From an uncultured Erythrobacter sp. (GTDB taxonomy: Bacteria > Pseudomonadota > Alphaproteobacteria > Sphingomonadales > Sphingomonadaceae), in NCBI GenBank assembly GCA_947488325.1, contig CANKYZ010000002.1:523120-587119 (forward strand): a stretch of 64,000 nt of DNA. Reading direction: 5' to 3'. Shown here piece after piece: positions 1 through 64,000 of this stretch. The translations under genes were made by a program, and so were the position numbers. Position 1 is the stretch's first letter. Every line of letters begins with the position of its first letter. The notes under the pieces are model-generated. The model did not search any database and was not told where the DNA came from. It was given only the letters and a program-made list of their open reading frames with translations.

Positions 1-1
1 G

Positions 2-364
2 GCAAGACGCGCCGGACTTGGCTCCTTTATTCCAGTATCTGATTTCGCCAATGAGCTCTCAAAAGAAATCGCCTGCAAGCTTGATCCCGAAGAGCAAAAG
101 CAGGCAGCCGAAGCGACTTTGGAAGCCACTCGCAACGGGGAGGACGGAATCGAAGGCCCACCGGTCGGTCAAACAGCCTCATGGTCATCGGACACGCGCG
201 AAAATGTCAGCGGCACATCAACTGTTACCGCTCGAGAAACTTCGCCCGACAGCGCCGACTGCATCATGGTGACCGATGTCATCATCGTCGAAGGCGAAGA
301 GACGCGCGCCGAGAAACGCATGTGCCGCCCGCCCGGCTCCGCGCGATATTCTATTGTCGCATGA
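2..364 (+). CDS. 5'-truncated exported protein, RT0821/Lpp0805 (17-kDa surface antigen-like) C-terminal domain
   Basis: Frame 2 is open from the window edge (ARRAGLGSFIPVSDFANELSKEIACKLDPEEQKQAAEAT...) to TGA 364. The GQTASWSS...C...KRMCR pattern resembles surface-antigen C-domains. The stop overlaps the next ATG (ATGA). Confidence 0.6.
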   Translation, partial: ARRAGLGSFIPVSDFANELSKEIACKLDPEEQKQAAEATLEATRNGEDGIEGPPVGQTASWSSDTRENVSGTSTVTARETSPDSADCIMVTDVIIVEGEETRAEKRMCRPPGSARYSIVA

Positions 365-1071
365 CGATACGTTTTATCCCGAGAGCGCTGACTGCACTCG
401 TTTGCTTTGGTTTGCTGGTCGGTGCGACGGACCCCAACAATCCAACCTGTCCGGCTGAACCCAACTGGGGGTCGACAGACGCTATGGCGCTGACCACTGC
501 TGACCGGAATGGAACGCGCGTTTTGCTAGCCGAAGGGCGGATCGACACAAGCCTACCAGAACGTCTGCGCGCAGCCATCGAAGCCGATGAAATGATCGCT
601 GAAATCTGGCTCAAATCGCGCGGCGGCAATGCCAGCGCGGGCAATGAAGCAGGCCGGATAATCAGATCCTATCGGGGAATGTTGACCCGTGTCCCGTCGG
701 GATGGACGTGCTTTTCAGCCTGCAATTTCATGTTCATGGGCGGCGATCGTCGCCATGTTGATGTAGGCGGCGTATTTATGGTCCACATGTTCACTCACAC
801 AAGTGACCGCTGGATTATTGATGATGCCGTAATCGACGGATCGCAGGCGACGACGGAGCTGATCGCCAGTATCGAACAATCGTCCGCCCTGCTCGCAACA
901 GAGGATAACGACTTCCTCATTCGCATGGGCATTAGCCGCAAATTGCTAACCGACATCATGTATCAGCAAAAGGCGGTCAGCAGCGAAGATGACCCGAGCA
1001 CGCGCTATTGCCTTTCGCAGTCCGAAGTGCGTGAATACAATGTCGTTCCAGAAGAGCGCCCTGCACCTTGA
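361..1071 (+). CDS. Exported COG3904-like protein with ClpP/crotonase-like fold
   Basis: ATG 361 overlaps the upstream stop. Signal-like N-terminus MTIRFIPRALTALVCFGLLVGA; motifs WLKSRGG, TCFSACNFMFMGG, GVFMVH. Confidence 0.6.
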   Translation: MTIRFIPRALTALVCFGLLVGATDPNNPTCPAEPNWGSTDAMALTTADRNGTRVLLAEGRIDTSLPERLRAAIEADEMIAEIWLKSRGGNASAGNEAGRIIRSYRGMLTRVPSGWTCFSACNFMFMGGDRRHVDVGGVFMVHMFTHTSDRWIIDDAVIDGSQATTELIASIEQSSALLATEDNDFLIRMGISRKLLTDIMYQQKAVSSEDDPSTRYCLSQSEVREYNVVPEERPAP

Positions 1072-1661
1072 GTACGGATGATGGAACCATTGCCCATTAC
1101 CAAACGAGCGTGCCGTTTTACACACTCGCCTTTGATCGATCGCATAGCCGCCATCTCGACGCATTTCTTGAGCTCCAGGAACCAGGCGCACGTATTCTTG
1201 AACTAGGATGTGGTACAGGACGCGATGCTGCACGCATGGTTGAGTGTGGATTTGCCATAGATCCCACCGACGGCACCCCAGCAATGGTGGCCAAAGCCAA
1301 TGAACGCCACGCTGTTAAAGCGCGACTTATGCGTTTCGAAGACTTGGACGCAGAGGCCAAATATGACGCTGTTTGGGCCCATGCCTGCCTGATGCATGTG
1401 CCTATCCACGATCTGCCAACGGTCTTAGATTCGATTTACAAGGCCTTACGTTTCGGCGGAATGCACTATGGAAGCTTCAAGCTCGGAACCGATCAATTCC
1501 GCGATGATCGCGGACGCTTGAACAGCACTGTTAGTCAGGAGTTTATCGAATCCCTCTACATCAAATGTTGCTTTGAATTGCTTGAATCAAAACCTTGGCA
1601 AGGTAAGGGAGCCGACGGGGTCATGCGCGATTGGATCGCGGTCACGGTGAGAAAATCATGA
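1068..1661 (+). CDS. Class I SAM-dependent methyltransferase
   Basis: ILELGCGTGRDA motif I; YDAVWAHACLMHVP; 4-nt overlaps with both neighbours. Confidence 0.9.
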   Translation: MSTDDGTIAHYQTSVPFYTLAFDRSHSRHLDAFLELQEPGARILELGCGTGRDAARMVECGFAIDPTDGTPAMVAKANERHAVKARLMRFEDLDAEAKYDAVWAHACLMHVPIHDLPTVLDSIYKALRFGGMHYGSFKLGTDQFRDDRGRLNSTVSQEFIESLYIKCCFELLESKPWQGKGADGVMRDWIAVTVRKS

Positions 1662-2308
1662 AGCGCACATTAGAAGCAATCTGCACCGGCACTGCCAGGC
1701 CATTTAACGGGGCAGAGACCAGCGCAATCGCCAAGCGCCCACGCGAAGGGCTCGTGCAATTCCTTGAAGACGGTCTAGCACCCGATGAGCAGGCCGACCG
1801 CCGCGTGCATGGCGGGCCAGAGATGGCGGTTCACCTCTATCCGCTCGATCACCATGAATATTGGCGCGGCGAACTGGGAGCGTTGGAACTACTCGACAAA
1901 CCCGGTGCGTTTGGATCTAATCTCGCCGTAAACGGTCTCACAGAATCCGCGGTGCATATCGGCGACCGGTTTCGCGTTGGCAGCGCCCTGCTCGAAATCA
2001 GTCAACCGCGCCAGCCGTGTTGGAAGATCGAGCACCGCTTTGGAGCGTTGTGCAACGCGAAGGGAATGGTCGCTAAGATCGTCAAAACGGGCCGATCAGG
2101 GTGGTATTTTCGCGTGATCGAAATCGGCGAAGCGCAAGCAGGTGACGAAATCGAGCGGGTCGCCATCGGCGTGACTGACTGGAGTGTTGCGCGAACATTT
2201 GCAGCTCTGATGGCGGGTAAAGCTAGCAACCAGGAATTGGCCGAACTCACTGAGATGCCGCAATTGGCGCCTAAATTGCGCCAAAGAGCGCGAGCGAAAC
2301 TGGCTTAG
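1658..2308 (+). CDS. MOSC domain protein (YiiM-like)
   Basis: SAIAKRP, DEQADRRVHGGPEMAVHLY, PGAFGSNL, IGDRFRVGSALLEISQPRQPCWKI, GRSGWYFRV; ATG 1658 in ATGA overlap. Confidence 0.9.
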   Translation: MKRTLEAICTGTARPFNGAETSAIAKRPREGLVQFLEDGLAPDEQADRRVHGGPEMAVHLYPLDHHEYWRGELGALELLDKPGAFGSNLAVNGLTESAVHIGDRFRVGSALLEISQPRQPCWKIEHRFGALCNAKGMVAKIVKTGRSGWYFRVIEIGEAQAGDEIERVAIGVTDWSVARTFAALMAGKASNQELAELTEMPQLAPKLRQRARAKLA

Positions 2309-2359
2309 AACACTGGCTGGCTGATTGATGCCGCTCGGCCCTGCTGTTAAGGCGCTGTA

Positions 2360-3157
2360 ATGCAAGCCGCTGCCCCCCTCCCCGCTGTCCTAGTAACCGG
2401 CGGAGCAACACGGATTGGCGCTGAGATTGTAAAGGGTTTTGCTGCTCAAGGTTGGCATGTGGTAATCCATTACCGCAGTTCCAGCGGCGCGGCAGCAGCT
2501 CTCTCCAGGGCCCTGCCCTCCGCTGAAACGGTTTTTTGCGACCTTTCTGACGATCGGGCTGCTGCGCAAATGGTTGAGGAACTCGCCAATCAGTTGCCCA
2601 ATTGGCGCTGTTTAGTAAATTCCGCATCAATTTTTCACTATGACAGTGCAACCAAAATCGATCCGCAAACGAACCGGGATGTGATGCAGGTTAATGCACT
2701 CTCTCCCGCGCTTATGGCGCAGAACTTTTTTGAACGTGCTCGCTCCGCTGGCGTTCGCAGCATAATCAATGTCACTGACATGAAGCTGGAAAACCCTAAT
2801 CCCGATTTCTTCAGTTACACAATGTCGAAACACGCGCTGTCCGCGACAATCCCGATGATGGCCGAATCTAGGCATACCGAAACTGGAAACAGGGACCGCG
2901 TTTACGGGTTAGCCCCTGGCGCAATCCTTGCCAGCCATGACCAAAGCGAAGACGAGACAGAGATATCACACCGGCTCAATTTGCTGGGGCGTAAAACTGG
3001 CGTTGATGAGATCGTCGACGCTGCTTTATTCCTCGCTGCGGGTACGCTCAAAAGCGGCTCCACTTTATTCGTCGATAGCGGGCAACATCTTTTGTCCCAA
3101 TCTCGCGACGTAATATACTTGGCGCGTGAGAAGGTATCGAGACGTGGCCAAAAATGA
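2360..3157 (+). CDS. SDR oxidoreductase, pteridine-reductase (FolM/PTR1)-like
   Basis: VLVTGGATRIG, VVIHY, LVNSASIF, NPDFFSYTMSK (YxxxK). Confidence 0.8.
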   Translation: MQAAAPLPAVLVTGGATRIGAEIVKGFAAQGWHVVIHYRSSSGAAAALSRALPSAETVFCDLSDDRAAAQMVEELANQLPNWRCLVNSASIFHYDSATKIDPQTNRDVMQVNALSPALMAQNFFERARSAGVRSIINVTDMKLENPNPDFFSYTMSKHALSATIPMMAESRHTETGNRDRVYGLAPGAILASHDQSEDETEISHRLNLLGRKTGVDEIVDAALFLAAGTLKSGSTLFVDSGQHLLSQSRDVIYLAREKVSRRGQK

Positions 3158-3852
3158 TCCGTAAACCTCCCAGACGGCACTCGCTGCTCACACGGACTTG
3201 GCACTGGATCAACGCAATAGCGCTGATTGTGCTGTTTATGTCTGGCCTTAACATCTCAAATGCTCACAGGTTCCTCTATTGGGGCAATTATGGGTATGAC
3301 CCAGCAGATGCATGGATGACGGTGATGCGTTTCCCTGCTTGGATCACAATCCCGCAGCGCTATGACCTTGCAGAGGCACGGGACTGGCACAGCACATTTG
3401 CATGGATCTTTGCGCTTGGATTGTTGACGATGTGGATTGGTAGCCTGATCAGCCGGCATTTCTGGCGCGACATTGCGACAAAGCCAAGTGACTGGTCGCT
3501 ACGTTCAATTTTACAAGCGATCAAAGAGCATTTGCCCGGTAGTTCTCGCATTGAAGACCGGACCTACAACCCTGTCCAAAGGATTGCCTATGGGATCGTG
3601 CTAGGGATGTTCCTGCCAATGATGGTCTTTACCGGGCTGGCGATTAGTCCGGGAATTGAACCGGCCGCGCCGTGGTTGGTTGATTGGCTCGGCGGCCGCC
3701 AGAGTGCCCGCAGTCTACACTTTATTTTTTCCTGGGCCCTATTCGGTTTTGTGGCGGTGCATATCGTTATGGTGTTGGCTTCGCACCCGCTGAAACGGAT
3801 TTCGCATATGATTGCAGGTGGCCCACGTGCAGAGGATGGCACCAATGACTGA
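3154..3852 (+). CDS. Cytochrome b/b6 domain membrane protein (YdhU/PhsC-like)
   Basis: TRTWHWINA, ARDWHSTFAW, YNPVQRIAY, RSLHFIFSW, HIVMV: four transmembrane segments with haem-ligand histidines. Confidence 0.85.
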   Translation: MIRKPPRRHSLLTRTWHWINAIALIVLFMSGLNISNAHRFLYWGNYGYDPADAWMTVMRFPAWITIPQRYDLAEARDWHSTFAWIFALGLLTMWIGSLISRHFWRDIATKPSDWSLRSILQAIKEHLPGSSRIEDRTYNPVQRIAYGIVLGMFLPMMVFTGLAISPGIEPAAPWLVDWLGGRQSARSLHFIFSWALFGFVAVHIVMVLASHPLKRISHMIAGGPRAEDGTND

Positions 3853-4594
3853 TATCAAACGCCGCACCTTGCTCGCCGGGATGGCCGCACTGCCAGCTGC
3901 TGCTTGTTCAGAGTTAGCCGAGACCGGGCCTGTGGGCGATCTGTTCGATACGGCAGAAAGCTGGCACCGGACCGCGCATCGCGCACTTGCTAAACGGCAA
4001 GCACTCGCGCCGGAATATCGGCCTGATCAGCGCTCACCTGATGTCAAAGGCAATGGCTCACAAACAGTCGATACTGCTGAATACCGCGCTCAATTGGCAA
4101 ACGGTTTTACCGATTGGCGACTTGAAGTGCGCGGTTTGGTCGAAAACCCGTTAAGCCTAAGCATTGCTGATCTGCATGCTCTGCCCCAGCAAACTCAGAT
4201 CACCCGGCATGATTGTGTTGAGGGCTGGAGCGCTATTGCCGAATGGAGTGGCCCTCAACTTTCGATCCTACTCGACACGGCAAGAGTGCGCGAAGAAGCG
4301 AATTTCATCGTCTTTCGCTGCGCCGACCGTCTTTATAATCGCGACTATTACGAAAGCATCGACATGGTCGATGCCTATCACCCTCAGACGATCATCGCGC
4401 ATGAATTGAACGGCGCACCCTTGCCCGAAAAGAACGGTGCGCCCTTGCGTATGCGGATTGAACGGCAGCTGGGATACAAACACGCCAAATATTTAACCGC
4501 GATTGAAGCGGTCGCCAACTTTGATGAAATCTACGACGGCAAAGGCGGGTTTTGGGAGGATCTTGGTGATTACCAATGGTATGCCGGAATCTGA
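3845..4594 (+). CDS. Molybdopterin-dependent oxidoreductase, sulfite-oxidase/MsrP-like family, probably Tat-exported
   Basis: KRRTLLAG twin-Arg leader; TRHDCVEGWS (Mo-ligand Cys); NGAPLRMRIERQLGYKHAKY; GGFWED; ATG 3845. Confidence 0.85.
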   Translation: MTDIKRRTLLAGMAALPAAACSELAETGPVGDLFDTAESWHRTAHRALAKRQALAPEYRPDQRSPDVKGNGSQTVDTAEYRAQLANGFTDWRLEVRGLVENPLSLSIADLHALPQQTQITRHDCVEGWSAIAEWSGPQLSILLDTARVREEANFIVFRCADRLYNRDYYESIDMVDAYHPQTIIAHELNGAPLPEKNGAPLRMRIERQLGYKHAKYLTAIEAVANFDEIYDGKGGFWEDLGDYQWYAGI

Positions 4595-4596
4595 CC

Positions 4597-5034
4597 TTAT
4601 TCAGGGTAGATCCGGTTCATAGCAGCCCAATCCTTCGCGATCATTTCTTCGAGTACTTCAAGATCAATATCCGACAATTTATTGATATAGATACAGCTTT
4701 TTCCCGTCTTATGCTTACCCAGTCGCGTCAAAGCCTCTTCGCGTTCGCTTGCAGCCAGATCATCGCAATAACCGCCCATCATATACAGCGAGTGCTTTGC
4801 TTTGCGCGGGGAGAAACCCGCCCGCATCCAATGCACATCGCGGCCGCTGGCATAGATCGTACGATATTCGCCAAAGCCGATTATCGATCCACCCCACATG
4901 CGCGGCTTTTCGCCCGTCACCTTCTCAAACAACCGAAGCAATATCCGCGCATCATCACGTTTAACCGGCGGTTCGACCGCAGCAATGAAACCTTCGACCG
5001 ATACGTCATTCGCCTGGGTCTTTGCCTCTGCCAT
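4597..5034 (-). CDS. DUF1801 (YdhG-like) protein
   Basis: MWGGSIIGFGEY, GFSPRKAKHSLY, LGKHKTGKSCIYINKLSDID. Confidence 0.85.
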   Translation of the reverse strand: MAEAKTQANDVSVEGFIAAVEPPVKRDDARILLRLFEKVTGEKPRMWGGSIIGFGEYRTIYASGRDVHWMRAGFSPRKAKHSLYMMGGYCDDLAASEREEALTRLGKHKTGKSCIYINKLSDIDLEVLEEMIAKDWAAMNRIYPE

Positions 5035-5138
5035 TGTTTCCCTCCCATTCGATGCCTATTGCGCAATTGACAGGCTAGCACAGACCGCGCCATCTGCGGT
5101 GAATTTCAATTTAAATGCACTAAGGACTCAGCAAATCC

Positions 5139-6443
5139 ATGTGGTTACTCGATAAGTTTCTCGGCAAAGTCATCCGCGAAGGGCGCCTGACCGTAACCGA
5201 CCATACCGGCAAGACTTATGAATATGGCGACAAAGATGATGGGACCGAGTCTCTCCGCATTCGCTTGACCAACAAGAAAGCCGCCCATCACATAGCTCGT
5301 TACCCGCAAATGGGAGCAGGCGAAGCGTTTATGTGGGGTTGGCTGGTTGTTGAAGAACCGCACGACATTCGTGATCTTTTGCTGTTCGTCACAGCAAACA
5401 CCAAACGGATCGGTGACAGCGCGATTCAGGCACAGGGTCCAGTGAAGAAGATCGCGCAGAAAATCGGTGCCGCAATAGACGGGATCAACCTGCGCTCATC
5501 TGCCCGCGCCAATGCCGAACACACATATAACCTCACACGCGAACTGTATGAGCGTTTCCTCGATGAGGACCGCCAATACACAATGGCATATTACCGTGAG
5601 GATGATCCCAACCAGACCAGCCTTGAACAGGCCCAAATGGACAAAAAGGCACACCTCGCCTCCAAACTCTACCTTGAGCCAGGCAAGGCCGAGGGCATGC
5701 GCGTTCTCGACATTGGCTGTGGTTGGGGCGGTTTCGGGCTCTACCTTAACAAAATGTACGGCGTCGAAGTACTCGGCGTCGCGCTGGCACCGGATCAGAT
5801 TAAGTTCAGCAATGAACGAGCAGAGGCACTTGGCGTTTCAGACAAAGTGAAGTTTGAACTGCTCGATTACCGCGATGTTAAGGGGCAGTTCGACAGGATT
5901 TCCAGCATCGGCTTGCTAGAACATGTAGGCACAATTCACTACCCGCAGTTCTTTGAACACACCAACAAGATCCTCAAAGATGACGGGATAATGATTTCGC
6001 ATTGCTGCGGCCGCGCAGGCCCTCCGGGAACCACCGATGCGTGGACGCGCAAGTATATCTTCCCTGGCGGCTATATCCCTGCCCTTTCTGAGCTTGTGAA
6101 AGAGAGCGAGCGAAACGGCTTTCAGATCATGGATGTCGAAGCGATGCGCTTCCATTACAGCCACACGCTGGAGGAATGGTACAAGCGCACTGTCATGCAC
6201 CGCGAAGAGATCACAGAAATGTACGATGACGTGTTCTACCGCATGTGGTTGTTCTATCTCGCCGGTGCAGAGCAAAGTTTCCGCAATGGCGGCATGGTCA
6301 ATTGGCAACTGCAATATGTGAAGGACCGCACCGCGATCCCCATGACTCGCGAATATATGCACCACGAAAGCGCACGTCTGCGCGAAATCGGCGAAGTGCC
6401 AAGCTGGCGCTTTGACCCCGGACTGAAAGAAGCAGCAGAATGA
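5139..6443 (+). CDS. cfa: Cyclopropane-fatty-acyl-phospholipid synthase family methyltransferase (copy 1)
   Basis: LDEDRQYTMAYY, VLDIGCGWGG, FDRISSIGLLEHVG, KYIFPGGYIPALS, RFHYSHTLEEW. Confidence 0.85.
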   Translation: MWLLDKFLGKVIREGRLTVTDHTGKTYEYGDKDDGTESLRIRLTNKKAAHHIARYPQMGAGEAFMWGWLVVEEPHDIRDLLLFVTANTKRIGDSAIQAQGPVKKIAQKIGAAIDGINLRSSARANAEHTYNLTRELYERFLDEDRQYTMAYYREDDPNQTSLEQAQMDKKAHLASKLYLEPGKAEGMRVLDIGCGWGGFGLYLNKMYGVEVLGVALAPDQIKFSNERAEALGVSDKVKFELLDYRDVKGQFDRISSIGLLEHVGTIHYPQFFEHTNKILKDDGIMISHCCGRAGPPGTTDAWTRKYIFPGGYIPALSELVKESERNGFQIMDVEAMRFHYSHTLEEWYKRTVMHREEITEMYDDVFYRMWLFYLAGAEQSFRNGGMVNWQLQYVKDRTAIPMTREYMHHESARLREIGEVPSWRFDPGLKEAAE

Positions 6444-7696
6444 GCGAAGGCCTGATCGATCGTTTTCTTGGCTCCGTTATCAAACAGGGGCAACTGACGG
6501 TCACATTGCCTTCGGGCAAAGTACACACAATCGGCACACCGACGGACGGTTTTCCCGAAGTCGCGATAACCCTGACCGATAACAAGGTCGCGCGCGATAT
6601 TCTGTTAGACCCGCGTCTCGGCGCTGGTGAGGCTTATATGGACGGGCGGATCATCATTGATAACGGTGATGTGATGCAGCTGGTGCAATTGCTCCGTGCG
6701 AATAAACCATGGGAACGGGGCGAAAGGCTCAAAGCCCCCTCAACGTCAGTCTTTGCAGCACTAAAGGCCCGCGCAAAATTCCTTAGAGCGTCGTTTAATG
6801 AGGCAACCTCCTCAAAACGCAATGTCGCGCATCATTATGACATCGGGAATGATCTGTATGATCTAATGCTCGATCCTGAGCACATGCAATATAGCTGTGC
6901 CTATTGGGATGAAGGCGTAACCGATCTGAGCGGCGCGCAGGAGGCGAAACTTGCTCATATCGCAGCAAAGTTAGCGCTGACTGACGGCCAAAGTGTGCTC
7001 GATATTGGCTGCGGATGGGGCGGAATGGCGATATTTCTCGCGCGCCATTTCGATGTGCATGTGACTGGAATCACTCTATCCGAAGAACAACTCGCACTCG
7101 CTAAGAAACGGGCTTTGGACGCCGGTGTCGCGGAGAAGGTGGCGTTTGAATTGATCGATTACCGCGATCTTGCTGCACAGGGCAGACAGTTTGACCGGAT
7201 CGTATCCGTTGGCATGTTCGAACATGTCGGCAGACCGCAATTCGAAACATTCTTCCGGGCCTGTACCAATCTTCTCAACAGCGATGGGGTGATGCTGATC
7301 CACACAATCGGCCGTTTCGGCGAACCGGGCGTGACTGATGCCTTTACGTCAAAATATATCTTCCCCGGCGGCTATATTCCGGCTCTTTCAGAAACGCTGG
7401 CCGCGTCTGAGAAGTCCCGCCTGATTCACACTGATATTGAAACGTTACGGCTCCATTACGCCAAGACCCTCCGCGTCTGGTACGCAAAATGCGAAGAGCA
7501 CAAGGAAGAGATCATCGATCTGTTCGATGAACGTTTCTACCGCATGTGGACATTCTATCTATCCGGGGCAACCGCGGCGTTTGAAAGCGGCAGCATGGGA
7601 AACTATCAAATCCAGTTTGCGAAAAACCGCCATGCACTGCCCATCACCCGCAACTATATCGCGCAGACTGAAAGCGCTTTGAAGAAAGGCGCTTAA
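6440..7696 (+). CDS. cfa: Cyclopropane-fatty-acyl-phospholipid synthase family methyltransferase (copy 2)
   Basis: NVAHHYDIGNDLY, MQYSCAYW, VLDIGCGWGG, FDRIVSVGMFEHVG, KYIFPGGYIPALS, LHYAKTL. Confidence 0.9.
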   Translation: MSEGLIDRFLGSVIKQGQLTVTLPSGKVHTIGTPTDGFPEVAITLTDNKVARDILLDPRLGAGEAYMDGRIIIDNGDVMQLVQLLRANKPWERGERLKAPSTSVFAALKARAKFLRASFNEATSSKRNVAHHYDIGNDLYDLMLDPEHMQYSCAYWDEGVTDLSGAQEAKLAHIAAKLALTDGQSVLDIGCGWGGMAIFLARHFDVHVTGITLSEEQLALAKKRALDAGVAEKVAFELIDYRDLAAQGRQFDRIVSVGMFEHVGRPQFETFFRACTNLLNSDGVMLIHTIGRFGEPGVTDAFTSKYIFPGGYIPALSETLAASEKSRLIHTDIETLRLHYAKTLRVWYAKCEEHKEEIIDLFDERFYRMWTFYLSGATAAFESGSMGNYQIQFAKNRHALPITRNYIAQTESALKKGA

Positions 7697-7720
7697 GCGT
7701 TCCTGATGTCCCGGTGACGA

Positions 7721-9064
7721 TTAGCTTCGTTTGACCATCGCGTAGACTGGACCAAAGCCCAGAAATGCCGCACCAATAAACGGGAAAGCTACCACCCATA
7801 GCCGGATGCCCGAAAGGCTTTCCGGGCTCGCAATGGTAATGGCTGCGGTCATCGCAAGACCAACGCAGATCAACAACACGCCTGCGACAACCCGCGCCTT
7901 TGGTACAGTGCGCCCGCCTCTTATCGGCCCAAAACTGCGTTCATGCTTTGAAAAAATCGCGATCAAAGGCAACAATGCGACCATATAGATGCCGAGCCAC
8001 AATGGACGAGAAATCCACCATTCGCTCGTGCCCGGAACCGAATTGAGGCCCATTCCTCCAAACGCTAACCAAACGACCGTCATCACCAGCACAAACGCAG
8101 TAAGGTGCCACAAATAAACGGTCATAATCATGCCGTTCATCAGCACAGTCGCTGTCCAGATGCCGATATTGTTCAGCATCTTGCGGCCCAATGGTTCCAA
8201 TGCGAGCACCAGTCCCGTTTGCGCTAGACCCAATGCGAACAGCGCCAGCGTTGGCGGAAGTGAGTTGGAGAAACCTCCAGGCGCGGAGACCATTGAAACA
8301 GGGTAGAAACCATAGACCGTGATCGCGATCAGGACACACAGCCCCACCACGAACCATCCAAGCGCAAAAATTTGGTTCTCAAACTTCCCTTCTCGCCATG
8401 CAAAGCCAAGCTGATGGATTGCCAGAAACACCCATAGGAAATTGGTGAAGTTGATATACTCCACGCCCATCTCAAAGGTCAGCCAGTCTGTCATCATAGC
8501 CAGCGGGATGTAGATCGCAAAGCTCAACCAGCCAAAACGCTGCCAGGCTTTATGTGTGAGCGGCGTGCAAGCCGTCACAATCAGGTAAACCGCCAGGAAC
8601 CAAACAGGGATCAAAGCCGCCTCAGTCGCATCGCTAATCTGTGCGCGATCAAGGCCAACTTGTGTCATGACCACAGCGATTACAGCCCACACCAACAACA
8701 CCGGGAATGTCGGCGCGATCAAGCGCTGAACACGGCTCGCCAACCAGTCGCGATAGACGCCGACTTGCCCAAGTTCGGCCTTTCTCAGGGTCGCGTCCCA
8801 GCTCACTCCGTTTGAATATCCACCCACCAGAAAGAAGACTGGCATGACCTGAAAGCCCCATGTGAGCCAGTGTGTCCATTGCTGCGTGCTAAGCAAATCT
8901 CCGCGCTGTAGCTGACCCGCACCATCAACATAGAGGCCCGCCATAAGCCAATGGCCAAAGACAACCGCCATGATCGATAACGCCCGCAGGAAATCGACCC
9001 AGCGATTTCGCTCTGGCGGTGCCATCTGCGCCAACTCGCGTGCTTTGCCCCACATGCCTGCCAT
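7721..9064 (-). CDS. Acyltransferase family 3 integral membrane protein
   Basis: ERNRWVDFLRALSIMAVVFGHW, MPVFFLVGGY, YLWH; multiple transmembrane segments. Confidence 0.85.
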   Translation of the reverse strand: MAGMWGKARELAQMAPPERNRWVDFLRALSIMAVVFGHWLMAGLYVDGAGQLQRGDLLSTQQWTHWLTWGFQVMPVFFLVGGYSNGVSWDATLRKAELGQVGVYRDWLASRVQRLIAPTFPVLLVWAVIAVVMTQVGLDRAQISDATEAALIPVWFLAVYLIVTACTPLTHKAWQRFGWLSFAIYIPLAMMTDWLTFEMGVEYINFTNFLWVFLAIHQLGFAWREGKFENQIFALGWFVVGLCVLIAITVYGFYPVSMVSAPGGFSNSLPPTLALFALGLAQTGLVLALEPLGRKMLNNIGIWTATVLMNGMIMTVYLWHLTAFVLVMTVVWLAFGGMGLNSVPGTSEWWISRPLWLGIYMVALLPLIAIFSKHERSFGPIRGGRTVPKARVVAGVLLICVGLAMTAAITIASPESLSGIRLWVVAFPFIGAAFLGFGPVYAMVKRS

Positions 9065-9239
9065 TTATATCTCCCCACCCTGACTTTGTATCGAAGTATC
9101 AGTATTCCGTAACAATCAAGCAAGGACTTGAACGCAAAAGGTGTTCAAATGGCAAATGCAGACTAAATCGACGCTTCTACCCCTTTCCTAATGCCGGTTT
9201 TGTCGGCATTGGGCGCCTGTATTCAGGAGCTGCATCCTC

Positions 9240-10463
9240 ATGTCCGATATTAAGAAAGTCGTCCTCGCCTATTCCGGCGGCCTCGACACCAGTGTTATCG
9301 CCAAATGGCTTTCCACCGAACGCGGGTTGGAGGTTGTCACCTTCACAGCAGATCTTGGCCAAGGCGAAGAGATCGAACCTGCGCGCGATAAAGCCCGCGC
9401 CATGGGCATTCCTGATAAACACATCTTCATAGAAGACTTGCGCGAAGAATTTGTGCGTGATTTCGTGTTCCCGATGATGCGCGCCAATGCACGATACGAA
9501 GGTGACTATCTTCTCGGCACCAGCATCGCGCGCCCACTGATTTCAAAACGACTGGTCGAAATCGCGCATGAAACGGGCGCAGACTACATCGCTCATGGCG
9601 CAACAGGCAAAGGCAATGACCAAGTTCGCTTTGAACTGTCAGCCTATGCTCTTGACCCGAATATCGCAGTGATTGCGCCTTGGCGCGAATGGGACCTGAC
9701 CTCGCGCACCGCTCTTATTGCCTGGGCAGAGGCGCACCAGATCGCCGTACCCAAAGACAAACGCGGCGAGGCTCCCTTCTCCACCGACGCAAACCTGCTG
9801 CATACATCGTCAGAAGGCAAAGTGCTGGAAGATCCGTGGCAAGAAACTCCGGACTACGTTTATTCGCGCACCAATCACCCAGAAACCGCGCCCGATGCCC
9901 CCGAGTATATCGAGATCGGCTTTGAGGGCGGCGATGGTGTGTCGCTTAACGGTGAAACGATGTCGCCTGCAACTTTGCTGACGTCACTCAACGGCCTTGG
10001 CCGCACGCATGGGATTGGGCGGCTTGATCTGGTCGAAAACCGCTTTGTCGGCATGAAGAGCCGCGGCATGTATGAGACACCGGGCGGCGAAATCTACGCT
10101 TGCGCCCATCGCGGCATTGAACAGATAACCCTCGATCTCGGCGCTGCGCATCTCAAAGATGAACTAATGCCCAAGTATGCAGAGCTGATTTATAACGGCT
10201 TTTGGTTCAGCCCCGAGCGCGAGATGTTACAGGCAGCCATCGATCTTAGTCAGGAACGTGTGACCGGGACTGTGCGGTTGAAGCTCTATAAGGGGCTAGC
10301 AAGCGTTGTGGGCCGAAAATCCCTGAACTCGCTCTATTCCGAAGCGCATGTCACATTCGAAGACGATGCTGGCGCTTATGACCAGCACGATGCCGAAGGC
10401 TTCATCAAACTGAACGCCTTGCGTCTGAAGTTGCTTGCGCAAAGGGACCGCAAGAAGGACTGA
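9240..10463 (+). CDS. argG: Argininosuccinate synthase
   Basis: [48 protein letters not shown]. Confidence 0.98.
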
Positions 10464-10852
10464 CACACACATTCCGAGTCGTTCAACCGAGTCGGTTTGC
10501 GCGTTTCTCAATCGAGCAAATTCTGAAAAGCCAACCTTGCTGCTTTGAACTTACATCATATGGTTAGCTTGAGATGGACTCCTGCCCCTAACTACCAAAT
10601 GCGGTGGAATGTTGAGTTGTCCACCGCCATCCACAAGCGATCTGAGCAAAAGTGGATAACTCGGTCTTGCACACCTTGCGAAAGAACGAATTGAGGCTCA
10701 ATTTCAATTTGTCTTCGGAACAAGAGGACTCAGAGAAAAGGCTGCAAGGCTTTGAATCCTAGAGTTTTTCGAGTGAAGTAGATGCGTTGGTGACTGTCCA
10801 CGCGCTGTCTGAGAGACAACAAGCTGAAGGTCTAGGCCCAAAGCAAGTTGGC

Positions 10853-10880
10853 TTGATCGAGGAGAGTGCGAAGCTAAGTC
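10853..10880 (+). promoter_or_regulatory. Putative alphaproteobacterial RpoD promoter upstream of the structured RNA
   Basis: TTGATCG-N13-GCTAAGTC resembles the Caulobacter-type consensus TTGaCgS-N11-14-GCtANAWC, implying a start near 10885. Confidence 0.4.
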
Positions 10881-10883
10881 AAC

Positions 10884-11345
10884 GGGAAGGCCATGATACT
10901 GGCTGGTGATAGCTGTAGGAAAGTGTTTTCGGACATGGAACTAGAGTGCCTGACTTGCCAATCACCAGTATCGCGGTCTCGACTAAGCCATGGGGCCGTT
11001 CGAACAAGGAGGAGAGCTTAGGCTTGAGTCCAAGTGGAACGATCACAAAGCAAGGTCGGATGCCGGTGCGAGTGCCGGTGGCGAACCGCGAAACAAGGCG
11101 GTGCGGGAGAGCTAGTCTCAAAAGCACTACCGGACGCGACATAGACACTGGGCACCAAGCGCGCTGTTGGAAGAGCAAGACGGACGGTCCGCCGAAAGCC
11201 TTGCAAAACCGCAGTGACCACGCGCTGGTGAGAGTGGGGTCGGCAGCAATGCCGGCCCCATTTGCTATGGGGATCTCAGGCATAGTGAGTTTGACCAACT
11301 CAACTCGCGTATTCAGTGGCCGGACCAGCTCTTCTCACCGTTAAC
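10884..11345 (+). ncRNA. Candidate large (~460 nt) structured non-coding RNA of unknown family
   Basis: Dense nested helices found by eye: 10889-10910/10961-10978; 10981-10989/11021-11030; 11170-11176/11328-11334; 11186-11191/11321-11326; a 12-bp GCAA-tetraloop hairpin at 11234-11261. G.U pairs and purine-rich loops favour the + strand. The overlapping ORFs have no recognisable protein features. Confidence 0.6.
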
Positions 11346-11440
11346 CATCATCGCCTCACCGCAGCTTCGCCCCGCTTCACGCCGCCTTGTCCTTCTCCGA
11401 TTTGCGTGCACGCATTGGCAACGTGTATAGCGATTGCCGA

Positions 11441-12061
11441 ATGGGAAGCCTCAACAGCCTTTTGCAAGCGTCTCCTCGCGCCTTGAGCCCGCGAAGCGCA
11501 GCGCCAACTCGCGGCCGGGCGGCTACGCGCATCGCGTTGATCCTCTGCATCGCCGCAGTCCCCCTTGGTGCATCCTCTGCCCAAACCTCCCCTGCTCAAG
11601 TCACCGCGGACGCCGCCGCCCTCCCCTTTGCCGCCCATTTCGAGGGTGTAGTTGAACCGCTCGCCTCGGACCTGCGTGACGTCGATCCGCGCGCGCCCGC
11701 CACCGCCGTTGACCTCGACAGCTTCGACCCACCGATTGAGGAAGTGCCCAAGACCCAAGTCTTACGCAATCTCGGCGCTGGTGTCGCATCCTATTACGGT
11801 CGCCGCTTCCACGGCCGCCGCACCGCCAATGGAGAGCGTTTCAACATGCGCGCCATGACGGCGGCTCACAAGACGCTGCCCTTTGGCACCATGGTCCGTG
11901 TCACCAACACACGCAACGGGCGCGCCGTCACCGTGCGCATCAACGATCGCGGCCCCTTCATCCCCGGCCGGACGATTGACCTGTCGCGCGGCGCGGCTGA
12001 GCAGATCGGCTTGATCTCCACCGGCCATGCGCGGGTTGAACTTGAACTCATCGCGCCCTAG
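11441..12061 (+). CDS. rlpA: Septal ring lytic transglycosylase RlpA family (DPBB domain)
   Basis: [54 protein letters not shown]. The ATG 11441 start is uncertain; the frame is open from 11387. Confidence 0.93.
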
Positions 12062-12856
12062 CGGGTTCACCTCCCACCAGCGCTCCTCACCAGCCTCAAA
12101 CGCCGCGAGTTGAGCGGCCTCCAACAGGTCCAAGTCATCCACGCTGCGCGCCATTGTGTGCAGAGCCTTTGCATCGTCAGGCCGAGCAGCGTCCATTGCG
12201 GCAAGCCGGCGCTCTAAACACAGGTCCATATCCGCGTGCTCGGCCTGAGACTCAACCTGAGACTTGGACCGCATGTTACACTGTCCAGGGGAAGAAACTT
12301 CATCCTCTCCAACTCCCCCGAAAATCCCCGATCCAAAACCCGGCTCCACCATGGCCAAGGCCGCATCCTCATCTCCCGCCTCCAGTGCTTCCAGCAAAGC
12401 GTCGAAATTCCCCACCACCGCCGCGACGTCCTCTTGCTCACCCAACCGATCAAGCCGCCCAAGATGCGCCAGCAGCAACCGCGTATCGTGCCGCCGCCGC
12501 ATGGCCACGACCTCACCGTGATAAAAGACCTGCTCCTCCACCCCATTCATTGCCCGCGTGGCCAGCGCATCCTCGGCCAGTTCCCGTGCGATCAGCCGCG
12601 CCGCTTGGCACGCCTGACGGAATATCGGGCACGCGCGCCGGTGGCGGTAGACGGTCTGGTGCGAGACGGACGAGGCCTTCGCCGCCGCCCGTATCTCCCC
12701 GCAATCGGCAAGCCGCCGCAGAAACGCCGCCTGCCGCTCCTGCGTGAACTGAAACTGCGCCGCATAATGCTCGCCTGCGGGCAAGGCCTCGATCAGAACG
12801 GGCAATGCCTCGGCTGCGGGGATGAACTGTGTGGGGGTGCGGGGGTGTTGAGACAC
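11762..12856 (-). CDS. Hypothetical protein with terminase-small-subunit-like HTH; true 3' end uncertain because the frame reads through antisense into rlpA
   Basis: AAAGGAA RBS before GTG 12856; [38 protein letters not shown] (HTH-like); [17 protein letters not shown]...RRHDTRLL. Confidence 0.6.
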
Positions 12857-12877
12857 GGGGGGATTCCTTTGTTTTCC

Positions 12878-12972
12878 GCACCCCATCCGGGGCGCGATTT
12901 CCTCGCTCACACGCCCTAAAGGGCGCGTCGCTGCGGGCGACCAGTCGGCCTTGCGGACCCTTGCGGGTCCGT
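12878..12972. repeat. Palindromic REP-like element, copy A
   Basis: gcaCCCCatccGGGGcgc-GATTTCCTCG-hairpin-CTGCGGGCG-...-CCTTGCGG-hairpin; shares its core with 13270-13357. Confidence 0.7.
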
Positions 12973-13079
12973 TCTGGAATCAACCCAGTTACACAGGCTT
13001 GGGTGTGTAGGAAAATGAATGCGAGCCTAAGGCTCGCGCCACTCCAAGCCATCTGCTTGGTCCTAGTATAGTTCCACTG

Positions 13080-13180
13080 GCTGGGTGGCGGAGCTCGGCG
13101 CGAAGCGCCGCAAGCACGACCGCGCGCCGCCGCTTATGCGGCGTAGCCAAGTGAGCGGATGCGAACGCCGGCGCTTGAGG
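13080..13180. repeat. GC-rich multi-hairpin REP-like element
   Basis: Consecutive short palindromes cggcgcgaagcgccg, gccgcttatgcggc and gcggatgcgaacgccggcgc in a non-coding spacer. Confidence 0.45.
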
Positions 13181-13269
13181 CGCAGAGAAAGACGCGGGGA
13201 TTGTGGGTGCGGAGGCGGGATTACGCGGAGGGCGCGGGTGTGTGCGGAGAGGTTTAGTTTTTTGCGCGC

Positions 13270-13357
13270 GCACGCCATCAGGCGCGCGATTTCCTCGGCC
13301 TTTCAGGCCTGCGGGCGGGCGGTCGCCCTTGCGGTCCGTCCGTTGGCGGACCGGACC
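13270..13357. repeat. Palindromic REP-like element, copy B
   Basis: gcaCGCCatcaGGCGcgc-GATTTCCTCG-hairpin-CTGCGGGCG-...-CCTTGCGG-hairpin, immediately after the uvrA stop. Confidence 0.7.
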
Positions 13358-13374
13358 ATTCCTAGCCACTGGTG

Positions 13375-16302
13375 TCAGGCGGATTGTTTCTCCAACATCG
13401 CCTTCAAGTACCCGCCGGTAAAGCTCCGCTCCACTTTCGCCACTTGCTCTGGAGTGCCTTCGGCCACGACCTCGCCGCCGCGCACGCCGCCTTCTGGGCC
13501 TAGGTCCAGCACCCAGTCCGCCGTCTTAATCACATCAAGGTTGTGCTCGATCACCACGACGCTGTTCCCCTGCTCCACCAGACGGTGCAGCACTTCGAGC
13601 AGTTTGCGCACATCTTCAAAATGCAGGCCGGTCGTCGGCTCATCCAGGATATAGAGCGTCTGCCCGGTGGAGCGTTTGGCCAGCTCCTTTGCCAGCTTCA
13701 CGCGCTGCGCTTCGCCGCCGGACAGAGTGGTCGCCTGCTGCCCGACCTTGACATAGCCCAGCCCCACCTCGTTCAGCATCCGCATCTTGTCGCGGATTGG
13801 CGGCACGGCTTTGAAAAAGCCCTCCGCATCCTCAATCGTCATATCGAGCACGTCGGCGATGGACAGGCCTTTGAACTTCACCTCCAGTGTTTCCCGGTTA
13901 TAGCGTTTGCCGCTGCATTCCTCACAGGTGACATAGACATCGGGGAGGAAGTGCATCTCAATCTTGATAAGTCCGTCGCCGGTGCATTGTTCGCAGCGCC
14001 CCCCTTTGACGTTGAAGGAGAAGCGGCCCGGCTTGTATCCGCGCGCTTGGCTTTCGGGCAAGCCGGCGAACCAGTCGCGGATCTGGGTAAAGGCTCCGGT
14101 ATAGGTCGCTGGGTTGCTGCGCGGGGTGCGACCGATGGGGGATTGGTCGATCTGGATGACCTTGTCACAATATTCGAGGCCGGTAATCGCATCATGCTTA
14201 CCCGCAATAATGCGCGCTCCGTTCAGAGCCCTCGCCGCGCCTGCATGCAGAGTGTCGATGGTGAAGCTGGATTTGCCACTGCCCGATACACCGGTGATGC
14301 AGGTAAATGTACCCAGTGGGAGCGAGGCGGTGACGTCCTTCAAATTGTTCGCCTTTGCTCCCTTCACCGTCAGCTTGCGCCCATTGCCCTTGCGCCGCTT
14401 TGCCGGGACAGCGATTTCGCGCCGTCCGGTCAGGTAATCTGCGGTGAGCGAGCGTTTGGCCTTGAGTATCTGTTTGAGCGTCCCTTGCGCCACCACTTCG
14501 CCGCCGCGCACCCCTGCGCCGGGGCCGAGATCGACGATATGGTCAGCCTGCCGGATCGCGTCTTCATCATGCTCCACAACGATCACAGTGTTACCCAGAT
14601 CGCGTAGGCGTTTCAGCGTTTCCAGCAGTCGATCATTATCGCGTTGATGCAGGCCAATCGACGGTTCATCAAGAACATAGAGCACGCCCGAAAGACCACT
14701 GCCGATCTGGCTGGCGAGCCGGATGCGCTGGCTCTCCCCACCCGACAAAGTCCCACTGGTCCGGTCCAGATTGAGGTAATCCAGCCCGACATTGTCGAGG
14801 AAGCCCAGCCGTTCATTGATCTCTTTCAAAATAGCCTTGGCGATTTGCGATTGGGTGTCGGTCAGCTGATCGTCCAGCGCCAGAAACCACTTTTTCGCAT
14901 CCGACACACTCATCGTCACCGGCACAGCGATATCCGTGCCCGCAACCTTCACCGCCAATGATTTCTCATTCAGCCGCTTACCGCCGCACGTCTCGCATGG
15001 CTGAGCCGTCTGAAACTTCGACAGCTCTTCCTGCATATAGGCACTTTCGGTTTGCATCATCCGGCGGTTGAGATTGCCGATAACGCCCTCAAACGCCTTG
15101 TTCACCGTATATTGCTTACGTCCGTCCTTAAACGTCAACGCCACCGGCATTCCACCTGTGCCGTGCAGGACAATCATCTTCTGATCGGGCTCCAGATCGT
15201 GCCATGGCGTCATGATGTCGAAATCATACGCCTTTGCCAAACTGGTCAGCACCTGCATGTAATAGGGCGATGGCGGGTTTGATTTCGCCCATGGAGCAAT
15301 CGCGCCCTGTTTCAGGGTCAAGGCTTCATTCGGGACCACCAACTGTTCATCGAATAACTGTTTTTCGCCAATCCCATCGCAAGTCGGACATGCGCCTTGG
15401 GGTGAGTTAAATGAGAACAATCGCGGCTCAATTTCCTCAATTGTAAAACCGCTGACCGGACAGGCGAATTTCTCTGAAAAGACGATGCGGTTCGCCGCCA
15501 ATCCTGCGCCTTTCATTTTGTTCCCCTGGGCTCCGCCGGAGGCTCTCTCATCCTCGCGCCCCGGCACCACGCCATCGGCAAGATCGACATAGGCCAGCCC
15601 CTCGGCCAGTTTCAACGCGGTTTCGAATGAATCCGCCAGACGCGTTTGCAAATCACCATCGGGAGTGGACTTCACCGCCAGCCGGTCGACCACAACTTCG
15701 ATATCATGCTTGAACTTCTTATCGAGCGCCGGCGCCTCTTCGATCCCATACATCTCGCCGTCGATCCGCACGCGGGTAAAGCCCGACTTCTGCCATTCGG
15801 CCAGCTCTTTGCGATATTCCCCCTTGCGTCCGCGCACGACCGGCGCGAGCAGATAGAGCCGTGTGCCTTCAGGCAATTCCATCACCCGGTCGACCATTTG
15901 CGATACGGTCTGCGCACTGATTGGCTTACCCGTCGCGGGCGAATAGGGCACACCCACCCGCGCCCATAATAGCCGCATATAATCGTAGATTTCGGTGACC
16001 GTCGCGACAGTAGAGCGCGGATTGCGACTGGTGGTTTTCTGCTCGATCGAGATCGCCGGGGACAGCCCGTCAATATGCTCAACATCAGGCTTTTGCATCA
16101 TCTCAAGGAACTGACGCGCATAGGCGCTCAGGCTCTCAACATAACGCCGCTGCCCCTCCGCATAGATCGTATCAAACGCGAGGGAGGATTTGCCCGAACC
16201 CGACAGGCCCGTCACCACGATCAACGCATCACGCGGCAGATCAATATCGATACCCTTGAGATTGTGCTCACGGGCACCACGAACGCTAATTTTGGTCAGC
16301 AT
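13375..16302 (-). CDS. uvrA: Excinuclease ABC subunit A
   Basis: [17 protein letters not shown], two ABC cassettes ([24 protein letters not shown]), zinc-finger Cys pairs. Confidence 0.99.
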
Positions 16303-16351
16303 ACGGTAAACCTATGCTTTGGAATTTTGATAAGGCTCATACAGCGGGTTT

Positions 16352-16366
16352 GTTCCGGTAATGTTC
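16352..16366. promoter_or_regulatory. LexA (SOS) box, alphaproteobacterial type
   Basis: GTTC-cggtaat-GTTC is the GTTC-N7-GTTC consensus, 50 bp upstream of the uvrA start. Confidence 0.85.
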
Positions 16367-16554
16367 GGTTGAGTCAAGGGGCGCGGATATGCGCGGCCTC
16401 GTGTGTCCACGAAATGGTTGGCGCGGGATGAGATTGTAAGGGGTGAATGGTCGGATCAGTACAAGTCAGTCACGGCAAATTACCCTAAAGAAAAAAGTAA
16501 GTGGTTTTACTTGCCTCCATGGTGCAAGTTTGAACCGCATCCGGGGGGAAATAA

Positions 16555-18249
16555 ATGCGTGGAACTAAATTTATCGTCGCAATATTGGGCGCAACCTCAC
16601 TTGCCGGGTGCGCAGCACTGGATACAGTTCACTACGCATGGCCGGGACCGGGCGATAGCACAGTAATCACAACAGACGCGAAAACTCGTAATCTTATCAT
16701 GGTAGATCGAACGGGTCGTTATCCGCTCGAACGAAGCGGCCCGCTAGTCGAAAACGGCGATGTCAGCGTTGAGGTAAATGAGAACAATGGGTCAGAAGGA
16801 CCGGTCAACGTTACCGGATTTTCCGGAGTGGCTCAAAGCCTAGACGGCGTATCCGGACGAGACATCCGTGTCTGCGCTGAACCCGCACCCGATGTGTTCT
16901 CCGCCTTCGCTAATAGCTTCTCTTTCGGTGGGATTTTCGGGGCGACTTCAAACGACGTTCGCGGAGCCAATGCCTTCGCGTCAACTGTGTCAACAATTGA
17001 ACGAACTCAGACGATAAACTTATTGCGCGAGAGTTTTTATCGCACTTGCGAACGATATATGTCAGGGGCCATTAGCCGTAGTGAGTTTTCAGTTCTTGCT
17101 GCGCGCGATCACCGCTCAATGATTGCGGTTCTGGCGATTGAACAGCTAACCGGGGTAGTAAAACCCCCTTCTACGATCATTAGCGGCCCCGCCGTTAACT
17201 CAAGCCTTGCGCAGTCCGAAGAGCTCTTGAAGATTCTTCAAGGCTATATCACTGAACGGCAAGCAGCCGGAGCCGTGCTTGAGGCGGCTCGTGCAGAATA
17301 TACCGTCGCAAACATAGATTTTGTTCCGGCGACAACACCGCCGGCTGCGACACCACCAGTTGCAACACCGCCGGCCACACCCGGCGTGACGCCGGTTCCG
17401 CCGACCACGACAACTGTAGCGACCTTATCTCAAGCGACTCCATCAGTTCCAGCGACTGCACCAGCACCCAAGAAACTTTGTGATGAGACTACAGCACCTG
17501 ATGGCAAAGCCACCGAATTTGCCAAATGTACCGAAGCAAAGGCGAAGGTAACCGCAGCAGAAGATCTCTTTAAGAAGGCTCAAGATCGTGAAAGCTTGGT
17601 CCTTAACCAACTCAACGCACTTTCAGGTGGAATCGGAGCGGGGACGTCAGCCGGCCACAATAGCCCAGGTGGCGTATCTGGATCTGCTCGCAATGTGTCC
17701 GATGTTCAGACCGCAATTCTTGCCAGTGCTGCTGAGAACATAGCACTCACCGCTGGCATAAATGAGGCGCTTCTATTTTGCACAAGTTACTTGCGACGAG
17801 AAGCATCTGCACTTGATACGTCAACAAAATCTATGTGCCTCGACGTCGTAATGGCTAGCGCACAGCAAGATCGCGAAACGACTGAGACATTAACGGGATT
17901 GGCTCAAAACATCCTTGATGGACCACGGACTCTCCCTGAACGGTCAGAAACTCGCTTCGTAGGTGCGCAATACGAAGTGTTCAAAATTAGGTTCAGGTAT
18001 GCCTTGCAAAATACGACTCCCGATAAATGGGATGAAAAGTGGGCAGCATTCACAGCGGCAACTCCAATAGTCCCGCAGGCATGCAGCAACCTATCCTTCT
18101 GTCAGCAGTTATTTTCTGGGTCTTCGCGCGCACCTTTCTCATCCGTTTTTTTCACAAACGAAAGCAACAGAATATCTCTGCTAGCAGCTGCGTCCGTCTG
18201 GTGCCGAGGGGTAAGTGACAATTCCAATCGTGATTGTGAAGAAAACTAA
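16555..18249 (+). CDS. Large uncharacterised lipoprotein with Pro/Ala/Thr-rich linker
   Basis: 564-aa ORF; lipobox LAGC at residues 16-19; VCAEPAPDV...RTQTINLLRESFYRTCERYMSGAI block; TPPAATPPVATPPATP repeat; Cys-rich C-terminus. Confidence 0.8.
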   Translation: MRGTKFIVAILGATSLAGCAALDTVHYAWPGPGDSTVITTDAKTRNLIMVDRTGRYPLERSGPLVENGDVSVEVNENNGSEGPVNVTGFSGVAQSLDGVSGRDIRVCAEPAPDVFSAFANSFSFGGIFGATSNDVRGANAFASTVSTIERTQTINLLRESFYRTCERYMSGAISRSEFSVLAARDHRSMIAVLAIEQLTGVVKPPSTIISGPAVNSSLAQSEELLKILQGYITERQAAGAVLEAARAEYTVANIDFVPATTPPAATPPVATPPATPGVTPVPPTTTTVATLSQATPSVPATAPAPKKLCDETTAPDGKATEFAKCTEAKAKVTAAEDLFKKAQDRESLVLNQLNALSGGIGAGTSAGHNSPGGVSGSARNVSDVQTAILASAAENIALTAGINEALLFCTSYLRREASALDTSTKSMCLDVVMASAQQDRETTETLTGLAQNILDGPRTLPERSETRFVGAQYEVFKIRFRYALQNTTPDKWDEKWAAFTAATPIVPQACSNLSFCQQLFSGSSRAPFSSVFFTNESNRISLLAAASVWCRGVSDNSNRDCEEN

Positions 18250-18260
18250 GGAGAAAATAG

Positions 18261-18497
18261 ATGACGACGAAGATGTCACTTTGCCAAAGCGATGCAGATG
18301 CGAGGATCGCCGTCGATTCCTATAGAAATGTAGGCTTTAAATTCATCGCCGCAATTGGACCTCAAACTTCTATCGAAGTGTTTGGAGCAACACAAAACGC
18401 AAGATGGATCATTCTGGCTTCGGAAAGAAAAATCTCATCGGCAAGATCAAGCAATTTATCTGAAGATCTACCAGAAATTTTCACAAACACTGCCTAA
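18261..18497 (+). CDS. Small hypothetical protein (78 aa)
   Basis: Strong RBS (TAAGGAGA) 11 nt after the lipoprotein stop; ATG 18261. Confidence 0.6.
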   Translation: MTTKMSLCQSDADARIAVDSYRNVGFKFIAAIGPQTSIEVFGATQNARWIILASERKISSARSSNLSEDLPEIFTNTA

Positions 18498-18559
18498 GTA
18501 AGCATACGGAAAATTTGTTTGCTATCCCATTCGAAAAACGGCGACGAGCAACCTGCCTC

Positions 18560-20875
18560 TCACCGACCCAGCGCCAGCACCTCTTCGCGTTCTTTGGCCA
18601 GGTTTGCGCGGATTGGGTCTAGGACGGCCCGTATTTCGGGTTCTTGTTGGACTTCTGTAAATAGGGAATCATCGCGCAGCAGTGACACCGTTGAAGCGTG
18701 TGTGTGGCCCATTGTATAGGGCCAGCCGAATTCTGGCAGAAGTTCGACCAAAGCTATTGCGCGTGGCATATCGCCCTGTGCGGCGGCCAATTGCAGTTCA
18801 TAAAGGTGCGGTGTGATCCAGCCGGTGTCCGCTTCTTTCCAACGCGCAATCTGTTCCTCTGTACTGGCCAAATGTGCGGCGGCTTCATCCTGTCTACCCG
18901 CGCGCCGCAGCGCCACCGCAAGATAAGGTGATACAGATGGGATCATGTCATGCGCTTCTCCGGTCGCTCCGGCAAAATCGAGATAGGCTTCATGATTGGC
19001 AAAACGCGCGTCGAAATATTCGATCAATTCGGCTTCCCTGTCAGTTTCCAGGAACAGTGGCAGAGCGAAGAGCACAACATCATGAGAATTCCAGAAATTG
19101 GCCCCGCCAAAACCTCTTGCCGCAAATTCTTCGCGCGTTGGGAGAATTCTTGAATGCAAAGGAACCATTAATTCTTGTGGTTCCTTTAACTTCATGGTGT
19201 CTTCGCCATTTATCGGCAAGTCCAACATATATTTGATCAATATGATATGGATGGAGGAACCAAAGCGGCGTTCCGCCTCAGTCTTTGTCATCGCTGCTCG
19301 ACGGTCGAGTTCAAGATAACCCGAAAGATCACCGTCGAGCCGCAACAGCCGTGCCTCAGTCATATATTGTTGGCTCGGCGTTACAGCTGCTGATTGAATA
19401 TCCGTCTCAATCTCGCGCGCGACATCCATCTGCGCAAACTCCGCTGCCAAGTCAGATGCACCCCATGTCGCGGGCCATAGCGGATCGATCTCAACCATAC
19501 GCAACGAGCTTTGCAATGGGCTATCCGCTTGAAGGATGAAATCCCGCTGCGTGATGGACAGCCAATACCACGCTTCAGTATCACCGGAATCCACTTCGAC
19601 AGCACGGTTAAGCATCGCGAGGCGCGTTTGACCGTCTTCTTCCAACATCCCCGCAACCTTCAAACCATCAACCGAATTTTCATCCAGCGAAAGGGCGTGA
19701 CGCGCAAACTTTAGCGCTGTCGCGCGGTTCTCAGGATTGTTGGCCATGACCGGATCGGGATAGAGGAACCATGCCTTTGCGAGGCCCGCCCACCCATCTG
19801 CAAATTGCGGGTTTTGGGCTGTAACTTGCTGCATGATCTCAAGCGCGGCGCGTCGTTGCTCAATGCCGCGCCCTTTGATCAGGCCAAGAGCAGTGAGGTA
19901 GAGGCGGTAGTCACCCGCAGAAACCGGGGCTTCTGATAAACCTTCGGAGAACTGACGGCCCAAAACCACGGCCATTTCCCGCGCAGTGCGTAGGGGTAAA
20001 TGCTCCGCTGAACCGGGCGCACTGAACAACTCGTCTTCCCAAACGGTTTCCCCGCTTTTGGCCTGCACCAGCTGCACGCTCAGCCCGACGCGCGATGCCT
20101 TGGAAATGAGCCTGCCCGACCAAACATAATCGACACCAAGTTTGCGGCCGATATCTGCCGCGGCTAAACCGCCTTCGGCCAAAGAGCGAGCGCTTTCACT
20201 GGTGCTCACTTCCATGGCGCCGACACGGGCGATTTGTGAGCGCAGCTCTGCCTCCAATCCGCGCGCATAAAGCGGATCGACGCCGTCCGAATATTCCAGC
20301 GGGAGCATAGCCACGCGCAAGCGCTCAACCGGTGAAGAAGAATTGGAGGGCCAAAAGGCAAAAGCCAAGACGCAAGCGGTAATCACAGCCAATGCCGCAA
20401 GCACCATTTTCTGCGGAAGGCGATCCGACAAGCGGGTAGATTGGCCATCAGACAAACCTGCAAGTTCCGCGTCTGGATCATCTGATGATACGTCGGCAAA
20501 ATTAGCCGCAGCGACGAGGCGATATCCAACCTTTGGGACATTTTCGATCGTTAACCCATCACCAGCGGCTTTTTTCAAGCCTGCGCGCAAGAGCGAAATC
20601 ACACGGTTAATCGATGTATCGCCGACAATGCGCCCTTCCCAGCAACGCTCAATCAAATCGTCACGGGACAGGATCATGCCAATCGGGTCGGCCAATGCGA
20701 CCAAAACCTGCATGACCTTGGGCTCCAGCATGATCTCACCCGCTGGCCCTTTAATCCGGCGCAGAGATGGTTGGACCATGGCCTGCCCCAAAGGAAAATC
20801 ACTTTGATGCGCCAGATCAATCCGGCGCACGCGCGCATTAAGCTCGCTTTCCTGCCCCGAAAATTCAGTGTTCAC
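18560..20875 (-). CDS. Membrane-anchored transcriptional regulator: OmpR/CadC-type winged HTH + TM helix + TolB-N-like + TPR-like helical domain
   Basis: LEPKVMQVLVALA...LSRDDLIERCWEGRIVGDTSINRVISLLR...IENVPKVGYRL (Trans_reg_C-like); one TM (MVLAALAVITACVLAFAFW); RVAMLPL; AQNPQFADGWAGLAKA. Confidence 0.85.
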   Translation of the reverse strand: MNTEFSGQESELNARVRRIDLAHQSDFPLGQAMVQPSLRRIKGPAGEIMLEPKVMQVLVALADPIGMILSRDDLIERCWEGRIVGDTSINRVISLLRAGLKKAAGDGLTIENVPKVGYRLVAAANFADVSSDDPDAELAGLSDGQSTRLSDRLPQKMVLAALAVITACVLAFAFWPSNSSSPVERLRVAMLPLEYSDGVDPLYARGLEAELRSQIARVGAMEVSTSESARSLAEGGLAAADIGRKLGVDYVWSGRLISKASRVGLSVQLVQAKSGETVWEDELFSAPGSAEHLPLRTAREMAVVLGRQFSEGLSEAPVSAGDYRLYLTALGLIKGRGIEQRRAALEIMQQVTAQNPQFADGWAGLAKAWFLYPDPVMANNPENRATALKFARHALSLDENSVDGLKVAGMLEEDGQTRLAMLNRAVEVDSGDTEAWYWLSITQRDFILQADSPLQSSLRMVEIDPLWPATWGASDLAAEFAQMDVAREIETDIQSAAVTPSQQYMTEARLLRLDGDLSGYLELDRRAAMTKTEAERRFGSSIHIILIKYMLDLPINGEDTMKLKEPQELMVPLHSRILPTREEFAARGFGGANFWNSHDVVLFALPLFLETDREAELIEYFDARFANHEAYLDFAGATGEAHDMIPSVSPYLAVALRRAGRQDEAAAHLASTEEQIARWKEADTGWITPHLYELQLAAAQGDMPRAIALVELLPEFGWPYTMGHTHASTVSLLRDDSLFTEVQQEPEIRAVLDPIRANLAKEREEVLALGR

Positions 20876-21151
20876 AGCAACTCCTCACGACTTTGCACCC
20901 ATCTCGCCAAATCAATTGCCGGCAATCAATGTTGTGCAGCAAATTTTGCAAATGTCACCTGATCAGCTGCAATATAAGCTTTCCATAAGGGCAAAATCAG
21001 TGAAATCGCGGTGTTTGTGCGCAGCGGGATAATGTCAAACCAGCCAATCTCCAACTCGTCCAACAGGCAACCCGGCTCTCGGGACCAGACCTCACCCGGA
21101 CGCTAGCGGTGCCAGGCCTCCTGCTTGTCATCACACAATGGGAGAATTGAA

Positions 21152-21502
21152 GTGATCACGATCAAGAATTTCACCGCCGTCGCTCTTACCGCAGCAGCCG
21201 CACTAGCCCTACCTTTAAGCGCTGCAAACGCTTCAGAACCACGCACAGTTTCGATCAGTTATGGAGATCTCAATCTCAGTTCAAAAGCAGGTCAAGCAAT
21301 CCTCGACCGCCGCATCAATGCTGCCGTCGAAGCCGTCTGCGGAAGGATTGAGAACCGCCCCACTTTCGATAGCGCCGTTCGTCAGTGTCAGAGCGAGACA
21401 CGTCTCACAGCACAGCAATCTCGTGACATTGCTGTCGCCAGTTACGACAACGGGCAGCTTGCCAGCAATGACCGCCGCGAAATCCGCCTAGTCGCACGGT
21501 AA
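21152..21502 (+). CDS. UrcA family periplasmic protein
   Basis: Signal peptide, then TVSISYGDLNLSSKAGQAILDRRINAAVEAVCG...QC (UrcA-type signature); GGGAGA RBS before GTG 21152. Confidence 0.85.
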   Translation: MITIKNFTAVALTAAAALALPLSAANASEPRTVSISYGDLNLSSKAGQAILDRRINAAVEAVCGRIENRPTFDSAVRQCQSETRLTAQQSRDIAVASYDNGQLASNDRREIRLVAR

Positions 21503-21520
21503 CCCCGAGCGATCAGAATG

Positions 21521-21590
21521 CGGGCTCCTGCGGGAGCCCGTTTCGCCAGCGATGCCGGGTTACTTGAAACCCCTTGGAGCCCGGCATCGC
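21521..21590. terminator. Two hairpins between the convergent UrcA and sulfotransferase-like genes
   Basis: cgggctcc-tgcg-ggagcccg-ttt (21521-21543) and gcgatgccggg...cccggcatcgc (21549-21590). Confidence 0.7.
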
Positions 21591-21636
21591 TCCTTTTGGT
21601 TTCCACTTTTGGGGGCTTTTCGTTGAATTTTTCCGA

Positions 21637-22662
21637 TCAGCTTAGGTTATGTGGGACCGGAATAGTCAGACCGGCCTGATCCGCAATCATGCCGATCCAT
21701 TCGCCGATTTTGGCGATCTCATCCTCCACCACCGCGCTTTGGGTTGCGGCTGCATCGCGGGTTGATTTAACGGCGAAGTCCTCTCCCGTCTTGGCATCCA
21801 TAGTAAAGACTGGACCGCTTGCGATATCCATGGCGCGGGTGGCATCTATCGGAACGTTGGCGAATTTCCCGATGCATTCTAATATCTTCGCCGGATCAGC
21901 GCCAAATACGTCACCATCCAGAACTCTAACTCTATCGCCATATTTGCGCTGGAGCGCGTCGAAATACCTTTGGTTCAAGAACCACGCGAGGCCTGCCGCT
22001 TGCAAGTCTGTCATCGCAAACTGTTCCTTGGCCTGCATGCCAAGGTCCATTCCTGCATATCCCATCACTTCAAGATAGAGCATCCGCGCCCAGCGCCTCC
22101 CCATCATCCCCTTGCGCAGCACCGCAGTCAAGAAAGACGGCAGTGGGTTGGTCATGAGAATGGCGCGGGCATCGGGCTTTGCCTGCATCAGAGCAGGAAT
22201 GAGAGCATTTGCGTGGTTGGTTGGCTTTACGAATACAACTTTGTCGTCGCCTTTTTCGCAGACGTCCCATGGTCTCGCCACCAGCCGACTTACCTGGCTG
22301 ATAACTTCAGGGTTGGCATTGCCGATTTTGGCAAAAATCCCAGGTTCGCTCAATCCGGCGGACAGGCCAGGGTTTTCCAGCGCCCGCGTGAGCAAGGTCG
22401 AGCGGCAAAATGCGGTATGGAAGATATAATTGAGCGGCACCTGCGGTATATTTGCGGCAGCGATTTGTTCAATGGGAATGGCTACTGGCTGAGTGCCAGA
22501 AGACGCATCGGCATCGGCAAGAAATGCCGGTTCAGCCAAACGGTCTCGGTCAATCCGAATGAAAGTGATCATCCCCGAATCAGAATTCGAACCCGCGTCG
22601 AATCCATGCGGAATCCAACGCGCGTCGCCGAGAATTTTCAGATTATCAGACATTAAAACCAC
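21637..22662 (-). CDS. Sulfotransferase-like (P-loop) hypothetical protein
   Basis: YIFHTAFCRSTLLTRAL (5'-PSB-like), LSEP, VFVKPT. Confidence 0.6.
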   Translation of the reverse strand: MVLMSDNLKILGDARWIPHGFDAGSNSDSGMITFIRIDRDRLAEPAFLADADASSGTQPVAIPIEQIAAANIPQVPLNYIFHTAFCRSTLLTRALENPGLSAGLSEPGIFAKIGNANPEVISQVSRLVARPWDVCEKGDDKVVFVKPTNHANALIPALMQAKPDARAILMTNPLPSFLTAVLRKGMMGRRWARMLYLEVMGYAGMDLGMQAKEQFAMTDLQAAGLAWFLNQRYFDALQRKYGDRVRVLDGDVFGADPAKILECIGKFANVPIDATRAMDIASGPVFTMDAKTGEDFAVKSTRDAAATQSAVVEDEIAKIGEWIGMIADQAGLTIPVPHNLS

Positions 22663-22950
22663 CTAAGACACCTTCATTTTGCAGACTAGTCTAATCGCAA
22701 TTCCTCATAAAATCCGCAGAATTTCGCCATTTTTCGGCATTTAGGGGGGGTATAGAAAATATGAAGGCGCAATCATAAGTGATTACGTGAATACTCATAT
22801 TTCTCTTGGCAGGATTTCTGCTGATTGCTCTTCGGGTCGCACCATTGGGCAGTGGGAAAGCACTTAAACAAGAGATCACGGCGAACCCTAACCCGCCGTG
22901 CTCCGGGTCGACTTGCAAATAGCAGGCCGGATCATGATTGTCTTGCACCG

Positions 22951-23697
22951 TCAGTCGTGAACCTGCGTGATAAGCGCGTGTCGACCCGGCTTACCTGCCC
23001 ATTCTGCATTGATCTTCCAGACCCGCTCAATCACATCAATTGACAACGCCTGCTGCGGCGCAGCGAAAGCGGCCAATTTCCCATCGTCCAGCACCAGAAC
23101 CCGGTCCGCAAAATTCATGGCTAGTGCCAGATCGTGCAGGACAATCACCATGCCCACACCATCTTTGGCGCACCCCTTCAAGTGATCGATCAGGTTCAAT
23201 TGATGTGCCAGATCAAGTGCGGCGAGCGGTTCGTCGGCGAGTATCCATTGCGGCTCCCCCGCTAGCACTCGTGCGAGCAGCACACGAGCCCGTTCCCCGC
23301 CAGATAGGCAGCTGACGGGCCGATTGCGAAACTCCTCTAGATCAAGCGCGGCAATCGCCGCATCAACAGGTTCACGGCGGCGATCCTGATACGGCATTCG
23401 TCCAAGCGTCACCAACACTTCGACAGCTACGTCCCACGCGATGTCGCTGCTTTGGGGAAGATAGCCGACCGAACGGGCACGGCCGCGCGGAGAAAGGTCT
23501 GCAATATCATCGCCATCCAGAGTTACAGTTCCGGCGGCAGGTTCGAGCAATCCGGCAAGCGCCATCAGCAGACTGGATTTGCCTGCACCATTGGGACCCA
23601 CAATCGCGGTGATTGTTCCCGGCTCTAAAACGGCGGTGACATCGCGCAGAACTTGTGTCCCGCCGCGGTTCAAAGACAGATCGGAGCAAGCCAACAT
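22951..23697 (-). CDS. Iron-chelate/cobalamin ABC transporter ATP-binding subunit (BtuD/FecE-like)
   Basis: GPNGAGKSS, LSGGERARV, LADEP, LDLAHQ; ATG 23697 in a TGATG overlap. Confidence 0.9.
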   Translation of the reverse strand: MLACSDLSLNRGGTQVLRDVTAVLEPGTITAIVGPNGAGKSSLLMALAGLLEPAAGTVTLDGDDIADLSPRGRARSVGYLPQSSDIAWDVAVEVLVTLGRMPYQDRRREPVDAAIAALDLEEFRNRPVSCLSGGERARVLLARVLAGEPQWILADEPLAALDLAHQLNLIDHLKGCAKDGVGMVIVLHDLALAMNFADRVLVLDDGKLAAFAAPQQALSIDVIERVWKINAEWAGKPGRHALITQVHD

Positions 23698-24689
23698 CAC
23701 AGATTTCCCCGGCGCATTCTGATCAATAGCCACAAGAAGAACGGCGCACCGATCAGTGACAAAGCTATGCCTAGCCGCAGCTCAGTTACCAAAGGTAGGA
23801 CACGGACTGCGCTATCCGCAGCGAGCACAAGGCAGGCCCCAGCAAGCGCGCTTGGCAGCATCAGCGACGACGGCATTCGGTCGGTAAGTGGGCGCACCAG
23901 ATGCGGGACGATCAATCCAACAAAGCCAACAATGCCTGCGACCGCAACCCCTGCGCCAACTGTCAGGCCCACGCCCGCAACAAGCAGGATCAAGAGCCGC
24001 CGTGGATCCATACCCATCGACCGCGCGGCGTCTTCACCCAATGTTAGCGCATCAAGGTTGCGCGCGGCTGTTTGCAAAACGGCGAACCCTGCCAGCGTCA
24101 GCGGCGCAGCAATCCAAACATCGCCCCATGATCGGTCGGTCAGCGCTCCGTTGAGCCACAGAACTATCTGGCTGAGTGCAAACGCGTTGGGAGCCATAGT
24201 GATGGCGAGCGCGGTTAGTGCGCCTGCAAGGCTTGCAATCATCAGGCCTGCCAGCGTGAACAAAGCAATGCCCCCGCCCGCCCCAGACGAAGTGCGGCCC
24301 GCAATCAGCGCGAGCAGCAGCATTGCCATAGCCGCTCCGATTAGAGCGAATGCAGGCAAGCTCCACGCTGCGATGATTGGCGGCAGCAACGCTCCAAACC
24401 AAAAACTCGCCACTGCGCCTAAGGCCGCCATTGGAGCGATTCCGAACAGGCCCGGATCAGCCAGCGGATTGCGCAAATACCCCTGCATCGCCGCACCGGC
24501 AGCGCCCAACCCCGCTCCCAAAACTACCGCCAGCACCGCACGCGGAAGCCGCAATTCCATCAGGATCAGCGCGGCATTAGGCGTCGCCTGTACGCCACCA
24601 AACGGATCAATCCACACACGTCCGGCGAGCAGCGAAAGCGGAATGAGCAGCGCCAACAGACTGGCAAAGATGAGAGTCGCGCGGTTCAA
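23697..24689 (-). CDS. FecCD/BtuC family ABC permease
   Basis: LRLPRAVLA, MQGYLRNPLADPGLFG, LTLGEDAARSMG, GFVGLIVPHLVR. Confidence 0.92.
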   Translation of the reverse strand: MNRATLIFASLLALLIPLSLLAGRVWIDPFGGVQATPNAALILMELRLPRAVLAVVLGAGLGAAGAAMQGYLRNPLADPGLFGIAPMAALGAVASFWFGALLPPIIAAWSLPAFALIGAAMAMLLLALIAGRTSSGAGGGIALFTLAGLMIASLAGALTALAITMAPNAFALSQIVLWLNGALTDRSWGDVWIAAPLTLAGFAVLQTAARNLDALTLGEDAARSMGMDPRRLLILLVAGVGLTVGAGVAVAGIVGFVGLIVPHLVRPLTDRMPSSLMLPSALAGACLVLAADSAVRVLPLVTELRLGIALSLIGAPFFLWLLIRMRRGNL

Positions 24690-25582
24690 ATGCCAGAATC
24701 CAAATTCAATTGACGCTCAAGCTCACGCTCATACTGCGTGCGTATTTCCATCAATCTTGCACGTGCATTGGGAATGGATGGTCCTCCGCAATAAAACAGG
24801 TTGGGCGAAAATTCTGCGACCAATGTGCTGCGCAATTGGCTTAGCAATGGGTGCGATTGCCCTTGGCTATCGCCGGCGACTAGCAATATTTGTGGGGGTT
24901 CGTGAAGCAATTGCTCCAGTGATACGAAATCAGCCTGCGCCAGTCCCATGCCTTCACTGTGGCTGGCCATTCCAGCCGTACGAAGGTGTTGCGCCACCAA
25001 TGTGGCCTCGCCCGGAACAATCTGACCCGGTTGCCACAGTAGAGCCGAAATATTTCGGACCCGCTGAGCTGTATCTGCGCCAGCAATTCGCGCAGCCAAT
25101 GCCTCGCCCCGCTCGGCCTCGCCGGTAAGGTCGGCGAGAGCACGCACTTGATCAATACTCTCATCAACACTTGCCGGATTATCAAATGTTTCGACCCTCA
25201 ACCCAGCGCGTTCCAATGCAGCGCGGGTTGCCGGGGCGATAAAGGTGCTGGCGAGGACAATGTCGGGTTGCAGCGAAAGCACCTCTTCGGCGGTGCCGCC
25301 GGTAATGTTGAACTGTGCTGCGACTTGCGCATCGATCGAGCTCGAGGCCGGATCGCGGCTGTAATGGGACAGAGCCAAAACCTGTCCAGGTGTTGCCACT
25401 TCGACAAGGATCGCATCCATGCACGGGTTGAGGCTGACAAATTTGGGCGGCCCGGAACTTTCTGCTGGCGCATCCACTATAGGCGTGGAGCAAGAGACCA
25501 CTGCGAACGTGGCGGCAAGCACCGCGTACCGGCCAATAATCGCCCTTCCACAAAAGATCCCGCGCGCTTTCATATCCGGCAA
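24686..25582 (-). CDS. BtuF-like periplasmic binding lipoprotein
   Basis: Lipobox VVSC, FVSLNPCMDAIL, GTAEEVLSLQPDIVL, CGGP. Confidence 0.85.
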   Translation of the reverse strand: MPDMKARGIFCGRAIIGRYAVLAATFAVVSCSTPIVDAPAESSGPPKFVSLNPCMDAILVEVATPGQVLALSHYSRDPASSSIDAQVAAQFNITGGTAEEVLSLQPDIVLASTFIAPATRAALERAGLRVETFDNPASVDESIDQVRALADLTGEAERGEALAARIAGADTAQRVRNISALLWQPGQIVPGEATLVAQHLRTAGMASHSEGMGLAQADFVSLEQLLHEPPQILLVAGDSQGQSHPLLSQLRSTLVAEFSPNLFYCGGPSIPNARARLMEIRTQYERELERQLNLDSGI

Positions 25583-25729
25583 AGCCGATAGGCGTGCAGC
25601 TCCCGCCCGGCAAGCGCATCGGGCAATCGGTGGGCGTTAATAATTTTGCTATGGGTGTGTGCTTTCGGGACGGTGCTTGTCTGCACGCTCGCGACCAGAG
25701 TGCTTCGTGGCTAGGCGCGAAGGCGCGCA

Positions 25730-26986
25730 ATGAAACAGCTCCTCTCTCTATTTGACCCTCAGGCCAATATGCCGCCGCAGGTGATCCATCTGCCGGACGC
25801 GAACGTGCAAACCCGTACGCCAACGGCAACTGGGACCAAAGCCAAGTCAAGCGTCACCAACGCCCCAGCACGTCGTTCATACCGTAAGCGCCTTGCCGTA
25901 CTGCTTGCTGCGATTGCTGTTCCGGCCATAGCCGCGCCGGGTGATTTTGGAGCGATGCCAGGCGCTGCGCCAACCGAAGCAGAGCTGGTCAATGCGCGCC
26001 TTTCCCAGCAGCTGGCTGAAAATCCGGCAATGTCCTTTGAACGTCCGGGTATGAGCTTTCCGGGCTCCGCCTTCTTTTACCTCGCCGATCCGCCAGCGGG
26101 CGCGCTGGTCGCTTTGCCGGCCTTCGATGCGACCGATATCAGGGCAGAGGCCGGACACGAACTGGGTGAGATTATCAATGCTGGCCCATCAGCACGGCCA
26201 TTCTTTAGCGTTGGCGGGACAAGCCACATGCGGGCTTCGGAATGCTTGGCTCAGGCGATCTGGTACGAAGCGGCGAGTGAAAGCGAAGCAGGCCAACGCG
26301 CTGTTGCTCAGGTTGTACTAAACCGCGTTGCTCACCACAGCTGGCCTGGCAGCGTTTGCGGCGTCGTTTACGAAGGTTCTCAGCGTTCGACCGGATGTCA
26401 ATTCAGTTTCACCTGTGACGGCAGCCTTTCGCGCCGCGCCAGCGGAGCCTCTTGGGCACGCGCACAGCGAATTGCAGGCGAAGCGTTGTCCGGCAGTGTT
26501 TACAGGCCAGTTGGCCATGCGACGCATTACCACACGCTTTGGGTCAATCCGTATTGGGCACCCAGCCTCGATCATGTCGGTACGATTGGCGCACATCGGT
26601 TTTATCGCAATCGCGGTTCCGCAGGCGAAGAAAGCGCATTTTCCGGTCGCTATGCAGGATTTGAGCCCGGCGTTTCTGACCGATTGACCAATGTTCGCAG
26701 CAGCGGCGTTTCCGGCGCAAGTCTTCCTGATCTACCCTCTGCTCGTTCACGCAGCGCATCTCCAACGACTGGCTCCACTGCAGCCGATGCAGCGCCCTGG
26801 GTGCCCGAACCGGTTCTTGCCGATCCTTCACTTTCCGGTGTTGGTCAAGTGCGCGAAGATTATGCCAGCGCCGGACAATGGAAGAGCGACACAGCGCGGG
26901 AGGAACTTCGGGCCGAAGCCCGAGCAACTGATCGCTCTGATTCAGGCAACGGTGCCGAGGCGGATGACAGCACGTCAAGCCCTTAA
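25730..26986 (+). CDS. Cell wall hydrolase, SleB/Hydrolase_2 family
   Basis: CLAQAIWYEAASESEAGQRAVAQVVLNRV, CQFSFTCDG, ATHYHTLWVNPYW, IGAHRFY. Confidence 0.92.
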   Translation: MKQLLSLFDPQANMPPQVIHLPDANVQTRTPTATGTKAKSSVTNAPARRSYRKRLAVLLAAIAVPAIAAPGDFGAMPGAAPTEAELVNARLSQQLAENPAMSFERPGMSFPGSAFFYLADPPAGALVALPAFDATDIRAEAGHELGEIINAGPSARPFFSVGGTSHMRASECLAQAIWYEAASESEAGQRAVAQVVLNRVAHHSWPGSVCGVVYEGSQRSTGCQFSFTCDGSLSRRASGASWARAQRIAGEALSGSVYRPVGHATHYHTLWVNPYWAPSLDHVGTIGAHRFYRNRGSAGEESAFSGRYAGFEPGVSDRLTNVRSSGVSGASLPDLPSARSRSASPTTGSTAADAAPWVPEPVLADPSLSGVGQVREDYASAGQWKSDTAREELRAEARATDRSDSGNGAEADDSTSSP

Positions 26987-27043
26987 TTCATAAGGGTAAT
27001 TTGAGTGCGTTGAGTTGGCTCTCCGCCCAACTGAAGTCAATAA

Positions 27044-27058
27044 TTAACGGTCTCTAAA
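27044..27058. promoter_or_regulatory. Putative CtrA box
   Basis: TTAA-cggtctc-TAAA(C), one mismatch to TTAA-N7-TTAA. Confidence 0.45.
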
Positions 27059-27203
27059 CCTTAGCTCAACACCAAGCCTTAGCTGGATTGCCTCTAAAGC
27101 TTCGAGCATCGTTGAATTCCCGCGCTTCGCGCCAAAACGCTCTCGGTTCGAACTGCCGAAAAATGGGCGATAGCGCCTTGCCGACAATGGATGTGCAGAA
27201 TTT

Positions 27204-27557
27204 ATGTCCCTTCGCTTTACCCCCGCTAAAGCTTATGCCAACGCGCCTGTTCGTTCGCCAATCGCGAAAGCGCTGGCGGCGCGCGCGATTGGGCGGTTTG
27301 CGAATGACAATGGCAGTGATTTCAAGGGTTCCACCGGCCCAATCCAAGCTGAGAATGACCAGATTCTAAGAGCGGCGCTCCGCCATTTTGCCCAGCATGG
27401 ACTCAGTGCTGCTAGCGAAGCACGCTCGCAAGCTGAGGCTGCGTTCTTCGCCGGTGATCGTCAGGCCTATGATTGGTGGCTGGGAATTACTCGCACCTTA
27501 GACCGCAGACTTGCCCAAGAGACCGAGCTGTTCTCACCCGAAACTGCGCACCACTGA
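27204..27557 (+). CDS. Conserved hypothetical protein (117 aa)
   Basis: Helical C-terminal block LRAALRHFAQHGLSAA...AFFAGDRQAYDWWLGITRTLDRRLA looks protein-like. Confidence 0.7.
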   Translation: MSLRFTPAKAYANAPVRSPIAKALAARAIGRFANDNGSDFKGSTGPIQAENDQILRAALRHFAQHGLSAASEARSQAEAAFFAGDRQAYDWWLGITRTLDRRLAQETELFSPETAHH

Positions 27558-27641
27558 CTTCAATTTCTGCCCTTCGGATGAACCAGAAGTCGCCTGCGTA
27601 GTGTGCTACTTATGGCTGTTAGATATAGCCCGTTCACAGCG

Positions 27642-27657
27642 TTAACCTCAGATTGAC
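27642..27657. promoter_or_regulatory. Putative CtrA box upstream of the GGDEF-EAL gene
   Basis: TTAA-cctcaga-TTGAC, one mismatch to TTAA-N7-TTAAC. Confidence 0.5.
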
Positions 27658-27682
27658 TACTTTGCATTAGTTCAGGCGAGCT

Positions 27683-29659
27683 ATGGAAGTGAGCAACCTT
27701 CTGACTGTTTTACGAGCGCCTGCGCGCGTTCAGGCAAAGTCGCGGCCTGATCGTTCGGACCAATTGTCCGCACGCGTCCGAAGAAGGCTGGTTACGTCGC
27801 TTTATTCCCAGCCCTCCAGCCTTGCCATCGGAGCATTGGCGACCTTTAGCGCGGCGATTGTGTCAGCTTGGATTGCTAACCTTCCGCAGCTTTATGTTGC
27901 AGCTGTGGTCTTGTTGCTGATCGCTGTTGCCCGCGTGACAGCCGCATTAGGGCTTTCGCCCGATTCCGAAGGGAATAGCACCGCAACGCTCGAACTGGTC
28001 TATGAAATCGGTGCATTCAGCTACGCTTTGGTTTTGGGTTGCACCGCCGCTTATACCATCTTGATCGGTACACAAACCCAGGTCGAAGTGCTGATGGTAG
28101 CGAATGCGCTCGGATACGGTATCGGCGTCACCGCGCGCAATGCAGGGCGACTGACGATCGCTATCGGCCAGCTTTGCCTAACGTGCCTTCCGATTGCACT
28201 GGCCTGTTTCTTGACGGGCTCTCTCGGCTTTATTGCGTTGGGCATAACGATTTTGCTGCTAATCCCAGCGATGATTTCCATTGCATCCAATATCTTTAAA
28301 GTGCTGCGCGATTCCATCGCGGCAGCGGAAACCAGTAAAAAGCTGGCCGACAAAATGCAGGTCCTTGCTCGAACTGACGTCGTGACAGGCCTCGCTAACC
28401 GAGCCGGACTTAATCACGCCATGGTTGAAACGATGATGGCAGTGGACAATGATAGCCGGTTGGCGCTGATCTGGATTGACCTTGATCGGTTCAAGGAAGT
28501 GAACGATTTGCTCGGCCATCCAATCGGTGACCGGGTACTAAGTGAAGTTGCAAAACGCTTGTCCGGCGTCTCACCGGAAGGGGGCACAGTTGCGCGATTT
28601 GGCGGTGATGAATTCATCGTTTTCTGTCCCATCGACGACCGCAAAGATTCAGAAAAACTCGCGAGCGAAATTCATGCTGAAATCATGCGGCCATTCCGCA
28701 TAGACGGTGAACGGCTCGAAGTACGCGCATCTTTGGGTGTCGCATTGCTTCCAGATCATGGCGACGACGCTGACACATTGATGCAGAGCGCCGATCTGGC
28801 ACTCTATCACGCCAAAGTTGGTGGGCGCGCACAGACTTGCTTCTTCGATAGCTCAATGACCCGTGATCTGGTCCGGCGTCGCGAAATTGAAGGTGAACTG
28901 CGCGCCGCACTGCAACGCGACGAACTTTCCATCTTCTTCCAACCAATTCTCGACTTGGAAACAGGCCGGATCAAGACGTTCGAAGCGCTCGTGCGTTGGT
29001 TCCACCCTGTAAAAGGCGAGCTTAGACCCGACGAGTTCATTCCCGTCGCCGAAGAAACCGGCGTTATCGTGACATTGGGCAATTGGATCACCGCGCAAGC
29101 TGCGCGCGTTGCTGCATCTTGGCCTGAAGACGTGACCATCGCGGTCAACCTCTCCCCGCTTCAGATCCGTGCGCCGGGCGCTGCCCTGGGGATCAAAAAT
29201 GCCCTGCGCGAAGCAGGCCTTGATCCGCGTCGTCTGGAACTGGAAGTGACCGAAAGCTTGTTTGTCGAAGACAATCATTCAACGGCAGCCTTTATCGACG
29301 AATTGTCCGAGATAGGCGTGCGGTTCGCTCTGGATGATTTCGGGACGGGATATTCCTCGCTAGGCTATATCAACAAATACCCATTCTCTAAAATTAAGGT
29401 TGATCGCAGCTTTGTCTCAGGCGCGCAGGTCGGGCGAAAGAGCGACGCGATCATCCGCGCTGTTGCCGAAATGGGGACGACGCTGGGCATGGATATCGTC
29501 GCCGAAGGGCTTGAGACGATTGAGCAAGTGCAAGCTGTGAAGGATGCAGGCTGTAATCTGGGGCAAGGGTATTACTTCAGCCGCGCCGTTCCAGATTACC
29601 TCGCCGCAATGCTGCTCGCGCAGGAACGCGATTCCACCAGCAAAGAAGCGACAGGTTAA
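27683..29659 (+). CDS. Membrane-bound diguanylate cyclase/phosphodiesterase (GGDEF-EAL)
   Basis: Multiple N-terminal TMs; DLDRFKEVND, RFGGDEF, FEALVRW, DDFGTGYSS, EGLE. Confidence 0.95.
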   Translation: MEVSNLLTVLRAPARVQAKSRPDRSDQLSARVRRRLVTSLYSQPSSLAIGALATFSAAIVSAWIANLPQLYVAAVVLLLIAVARVTAALGLSPDSEGNSTATLELVYEIGAFSYALVLGCTAAYTILIGTQTQVEVLMVANALGYGIGVTARNAGRLTIAIGQLCLTCLPIALACFLTGSLGFIALGITILLLIPAMISIASNIFKVLRDSIAAAETSKKLADKMQVLARTDVVTGLANRAGLNHAMVETMMAVDNDSRLALIWIDLDRFKEVNDLLGHPIGDRVLSEVAKRLSGVSPEGGTVARFGGDEFIVFCPIDDRKDSEKLASEIHAEIMRPFRIDGERLEVRASLGVALLPDHGDDADTLMQSADLALYHAKVGGRAQTCFFDSSMTRDLVRRREIEGELRAALQRDELSIFFQPILDLETGRIKTFEALVRWFHPVKGELRPDEFIPVAEETGVIVTLGNWITAQAARVAASWPEDVTIAVNLSPLQIRAPGAALGIKNALREAGLDPRRLELEVTESLFVEDNHSTAAFIDELSEIGVRFALDDFGTGYSSLGYINKYPFSKIKVDRSFVSGAQVGRKSDAIIRAVAEMGTTLGMDIVAEGLETIEQVQAVKDAGCNLGQGYYFSRAVPDYLAAMLLAQERDSTSKEATG

Positions 29660-29772
29660 AGTCGCATCTCGTAAAGTAATGTAAGCTCACCTTTCCGTAG
29701 GGTTACGGGGGATTGCGCGTATCTGTACACTCTTATCGCTTCTGCGAACTATTTGCAAAGATAGTTGGCTAG

Positions 29773-31184
<1,412 letters not shown>

Positions 31185-31187
31185 TCC

Positions 31188-32078
31188 ATGTCCATCCTCA
31201 TTAACAAAGACACCAAGGTCATCACGCAAGGGATGACCGGCAAGACCGGGACCTTCCACACCGAGCAAGCGATTGCTTACGGCTCGCAAATGGTGGCGGG
31301 TGTTACGCCGGGTAAAGGCGGGACCACGCATGTTGGCGTGCCGCAATTTAACACGGTGAAGGAAGCCAAGGCCGCAACCGGCGCGACTGCAACCTGCATC
31401 TATGTGCCGCCGCCCTTCGCAGCAGACGCGATTTGCGAAGCGATTGATGCGGAGATGGAATTGATCATCACCATCACCGAAGGCATTCCCGTGCTCGACA
31501 TGGTTCGCGCAAAGGCTGCGCTGACCGGCAGTAAGTCGCGCCTGATCGGTCCGAACTGCCCCGGCGTGCTCACTCCGAATGAGTGCAAGATCGGCATTAT
31601 GCCGGGCTCCATCTTCAAAAAGGGCAGCGTCGGCGTCGTCAGCCGCTCCGGCACGCTCACATACGAAGCAGTGCATCAAACCACGATGGTTGGCCTTGGT
31701 CAGACCACGGCGGTTGGTATTGGCGGTGACCCGGTTAACGGCACCAACTTTATCGACGTGCTCGACCTGTTCCTGGACGATCCAGAAACAACCAGCATGA
31801 TCATGATCGGCGAAATTGGCGGCAGCGCCGAAGAAGAAGCAGCCGAATTCCTGAAACAAGAAGCAGCCAAGGGCCGCTCCAAGCCAACCGTTGGCTTTAT
31901 CGCTGGCCGTACGGCACCTCCGGGTCGCCGCATGGGCCATGCTGGCGCTATCGTCAGCGGCGGCAAAGGCGGCGCGGACGACAAGATCGCGGCGATGGAA
32001 GATGCCGGCATCCGCGTTTCTCCTTCACCCAGCGAACTCGGCACCACATTGGATGCCATGCTGAAAGAACTGGTTTGA
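31188..32078 (+). CDS. sucD: Succinyl-CoA ligase alpha subunit
   Basis: [38 protein letters not shown]. Confidence 0.98.
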
Positions 32079-32148
32079 ATTTCGGGGCCTTGCACGGTGC
32101 GGTTTGCACAGTGCAAGGCTCCACCCTTCTCCCCACGGGATAACCGCC

Positions 32149-34953
32149 ATGAACAAAGAGACCGCTAGCTTCGTCCCTGACATGATCGATCAGGAAGGTC
32201 CGCAACCAGGCCCATCCTGGGGCAATCCCAAATGGCTCGATTCCGTGAGCGAGGCCGGAACCGACCTCACAACCGCGATGGACCCGACGCAAATGCGCCT
32301 TGCGGTTGAAAAGGCTGCGAAGAAGGCGGGAAAATCTGTCGATCCCAAGGCAATTGAAGACGCCGCCAGTCTTTCGATAGCGGCGATGACATTGGTGCGT
32401 CTGTACCGGGTGCGCGGGCACATGGCCGCGGATCTCGATCCGCTGAACCTGTCCAGCCACCGCGAAGCGCCCAAAGACCTCAGCCTGGAATTTCATGGCC
32501 TTGCGGGACGTGAGAATAATGACGTCTATGTTGGCGGCGTGCTGGGCATGGAATGGACCACTGTTGGCGCGCTCTATGCGCGTTTGAATGAAGTGTATTG
32601 CGGCAAAGTCGGCTTGGAATATATGCATATCGCCGACACCGAAGAACGGCGGTTTTTGCAAGATAAGTTTGAAAGCCCCGGCGAGACGATCCAGTTCTCT
32701 CCCGAAGGTAAGAAAGCCATCCTCGCGGCCGTGTTACGCGGCGAACAATACGAAGAGTTCCTCGGCAAGAAATATGTCGGGACCAAGCGTTTCGGCCTTG
32801 ATGGCGGGGAAAGCATGATCCCCGCGCTGGAGGCCGTAATAAAGCATGGCGGCAGCTCTGGTGTTCGCGAGATCATCTATGGCATGGCGCATCGCGGCCG
32901 TTTGAATGTCCTCGCAAATGTTATGGCCAAACCGTACAAAGTCATCTTCCACGAATTTTCTGGCGGCTCTGCTAACCCCGAAGATGTTGGCGGATCAGGC
33001 GATGTGAAATACCATCTGGGCACCAGCACTGATCGGTCTTTTGACGATATTGAGGTTCATATGAGCCTCGTCCCCAACCCATCGCACCTTGAAACGGTTG
33101 ACCCAGTGGTTCTCGGTAAAAGCCGTGCGCAGCAGGCAGTTCGCGATGATCTGGAAGAGAAAAAGCAGGTTCTGCCAGTTCTGATCCACGGCGATGCTGC
33201 CTTTGCTGGCCAAGGCGTCGTATGGGAAAGCCTCAGCCTGTCTGGCGTCAACGGATATGACACGGGCGGCTGCATTCATTTCATTATCAACAATCAAATC
33301 GGGTTCACCACTTCACCCAAATTTGCGCGTTGCTCACCTTATCCCTCTGACGTTGCTAAAGGTGTCATGGCGCCAATCCTGCACGTCAACGGCGACGATC
33401 CCGAAGCGGTGACGTTCGCGTGCAAGCTGGCTGTGGAATATCGCCAGAGATTTGGTCGCGATGTCGTGATCGACATGTGGTGCTATCGCCGGTTTGGCCA
33501 CAATGAAGGTGATGAACCCAAATTCACACAGCCGTTAATGTATGATGTGATCGGCAAACACCCCAAGGTCAGCGCCCATTACGAGCAGCGCCTGATCGCG
33601 CAGGGTGTGATCGATGAAGGGCACCGTGAACAGGTCGCGTCAGAATTCGTCGCACATCTCGAAGAAGAATTTCAGGCATCCAAAAGCTATTCCGCCAATG
33701 AGGCCGACTGGTTTGGCGGACGCTGGGCCGGTCTGAACAAGCCAGCCGACCCAGAATCCGCGCGCCGGAATATTGAAACCGCGCTTGAACCGAAAACCTT
33801 CGATTCACTGGGCCGCACACTGACCGAAGTCCCCGAGGATGTAAGCATCCACCGGACGCTTGGCCGGGTGCTCAAGGCCAAAAGCAAGATGTTCGAAAGC
33901 GGAGATGGCTTTGACTGGGCCACCGCCGAGGCGCTCGCCTTCGGCAGTCTCGTGATGGAGGGCTATAATGTTCGCCTGTCAGGCCAAGATAGCGGGCGCG
34001 GAACCTTCTCTCAGCGGCACGCCGTCTGGGTGGATCAAAAAACTGAAGACAAATATATCCCGCTGACCACGCTGCCGCATGGCAAGTTTGAAGTCTATGA
34101 CAGCACCCTGTCCGAATATGGCGTGTTGGGGTTTGAATATGGCTTTGCCATGGCTGATCCAAAATCTTTGGTCTTATGGGAGGCGCAGTTTGGCGACTTT
34201 GCCAATGGCGCGCAGATCATGATCGATCAGTATATTGCGGCAGGCGAAGCGAAATGGCTGCGTGCAAACGGGCTCGTGATGCTCTTGCCGCATGGTTACG
34301 AAGGTCAAGGTCCGGAACATTCATCCGCGCGGCTTGAACGGTTCCTGCAATTGTGTGCGAACGACAATATCCAAGTCTGTAACATCACCACACCGGCGAA
34401 CTATTTCCACGTTCTGCGCCGTCAGATGCTGCGGTCCTTCCGTAAACCACTGGTGATTATGACGCCAAAATCGTTACTTCGGCATCCGCTAGCCAAAAGT
34501 CCGCGCGAAGAATTTGAGGGCGAATGGCAATTTAAACGGATTAAATCGGACCTCACCGCAATCGCTGATGAGAAAATCAGACGGCTCGTCCTGTGTTCGG
34601 GCAAGGTCTATTACGATCTGTATGAAAAACGCGAAGAAGAGGGATTGAAAGATGTCTCCATCGTGCGGATCGAACAGCTCTATCCCTTCCCCGGTGATCC
34701 ATTGGCTGTGCGGCTGAAACGAATGACTAATCTGGAACAGGTCGCCTGGTGTCAGGAAGAACCAAAGAACAACGGATCGTGGTTCTTCGTGCAAAACCAG
34801 ATCGAGGATTCACTCACCGCAGCAGGGCATAACGGCATGCGCCCCTGCTATGCGGGCCGGGATGCTGCGGCTTCACCCGCAACCGGACTTGCCAAACGTC
34901 ACGCTGAGCAGCAGGCGGCCTTGGTTGCCGATGCGCTTGGTCTTTCTAAGTAA
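32149..34953 (+). CDS. sucA: 2-oxoglutarate dehydrogenase E1
   Basis: KRFGLDGGESMIP, GMAHRGRLN, HGDAAFAGQG, LPHGYEGQGPEHSS. Confidence 0.98.
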   Translation: MNKETASFVPDMIDQEGPQPGPSWGNPKWLDSVSEAGTDLTTAMDPTQMRLAVEKAAKKAGKSVDPKAIEDAASLSIAAMTLVRLYRVRGHMAADLDPLNLSSHREAPKDLSLEFHGLAGRENNDVYVGGVLGMEWTTVGALYARLNEVYCGKVGLEYMHIADTEERRFLQDKFESPGETIQFSPEGKKAILAAVLRGEQYEEFLGKKYVGTKRFGLDGGESMIPALEAVIKHGGSSGVREIIYGMAHRGRLNVLANVMAKPYKVIFHEFSGGSANPEDVGGSGDVKYHLGTSTDRSFDDIEVHMSLVPNPSHLETVDPVVLGKSRAQQAVRDDLEEKKQVLPVLIHGDAAFAGQGVVWESLSLSGVNGYDTGGCIHFIINNQIGFTTSPKFARCSPYPSDVAKGVMAPILHVNGDDPEAVTFACKLAVEYRQRFGRDVVIDMWCYRRFGHNEGDEPKFTQPLMYDVIGKHPKVSAHYEQRLIAQGVIDEGHREQVASEFVAHLEEEFQASKSYSANEADWFGGRWAGLNKPADPESARRNIETALEPKTFDSLGRTLTEVPEDVSIHRTLGRVLKAKSKMFESGDGFDWATAEALAFGSLVMEGYNVRLSGQDSGRGTFSQRHAVWVDQKTEDKYIPLTTLPHGKFEVYDSTLSEYGVLGFEYGFAMADPKSLVLWEAQFGDFANGAQIMIDQYIAAGEAKWLRANGLVMLLPHGYEGQGPEHSSARLERFLQLCANDNIQVCNITTPANYFHVLRRQMLRSFRKPLVIMTPKSLLRHPLAKSPREEFEGEWQFKRIKSDLTAIADEKIRRLVLCSGKVYYDLYEKREEEGLKDVSIVRIEQLYPFPGDPLAVRLKRMTNLEQVAWCQEEPKNNGSWFFVQNQIEDSLTAAGHNGMRPCYAGRDAAASPATGLAKRHAEQQAALVADALGLSK

Positions 34954-35000
34954 AATTGAGTTCAGCCCAAAAATCGAACTAGGCTTGAGGAACACAAAAA

Positions 35001-36227
35001 ATGGCCACTGAAATCACTGTCCCAGTATTGGGTGAATCAGTCACCGAAGGCTCGATCGGCGAATGGCTGAAACAGCCCGGCGAAGCAGTCGCTGCGGATG
35101 AACCCATCGTCAGCCTAGAGACCGACAAAGTCGCGGTTGATGTGCCCTCACCCATTGCAGGCATTATGTCCGAACATCGCGCTGCCGTTGGCGATACAGT
35201 AGAAGTGGGCGCGGTGATTGCTGTAATTGAAGAAGGCGCAAGCGCTGCTGCTTCTGCGGCCAAGTCCGAAACGCCAGCTCCATCCGCTGCGAAAGAAGCT
35301 CCGGATGCTGGCGGTGCCTCGCTAACGCTTTCGCCTGCCGTCCGCCGGGCCGTTCTTGAACACGGGGTCGACCCTTCCACCATCAAGGGTTCTGGCAAAG
35401 ATGGTCGTCTGACAAAGGAGGATGTGCTCGCCGCTGCTAAGGCAAAGGTCGATCCGACACCGGCTGCTACACCTGCACCAGCCGCCGCTCCCGCAGCCGC
35501 AGCTCCAGCCGGTGAACCCAGAGGTCAAAGGGGCGAAGAACGGGTCAAGATGACCCGCATGCGCCAAACCATCGCAAAGCGTCTGAAAGGCGCTCAGGAA
35601 GAGGCTGCGCTGCTCACAACGTTCAACGATGTGGATATGAGCGCGGTCATCGCAGCGCGTACCAAATACAAAGATCTGTTCGCAAAGAAGCACGACATCC
35701 GCCTCGGCTTTATGGGCTTTTTCGCAAAGGCCGCCTGTCTTGCGTTGAAAGACGTGCCCAGCGTCAACGCCTACATTCAGGGTGACGAAATCGTCTATCA
35801 TGATTACGTTGACATCTCGGTCGCGGTGAGTGCGCCGAACGGCCTCGTCGTACCCGTAATCCGCGATTGTCAGGACAAAGGTTTTGCCCGGATCGAGAAA
35901 GACATTGCCGATTACGGCAAGCGCGCCAAAGAAGGCACGCTGACGATGGCCGATATGACCGGCGGCACCTTCACCATTTCCAATGGCGGCGTGTTCGGGT
36001 CGCTGATGTCGACCCCGATCATTAACGCTCCGCAAAGCGCAGTTCTGGGCCTCCACCGCATCGAAGATCGCCCTGTGGCGGTGAATGGTGAAGTCGTGAT
36101 CCGTCCGATGATGTATCTCGCTTTGTCCTATGATCACCGACTGATCGACGGCCGCGAAGCCGTGACAGCGCTGAAAATCATCAAGGAAGCGATCGAAGAT
36201 CCGACCCGGATGCTGATCGATCTTTAG
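35001..36227 (+). CDS. sucB: Dihydrolipoamide succinyltransferase E2
   Basis: Lipoyl domain LETDKV, E3-binding domain, YDHRLIDG. Confidence 0.98.
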
Positions 36228-36237
36228 GACATAGCAG

Positions 36238-36711
36238 GTGGGGTTGAGCGCATCTCTAACTGCAATGAGCAATGCAGCTTTCGAAGCATTCGACAATCTT
36301 GACGAAGCTTATCGGTCCAAGGGCGAGGTCCCGGAGTCGCGCAAGTGCGATCTCGGCACAGAGTGGCATGTTCTGCATTTCATGCTCACAGGAATCTCTC
36401 GTCAATCAAACGATCCTCTAGGAATACTCTTTGATCGCAGTCCGCAGATGAAGGCGATATCGGAAGCATGCCAAGCGATCTCACCATCTGAGATGCAAGC
36501 CTTCCAAGCTGCACTTAAATCCGAAGACCCTGCAACACTCTGGGCTCGCTTCGACTTGGAGCGGGTGGTGTCAGAGGACGTAGACCGAGTGCATCCAGCA
36601 AACGATCCCAAGAGTGTCTTTGCATACGCCCTTCATTTCGTTCCGGTGCTCCGTAAGTTCGCGGCGAAATGTGTCAAACATCAATGCGGCGCTATCGCCA
36701 TCATTGCCTGA
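36238..36711 (+). CDS. YfbM/DUF1877-like protein
   Basis: CDLGTEWHVLHFMLTG resembles the DUF1877 DLDKxWHxLHFLLTG motif. Confidence 0.6.
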   Translation: MGLSASLTAMSNAAFEAFDNLDEAYRSKGEVPESRKCDLGTEWHVLHFMLTGISRQSNDPLGILFDRSPQMKAISEACQAISPSEMQAFQAALKSEDPATLWARFDLERVVSEDVDRVHPANDPKSVFAYALHFVPVLRKFAAKCVKHQCGAIAIIA

Positions 36712-36939
36712 TGACCGAGCAATTCAACCAAGCCGCCTTTGACGAGCGCTGCCATGCGGATTCCCCCTCGTGGTACGCTCCATATGGCCTTCACTGGTTG
36801 ATAGGATCGCGCATCCCATGAGACCACCGACAGCGCGCTAAACCTGCCTGTGATTGGGCCAGCACTCGAAAAGTATGTGACTATCGGTCTTTACTGGCAT
36901 TTGCGGCGCAAGAATTCGCACGAAATTGACACAAACTAG
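36711..36939 (+). pseudogene. Possible frameshifted small gene remnant
   Basis: TGATG-coupled 36-codon ORF (MTEQFNQAAFDERC..., stop 36821), continued by a second open frame (..ETTDSALNLPVIGPALEKYVTIGLYWHLRRK.., stop 36939). Confidence 0.3.
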
Positions 36940-37019
36940 CAATGGCACTCGCTTGCTTTAGCTCCTAAATGGGGCTCAGACATTTATGAAACGCCATCCA
37001 ATACGGGATCATTCGAGAC

Positions 37020-38426
37020 ATGGCTGACCACACTTACGATTACGACGTCCTTGTTATCGGCGCTGGACCGGGCGGCTATGTCGCCGCCATTCGCGCGGCG
37101 CAACTGGGACTGAAAACGGCCTGCGTTGAAAGCCGCGAGACACTCGGTGGCACTTGCCTGAATGTTGGGTGCATCCCGTCAAAGGCACTGCTCCACGGCT
37201 CTGAATTGTTCGACGAAGCCGCTGGCGGCCATTTCGCCACATGGGGCATCACTGCAAAGCCGACGCTCGACTTGGGCGTGATGATGGCGGAGAAGACCAA
37301 AGCTGTTGGCGAGCTGACCGGCGGGATCGAATTCCTGTTTAAGAAAAACAAGGTGACCTGGATCAAAGGCCACGCTGCATTCGAAGATGCGCATAGCGTA
37401 AATGTTGGCGGCAAAGTCGTGACGGCGAAAGATATCGTGATCGCCACCGGTTCCAGCGTCACTCCCCTACCGGGCGTCGAAATCGATAACGCGGCAAAGC
37501 GGATCGTCGACAGCACCGGCGCGCTTACGCTTGAAGAAGTGCCCGAACACCTCGTCGTCATCGGCGGCGGTGTGATCGGCCTGGAACTTGGTAGCGTGTG
37601 GCGCAGGCTCGGTGCGAAAGTCACCGTGGTGGAATTCCTCGACCAATTGCTCCCCGGAATGGACAAAGATGTTCGCAAGGAAGCAGGCAAGATATTCAAG
37701 AAACAGGGCATGGAGCTGATGCTCAGCCACAAAGTCACCGGCGCAAAGGCCAATGCCAAGGGCGTCTCACTTACAGTTGAAAAATCGGCGGGCGGCGATG
37801 AGCAAACGATCAAGGCAAGCCATGTGCTGGTCTCTATCGGACGGCGGCCCAACACAGATGGCCTTGCGCTCGACAAAATTGGCATCGAAACTAATAAGCA
37901 CGGTCAGATTGAAATCGGTCATGATTTTCGTACTAAAGTAGACAGCGTTTGGGCCATCGGCGATGTCGTGCCCGGCCCCATGCTTGCACACAAAGCTGAA
38001 GACGAAGGCATTGCTTGCGCAGAATATATCGACGGCCTGACCGGCATTGTGAACCACGATGTGATCCCCGGCGTGGTCTATACCATGCCTGAATTCGCCG
38101 ATGTCGGAATGACCGAAACAGCCGCAAAAGAAGCCGGTTATACCGTTAAAGTCGGCAAATTCCCAATGATGGCGAACAGCCGCGCAAAGGCAAACCGAGA
38201 CACAGATGGCTTCGTCAAAGTGGTCGCTGATGCAGAAACCGACCGCGTTTTGGGCGTGCATATCGTCGCCAGCCTGGCAGGCACCATGATCGCAGAAGCA
38301 GCGGTGGCGATGGAGTTTGGCGCAACATCCGAAGACATCGCCTACACCTGTCACGCCCACCCGACCCATGCCGAGGCGCTCAAAGAAGCCGCAATGGCGG
38401 TGACGGGTAAGCCTATTCACATGTGA
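37020..38426 (+). CDS. lpdA: Dihydrolipoamide dehydrogenase E3
   Basis: VIGAGPGGYVAA, GGTCLNVGCIPSKA, HAHPTHAE. Confidence 0.98.
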   Translation: MADHTYDYDVLVIGAGPGGYVAAIRAAQLGLKTACVESRETLGGTCLNVGCIPSKALLHGSELFDEAAGGHFATWGITAKPTLDLGVMMAEKTKAVGELTGGIEFLFKKNKVTWIKGHAAFEDAHSVNVGGKVVTAKDIVIATGSSVTPLPGVEIDNAAKRIVDSTGALTLEEVPEHLVVIGGGVIGLELGSVWRRLGAKVTVVEFLDQLLPGMDKDVRKEAGKIFKKQGMELMLSHKVTGAKANAKGVSLTVEKSAGGDEQTIKASHVLVSIGRRPNTDGLALDKIGIETNKHGQIEIGHDFRTKVDSVWAIGDVVPGPMLAHKAEDEGIACAEYIDGLTGIVNHDVIPGVVYTMPEFADVGMTETAAKEAGYTVKVGKFPMMANSRAKANRDTDGFVKVVADAETDRVLGVHIVASLAGTMIAEAAVAMEFGATSEDIAYTCHAHPTHAEALKEAAMAVTGKPIHM

Positions 38427-38477
38427 TGCAATTGATCATCAAATTGATGGCAGGGTAGACACACACTTGCGCTCGAA

Positions 38478-38515
38478 CATACTTGGTGTATCCATACAGT
38501 AATACACTAAGTATG
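38478..38515. promoter_or_regulatory. Inverted-repeat operator upstream of the serine hydrolase
   Basis: CATACTTGGTGTAT-N10-ATACACTAAGTATG; the arms match at 13 of 14 positions. Confidence 0.6.
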
Positions 38516-38524
38516 TACGGCCCA

Positions 38525-39691
38525 ATGAAATTCACAGTCACACCCCTTGCACTCGCCTTTGTCTTGGCAACCCCCTCAGCTGCTTGCGCCGATCCGGAAC
38601 CCACCCAGACTTCTTCGGTTCAGGTGCCTGAAACCGCTGCCGAAATCGCGCGACAAAAGATCGCTCAATCTAATATTGCGGGGATCGGCATCGCCCGGAT
38701 CGAAGACGGCAAGGTAGCTTGGTCAGGATATTGGGGCGAACAATCGCCCGGCGTGCCTGTTAGCGAGCAGACCGCGTTCAACGCAGCATCTGTCGCAAAG
38801 ACCCTAATAGCTGAAACAGTGCTTCGTCTATCTGATCAGGGACAAATGTCGCTAGATGATCCAATCTCAGATCATTTCGAGCACACTGATCTCTCCCTCG
38901 ATCCGCGATATGCCAGTCTAACCCCTCGCATTCTGTTGTCCCATCAAGCAGCGCTTCTCAATTGGCCATGGTTATATGATGACGACAAATTGGCTTTCAC
39001 AGCAGACCCGGGATTGGGAGAAATCAACTACTCCGGGGCCGGTATCGAAATCGTCATGCGATACCTCGAAGCACGTTTTGAAAAGAGCTATCCCGATCTG
39101 GTGAAAGAGGTTCTACTTGATCCTTTGGGAATTGAAGAAATCGCGGTCAACCGGGAGCCGTGGTTAGAAGGACGAGTCAGCAATCCAGTCAATAGAGACG
39201 GAACGATATTTGCCCCCTTCAATCGCAGCGGCAATGACAATTTTATCCAGATCGGAGACTATACAGCCGCAGACAATATGTATGCGACCGTGCCCGGCTA
39301 TGCGCAGCTCTTGATCGCACTGATCGAGGGGGCCGGCCTTTCTGCAGCGATGCAAGCGGAACGAGCAACGCTGCATTCCGCTTCTGATAGCAGTTCGGGA
39401 GATTTCTGCATCGCGGAACCAGCCGATTGTCCTGACCCGATAGGATACGGAATTGGATGGGGATTGTTCGGAGAGCCAGGCCGCACAATTTTGAACCATG
39501 GCGGGAATGACTTTGCCGAACATGCTCAGGTTTACTTCATCCCCGAAACTCGCGAGGGGCTTGTGCTGTTTGTGAATGGCGGAAATGCGTTTCCAGTCGG
39601 GATCGAAATTATAGAAACCATTGACCCCAAGCTGCGAATGGCGAAACACTTCCGCGCACTAATCGAAAGAATGCGTGACGGGGGCGGCTAA
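38525..39691 (+). CDS. Exported serine hydrolase, beta-lactamase class C/AmpC-like family
   Basis: Signal peptide; AASVAKT (SxxK), INYSGAG, NHGGN. Start uncertain (38513 or 38525). Confidence 0.85.
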   Translation: MKFTVTPLALAFVLATPSAACADPEPTQTSSVQVPETAAEIARQKIAQSNIAGIGIARIEDGKVAWSGYWGEQSPGVPVSEQTAFNAASVAKTLIAETVLRLSDQGQMSLDDPISDHFEHTDLSLDPRYASLTPRILLSHQAALLNWPWLYDDDKLAFTADPGLGEINYSGAGIEIVMRYLEARFEKSYPDLVKEVLLDPLGIEEIAVNREPWLEGRVSNPVNRDGTIFAPFNRSGNDNFIQIGDYTAADNMYATVPGYAQLLIALIEGAGLSAAMQAERATLHSASDSSSGDFCIAEPADCPDPIGYGIGWGLFGEPGRTILNHGGNDFAEHAQVYFIPETREGLVLFVNGGNAFPVGIEIIETIDPKLRMAKHFRALIERMRDGGG

Positions 39692-39719
39692 CCGCTCTCT
39701 TTTGGGAGAGTATTCAAAC

Positions 39720-41090
39720 ATGGCCTATCCGCAATTGACCGACAAACCCGGCGCGCTGGAGACTGCTGCGGCTATCCGCGTGGGCGATATTAGCGTTGCC
39801 GAGGCGGTCGATGCCGCGATCACTCGGATTGAACATTATGACGCCGAGATAAACGCGCTGGCTGTGCCAGATTTTGACCGCGCCGCAGCCCGAGCAAAGC
39901 GAATGGACGCGGATGGTCAGCGGGGTGCCGAGTGGAGTAATCAACCGCTGTTCGGTGTGCCGATGACGGTCAAAGAGAGCTTTGATGTTGAAGGCCTGCA
40001 ATCTTGCTGGGGTCATAAAAACCTGACGGATTACGTCGCGCCGCGCGATTCCGATCTTGTTCGCCGGTTACGGGCGGCAGGCGCGATCATCATTGGCAAA
40101 ACCAACGTACCGGTCGACCTCACCGATTGGCAGAGCTTCAACCCGGTCTATGGCCGCACCACCAACCCGCACGATCCCGCACGCTCTGCTGGGGGATCCT
40201 CTGGAGGCAGCGCAGCGGCGGTTGCCAGCGGCATGGTCGCCTGTGACTTTGGCACAGATATTGGCGGATCGGTGCGCGTGCCAGCGCATTTCTGTGGCAT
40301 TTGGGGACACAAAACGACGTGGGGTCTGGTGTCGAAGCAGGGCCACGATCATCCGATGATGGCGCGGCGTGATGGTTTTGTTGCCGCGCATGACGGGGTT
40401 TTGTCCATTGCAGGTCCTCTGGCGCGCAATGCAGATGATCTTGCGATCCTAACAGAGATTGGCGCGCAAATTCCGCTGCGCTCGAACCCAAAGCCCTTGA
40501 GCGAATGCCGCATCCTTGCGATCACTGAATATCCCGGCAGCCCGGTCGATGCGAGCGTCGCAGAACCGGCAGAGATCGCGATCGAAGCATTGATCGCAGC
40601 CGGTGTCACCATTGACCGTGCCAGCAGGTTGGTTCCCGATCTGGAGAGGCAGAAGAGCACCTATCTCAAGATGATGAACACTGCGATGGCGCGCGGTGCG
40701 CCGTCACCCAGTGGCAAGCAAGCGACCGCGAGCGATTGGTTCAACCTCCTCGATGCACAGGCCGCGAATGCATTTGAATGGGCACGTCTGTTTGATGAAT
40801 ATGACTTCGTTCTCGCCCCGCCAGCACCGGTGCTGGCGATCCCGCACCTGGAAGGCTCGGTGTTTGATTCGACCATCCGGGTGAACGGACAGGACATGCC
40901 CGCAAGCAGTGCGCTGGCTTGGGCTGGCCTCGCAACTTTCCCCAATCTTCCTTCCACCGTCCTACCCATTGGCAGCAGCAATTATGAAGGCGCCGAATTG
41001 CCCTGCGGAATGCAGGTGATCGGACCGCAATGGAGCGATCTCGATTGTATCCATGCCGCCGCGCAGATAGGGAATATCTTGCACGGTTGA
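39720..41090 (+). CDS. Amidase signature family protein
   Basis: GVPMTVKESF, AGGSSGGSAAAVASG, GTDIGGSVRVPAHFCG. Confidence 0.93.
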   Translation: MAYPQLTDKPGALETAAAIRVGDISVAEAVDAAITRIEHYDAEINALAVPDFDRAAARAKRMDADGQRGAEWSNQPLFGVPMTVKESFDVEGLQSCWGHKNLTDYVAPRDSDLVRRLRAAGAIIIGKTNVPVDLTDWQSFNPVYGRTTNPHDPARSAGGSSGGSAAAVASGMVACDFGTDIGGSVRVPAHFCGIWGHKTTWGLVSKQGHDHPMMARRDGFVAAHDGVLSIAGPLARNADDLAILTEIGAQIPLRSNPKPLSECRILAITEYPGSPVDASVAEPAEIAIEALIAAGVTIDRASRLVPDLERQKSTYLKMMNTAMARGAPSPSGKQATASDWFNLLDAQAANAFEWARLFDEYDFVLAPPAPVLAIPHLEGSVFDSTIRVNGQDMPASSALAWAGLATFPNLPSTVLPIGSSNYEGAELPCGMQVIGPQWSDLDCIHAAAQIGNILHG

Positions 41091-41135
41091 CCGACTCGCG
41101 CCATGGGGCGGTGCCTCTAACCAACTGGACGCCCC

Positions 41136-41834
41136 ATGTCTGCAAAACCCCTGATGAAACGCCTTGCCAAATGGCATGTCTGGCTTGGCTGGTTGATCGG
41201 CGTACCGATTGTGATGTGGACCGCGACAGGCCTGTTCATGGTGTCAAAGCCGATTGAGGAAGTCCGCGGAACGCATCTGCGGTTGCTGGTCGCTGAGGTT
41301 CCGCTGGTCATTGCAGACAGCCCGCTCGCCACTGCTGACGCCCAGCTGAAGGAGATGCGCGTAACGATGCAGGATGGTCGCGCTGTGGCATTGCTGACGT
41401 CACTCGATGGAACGATTACCCGCGTCGATGTCGCAACCGGAACCGCCCTACCCGCTATAGATGCTGCCGCTGCCAGAGCATTGGTGGCAGAACGGATCGT
41501 GGGCGGGGATGCTGTGCGTAGTGTCACTCTGTTCGCCGCAGACGAAGTGCCCGTGGAATTCCGCAGGCCACTGACCGTGTGGCAGGTTGCTTTGGACGAC
41601 GGTACACATGTCTATATCGGGCGCGATACGGGCGAAATTGAAGCTGTCCGTACTAGCTGGTGGCGCTGGTTTGATTTCATGTGGGGACTGCACATTATGG
41701 ACCTGTCCGACCGCGAGGACACAAGTCATCCGACCTTGATCACATTTGCATCTTTATCTCTACTTGGTTCGCTATTCGGCTTCATCTTGCTGTTCCGTCG
41801 CCGCAAGGTTCGTGAAGAAATCGCCACGTCATGA
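41136..41834 (+). CDS. PepSY-associated TM helix protein
   Basis: KWHVWLGW, PepSY-like central domain, FDFMWGLHIMD. Confidence 0.85.
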   Translation: MSAKPLMKRLAKWHVWLGWLIGVPIVMWTATGLFMVSKPIEEVRGTHLRLLVAEVPLVIADSPLATADAQLKEMRVTMQDGRAVALLTSLDGTITRVDVATGTALPAIDAAAARALVAERIVGGDAVRSVTLFAADEVPVEFRRPLTVWQVALDDGTHVYIGRDTGEIEAVRTSWWRWFDFMWGLHIMDLSDREDTSHPTLITFASLSLLGSLFGFILLFRRRKVREEIATS

Positions 41835-42541
41835 ACGAAACCGTCCTCACCCCAATACTCGATATTCTCGACATCGTCGGCATCGCAATCTTTGCTTTAT
41901 CGGGGGCATTGGTGGCGGCGAAAGAGCGGCAGACTTTCGTTACAATGGGTTTTTTCGCTCTAGTCACAGGCGTTGGCGGCGGAACCGTGCGGGACTTATT
42001 GATAGGCGCGCCGGTGTTCTGGATTACCGATCCTTGGGTAGCCGCCGTCTGCCTCACCACCGCGCTCATCACATGGCTTACGCCAATGCGGGTTTGGGAC
42101 GGAAAACTGGTTGATTACGCGGATGGCATCGGGCTTGCTGCATACGCTGTGTTGGGCAGTGCGAAGGCGATTGCCTATGGCGTTCCGCCCGTGCCCGCCG
42201 CGCTGATGGGGATTATCACGGGTTGCGTCGGCGGGGTAATCCGCGATGTTGTCGCCGGCCGTCCGTCGATCATCATTCAGCCAGAGCTCTATGTCACAGC
42301 CGCCGCGCTCAGCGCGTCGCTCACAGTCCTGGGGATGCAAATCGCCGGATGGTTGAACCAGATAGATGCTGTGATCTGGGGCGGCGCCTTTGTCGCGGGA
42401 TTTGCCCTGCGCTCTGCCGCGATCCACTTTGAATTGGGTCTGCCGAGTTATGGAGGCGGCGTTGAAACCGCCTCCACTACCTCAGAGGAAAACTCAGATC
42501 ATTCTGAGAATGTTTCGCCCGGCAGCGGACCGCCCGGATAG
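41831..42541 (+). CDS. Trimeric intracellular cation channel family (UPF0126/YadS-like)
   Basis: IFALSGALVA, TGVGGGTVRDLL, TGCVGGVIRDV, ELYVTAA. Confidence 0.9.
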   Translation: MNETVLTPILDILDIVGIAIFALSGALVAAKERQTFVTMGFFALVTGVGGGTVRDLLIGAPVFWITDPWVAAVCLTTALITWLTPMRVWDGKLVDYADGIGLAAYAVLGSAKAIAYGVPPVPAALMGIITGCVGGVIRDVVAGRPSIIIQPELYVTAAALSASLTVLGMQIAGWLNQIDAVIWGGAFVAGFALRSAAIHFELGLPSYGGGVETASTTSEENSDHSENVSPGSGPPG

Positions 42542-43281
42542 GCCGGCTGGCCTTGATCACTTGGTGCGGACTGTACGAAATTTTGCCCATTCACAGCCGC
42601 GCGTGCATCGGCATAGCTGGTGGCAGACAATTGTCCGGTCGCTGACCGGTCCACTCCGCCATCATACGAACCGCCCGAAAAACTGCCGTAATCGATGTTT
42701 GAAATACGCCCACTATTGTCGATCTGGCAGGTAAAACCTGTTCCATTAAACAAGGTGCCCGATACAACCCAGCCCTGCGCAAGGCGGCTCGCGCCATCGA
42801 CGCCCTCTACTCGCACGTCGCGTTCAATTTCAGTCAGACATTGCGAAACCGCATTGTCGATTCCTGAGCCATTTGAAGAACGCGGATTACTACGTCGATC
42901 GTCATAGCGGCGATTGTCACGATCACGCTCAACCACCACGACTTCACGGTCACGGCGGCGGTTATTGCTGTTTGCAGCACTGGCGATGGCGGCAATGCCG
43001 CCCAGCACCAGAATTCCGGTCAAAATGCCGCTGCCCCGACGGTGGCCTCTGCGATAACCCCGGCGCCCGCGATAGCGGCGGCCTCGATATTCGGCGGTCT
43101 CGGCTTGCTCTTCATAGGTGGTGCTGCCGAACCCGCCTTGAGCAAAGTCAGCGTGGACGCCAGTGGCATAGCTAGAAATTCCGGTGGGCGCGATTTGTGG
43201 GGCCGCCTGTGCCGGTGCGACAGTCATCGAAGCTGCGGCGATTACGCCAGCAAAGGCTCCAAAACGAGTAATATGGGCCAT
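42499..43281 (-). CDS. Secreted hypothetical protein (paralogue A)
   Basis: Signal peptide, Arg/Tyr/Gly-rich stretch, GILTGILVLGGIAAIASA segment, two-Cys C-domain (AVSQC...FTCQID). Confidence 0.75.
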   Translation of the reverse strand: MAHITRFGAFAGVIAAASMTVAPAQAAPQIAPTGISSYATGVHADFAQGGFGSTTYEEQAETAEYRGRRYRGRRGYRRGHRRGSGILTGILVLGGIAAIASAANSNNRRRDREVVVVERDRDNRRYDDRRSNPRSSNGSGIDNAVSQCLTEIERDVRVEGVDGASRLAQGWVVSGTLFNGTGFTCQIDNSGRISNIDYGSFSGGSYDGGVDRSATGQLSATSYADARAAVNGQNFVQSAPSDQGQPAYPGGPLPGETFSE

Positions 43282-43446
43282 GAACGGTCCCTCCTGTTTA
43301 CATTATGTGCAGGCGAGCGGCCACCAATCGCTCTATGAACCCCGCACGATTAGGCGGTCCAGGCTTACGCGCGCCTGAACCGCCTTGTGTGTATTGCGAC
43401 ATTTACCCGGTCATGGGCGTCGCTGGGTGGGAGTTAGAGCTGCGGA

Positions 43447-43995
43447 TCAACGCAGGCCCCGGATACCGCGAAAATCGATCTGCGGGCGGTTGCCACTTTC
43501 AATGTAGCAGGTGAACCGGCCCCGATCAGAAACGCGACCGCGATAATTGTTCGACCCCTGGACTTGTAAGCGACCTTGGACGCGGAAGCCATAACGGGTG
43601 CGATCAATGTCGCGAATTTGGGTCACATCGGCATAGCGATATCCACCAAACCTGCGGGCCTGACGTTCAGCAGCGCGGATGCAGCGCTCTACCGCGCGTT
43701 GTCCGTTACCGCGATTGCTGCGATAATTGTTGTCGCCGCGATAATTGCGGTCACGATAATTGCGGTCACGATAGTTACGGTCACGGCGGTCATTGTTATC
43801 AAAAGCTCCGGCCAAAGCGGCAATACCGCCGATAATAACAGCGCCAGCGATCACATCGCCCGCGTCAATTCCGCGGTCACGATGGCGGTCATTCGCCATA
43901 GCAGGGGTTGCAGACGCCAGGGCCATCGCGCCAGCCGCGACAGTCCCGAGCGTGGCCTTAGTGAAGGTCTTTTTAAGATCAGTCATTGGGTTCAT
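43447..43995 (-). CDS. Secreted hypothetical protein (paralogue B)
   Basis: Signal peptide, GDVIAGAVIIGGIAALAGA, RDRNY repeats, AVERC...FTCYIE. Confidence 0.75.
   Translation of the reverse strand: MNPMTDLKKTFTKATLGTVAAGAMALASATPAMANDRHRDRGIDAGDVIAGAVIIGGIAALAGAFDNNDRRDRNYRDRNYRDRNYRGDNNYRSNRGNGQRAVERCIRAAERQARRFGGYRYADVTQIRDIDRTRYGFRVQGRLQVQGSNNYRGRVSDRGRFTCYIESGNRPQIDFRGIRGLR
43739..43783. repeat. 15-bp coding tandem repeat, three units (RDRNY)
   Basis: cgataattgcggtca twice, then cgatagttacggtca. Confidence 0.85.
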
Positions 43996-44198
43996 CCTCG
44001 GGTTGGCGCCGATGCGGGATTGCCCGGCGTCAAGGACCTTATGGATGATTCGCTGTGTGTTCAGCCTGACTGACCTTTGCAGGGTTTGTTCAGGTTAATG
44101 GCCGTTTATATGAACAGACTAGGTTTGAAACCCTGAATTGCGTCGGAAATCATGGCTCTAATACACGCGACCTGACGCCTAGCTTAATCGAACAGGTC

Positions 44199-45602
44199 TT
44201 AGTCGCCCCCGCCGTCTTCCAAAGCAGCAAGCACATCGCGTGTGAAAGCTGCGATGTCGAAGCGGGTGCCAACCATATCTTCGCCGCGCCGCACGATCAC
44301 GACATTACGGGACGGCACAACAACAAGATATTGCCCGCGATTGCCCAATGCGGCGATGGTGTCAGAAGGCACGCCTTCCACATCATTAAACAGCCACCAG
44401 CCCGCACCATAACCAAAAGCGCGTCCCTCCGGCTGCGGCCCGGTTGGTGCGGAGATATAATCGAGCCATCCCTCAGGCAGCAGCCGCTCACCATTAGACA
44501 TCACGCCGTCATTGAGTATCAATTGCCCGAGCCGAAGAAAGTCGAGTGAGCTAGCCCAAACTTGGCTGGAAAGCACATAATTGCCCTGCCAATCAGTTTC
44601 AGCCACCGCCTGCCCCATTCCTGCTCGTGCAAAAAAATGTGCCGGGGGATTTTCCTCAAACGTATGCTCAATTGCTTGAACTGCCGCGAGCGTATCATTG
44701 TTGGCATAGCGGAACACAGTCCCCGGCATATGGATCAGGGGCCAGTTCTGTGCCCGCTCATCAACCGTTGTTCCCCCTGCATAGAGTGGGTCGGTTCGGT
44801 TGCCTGCTGTGTCTGAGTAGCGTCCCGTCGCCATACGCAAGGCTTGATCGATCGTGACTTCCCTGCGTGGATCACTCTCTTCCGCGCCCAATCCAGCGGA
44901 GGTGTTCACATCAACCTCGCCTCGGTGCACAGCAGCACCGATGATGGTTGACGCCATGCTCTTGGCAACCGACCAAGTCCGCTGGGGCGTTCTGGGTTCA
45001 TAACCTAGGGCGAAGTTCCAGTCGAAGACGCTTCCACCATTCCAATGCTTGCCATCGACAATCACCGCCGTGGTACGGGTGCCCTCACCATATATCCCTT
45101 CAAACGCGCCTTCAATCTCATCGCGGAGCGGTGAGGAAACCCTCAGGTGCCACATATAGATGTCGTGCTCACTGACACCGCGTGCTACCGGTTCACTCGG
45201 AACCTCATGCCCAATCGGAAGAAGCGAGCACCCTTGCCCCCTCCCCCGGTTCTGCGCCACACGCGGCAGCATTGTTTCATGCCAAGTCACAGTCACTATA
45301 TCGACGACATTATAGGAATTGCGTCGGATCTCGTGTGGAAGCTCTCGGATGATAGGGTCTATCGCTGAGTAGACCCCGCTGAGCTCCATTTCAGTCACAT
45401 GCTCGATCGAACGATCAACAGAGGATTGCTCTGCATGCCCAAGTGCGCTGCAAAGAAACAATGCCTTATACCCCGCAGCAAGCGCGCGGTCGTAGCGCGC
45501 GTCGAGGCGGTCTTGGGCGGATTGTGCGGTGGCGGGTGTGGCCAGCGAAGCGAGTGCCGCCCCGGCGGCGGCGAGAACGAGATGTTTCATGGATCGAAAC
45601 AT
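44199..45602 (-). CDS. Exported serine hydrolase (beta-lactamase/NylB-like family)
   Basis: TWSVAKS (SxxK), FRYAN (YxN), GNRGQY; signal peptide. Confidence 0.85.
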   Translation of the reverse strand: MFRSMKHLVLAAAGAALASLATPATAQSAQDRLDARYDRALAAGYKALFLCSALGHAEQSSVDRSIEHVTEMELSGVYSAIDPIIRELPHEIRRNSYNVVDIVTVTWHETMLPRVAQNRGRGQGCSLLPIGHEVPSEPVARGVSEHDIYMWHLRVSSPLRDEIEGAFEGIYGEGTRTTAVIVDGKHWNGGSVFDWNFALGYEPRTPQRTWSVAKSMASTIIGAAVHRGEVDVNTSAGLGAEESDPRREVTIDQALRMATGRYSDTAGNRTDPLYAGGTTVDERAQNWPLIHMPGTVFRYANNDTLAAVQAIEHTFEENPPAHFFARAGMGQAVAETDWQGNYVLSSQVWASSLDFLRLGQLILNDGVMSNGERLLPEGWLDYISAPTGPQPEGRAFGYGAGWWLFNDVEGVPSDTIAALGNRGQYLVVVPSRNVVIVRRGEDMVGTRFDIAAFTRDVLAALEDGGGD

Positions 45603-45638
45603 TACCTGGCAATGGCAGCCGATCAAGCGCCCAAAAGA

Positions 45639-45673
45639 AAAGGGGCCAGCGGATCGCTCCGCCAGCCCCTTTC
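45639..45673 (-). terminator. Rho-independent terminator after rplQ
   Basis: Minus strand aaaggggctggcggagcgatccgctggcccctttt followed by a T-run. Confidence 0.8.
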
Positions 45674-45693
45674 GAAAACTGTTTTTGCCGTGC

Positions 45694-46116
45694 TTAAGCG
45701 TCAGCGTATTCTTCAGCTTCGCTCATCACTGGGCCGCTGTCTTGGCCCTTGGCGTCTTCGTCGCGCTCAACCAGCTCGATGATAGCCATCTGAGCGGAAT
45801 CGCTACCGCGATAGCCAGCTTTGATGATGCGGGTATAGCCGCCTTCACGGTCACTGTAACGTTCTGCCAGCGTGCTAAACAGCTTCTTGAGCTGAGTTTC
45901 GTCAAGCAGACGTGCCTGCGCAAGGCGGCGGTTCGAAAGACCACCGCGCTTTGCCAGCGTGATCAGCTTTTCGATGTAGGGCCGCAGTTCCTTCGCCTTT
46001 GGAAGGGTCGTGTGGATCTGCTCATGCTTGATGAGAGCAGCCGACATATTGCGGAAAAGAGCCTTACGGTGGCCCGACTTACGGCTCAGCTTACGCTGCG
46101 AAATTCCATGACGCAT
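45694..46116 (-). CDS. rplQ: 50S ribosomal protein L17
   Basis: [39 protein letters not shown]. Confidence 0.98.
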
Positions 46117-46197
46117 GTTTCATTCCTTCGTTCGTAGGGAGCCCGTGTGAGGTAGCTCCATCCTGGTGACTGTTTGGGTCGCCACCTTCACCCTTGT

Positions 46198-46261
46198 GAT
46201 CTCCTGCGAAAGCAGGAGTCTAGCACAAAAAGAACTGGGCTCCTGCTTTCGCAGGAGCTCC
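46198..46261. repeat. Inverted pair of REP-like GAAA-loop palindromes
   Basis: ctcctgc-GAAA-gcaggag (46201-46218) and its inverse ctcctgc-TTTC-gcaggag (46240-46257). Confidence 0.75.
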
Positions 46262-46269
46262 CAGACTTC

Positions 46270-47325
46270 TTAACCGAGCAGCTCTTGTTCGAGCTTCTTA
46301 GCCATTTCTTCGATGTTCTCAGGCGGCCATCCGGGGATGTCCATGCCAAGACGTAGACCCATGCTGGAAAGCACTTCCTTGATCTCGTTGAGCGACTTGC
46401 GGCCAAAGTTTGGCGTGCGCAGCATCTCGGCCTCGGTCTTTTGGACCAGATCGCCAATATAGATGATGTTGTCGTTCTTGAGGCAATTGGCCGAACGAAC
46501 CGACAGTTCCAACTCGTCGACCTTTTTGAGGAGGTAACGGTTGAGTTGGTTCGCATCGTCTTCTTGCGGAGCAGCTGCATGACCGATCATGGCCGATTGC
46601 GGCTGCGGAATGCCGTCTTCGAAATGGACGAACAATGTCAGTTGATCCTGAAGGATGCGCGCAGCGTAAGCCACGGCGTCTTCAGGAGTGACAGTGCCAT
46701 CGGTTTCAACAGTCAGCGAGAGCTTGTCGTAATCGAGCTCTTGGCCGACACGGGCATTCTCAACCTTGTAGCTAACCTGACGAACAGGCGAATACAGCGA
46801 GTCGATCGGAATCAGACCGATCGGCGCATCAGCCGGACGGTTCTGAACGGCTGGCGAATAGCCTTTGCCAACGTCAGCGGTCAGCTCCATGTTGAGCGTT
46901 GCGCCTTCATCAAGGTGACACAGGACGAGGTCCTTGTTCATCACTTCGATGTCACCAGTGACAGCAATGTCGCCAGCTTTGACGGTCGCCGGACCAGTCA
47001 CGGAGAGCTGAAGGCGCTTTGGCCCTTCACCTTCCATTTTTAACGCGATTTGCTTCACATTCAGGACCATGTCGGTCACGTCTTCGCGCACACCGGCGAG
47101 CGAAGAGAATTCATGCAGCACGTTCTCGATCTTGATCGAGGTAATCGCAGCACCCTGAAGCGAAGAAAGCAGCACACGGCGCAGAGCATTGCCGAGCGTC
47201 AGGCCAAAGCCACGCTCAAGCGGTTCGGCGACAAATGTCGTCTTACGCTGCTTATCGCTGCCTTCTTTGATTTCGAGAGCGTTAGGTTTCTTGAGTTCCT
47301 GCCAGTTCTTCATATTGACGGACAT
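46270..47325 (-). CDS. rpoA: RNA polymerase alpha subunit
   Basis: [48 protein letters not shown]. Confidence 0.99.
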
Positions 47326-47446
47326 GGATTTCCCCTAGTTCGCTTGCTTAAGCGGTTCACATTAAGAACGGGCCCGGATTGTCAGAACGACGTGAGGGCG
47401 GACCCGATGAATGGAGATGACCGGACGGCCATCGCCCCAGTTCAGA

Positions 47447-47839
47447 TCAGACCCGGCGACGTTTCGACGGGCGTACACCATTGTGCGGGATCGGCGTTAC
47501 ATCACGGATAGATGTGATGTTAAAGCCGACCGCAGCAAGACCACGTAGCGCGCTCTCACGGCCCGAGCCCGGACCCTTCACTTCGACTTCCAGCGTACGC
47601 ACGCCGTGTTCGACGGCTTTCTTGCCGGCGTCATCGGCTGCAACCTGAGCCGCGTAAGGAGTCGACTTACGACTACCCTTAAAGCCCATTGTGCCTGCGC
47701 TTGACCAGCTGATCGCGTTGCCTTGGGCATCGGTGATCGTGATCATGGTGTTGTTAAAGCTGGCGTTGATATGCGCAACGCCGCTTGAAATGTTCTTTCT
47801 GTCGCGGCGCCTAACTTTGCCGCCCGTTTCGCGTGCCAT
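47447..47839 (-). CDS. rpsK: 30S ribosomal protein S11
   Basis: [29 protein letters not shown]. Confidence 0.98.
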
Positions 47840-47910
47840 TGTCTCGTATTCCTTTTAAATGAGGAGGAAGGAAAAAGCGTGTCGGGTTGCCAAGCAGACA
47901 ACCCAGTCGC

Positions 47911-48279
47911 TTACTTCTTCTTCCCTGCGATCGGCTTAGCCTTACCCTTACGGGTGCGGGCATTGGTGTGCGTGCGTTGGCCGCGAACGGGCAGACCATT
48001 GCGATGGCGCAGACCGCGATAGGTACGCAGATCCATCAGGCGTTTGATATTCATCGCAGTGGTCCGGCGAAGATCGCCTTCGACCTGATGGTCGCTATCG
48101 ATCGTCTCACGAATGCGCAGGACTTCCTCATCGGTGAGATCCTGAACACGCGCACTGTGCGCAATGCCAAGCTTGTCAGCGATCTGAACGGCCGTTGTGC
48201 GGCCAATTCCGTGAATATATGTAAGCGCGATGATTACACGCTTGTTGGTGGGGATATTTACCCCGGCAATACGAGCCAC
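47911..48279 (-). CDS. rpsM: 30S ribosomal protein S13
   Basis: [35 protein letters not shown]. Confidence 0.98.
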
Positions 48280-48638
48280 TTAATTCTCCATGCTCCACGG
48301 GGGTTTACAGCAGACAGCTGGACCTCCCATCTCAACGCTCAACAAAAGACTTGCCCGTTCACCGCATAAGAGAAAGCTTGTAAGCCTTCTTTGAAACAGC
48401 AAAAAGCCCGGTTGGCAGACCACTAGGGCGCTCCCTGCCGGACTCGGCTCGAACGTGTCGAATGAGCGGCGCGCTTACGGTGATTCGGATAATTCGTCAA
48501 CTGGTAGCCGCGCATTATCTTTGGAGCCGCCACGATGGGCAGTGACGGGATGGGATCAAGTGCCATGACACATCCCTCCAGGAAAGGTTCAGCCCCGCCG
48601 CCCGAGTCGATCCAAAATACCGCCGTGACTGTTGCACA

Positions 48639-49352
48639 TTATCCGTCGGTGAGATCGCCAAAGACGTCATCAACGCTTGTCGCACTACCTTCTTCATCAA
48701 TGACTGGTTCGGGATCGATCGAAACTGGCACGCCGGTCTCCGACGGCTCATCCGGTTCGGGTTCTGGAGCAGGTGGCTCGGAAATTGCAGCTGGTGCCTG
48801 CACCACTCCCAACAATTCAGAAAGTCGAGAAAGCTGCAAGGTCATCACCCCATCAACCGCGCCTGAAATTACCGCAACCGGGTAGCGCATCTGGCCACCA
48901 ACATTATACTCCCACACAATCTTTGTGCCGCCCTCTACCTCGCTAAGCGCAATTGTTAGCACTCCGACAACCGGTTCGCTCTGCAACGGTCCAAGCGCGC
49001 CCTGCATCCGCAAAGCGACCTCTGGATAGGCCTGAATGACACGCATATGTTCAACGCTTCCTTCGAGCGTAAAGCGGTCCGGCTCATCAACTTCTGGGAT
49101 TCGTTCACAGAAACATCCGCCAGCCTGCGGTGTCAGCGAGAGATTGACTGAATCGGCTGACCAAGTGTGTTCACTAGACCACCAGCGCGCAGGGCTGATT
49201 AAGGCGAGCCAGGTTTCCTTTGGATCAGCCTCCACGATTGCTTCGGCCCGCGTGGTGAAGTGGCCGTCCTCAGCTTCGGTGACTTCGGCATGTGCGGGCA
49301 TTGCCGCAGCAAACAGCGCAAGACCGGCGATGAATGTGATTACGTTGCGCAA
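48639..49352 (-). CDS. Exported SRPBCC/START-like protein with acidic Pro-rich tail
   Basis: Signal peptide; WWSSEHTWS, GGCFCERIP, LRMQGALGPLQ; PPAPEPEPDEPSE tail. Confidence 0.7.
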   Translation of the reverse strand: MRNVITFIAGLALFAAAMPAHAEVTEAEDGHFTTRAEAIVEADPKETWLALISPARWWSSEHTWSADSVNLSLTPQAGGCFCERIPEVDEPDRFTLEGSVEHMRVIQAYPEVALRMQGALGPLQSEPVVGVLTIALSEVEGGTKIVWEYNVGGQMRYPVAVISGAVDGVMTLQLSRLSELLGVVQAPAAISEPPAPEPEPDEPSETGVPVSIDPEPVIDEEGSATSVDDVFGDLTDG

Positions 49353-49419
49353 AATGCGATCTCCCTCATTGGGAGATGGTTAGAGAAACGCGGGGCCGGT
49401 GGAAAGCCCGATCAAGTGA

Positions 49420-50091
49420 TCAGGTGAGGATCGCGTCGATTGCCGCGGCCACTTCGTCGATTCCTGACATACCATCGACACGAGTAACAATGCCGCGCAT
49501 TTCGTATCCCGGAAGAATCGGAGCGGTCTTGGCACGGTATTCATCCATGCGCGTGCGCACGGTTTCCTCGTTGTCATCAGGCCGCTGTTTGAACTTAGTA
49601 AATCCACAATTCGTGCAGGGAACGGAACCATCCGGTGAAGTCGGCGTCTTCATGTCTGCTGGCGGCTTGGTGTTCATGTTATAGATCGCACCGCAATTCG
49701 CGCATGAGAAACGGCCTGTGATCCGCTCAACCAACGCGTCGATATTAACCTCAAGCTCAATCACATTATCAAGGCTGCGGCCATGCTTTGCTAGAATCAC
49801 GTCGAGCTGCTCACCCTGCGCAGCCGTCCGCGGATAGCCGTCAAAAATTGCGCCAGTGTCGGCAGACATGGCTGCAAGATTGTCGTCGATCAGCTTTGAT
49901 ACGATTTCATCAGAGACAAGCTCACCGCGATCCATGACCGCTTTGGCTTCCAGCCCCACAGGTGTCTTATCCCTCACAGCAGCGCGGAGCATGTCTCCAG
50001 TTGAAAGCTGCTTCATGCCGTGCCGCTCAACCAGGCCCGCGCTCTGCGTGCCTTTGCCAGCGCCCGGAGGGCCAAGAAGAATGATGTTCAC
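49420..50091 (-). CDS. adk: Adenylate kinase (zinc-lid type)
   Basis: ILLGPPGAGKGTQ, STGDMLR, CANC...CTNC lid, RPDDNEET. Confidence 0.97.
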   Translation of the reverse strand: MNIILLGPPGAGKGTQSAGLVERHGMKQLSTGDMLRAAVRDKTPVGLEAKAVMDRGELVSDEIVSKLIDDNLAAMSADTGAIFDGYPRTAAQGEQLDVILAKHGRSLDNVIELEVNIDALVERITGRFSCANCGAIYNMNTKPPADMKTPTSPDGSVPCTNCGFTKFKQRPDDNEETVRTRMDEYRAKTAPILPGYEMRGIVTRVDGMSGIDEVAAAIDAILT

Positions 50092-50162
50092 GAACAAACC
50101 CCTTATGTCGCGCTAGCTATTGCTTCGCGCGCTTCTCTGCCGCTTCATAAAGCCCTCATGCT

Positions 50163-51527
50163 TTAACGTTTGCGACCTTTCAACTTAGCCTTCTTGATGA
50201 GATCGCCATATTGGTGCGCCAGCAAATGCGACTGCACCTGGCTGATCGTATCAACTGTCACGTTGACGACAATCAACAGGCTGGTTCCCCCTAGGAACAG
50301 AGGAATACCGGTCTGAGCAATCATATATTCTGGCAACACACAAACCAAAGTCAGGTACATTGCCCCGACCACGGTGATGCGGGTGAGAACATATTCGAGA
50401 TATTCCGAAGTCCGTTTGCCCGGACGAACGCCCGGAATGAAGCCGCCATTCTTCTTAAGATTCTCAGCGTTCTCTTCCGGATCGAAAACGACTGCTGTGT
50501 AAAAGAAGCAGAAGAAGATGATCCCAAGCGCATAAAGCAGCATGTAGATCGGCTGACCATGGGCCAGATATTGGTTCAAAGACACGATGGTTGAACCAAA
50601 GGTCGTGGTCGTATCAACCGAATTGCCAGCGAATGACGAAATCGTCAGCGGCAGCAGCAGAAGCGAGCTGGCGAAGATCGGCGGGATCACACCAGCGGTG
50701 TTGAGCTTTAGCGGCAGATAGGAATTTTCTGCCTGCATCATTCCGCGCTGGGTGGCGCGTTTAGGATATTGGATCAACAGGCGGCGCTGGGCTCGCTCGA
50801 CAAAACTGATCAGCAAAATCAGCACCGCGACCATGATGAGGAAACCAATGATAATGGTCGGAGCAATTGCGCCGGTGCGGCCGCCTTCGAACATGTTGGT
50901 CGCGAATGTAGGGAACTGCGCGACAATGCCCGCCATAATGATCAGCGATACACCATTACCGATCCCGCGAGAGGTGATCTGCTCACCCAGCCACAGCAGG
51001 AACATCGTACCGCCGACCAGACTGATAACCGCGCCAATGCGGAAACCATATCCGGGATTGACCACAGCTTCGATCCCTTGAGCGCTGGCATAGCTTTCCA
51101 GCCCAGTAGCAAGGAACCAACCCTGAATGGCACACAGGAAGACGGTGCCATAGCGTGTATATTGATTGAGTTTTTGACGCCCGGTCGCGCCTTCTTTTTT
51201 CAAAGCGGCCAGCGTTGGGTGCAGCGCCGAAGCCATCTGCACCACGATCGACGCAGTAATATATGGCATCACACCAAGGGCGATCAGACTCATATTCGCC
51301 AATGCACCACCGGTGAAGGCGTTAAACAGGTCGACAATCGTTCCCTGCGTCTGCTCAGCGAGCTGATCAAGCGCCAGCGGGTTGATACCCGGAAGCGGTA
51401 CAAAGCTGAGAAAGCGGAAGACGATCAGAACCCCGATCGTAAACCAAATGCGTTGGCGTAACTCGGTTGCCTTAGCGAAGTTGCCAAGGTTCAAATTGCT
51501 AGCGATGTTATCGGCGCGTGATGCCAT
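50163..51527 (-). CDS. secY: Preprotein translocase SecY
   Basis: ALGVMPYITASIVVQ, GIGNGVSLII, AGVIPPIFASS, GFIPGVRPG, GGTSLLIVV. Confidence 0.99.
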   Translation of the reverse strand: MASRADNIASNLNLGNFAKATELRQRIWFTIGVLIVFRFLSFVPLPGINPLALDQLAEQTQGTIVDLFNAFTGGALANMSLIALGVMPYITASIVVQMASALHPTLAALKKEGATGRQKLNQYTRYGTVFLCAIQGWFLATGLESYASAQGIEAVVNPGYGFRIGAVISLVGGTMFLLWLGEQITSRGIGNGVSLIIMAGIVAQFPTFATNMFEGGRTGAIAPTIIIGFLIMVAVLILLISFVERAQRRLLIQYPKRATQRGMMQAENSYLPLKLNTAGVIPPIFASSLLLLPLTISSFAGNSVDTTTTFGSTIVSLNQYLAHGQPIYMLLYALGIIFFCFFYTAVVFDPEENAENLKKNGGFIPGVRPGKRTSEYLEYVLTRITVVGAMYLTLVCVLPEYMIAQTGIPLFLGGTSLLIVVNVTVDTISQVQSHLLAHQYGDLIKKAKLKGRKR

Positions 51528-51686
51528 TGTCTTTTGTCGATCCTAGAATCTTTAGCCGGGCAGTCCCGACCTCGCAGGCATAGATAGGAACAGCGCGCCC
51601 GATTGTCGAACCCCTGCCCCAAATTTCATCACTCCGGAGGACGAAGCTGTGTACAGCTTCATCCATCCGATGGTGATAATCATACC

Positions 51687-52217
51687 TTATTTGGAGGCTT
51701 TGCCAGCGTCTTTTTTAGCTCGCGCTTCGGCCTTGGCAGCTTTTACTTCGACATTGGTCGGCGCGGTCACTTCGACACTGCCGCCAGCCTTTTCAACCGC
51801 AGCAACTGCGCCCTTGGTGGCACCAGTGACGACGAACTTAGCTTTTGCCTTGATTTCGCCCTTGCCCAGCAACCGGACGCCGTCCTTGCCGCCGCGGATC
51901 AGGCCGCATGCACGCAAAGCGTCTTCGGTGATGTCTTTCTTGCCGTCGAGTTTCTTCTCGTCGATCCATTTTTGGATCATGCCGATGTTCACTTCGGCGT
52001 AGTCCTTACCAAACGGGTTGTTAAAACCACGCTTTGGCAGACGCATGTGAAGCGGCATTTGACCACCGCCAAAACCGTTGATCGCTACGCCTGAACGGCT
52101 CTTCTGGCCTTTTTGACCGCGTGCAGCGGTTTTACCCTTGCCCGAACCGATACCACGGCCCTTGCGCATGCGCCCTTTACGGGCACCATCATTGTCACGG
52201 ATTTCGTTAAGTTTCAT
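51687..52217 (-). CDS. rplO: 50S ribosomal protein L15
   Basis: [37 protein letters not shown]. Confidence 0.97.
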
Positions 52218-52353
52218 GTTGCACTCGCTTTCGCTTTCATACGGCCCACCACGGGCTGCGCGCTGTTGGAAGCGGCGCCGATAGCGAAGGTTGCGTGTCC
52301 GTGCAAGCGGCAATCGCAATTGCGACCGCTGAAAACTGCGTGAAATGAGACAT

Positions 52354-52387
52354 AAAAAGGCGGGCAGCTGCAACGCAACGCCCGCCT
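52354..52387 (-). terminator. Rho-independent terminator
   Basis: Minus strand aggcgggc...gcccgcct followed by TTTT. Confidence 0.75.
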
Positions 52388-52411
52388 AGCTCAAGGTTCA
52401 TCACATAGAGA

Positions 52412-52870
52412 TCATTTCTGTCCGTAGACGCCAATGCCATAATAGCACGGTTCAACACTGCAACTGATCATCCGAGTGCGCAAAGTGAAGCGCGCGTTAC
52501 GGATCGGTGTGACATTGGTGATCGGCGTATCGTCAACCAGAACGTCTTCGTCGATCAGATTGCCGTTTTCATCATACAACCACATGTCAATGTCAGAACA
52601 GTCATTGTCACATTGAGCGACCATCATATAACCGACACCGGCTTCCAGATCGAGCGTAACTGATCGTTCCTGACCATTACGCAACTGGCCATTATAGCGA
52701 GCATGAGTAGAAGAAAAGCCACGCGAATTTGCAAGATTTTGAGTCATGTTGAGCAGACGATCGATCTGCTGCTCATAGGAACTTTGTGCAACGGCCGGAA
52801 CCGCTATCCCCAATGCGACTGCCGCGATCGCACTCGCAGCGATCCCAAACTTTCCTTTGTCTAAAGTCAT
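52412..52870 (-). CDS. Secreted hypothetical protein with PPC-like beta domain and four Cys
   Basis: Signal peptide ending AVA-Q; QCDNDCSDIDMWLYDENGNLIDED; CSVEPCYYGIGVY. Confidence 0.75.
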   Translation of the reverse strand: MTLDKGKFGIAASAIAAVALGIAVPAVAQSSYEQQIDRLLNMTQNLANSRGFSSTHARYNGQLRNGQERSVTLDLEAGVGYMMVAQCDNDCSDIDMWLYDENGNLIDEDVLVDDTPITNVTPIRNARFTLRTRMISCSVEPCYYGIGVYGQK

Positions 52871-53009
52871 TTAGTTCCCCCCAAATTCGTAGCGAAAGCT
52901 ACCATTTCCACGACCAGACGTACTCCTAACACCGCAAATGACGGTGCACTAGGATGGACGCGACAGCGATTGACCCAAAATGGAACCAAAACGCGATCGC
53001 CGCAAATGC

Positions 53010-53049
53010 GAAACGGCCCGCCACGCTGATCAGCATGACGGGCCGTTTC
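53010..53049 (-). terminator. Hairpin after rpmD
   Basis: gaaacggcccg...cgggccgtttc, an 11-bp stem. Confidence 0.65.
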
Positions 53050-53074
53050 AATTCAGCATTCTACCTTGGAAAGC

Positions 53075-53251
53075 TCAGTCCACGACTTGCACCAGGTGCT
53101 GAATCTTGGCGATTGCGCCGCGCACCTCAGGGGTATCCTGACGCTCAACGACCTTGTGCATCTTGTTCAGACCAAGACCGATAAGTATCTTGCGCTGACT
53201 TTCAGGACGGCGGATCGGCGAACCGATCTGTTTGATTTTGACGGTAGCCAT
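53075..53251 (-). CDS. rpmD: 50S ribosomal protein L30
   Basis: Translated manually (58 aa): [58 protein letters not shown]. Confidence 0.95.
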
Positions 53252-53257
53252 TATCGG

Positions 53258-54082
53258 TTACTCCACAATAGCAGCGGCATCAGCCTCTGCTTCAACTTCA
53301 CTGATCTGGCCGCCGCGACCCAATAGGTCGGCAACTTTCTTGCCGCGACGCTGAGCCACCGACTTCGGTGAAGTCTGCTCTGTCAGTGCGTCAAAAGTGG
53401 CGCGGATCATGTTGTAAGGGTTCGACGAGCCGACCGATTTGGTCACAACGTCCGCAACGCCCAAGCTTTCAAACACGGCACGCATCGGACCACCGGCAAT
53501 GATGCCCGTTCCCGGAGGCGCTGTGCGGATAGTCACCTTGCCCGCACCAAAGCGGCCATTGCCGTCATGGTGTAGAGTGCGACCTTCCTTAAGAGCTACG
53601 CGGATCATCTTCTTGCGAGCCGCTGCCGTAGCCTTGGTAATAGCCTCAGGCACTTCGCGAGCCTTGCCCTTGCCAAAGCCAACGCGGCCCTGGCCATCGC
53701 CAACAACTACAAGAGCTGCAAAACCGAAACGCTTACCGCCTTTCACTGTTTTGGAGACGCGGTTGATGTGGACCAGCTTTTCGATGATGCCATCATCTTC
53801 TTCCTGACGACCACCACGGCGATTGCCGTCACGGCCACCACGACCACGGCCGCCGCCGCGATTGTCATTGTTGCCACCGCGGCCACGGCCACGCTGTTGC
53901 TTGGGCTGCTCAGCAGGAGCAGCAGCTGGTGCCGCTTCTGCTGGAGCTGCCGCAGTTGATGCCGCCTCAGGGGCTGCTTCTACCGCAGGCGCTTCAGCAG
54001 CCGGAGCTTCAGTCGCTACCGGTTCGGTCGCTGGGCTTTCCGGAGTTGCTTCCGGAGCTTCTGTGTTTTTCTCATCAGCCAT
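53258..54082 (-). CDS. rpsE: 30S ribosomal protein S5 with long N-terminal extension
   Basis: [35 protein letters not shown]. Confidence 0.97.
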
Positions 54083-54084
54083 AA

Positions 54085-54429
54085 TCAGAACTCCAACCCG
54101 CCTTCGCGAGCGGCATCGGCCAACGCTTTCACGCGACCATGAAACAGGAACCCGCCGCGATCAAACACGACAGTCGTGACGCCAGCCTTCTTGGCAGCAG
54201 CAGCGATGTCCTTGCCAACCTTCACGGCAGCATCGACATTCGCGCCGGATGCTTTCGCACCGAGCGTCGATGCAGCAGCGACCGTACGTCCATCACCATC
54301 GTTGATGATCTGCGCATAAATGTGCCGACCGGTACGGTGCACAGAAAGGCGCGGCTTGTTGCCCGAACGCGCACGAAGTGCAGTACGAACACGGCGGCGG
54401 CGCCGTTCAAAAAGGGAAAGTTTTGCCAT
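54085..54429 (-). CDS. rplR: 50S ribosomal protein L18
   Basis: [43 protein letters not shown]. Confidence 0.97.
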
Positions 54430-54430
54430 C

Positions 54431-54964
54431 TTACTTCTTCTTCCCTTCCTTGCGGAAGATGTACTCGCCGCGATATTTGATACCCTTGCCCTTGTAAGGT
54501 TCAGGCTTGCGAAATTCACGGATTTCGGCGGCAAACTGACCAACGGCCTGCTTGTCCATGCCCGAAATTTCGACCGTGGTTTGATCTGGCGTTTTCACAT
54601 CAATGCCCTCTGGCACTGTCAGATCAACGTCATGGCTGAAACCGAGCTCTAGCTTGAGCGACTTGCCCTGCGCTTTTGCACGGTAACCAACACCTGAAAT
54701 TTCAAGTGTCTTTGAAAAGCCTTCCGTCACACCCTCAACCAAATTGGCAACAAGCGTACGCTGCAATCCCCAAAAGGACCGTGCCTGCTTGCTGTCATTG
54801 GCTGGGTTGACGGCGATCTGGCCTTCTTCAACCTTATATTCGATCAGGTCCGACATACCCATTGTAAGAGTGCCCTTAGGGCCTTTCACATTAAGCGTGT
54901 CGTTGTCGATGCTAGCTGTAACCCCTGCCGGGATTGGAACAGCTTTCTTACCAATGCGGCTCAT
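54431..54964 (-). CDS. rplF: 50S ribosomal protein L6
   Basis: [22 protein letters not shown]. Confidence 0.98.
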
Positions 54965-55359
54965 CAGAAGACCTCCGCAAGCACTTCGCCGCCGACCTTG
55001 TTATCGCGGGCTTCGTTGTCCGAAAGGACACCGCGCGGGGTCGAGACGATGGTAATACCAAGGCCGTTGCGAACCGTCGGAAGTTCTTTCGAACCCGAAT
55101 AGACGCGGCGGCCAGGCTTGGAAACGCGAGCGACGTGTTTAATCGCCGGTTCGCCTTCAAAATATTTCAGTTCGATCCGCAGCGCTTTATGCTTGCCGCT
55201 CTCATCTTCACTGTAACCACGAATATAACCTTCGCGGGTCAGCACTTCGAGAACATTGGCGCGCAGCTTTGACGCAGGAGAAAGGACAGAATCCTTCTTT
55301 GCCTGCTGGCCGTTGCGGATGCGGGTGAGCATGTCACCCAGTGGATCGGTCATAGCCAT
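54964..55359 (-). CDS. rpsH: 30S ribosomal protein S8
   Basis: [27 protein letters not shown]. Confidence 0.98.
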
Positions 55360-55370
55360 CTATCAGGTCC

Positions 55371-55676
55371 TCACCAGCTCGACTTGGTCAGACCAGGGAT
55401 CATACCCCTGGTGCCGAGTTGACGCAGTTCGATACGGTTGATGCCGAACTTGCGGTAATAGCCGCGTGGGCGGCCGGTGGTGGCGCAGCGATTGCGCACG
55501 CGTGTTGGATTCCCGTTCCGGGGAATTTCAGCCATCTTCAGACGCGCCATAAGACGGTCGCCTTCGTCAGCCGATGTGTCGTTGGCAATTGCCTTCAACT
55601 TTTCGTACTTCGCCGCGTATTTCTCAACGAGCTTCTTGCGACGCTCATTTTTGTTGATCGAACTCAGTTTCGCCAT
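55371..55676 (-). CDS. rpsN: 30S ribosomal protein S14 (long, non-zinc type)
   Basis: [21 protein letters not shown]. Confidence 0.97.
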
Positions 55677-55729
55677 GGACTTAAGCTCTCTTCTCTTGTG
55701 TCGTTGCGTTCATCAAAGTGGCCGACGGC

Positions 55730-56311
55730 TTACGCCGCTTCCTTTTTCTGGTCAGCTTCGCCTTCAAATGGGAAGCCGAACAGACGCAGGAGTTCGTGCG
55801 CCTCTTCGTCGGTTTTTGCAGTGGTGGTCAGAATGATGTCCATCCCCCGCACTTTATCAATCTTGTCGTAGCTGATCTCAGGGAACACGATCTGTTCCTT
55901 AAGACCCATCGCGTAATTGCCACGTCCATCGAAAGACTTGGCATTCACACCACGGAAATCGCGGATGCGAGGCATTGCGATGGTCACCAGGCGATCCATG
56001 AATTCATACATACGTTCCCGGCGCAAAGTGACTTTGCAACCAATAGGCATGCCTTCGCGCAGCTTGAACTGAGCGATTGATTTCTTAGCCTTGGTGATGA
56101 CAGGCTTCTGACCAGCGATCAGAGCCATTTCTTCAGCGGCAATCGCGACTTTCTTCTTGTCCTGGCTGGCTTCGCCAACACCCATATTGAGTGTGACTTT
56201 CACAAGCCGTGGGACTTGAAGACGATTGGTGTAGCCGAACTTCTCAGTCATCGCCTTGACGATTTCGTCTTCGAACTTCGTCTTGAGACGCGGAGTGTAG
56301 TTATCAGTCAT
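55730..56311 (-). CDS. rplE: 50S ribosomal protein L5
   Basis: [31 protein letters not shown]. Confidence 0.98.
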
Positions 56312-56624
56312 TGACGACCTCCCCACTCTTTACTGCGACACGCACCTTCTTGCCGTCCTTAACTTCGAAACGGACACGGGTGGGTGAGCCATCTTTAGGA
56401 TCAGCCAAAGCAACCTTTGAGATGTTCATCGCCGCAGGAAAGCGATCGATGCCACCTTGTGGATTTTCCTGGCTGGGCTTGCGGTGGCGAGCTGCCACGT
56501 TGATACCTTCGACAATGATCTTGCCATCTTTCGGCATGACCTGTTGGACAGTACCGGTGCGGCCCTTATCCTTGCCCGAAAGCACGACGACGCTGTCGCC
56601 CTTTTTGATCTTTGCAGCACCCAT
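56304..56624 (-). CDS. rplX: 50S ribosomal protein L24
   Basis: [22 protein letters not shown]. Confidence 0.97.
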
Positions 56625-56626
56625 GA

Positions 56627-56995
56627 TCAGAGCACCTCCGGAGCGAGCGAAATAATCTTCATGAAACCACGACCGCGAAGTTCGCGAACGACTGGGCCAA
56701 AGATACGAGTGCCAATTGGCTCTTCGCTCTTATTCACCAAAACAGCGGCGTTGCTGTCAAAGCGGATCACGCTGCCATCTGCACGGCGAACGTCTTTACG
56801 GGTACGCACGATGACAGCGCGATGAACATCGCCCTTCTTCACCTTTGCGCGTGGTTGAGCTTCCTTGACGGAAACCACGATCACGTCGCCCACGGAGGCA
56901 AACCGACGCTTTGAGCCACCCAGCACCTTAATGCACTGGACGCGCTTAGCGCCGCTATTATCCGCGACGTCGAGATTGGATTGCATCTGGATCAT
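56627..56995 (-). CDS. rplN: 50S ribosomal protein L14
   Basis: [29 protein letters not shown]. Confidence 0.98.
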
Positions 56996-57114
56996 TGATC
57001 CGTTCCTTCTCTTGGCTTTCCGGGACTTACTTTCAGCTAAGAGCCAAAACCACGCCCGGGAGTTCCGTTTTCGTCTGTCCCCGCCCTGAAAAAATCCCTA
57101 GCGAGGAGGTCAAA

Positions 57115-57405
57115 TCAGTTACTTGCTGCCTCGACATCGAGATCAGCTTCGATTGCCTGCGTTCCGCCGGCCACGACGCGGTCCTTAACGGCCCAGGTCT
57201 TAGTCTTCGAAATCGGCTTAGTCTCTTCAATCCGCACGATGTCACCAACGGTAAATTCGTTCGCTTCGTCATGGGCATGATACTTTTTCGAACGGCGGAT
57301 GATCTTCCCGTAAAGCGGGTGCTTCACCTTGCGTTCGACCAGTACGGTCACAGTTTTGTCGGTCTTGTCGGACGTGACAATCCCGCTCAGAATACGTTTG
57401 GGCAT
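57115..57405 (-). CDS. rpsQ: 30S ribosomal protein S17
   Basis: [23 protein letters not shown]. Confidence 0.97.
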
Positions 57406-57415
57406 CGTCTACTCC

Positions 57416-57631
57416 TTACGCCTTTGCAGCCACGGCGGCTGCCGCGCGCTCGTTTTGCAGCGTCTTGATCTGAGCGATCGCACGACGCACTTCGCGAATA
57501 CGCGAAGGCTTCTCGAGTTGGTTGGTCGCAGCCTGAAAGCGCAGATTGAACTGTTCTTTCTTCAGATCGACAAGGTCAGCGGAAAGCTGATCATCGGTCT
57601 TGGTGCGAAGATCTTCAACAATAGCCATCAT
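57416..57631 (-). CDS. rpmC: 50S ribosomal protein L29
   Basis: [24 protein letters not shown]. Confidence 0.96.
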
Positions 57632-58062
57632 TCGCCTCCCAGGTGCGAAGTGTCACCAAGGCGGGCAACCACCTTAGTTTTGATTGGCAGCTTCATCGCA
57701 GCGCGTTCAAATGCGAGCGCAGCAACGGGACCGGGAACACCGTCCAGTTCGAACAGGATGCGGCCAGGTTTAACCCGAGCTGCCCAGTATTCGACCGATC
57801 CTTTACCTTTACCCTGACGAACTTCGGCAGGCTTCTTGGATACGGGAACGTCTGGGAAGACGCGGATCCAAAGACGGCCCTGACGTTTCATCGCGCGGGT
57901 AATGGCACGACGCGCAGCTTCAATCTGACGCGCAGTAAGGCGATCAGGCTCAAGAGCTTTCAGACCATAAGCGCCAAAGTTCAGCGTAGTGCCGCCCTTT
58001 GCATCGCCTTTGATCCGCCCTTTAAAGGCCTTGCGAAATTTGGTTTTTTTCGGTTGCAGCAT
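57628..58062 (-). CDS. rplP: 50S ribosomal protein L16
   Basis: [30 protein letters not shown]. Confidence 0.98.
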
Positions 58063-58073
58063 GTCTAGTTACC

Positions 58074-58769
58074 TCAACGAGCCGGTCGCACGCCGGAAGT
58101 CTGCGCTTCCATCATCAGGCGGTCCTGCGCGGTCGGATCATGAGCGAGAATTTCGCCCTTAAAGATCCATACCTTGATGCCGATGATCCCGTAAGCGGTT
58201 AGCGCTTCGGTTTCGGCATAATCGATATTCGCACGCAATGTGTGAAGCGGCACACGACCTTCGCGGTACCATTCAACACGAGCGATTTCAGCGCCGCCAA
58301 GGCGACCACCGCAAACGATCTTGATGCCTTCAGCACCCAGACGCAGAGCCGATTGCACTGCACGCTTCATAGCGCGGCGGAAAGCAATACGGCGAATGAG
58401 CTGATCTGCAACGCCTTGAGCAACAAGCTTCGCGTCGATTTCCGGCTTGCGGATTTCAACGATGTTCAGCTTAACTTCGCTCGAAGTCATAGTTGCAAGC
58501 TTAGCCCGCAGCTTTTCGATATCTGCACCCTTCTTACCGATGATAACACCGGGACGAGCAGCATAGATCGAAACGCGGCAAAGTTTAGCCGGACGCTCAA
58601 TCACAACCTTCGAAATCGCTGCCTGTGGCAGGTTCGAAGTGATGTATTTGCGGATTGTTATGTCTTCCTTGAGAAGGCTCGCATAGTCACGCCCTTCGGC
58701 GTACCAACGGCTATCCCAAGTGCGGTTGATCTGCAGGCGCAGACCGATCGGATTGCTCTTCTGACCCAT
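58074..58769 (-). CDS. rpsC: 30S ribosomal protein S3
   Basis: [32 protein letters not shown]. Confidence 0.98.
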
Positions 58770-58770
58770 C

Positions 58771-59154
58771 TTACGCCTCCTCTTCTTCGTGTTCGCGAAC
58801 AACGATGCGCAGCTTACTGAATGGCTTCAGAATGCGCGTCGACTTGCCGCGGCCACGTGTGTGGAACCGCTTCATGGTGATCGATTTGCCTACCGAAGCT
58901 TCCGCCACGACAAGCGCGTCGACGTCGAGATCGTGGTTATTTTCTGCATTGGCGATCGCGCTAGCAAGCACCTTAGTAGCGTCCTTAGCCATGCCCTTCT
59001 TAGAGAAGGAGAGGATGTTCAGAGCCTCTTCGACTTTCTTGCCGCGGATCAATTGCGCAACAAGGTTCAGCTTTTGAGCCGACCCGCGAATCTGCGTGCC
59101 GACAGCCAGTGCCTCATTATCCGCGACGCGGCGTGGTGATTTTTCCTTGCCCAT
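58771..59154 (-). CDS. rplV: 50S ribosomal protein L22
   Basis: [21 protein letters not shown]. Confidence 0.97.
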
Positions 59155-59429
59155 TATCGCTTACCCTTCTTGTCGGCTGCATGGCCGGGGAAGCTGCGGG
59201 TGGGTGAAAACTCACCGAGCTTATGCCCAACCATCTCTTCCGAAACAGAGACCGGGATGAATTTGCGACCGTTGTAAACGTTGAACGTCAGACCAACGAA
59301 CTGCGGCAGGATTGTGGAGCGGCGCGACCAAGTCTTGATCGGCTTGTTGCTGCTCGCTTCCTGTGCGTCCTCTGCCTTCTTCAGCAGGCTGAGTTCGACA
59401 AACGGACCTTTCCAGACGGAACGTGCCAT
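59154..59429 (-). CDS. rpsS: 30S ribosomal protein S19
   Basis: [26 protein letters not shown]. Confidence 0.98.
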
Positions 59430-59435
59430 CGTGTC

Positions 59436-60272
59436 TTACCTCTTCTTCTTCGCGTGACGCGAACGGATGATCATTTTGTCCGTCTGCTTGTTCTTGCGGG
59501 TACGGGCACCCTTGGTCGGTTTGCCCCACGGGGTAACCGGATGACGGCCACCGCTGGTACGGCCTTCGCCGCCGCCATGCGGGTGATCGACAGGGTTCTT
59601 TGCAACACCGCGTGTAAGCGGCCGGCGGCCCTTCCAACGGGTGCGGCCAGCTTTGCCGAAATTCTGGTTCTGGTTGTCGGGGTTCGAAACCGCACCAACC
59701 GTACCCATGCAATCGCCGCGCAGGTAACGTTGTTCGCCAGAGTTGAGGCGAACCATGACCATTCCGCGGTCACGACCAACGATCTGAACATAGGTTCCAG
59801 CTGAGCGAGCGATCTGACCGCCCTTGCCCGGCTTCATTTCAACATTGTGGCAAATCGTTCCGACCGGCATCTGGCTCAACAGCATGGCATTGCCAGGCTT
59901 TGTGTCGACCTTTTCACCAGCAATTACCGTGTCACCAACAGCAAGGCGCTGCGGGCAGATGACGTAATTGAGTTCGCCGTCTTCGTACTTAAGCAGTGCG
60001 ATGAAGGCCGTGCGGTTAGGGTCGTATTCAATCCGCTCGACAGTCGCGGGAATATCCCATTTCCGACGTTTGAAATCGATGAAACGATATTTCTGCTTGT
60101 GACCACCGGCGATACCGCGCGAAGTCACGTGCCCTTTATTGTTCCGACCACCGGTCTTGCGCTTGCCCTCGGTGAGCGACTTAACCGGACCACCTTTGTG
60201 GAGACCAGATTTGTCGACCAAGATAAGGCCACGGCGCGCCGGGCTTGTTGGTTTATAGTTCTTGAGTGCCAT
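59436..60272 (-). CDS. rplB: 50S ribosomal protein L2
   Basis: [21 protein letters not shown]. Confidence 0.99.
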
Positions 60273-60280
60273 GATCCGCC

Positions 60281-60589
60281 TCAGATACCGCTAGTGATAT
60301 CGATCATCTCGCCTTCGGCGAGCCTCACGATAGCCTTTTTGAAATCAGACCGCTTGTAAGGTTTACCCTTCCAGCGCTTCGTCTTTCCTTTGGTGAGTGT
60401 GGTGTTCACCGAAACGACCTTCTTTTCGTAGATCGCTTCGACCGCTTCTTTGATCTGCGGCTTCGTCGCGTCTGTCGCCACCTTAAACACTACCGCATTG
60501 TTTTCCGACGCAAGCGTCGATTTCTCGGTGATGTGCGGTGCGAGGATCACGTCATAGTGCCGCGCGTCGATGTCTTGCTTTTTAGCCAT
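60281..60589 (-). CDS. rplW: 50S ribosomal protein L23
   Basis: [26 protein letters not shown]. Confidence 0.97.
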
Positions 60590-61205
60590 TGAAGCGCGCC
60601 TCCAGCTTAGCGACAGCATCCTTTGTCAGGACCAGCGTGTCGTGGTTGAGGATGTCGTAAACGTTGGCCCCCATCGCAGGCATCACATTGATACCTGGAA
60701 GATTGCCTGCGGCCTTCTTGAAGTCGTCATTGACGCTCTCGCCGTCGATCACGAGGATCTTTCCAGCGTAACCAGCTTTTTCAAGCTGGCCTTTAAGCAC
60801 CTTGGTCTTCGCATCTTTCATCGAAAGATCATCGACAACAACCAGACCCTCTTTAACCTTAGACGATAGAGCCATCTTCAATCCAAGGGCGCGGATTTTC
60901 TTATTAAGCGATTGGTCAAAGTCACGCTTGCGCGCACCATGAGCCTTACCGCCGCCAATAAAGATCGGAGCACCGCGATCGCCGTGACGAGCGCCGCCCG
61001 AACCCTTCTGGGCACCGAACTTCTTACCTGTACGAGCCACATCCGAACGCTCACGCGTTGGACGGGCAGTGGCACGGCGGTTTTCAAGCTGCCAGGTGAC
61101 AACACGGTGCAGGATGTCTGCGCGTGGCTCAACACCGAATACGGCATCATTGAGCTCAATGTCTCCCGACGCTTTACCGTCGATTTTTTGGACCTTCACC
61201 TTCAT
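60582..61205 (-). CDS. rplD: 50S ribosomal protein L4
   Basis: [23 protein letters not shown]. Confidence 0.98.
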
Positions 61206-61208
61206 GGA

Positions 61209-61985
61209 TCAGCCCTCCTTATTTTCATCACTGGCGGGAGCAGTTGCTTCCGGCGCAGGAGTATCGGCAGCTGCCTCGACTACAGTCTCCTCAACCTGTG
61301 GAGCAGCCGCTTCGACTACAGCACCAGGGAATGGAAGACCGTCAGGCATCTTCAACTTGACCGCATCACGAACGAGCAGCCAGCCATTCTTCGATCCCGG
61401 AACAGATCCCTTGATGAAGAGAAGACCGCGATCCGCGTCGGTGCGAACAACTTCGAGATTTTGCTGAGTGCGCTGGCGATCACCCATGTGACCAGCCATC
61501 TTCTTACCCTTAAACACGCGGCCCGGATCCTGACGGTTACCCGTCGAACCGTGCGAACGGTGAGAGACCGAAACGCCGTGCGTCGCGCGCAAACCACCAA
61601 AACCCCAACGCTTCATCGCGCCAGCAAAGCCTTTACCCTGGGTGTGCCCAGTAATGTCGACTTTTTGACCTGCGAGGAAATGGTCAGCACTGATGGTTGA
61701 ACCGACAGGCACAAGGCCGTCTGCGTTCTCAACCGGAAATTCAGCCACACGCCTCTTCAGGCCGACACCGGCCTTACCAAAGTGCTCTCGCTGCGGTTTC
61801 GCAACGTTTTTTTGTTTTGCTTCGCCTGCACCAAGCTGCACGGCAAAATAGCCGTCAGTGTCTTCGGTGCGGTGTGAAACAACCTGACAATCTTCCAATG
61901 CAAGAACGGTAACCGGCACATGCCGTCCGTCCTCTTGGAAGAGGCGGGTCATTCCAACCTTCTTTGCGATCACGCCAGTGCGCAT
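61209..61985 (-). CDS. rplC: 50S ribosomal protein L3
   Basis: [36 protein letters not shown]. Confidence 0.98.
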
Positions 61986-61994
61986 CGTTGTGTA

Positions 61995-62255
61995 CTCCTT
62001 ACAGAGGCACCCAAGGGACCATCCCTGAGGTGCGTGAACCAAAATTGGCCAACCCAAATTTTATGCTGCGCCCCGCCTGGGCTGATGCTCTCACAGCCGG
62101 ATGGCCGATTGAGCGAGACGGAGGACGCAGCCCGGTCGACTGACCGGCGGTATCCATATGTCTTGCTGATACACCCTGCATTTGGGGCAGATCAACGGGG
62201 TCATTGGAGCCCCAAATTCTCGGTCAGATTAACGTCCTACCGAAGGACGAAGAGA
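61995..62255 (-). promoter_or_regulatory. Structured leader between rpsJ and rplC (candidate ribosomal-protein autoregulatory RNA)
   Basis: Minus-strand stems atttggggc/gccccaaat, ccggtc/gaccgg, gctgcgtcc/gggcgcagc and gcacctcaggga/tcccttgggtgc directly before the TAAGGAG RBS. Confidence 0.6.
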
Positions 62256-62260
62256 TCGGC

Positions 62261-62572
62261 TTACGCCAGTTTGATCTCTACATTCACGCCAGCAGCCAGA
62301 TCGAGCTTCATCAGCGCGTCGACCGTCTGGGCGTTTGGCTGAACAATGTCCAGCAAACGCTTATAAGTGCGCACCTCAAACTGCTCGCGCGACTTTTTGT
62401 CGATATGCGGGCCGCGGTTCACGGTGAACTTCTCAATGCGCGTCGGCATGGGAATGGGACCACGAATTAGAGCACCTGTACGACGAGCCGTGTCAGCAAT
62501 CTCACCAGTGGCCTGATCGAGAACGCGGTGGTCAAACGCCTTAAGGCGAATACGGATATTCTGTGCTTCCAT
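62261..62572 (-). CDS. rpsJ: 30S ribosomal protein S10
   Basis: [29 protein letters not shown]. Confidence 0.98.
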
Positions 62573-62835
62573 TACCTATTACCGATGCGAAAGAGCCAAG
62601 GAAGCGCCCCAAAGGCGAGACATTTCCCAAAAATAAAGGCCCGCCCAAAAACCCGGATAACCGGAACGGGAGGCCCCATGAATTTCGTAACAACGGAAAC
62701 GAATCCCGTTGGCTTGGCGCGCGTATACGTTTGGGTTGGGATTCTGGCAACCCCGAACCGTCATGTAATTTGCACCGACCGAACAAAGCCGGCCTGACCA
62801 CCCTCCCCGCCACAGCGAGAAAATTGGCCTCACAT

Positions 62836-62877
62836 AAATTGGGGTCCGGCTCTCTGTTAAGAACCGGACCCCAATTT
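62836..62877 (-). terminator. Terminator hairpin after tuf
   Basis: aaattggggtccgg...ccggaccccaattt, a 14-bp stem. Confidence 0.75.
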
Positions 62878-62902
62878 GTTGCCTGCCTTACGGGCTAGCG
62901 GT

Positions 62903-64000
62903 TTACTTGGTGATCTTCGAGACCACGCCGGAGCCAACGGTGCGGCCGCCTTCGCGAATAGCGAAACGCAGACCTTCATCCATAGCGATCGGAGCAATCA
63001 GCTTTACGCCGATAGTCACGTTGTCGCCTGGCATAACCATTTCAGTGCCTTCAGGAAGGATCACTTCGCCGGTCACGTCAGTGGTGCGGAAGTAGAACTG
63101 TGGACGATAGTTGGCGAAGAATGGCGTGTGACGGCCGCCTTCGTCCTTCGAAAGCACGTATACTTCTGCGCTGAATTCGGTGTGCGGATTAACCGAACCC
63201 GGCTTCGCAAGAACCTGACCGCGCTCAACGTCTTCACGGCCAACGCCGCGAACCAGCGCACCAATGTTGTCACCAGCTTCACCGCGATCAAGCAGCTTAC
63301 GGAACATTTCAACACCAGTAACAGTCGTTTTGCCAGTATCTTTGATACCCACGATTTCAACTTCGTCGCCGACATTCACAACGCCGGTTTCGACACGGCC
63401 AGTAACAACTGTACCGCGACCCGAGATCGAGAACACGTCTTCGATCGGCATCAGGAAGTCTTTGTCGACTGGACGTTCAGGCTGCGGGATGTGCGCATCA
63501 ACTGAATCCATCAAAGCCTTGATCGAGTTGGCACCGATTTCTTCATCGCGGCCTTCAAGAGCAGCAAGAGCCGAACCCTTAGTGATAGCGATGTTGTCAC
63601 CGTCAAAACCATACTCGGTCAGAAGTTCACGAACTTCCAGTTCGACGAGCTCGAGGATTTCCTCATCGTCAACCTGGTCAACTTTGTTCATGTAAACGAC
63701 CAACGCAGGAACGCCGACCTGACGAGCAAGCAAGATGTGCTCGCGTGTCTGAGGCATTGGACCATCGGCCGCGTTAACAACCAAGATAGCGCCATCCATC
63801 TGCGCCGCACCAGTGATCATGTTTTTCACATAGTCAGCGTGACCTGGGCAATCGACGTGTGCGTAGTGACGCGCAGCGGTTTCATATTCAACATGTGCCG
63901 TTGAAATAGTGATACCGCGCTCACGCTCTTCAGGCGCTTTGTCGATGTTTGCAAAGTCAACGGCTTCGCCGCCTGATGCCTCAGCCATCACTTTGGTGAT
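62903..64000 (-). CDS. tuf: Elongation factor Tu (5'-truncated by the window edge)
   Basis: [48 protein letters not shown]. Confidence 0.99.

Follow-up and report, generated by a model that had tools for sequence, protein, structure and literature searches.

A candidate large, multi-domain structured RNA encoded between argG and rlpA in Erythrobacter

The argG-rlpA spacer and its conserved unit

In the 64-kb window, that is, the whole stretch of Erythrobacter DNA analyzed here, argG and an rlpA-like lipoprotein gene follow each other on the plus strand, and the spacer between them holds a conserved unit at about 10597-11266 in which we predict a structured RNA (Table 1). Conservation ceases at about 11266-11272. 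We infer both RNA ends from promoter geometry and the terminal hairpin; in relatives, the predicted RNA measures 464-605 nt. An initial annotation had proposed an undescribed, independent, large structured plus-strand RNA between the two genes, and this proposal is upheld by covariation, by a conserved promoter and terminator predicted for the RNA itself and by the absence of an Rfam match. Its extent (10884-11345, about 460 nt) had to be revised: with its 5' end shifted upstream by about 170 nt and its 3' end drawn back by about 75 nt, the predicted RNA is larger, at about 556 nt, and conservation begins about 290 nt upstream of 10884.

Table 1. Features of the argG-rlpA region (positions in the window).
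Feature	Start	End	Strand	Details
argG (argininosuccinate synthase)	9240	10463	+	407-aa ORF; upstream neighbor
Conserved upstream word	10597	10610	.	AAATGCGRYGAAY; columns conserved in alignments of 20 and 116 sequences; probably a DNA site
DnaA-box-like word 1	10617	10624	+	TTGTCCAC here; TTATCCAC in most relatives
DnaA-box-like word 2	10628	10636	+	CATCCACAA here; TGTCCACAG in most relatives
DnaA-box-like word 3	10652	10659	-	GTGGATAA, which is TTATCCAC on the minus strand
Predicted -35 hexamer	10676	10681	+	TTGCGA; TTG invariant
Predicted -10 hexamer	10699	10704	+	CAATTT (consensus CAnnTT); C, A and final T invariant in 44/44
Predicted RNA	10711	11266	+	About 556 nt; start from promoter (+/-3 nt), end from terminator hairpin
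Domain II	10785	10884	+	P3 10785-10792/10877-10884; P4 10801-10810/10861-10870
Domain III, long arm	10889	10978	+	Recurs in the single-sequence MFE fold
Domain IV	10979	11059	+	Tentative closing helix 10979-83/11055-59; UUCG-type hairpin at about 11013-11025
3' domain, segments a and b	11061	11080	+	a 11061-70, b 11072-80; local hairpin with CGAG loop
3' domain, segments c and d	11146	11230	+	c 11146-55, d 11221-30; enclose helix 11161-66/11212-17
Terminator-like hairpin	11233	11262	+	13-bp stem, GCAA loop, then UUUGCU(UUU)
Non-conserved spacer before rlpA	11273	11386	+	Unalignable among relatives
rlpA-like lipoprotein (DPBB_1 domain)	11387	12061	+	Pfam PF03330, E = 3.1e-28; downstream neighbor

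At nearly all loci bearing the 3' motif with their upstream flank included, argG lies directly upstream on the same strand (tblastn, 82-95% identity), and the conserved block begins 130-180 nt after its stop codon; genus g79 carries the homologous promoter and 5' domain with no argG within 1.5 kb. Downstream, rlpA follows on the same strand in 10 of 10 genera checked, separated from the terminal hairpin by an unconserved stretch of about 110-350 nt in relatives, and the corresponding spacer in the window (11273-11386) may hold rlpA's own promoter. Three same-genus genomes (G008, G003 and G016) have argG followed directly by rlpA, the RNA being cleanly absent; in congeners of this kind the argG-rlpA spacer is 100-240 nt long, and argG is intact and 87-89% identical in those checked. 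Some congeners can do without the RNA; since argG and rlpA stay adjacent in them, rlpA is expressed from signals of its own, and this gene order is older than the RNA.

The element is present in one copy in the genome. Using the argG-rlpA spacer as a blastn query, we found matches in 20 of 24 same-genus genomes (query positions 133-818), and a covariance model, R1, matched 139 of the 301 genomes of the family, about 85 of them strongly, while an order-level search with this model returned nothing outside the GTDB family. At least 120 GTDB genomes carry the 3' motif, and almost all of them belong to Erythrobacteraceae-named genera or are unclassified MAGs. From these searches, the RNA appears confined to part of the host's GTDB family, in genera named Erythrobacteraceae. 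A mobile, phage or plasmid origin was rejected, given the single copy and the lack of matches in 72,556 plasmids and 50,697 phages. One 3'-motif-bearing bin is labeled Synechococcus.

Fold and covariation of the predicted RNA

Aligning 44 homologous sequences yielded 57 consensus pairs at 93.9% pairing, compared to 38-41% for controls with slid partners. Compensatory changes were observed in 32 pairs and 255 cells (12-18 and 32-66 in the controls, respectively), a level of covariation reached by 0 of 500 shuffles, and the RNAalifold consensus comprised 68 pairs, 32 of them compensatory. Conservation and covariation in relatives, by which the earlier proposal could be judged, are thus strong. 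Covarying helices occur in at least five domains, and no covariation was found upstream of about 10711. The alignments were built with MAFFT and are not structure-aware, which is why Domains I and III are only partly resolved; likewise, strict automatic stem discovery on the MAFFT alignment returned only three stems because variable regions were misaligned, and segment-wise re-alignment did better.

Folding energies favored the plus strand. The predicted RNA reached a minimum free energy of -209.2 kcal/mol (z = -2.53), 33 kcal/mol better than the minus strand (-175.8 kcal/mol, z = -1.45), and it contains invariant G.U/U.G pairs, which equally favor the plus strand, in agreement with the strand assignment originally made from G.U pairs. 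Tetraloop hairpins numbered 6 per RNA as compared to 1.4 in shuffles. The stretch first annotated, 10884-11345, is itself unusually structured, as had been stated (462 nt at -180.1 kcal/mol, z = -2.47, 1 of 100 shuffles as good; minus strand z = -1.71).

Domain II showed compensatory changes in all 8 pairs of P3 and all 9 pairs of P4 (for example CG33/UA9 and UA17/CG8/GC5), an inner tetraloop hairpin at about 10829-10838 and, after re-alignment of the segment, 23 of 28 pairs covarying. The closing helix of Domain III, pairing GGCC at 10889-92 with GGTC at 10975-78, is 80.7% paired and covaries, so that the outer part of a helix recognized at the outset stands; further in, pairing drops to 46-53% on the MAFFT alignment, which is poor in that region. 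In Domain IV, the UUCG-type hairpin is conserved and shows pairs such as GC27/AU5/CG3 and GC24/UA8/AU4/CG3, and the tentative closing helix comes from the segment alifold only. A second helix once drawn here (10981-89/11021-30) is 45.9% paired and clashes with this hairpin, and is given up. The 11101-11127 arm falls within a clade-specific insertion, found in about 15 of the 44 sequences.

The 3' domain comprises four inter-complementary segments, a to d, that could pair as a:b plus c:d or as a:d plus b:c, amounting to either a conformational switch or a duplicated hairpin. The a:b hairpin is 99.5-100% paired, with GC changed to AU in 2 sequences; the ccgg/ccgg hairpin at 11063-11078 that had been picked out within it is 100% paired in the 44 homologues and shows this compensation. 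The c:d helix is 94.2% paired, with CG changed to UA in 8 sequences, and the helix it encloses varies as CG19/UA16 and UA16/CG14/GC4. In the alternative nesting of a:d and b:c, pairing reaches 98% and compensatory cells occur too, although the a:d helix shows no two-sided changes. We consider a genuine two-state switch somewhat doubtful.

Adjoining these segments, the terminator-like hairpin is G+C-rich and 100% paired, with 10-11 invariant pairs and 96-98% identity across the genus, and its earlier description as a 12-bp GCAA hairpin (11234-11261) holds. In genera g18 and g58, the terminal stem covaries and the CAGCAAUG loop is kept. The tail reads AUUUGCUUUU in most relatives and AUUUGCUAUG here; because this U-tract is interrupted, a simple terminator scan made no call for the hairpin. 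Conservation stops right after it. The long-range helices GAAGAGC/GCTCTTC and GGTCCG/CGGACC, which had been taken to close the domain, place their 3' partners (11321-11334) outside the conserved block, and the gctatg/catagt and gagtt/aactc hairpins and the GGGAAG/CTTCTC end closure are either not conserved or outside it; every pairing that uses 11273-11345 lacks conservation.

This arrangement bears on whether the RNA is instead a cis-acting rlpA leader, an oversized riboswitch-like sensor in which the 11233-11262 hairpin would act as a regulated attenuator and readthrough from the 10676-10704 promoter would depend on 3'-domain pairing or on ligand or protein binding. Such a leader would fit the gene order, with rlpA following in the same orientation in all genera checked, as well as the two mutually exclusive, conserved pairings immediately next to the terminator; moreover, the 3' strand of the terminator begins with the UGCCGG of segment a, so that segment a could, in principle, pair with the 5' strand. 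However, neither pairing scheme overlaps the 13-bp, nearly invariant and very stable terminator stem, the 110-350 nt between hairpin and rlpA are unconserved, and congeners devoid of the RNA keep argG and rlpA adjacent across 100-240 nt. The occurrence of promoter and 5' domain in genus g79 with no argG within 1.5 kb speaks against it too, as does a length of 460-600 nt, which far exceeds the size of known leaders. We consider a leader function improbable.

Upstream words and a predicted promoter

The three DnaA-box-like words span 10617-10659, at about -95 to -52 relative to the predicted start. Words 1 and 2 each contain a TCCAC core that is invariant in 44/44 homologues, and word 1 is the exact reverse complement of word 3, which reads GTGGAWAA in most of the 44 homologues (G66, G68, G69, A70 and A72 invariant) and is kept in the divergent genera g18, g48, g58 and g67. 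Compared with the 9-mer TTATCCACA, the words match at 8/9, 7/9 and 8/9 positions in most relatives, making them candidate boxes. Two DnaA-box-like words within 80 bp occur at only two loci in the 3.27-Mb genome, the element among them, and no other cluster of such words was found in the genome, not even one fit to mark the origin. Given the perfect inverted repeat made up of words 1 and 3, the DnaA-box-like words could also be the operator of another dimeric regulator.

Downstream of the words lies a predicted promoter whose -35/-10 spacer is exactly 17 nt in 44/44 homologues; the invariance of TTG, CA and T and the 17-nt spacer also hold in divergent genera, which keep promoter module and terminator around a core of different sequence. 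Searching for the promoter-module pattern returned one locus per genome in 54 of 301 genomes and 0 control hits. Taking a positionally conserved -35 TTGnnn and -10 nAnnnT, 17 +/- 1 bp apart, as sigma-70-type, the element conforms, and a sigma-70-type promoter at 10676-10704 is probable on these grounds. The -10 CAATTT is weak by E. coli standard, and a simple promoter scan (strict consensus, 9 of 12 matches) did not call this promoter, returning no consensus sigma-70 site. ECF- and heat-shock-type readings of the upstream block, inspected by eye, were not conserved and were discarded. The promoter formerly placed at 10853-10880 falls inside the covarying P3/P4 domain and gives way to the one at 10676-10704.

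A GANTC (CcrM) site lies within the -35/-10 interval in 34 of the 44 homologues, at two alternative positions and over a very low background (only 52 GANTC in 29 kb of aligned elements); the promoter spacer of the window's own copy has none. Promoters with GANTC in the spacer are of the kind controlled by GcrA and methylation state in Alphaproteobacteria, and a GcrA homologue is encoded in the genome. The frequency of the site among homologues suggests cell-cycle-timed expression. Control of the promoter by DnaA and/or CcrM-GcrA is, judging from these motifs, a fair guess that falls short of probable. The promoter features point to replication and cell-cycle control and not to envelope or division biology, a link that had been suggested and whose sole basis is a synteny older than the RNA.

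The same upstream block argues against a long structured argG 3' UTR, or an RNA released from the argG transcript by processing, that would stabilize or regulate argG mRNA. argG does lie upstream on the same strand, 130-180 nt from stop codon to conserved block, and no obvious terminator was found between argG and the element in the window. Yet an invariant TTG-N17-CAnnTT and protein-binding-type words precede the first covarying helix, covariation is absent upstream of about 10711, argG remains intact and 87-89% identical in the congeners checked that have no element, and one genus has the element without argG within 1.5 kb. An origin in argG is, in our view, decidedly improbable.

Conservation could also act at the level of DNA, the locus being a DnaA-titrating or -reactivating (datA/DARS-like) or chromosome-organizing site with incidental folds. 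The three DnaA-box-like words, whose arrangement (one inverted relative to the other two) is rare in the genome, and GANTC sites around the locus would suit such a site, but it accounts for 10597-10660 only: the downstream 550 nt has strand-specific G.U pairs and 32 compensatory pairs, neither of which DNA-binding sites produce, and cumulative GC skew gives no origin here. A replication origin was rejected on the same measure, the skew of contig C2 falling steadily through 533 kb with its extremes at 215 kb and 635 kb. We regard a pure DNA site as highly improbable.

A protein-coding gene missed by gene callers and Pfam, in the 139-aa minus-strand or the 132-aa plus-strand ORF, can be dismissed almost outright: the element does contain long open frames, most of all on its pyrimidine-rich minus strand (longest stop-to-stop frames of 99-237 aa in 44 homologues), where they probably reflect the low purine content of the strand, but neither ORF has a Pfam match, open frames differ between homologues and lie in differing phases relative to the invariant 3' end, indels do not come in threes (run lengths mod 3 = 0/1/2: 91/463/212), similarity at the protein level is confined to short stretches of conserved DNA, and compensatory pair changes occur throughout. 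There is hence no conserved frame in these ORFs, the coding signal that would have spoken against an RNA. A small ORF at AAATGCG (10599) was likewise rejected, its 31 aa being open here and broken after 2-13 codons in many homologues.

Returning to the RNA, we consider it very likely that an autonomous structured ncRNA gene lies between argG and rlpA, and quite likely that the spacer is, more specifically, a single-copy, plus-strand gene for a large multi-domain structured ncRNA of a family absent from Rfam 15.

Relation to known RNAs and possible function

Rfam 15 at gathering thresholds gave 0 matches across the 64-kb window; none of its 4227 models was matched, including OLE, ROOL, GOLLD, raiA, HEARO, the cobalamin riboswitch, group I/II introns and 6S. 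A permissive search (E <= 10) of 10400-11500 returned a single match, asX1, whose 18.4 bits (E = 4.6) fall below its cut-off of 70 and which covers just the terminal hairpin; this sub-threshold match aside, the statement that no Rfam family applies was confirmed at both settings. At 8 other loci, the homologous RNA also had no Rfam match, with an unrelated Mn riboswitch detected as a positive control. Since the homologous spacers checked go unmatched, Rfam-based annotation cannot label the locus. As anticipated, the RNA is neither RNase P RNA nor a two-piece tmRNA, both of which are encoded elsewhere in the genome: RNase P RNA (RF00010) on C3 (393918-394358, 289.6 bits), with no match in the window, and a permuted tmRNA with the tag ANDNEALAIAA on C10 (72511-72846), ARAGORN finding none in the window. 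Literature searches by sequence string and keyword found no description of the element.

Large bacterial ncRNAs with intricate folds make up only about a dozen known classes, most of them without an assigned function. The present RNA resembles OLE (RF01071), ROOL (RF03087), GOLLD (RF01998), raiA (RF03072) and HEARO (RF02033) in its several-hundred-nucleotide size class, its many covarying helices, its UUCG/GNRA tetraloop caps, its restriction to a lineage and the conservation of a fold, not an ORF. In contrast to these RNAs, it matches no model, has an alphaproteobacterial host and one fixed chromosomal locus, and follows a predicted promoter with DnaA-box-like words and a CcrM site. Association with prophages is frequent for GOLLD and ROOL, whereas the present RNA is absent from the phages and plasmids searched. 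Past discoveries of large ncRNA classes each opened new biology or RNA architecture, and what we describe would be a new class in Alphaproteobacteria, backed by unusually rich covariation. Its host family is abundant in marine and freshwater habitats and includes culturable strains. With a single copy and naturally RNA-free close relatives, nature has already made the deletion, and the system is ready for genetics. Promoter geometry, DnaA-box-like words and the CcrM site further offer a clue to timing that most such RNAs do not, turning an orphan RNA into a concrete hypothesis on cell-cycle-linked RNA function.

The smtA motif ('Soda Lake RNA'), a candidate large ncRNA of >350 nt found only in Thioalkalivibrio (Narunsky et al. 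2024, PMC11109978), is similarly restricted to a genus or family, unusually long, supported by covariation and too large for a riboswitch. Compared by description, the present RNA differs in belonging to an unrelated lineage and neighborhood, in being larger and in having a promoter and terminator of its own, as predicted. The article on the smtA motif (PMC11109978) mentions neither argG, rlpA, Erythrobacter nor Sphingomonadales.

In the mechanism we propose, transcription would start near 10711 from the sigma-70-type promoter and stop at the terminal hairpin, giving an autonomous RNA and not an mRNA leader. The promoter would be tied to replication and the cell cycle through the DnaA-box-like words and the GANTC present in most homologues. 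Because helices, tetraloops and junctions are conserved over the whole length, the RNA would act by its fold and not by short antisense pairing, working in trans as a ribonucleoprotein scaffold, protein decoy or self-assembling particle; for a trans-acting scaffold or decoy role, we put the chances at about even. A self-assembling RNA would make use of the invariant GCAA loop and a strand-exchanging 3' domain. It is unlikely, on the motifs at hand, that the RNA represents a class gated by DnaA boxes and a CcrM/GcrA-read methylation site and acts as a folded particle coupling replication state to events downstream; if true, it would couple the replication state of the chromosome to a downstream process in the Erythrobacter lineage.

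A functional analogy, which is speculative, can be drawn to CcnA, a cell-cycle-regulated ncRNA of Caulobacter crescentus (Beroual et al. 2022, PMC8959179). Both are alphaproteobacterial ncRNAs, and the transcription of CcnA is controlled by the cell cycle, to which the predicted promoter of the present RNA also points. CcnA is reportedly a short, CtrA-driven sRNA encoded near the origin that base-pairs with the ctrA and gcrA mRNAs. The present RNA, in contrast, is about three times larger and highly structured throughout; its locus is distant from every skew minimum, and its predicted promoter is marked by DnaA-box-like words and GANTC in place of a CtrA box.

With the DnaA-box clusters of E. 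coli, namely DnaA-controlled promoters and datA/DARS, the locus shares three close TTATCCAC-type words, one of them inverted; it differs from them in that these words would lie at about -95 to -52 of the promoter of a predicted structured RNA. In a bolder variant of the mechanism, this inverted triad would itself be a DARS/datA-like, DnaA-modulating site, and transcribing the RNA would set how active the site is.

Extent and distribution of the conserved unit

The 923-bp argG-rlpA spacer, with a G+C content below that of its flanks and a + strand that is purine-rich across ~10700-11300, occurs once in the genome. A blastn search of 40 relatives matched it in 20 of the 24 genomes of the same GTDB genus, with the alignable part at query positions 133-818 (window ~10597-11281) and the most conserved sequence of the element, ~50-55 nt with 92-98% identity, at 11215-11269. 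In the alignments, similarity starts at AAATGCGAYGAAC (~10597) and stops abruptly past GGGGTCGGCAGCAATGCCGGCCCCATTTGC (~11266). The unit originally proposed, 10884-11345, therefore has to be replaced by this block: its 5' limit left out ~170 nt of the RNA as well as upstream signals spanning ~115 nt, and the pairings proposed 3' of 11272 (partners of two 'long-range' helices, two hairpins and an end closure) lie beyond conservation.

A degenerate 32-nt version of the 3' motif was found in at least 120 species-representative genomes. All carriers belong to named Erythrobacteraceae genera (including Erythrobacter, Qipengyuania, Altererythrobacter, Pontixanthobacter, Citromicrobium, Croceibacterium, Aurantiacibacter, Porphyrobacter and Parerythrobacter), save unclassified MAGs and one bin labelled Synechococcus. 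That bin, 'Synechococcus sp. UW140', holds the motif together with an Erythrobacteraceae-type argG, 89% identical to that of the window, on a 970-kb contig (CALRJK020000001.1, locus L054); mislabelling or contamination is probable. Across the GTDB family, blastn placed the 3' domain in 91 of 301 genomes and 43 of 112 genera, and a covariance model of this domain matched 139 of the 301 genomes, ~85 of them strongly, with no match outside the family at order level; its E-values come from a shortened calibration and are rough.

In nearly all loci with a fetched upstream flank, argG lies directly upstream in the same orientation, and an RlpA-like gene follows in all ten genera inspected. The element is missing from three complete same-genus genomes (G008, G003 and G016; loci L174, L173 and L172), which carry rlpA 100-240 nt past argG. 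These are natural deletion (or pre-insertion) alleles and useful controls; since they keep the two genes together, the argG-rlpA adjacency predates the RNA. As a discrete unit, the gene for this RNA can be present in a genome or missing from it.

Four divergent genera of the family (g18, g48, g58 and g67) retain the box triad and the promoter, which often includes GACTC, and their first hairpin is similar. A matching terminal hairpin lies 590-710 nt from the promoter module in g18, g58 and g67, and none was found in the g48 locus. The module follows argG within ~200 nt in g48, g58 and g67 and at ~700 nt in g18. Core sequences of these four could not be aligned by BLAST or the covariance model; with the ends kept, the family is thus wider than the Erythrobacter-type model shows. 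In a fifth genus (g79; L184, G276), a homologous promoter module is followed by the 5' hairpins AUCGAGAGG and GCCGCAAGGC, with no argG within 1.5 kb, and here the RNA gene seems to have changed place or its surroundings to have been rearranged.

Covarying structure on the + strand

The initial annotation had described 10884-11345 as highly structured, and its fold is indeed more stable than that of shuffled sequences (-180.1 kcal/mol, z = -2.47; complementary strand z = -1.71), which by itself is only suggestive. In a sequence-based alignment of 44 representative homologues (median pairwise identity 56%), RNAalifold predicted 68 pairs, 32 with compensatory double changes. For the 57 pairs downstream of the predicted start, 93.9% of cells formed standard pairs, 32 pairs had two-sided changes and 255 cells were compensatory, compared with 38-41%, 12-18 and 32-66, respectively, when the 3' partners were slid by 1-3 columns; none of 500 column shuffles reached any of five measures. 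The 3' domain helices are also among the best supported, and segment-wise re-alignment showed covariation at 23 of the 28 pairs of domain II. Hairpin loops alternate between UUCG and GNRA or other tetraloops while the stems are kept, with six tetraloop hairpins per RNA versus 1.4 in shuffles.

Invariant G.U and U.G pairs, together with a + strand fold (-209.2 kcal/mol, z = -2.53) that is 33 kcal/mol more stable than that of the minus strand (-175.8, z = -1.45), establish the + strand, as originally read. Coding checks revealed no conserved frame: many homologues break the short ORF from 10599 after 2-13 codons, and the 132-aa and 139-aa ORFs weighed initially have no Pfam match. Long open frames exist, mainly on the pyrimidine-rich minus strand, and their phase relative to the invariant 3' end differs. 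Pairwise indel runs numbered 91, 463 and 212 for lengths of 0, 1 and 2 modulo 3; multiples of three are thus depleted, not enriched.

Features of the argG-rlpA interval in window coordinates; the DnaA-box-type words are putative sites
Feature	Position	Strand	Remarks
argG	9240-10463	+
DnaA-box-type word 1	10617-24	+	TT(A/G)TCCAC
DnaA-box-type word 2	10628-36	+	(T/C)(G/A)TCCACA
DnaA-box-type word 3	10652-59	inverted	GTGGA(T/A)AA
Predicted -35	10676-81	+	TTGCGA; TTG invariant
Predicted -10	10699-704	+	CAATTT; C, A, last T invariant
Domain I	10711-10784	+	Small tetraloop hairpins, partly resolved
Domain II	10785-10884	+	P3, P4, inner hairpin
P3	10785-92 with 10877-84	+	e.g. CG33/UA9
P4	10801-10 with 10861-70	+	e.g. 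UA17/CG8/GC5
Domain III	10889-10978	+	Helix 1 arm of the initial annotation, incompletely resolved
Domain IV	10979-11059	+	Tentative closing helix, UUCG-type hairpin
UUCG-type hairpin	near 11013-25	+	Among best-supported helices
Domain V (3' domain)	11061-11230	+	Segments a, b, c, d
Segment a	11061-70	+	UGCCGGYGCG
Segment b	11072-80	+	GYGCCGGUG
Segment c	11146-55	+	CAYYGG-G-CRC
Helix	11161-66 with 11212-17	+	CG19/UA16 and UA16/CG14/GC4
Segment d	11221-30	+	GCGCYGGUG
Terminal hairpin	11233-11262	+	13-bp stem, GCAA loop
rlpA-like DPBB lipoprotein gene	11387-12061	+	Pfam PF03330, E = 3.1e-28

Segments a and c are alike, as are b and d, so domain V has two possible nestings, and both are kept. Pairing a:b with c:d leaves 98.1% of cells paired, with CG to UA changes in eight sequences (c:d) and GC to AU in two (a:b); pairing a:d with b:c leaves 98.7%, with seven compensatory cells in b:c and none in a:d. 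In the window's own copy, one c:d pair is broken (A.C) and the matching b:c pair is compensated (A-U). A conformational switch is a tentative reading of this duality, which may reflect a mobile four-way junction or, equally, the trace of a duplicated hairpin.

Upstream signals and the 3' end

The stretch that separates the conserved upstream words from the first covarying hairpin contains TTG-N3-N17-CAnnTT, with a spacer of exactly 17 nt in 44 of 44 sequences. This is sigma-70 promoter geometry with a predicted start near 10711; a simple consensus promoter scan did not call TTGCGA-N17-CAATTT. The three DnaA-box-type words, the first and third of them exact reverse complements of each other, fall at about -95 to -52 from that start. 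A pair of such words within 80 bp is found at only two loci of the 3.27-Mb genome, and a pattern of TCCAC, GTGGAWAA and the promoter retrieved one locus per genome in 54 of 301 family genomes (reversed control, 0). Genome-wide, the word TTATCCAC/GTGGATAA occurs 27 times versus ~100 expected from length alone, and three relaxed DnaA-box words within 150 bp form no cluster anywhere, so the origin is not marked by canonical box clusters. The locus itself is not a replication origin, as cumulative GC skew along the contig passes straight through it.

GANTC, the CcrM methylation site, lies between -35 and -10 in 34 of the 44 homologues, at two main positions (GACTC just past -35, or GATTC seven bases further on), out of 52 GANTC in 29 kb of aligned elements; the copy in the window is among the ten that lack it. 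GcrA is encoded in the genome. From the box words, the promoter GANTC and GcrA, we infer that the RNA would be made at one particular stage of the replication cycle. Just 3' of the argG stop, two GAGTC sites of the CcrM type (GANTC) form a direct repeat, CCGAGTCGTTCAACCGAGTCGG (10479-10500), and a GAGTCG lying ~70-90 nt ahead of the DnaA-box-like words is conserved in most relatives (~10525 in the alignment); these sites may belong to the same regulatory region.

The terminal hairpin, followed by UUUGCU(UUU), is the probable 3' end of the RNA, because conservation stops exactly there. Because its U-tract is interrupted, the window's hairpin was not called by a terminator scan. Members of the Erythrobacter-type family carry it almost unchanged; more distant genera show covariation in the stem and retain the loop CAGCAAUG (for example GGGCGCUGGCAGCAAUGCCAGCGCCC in g58 and GGGGGCCGACAGCAAUGUCGGCCCCC in g18), and selection seems to act on the loop beyond terminator function alone.

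Alternative readings, function and known RNAs

The element is a conserved, covarying, strand-specific, non-coding unit with promoter-like and terminator-like ends. It would produce an autonomous RNA of ~556 nt, with transcription timed by DnaA and/or methylation-reading GcrA, that acts in trans through its fold. A leader of rlpA, the gene next downstream (with which a 382-aa minus-strand ORF at 11762-12910 converges), is an unlikely alternative, because the terminal hairpin does not compete with either 3'-domain fold, the hairpin-to-rlpA spacer is unconserved, and genomes without the RNA keep the place of rlpA and its spacer. An argG 3' UTR is very improbable given the intervening promoter module. 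For the autonomous RNA, antisense regulation seems less likely to us than a role as a scaffold, decoy or particle, since helices, loops and junctions are under selection from end to end and the most conserved 3' 55 nt are themselves base-paired.

Rfam 15 at gathering thresholds gave no match anywhere in the 64-kb window, nor did Rfam match homologues from divergent genera. With permissive filters, the sole match in 10400-11500 was asX1 (18 bits, E = 4.6), a chance resemblance of the terminal hairpin. ARAGORN found nothing in the window, and the initial failure to see signatures of tmRNA and RNase P RNA was borne out by the genome's own copies, a permuted tmRNA on contig C10 and RNase P RNA on C3. 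Plasmid and phage records contained no relative of the spacer. Literature searches by sequence strings and keywords found no description of the RNA, and a 50-genome ncRNA survey (PMC11109978) does not mention it. With neither an Rfam match nor a conserved frame, and with covariation in A2, the 44-homologue alignment, the core proposal of an undescribed large structured + strand ncRNA is supported. The RNA is a new class, in a new host group, among the large lineage-restricted structured bacterial RNAs; it is of the same kind as these, with an unusually informative promoter. In a related genus (G041), the far side of argG holds a minus-strand manganese (yybP-ykoY) riboswitch (L178, 3377-3557; 49.6 bits versus a cut-off of 45), which is unrelated to the element and shows the Rfam scan to be effective at these loci.
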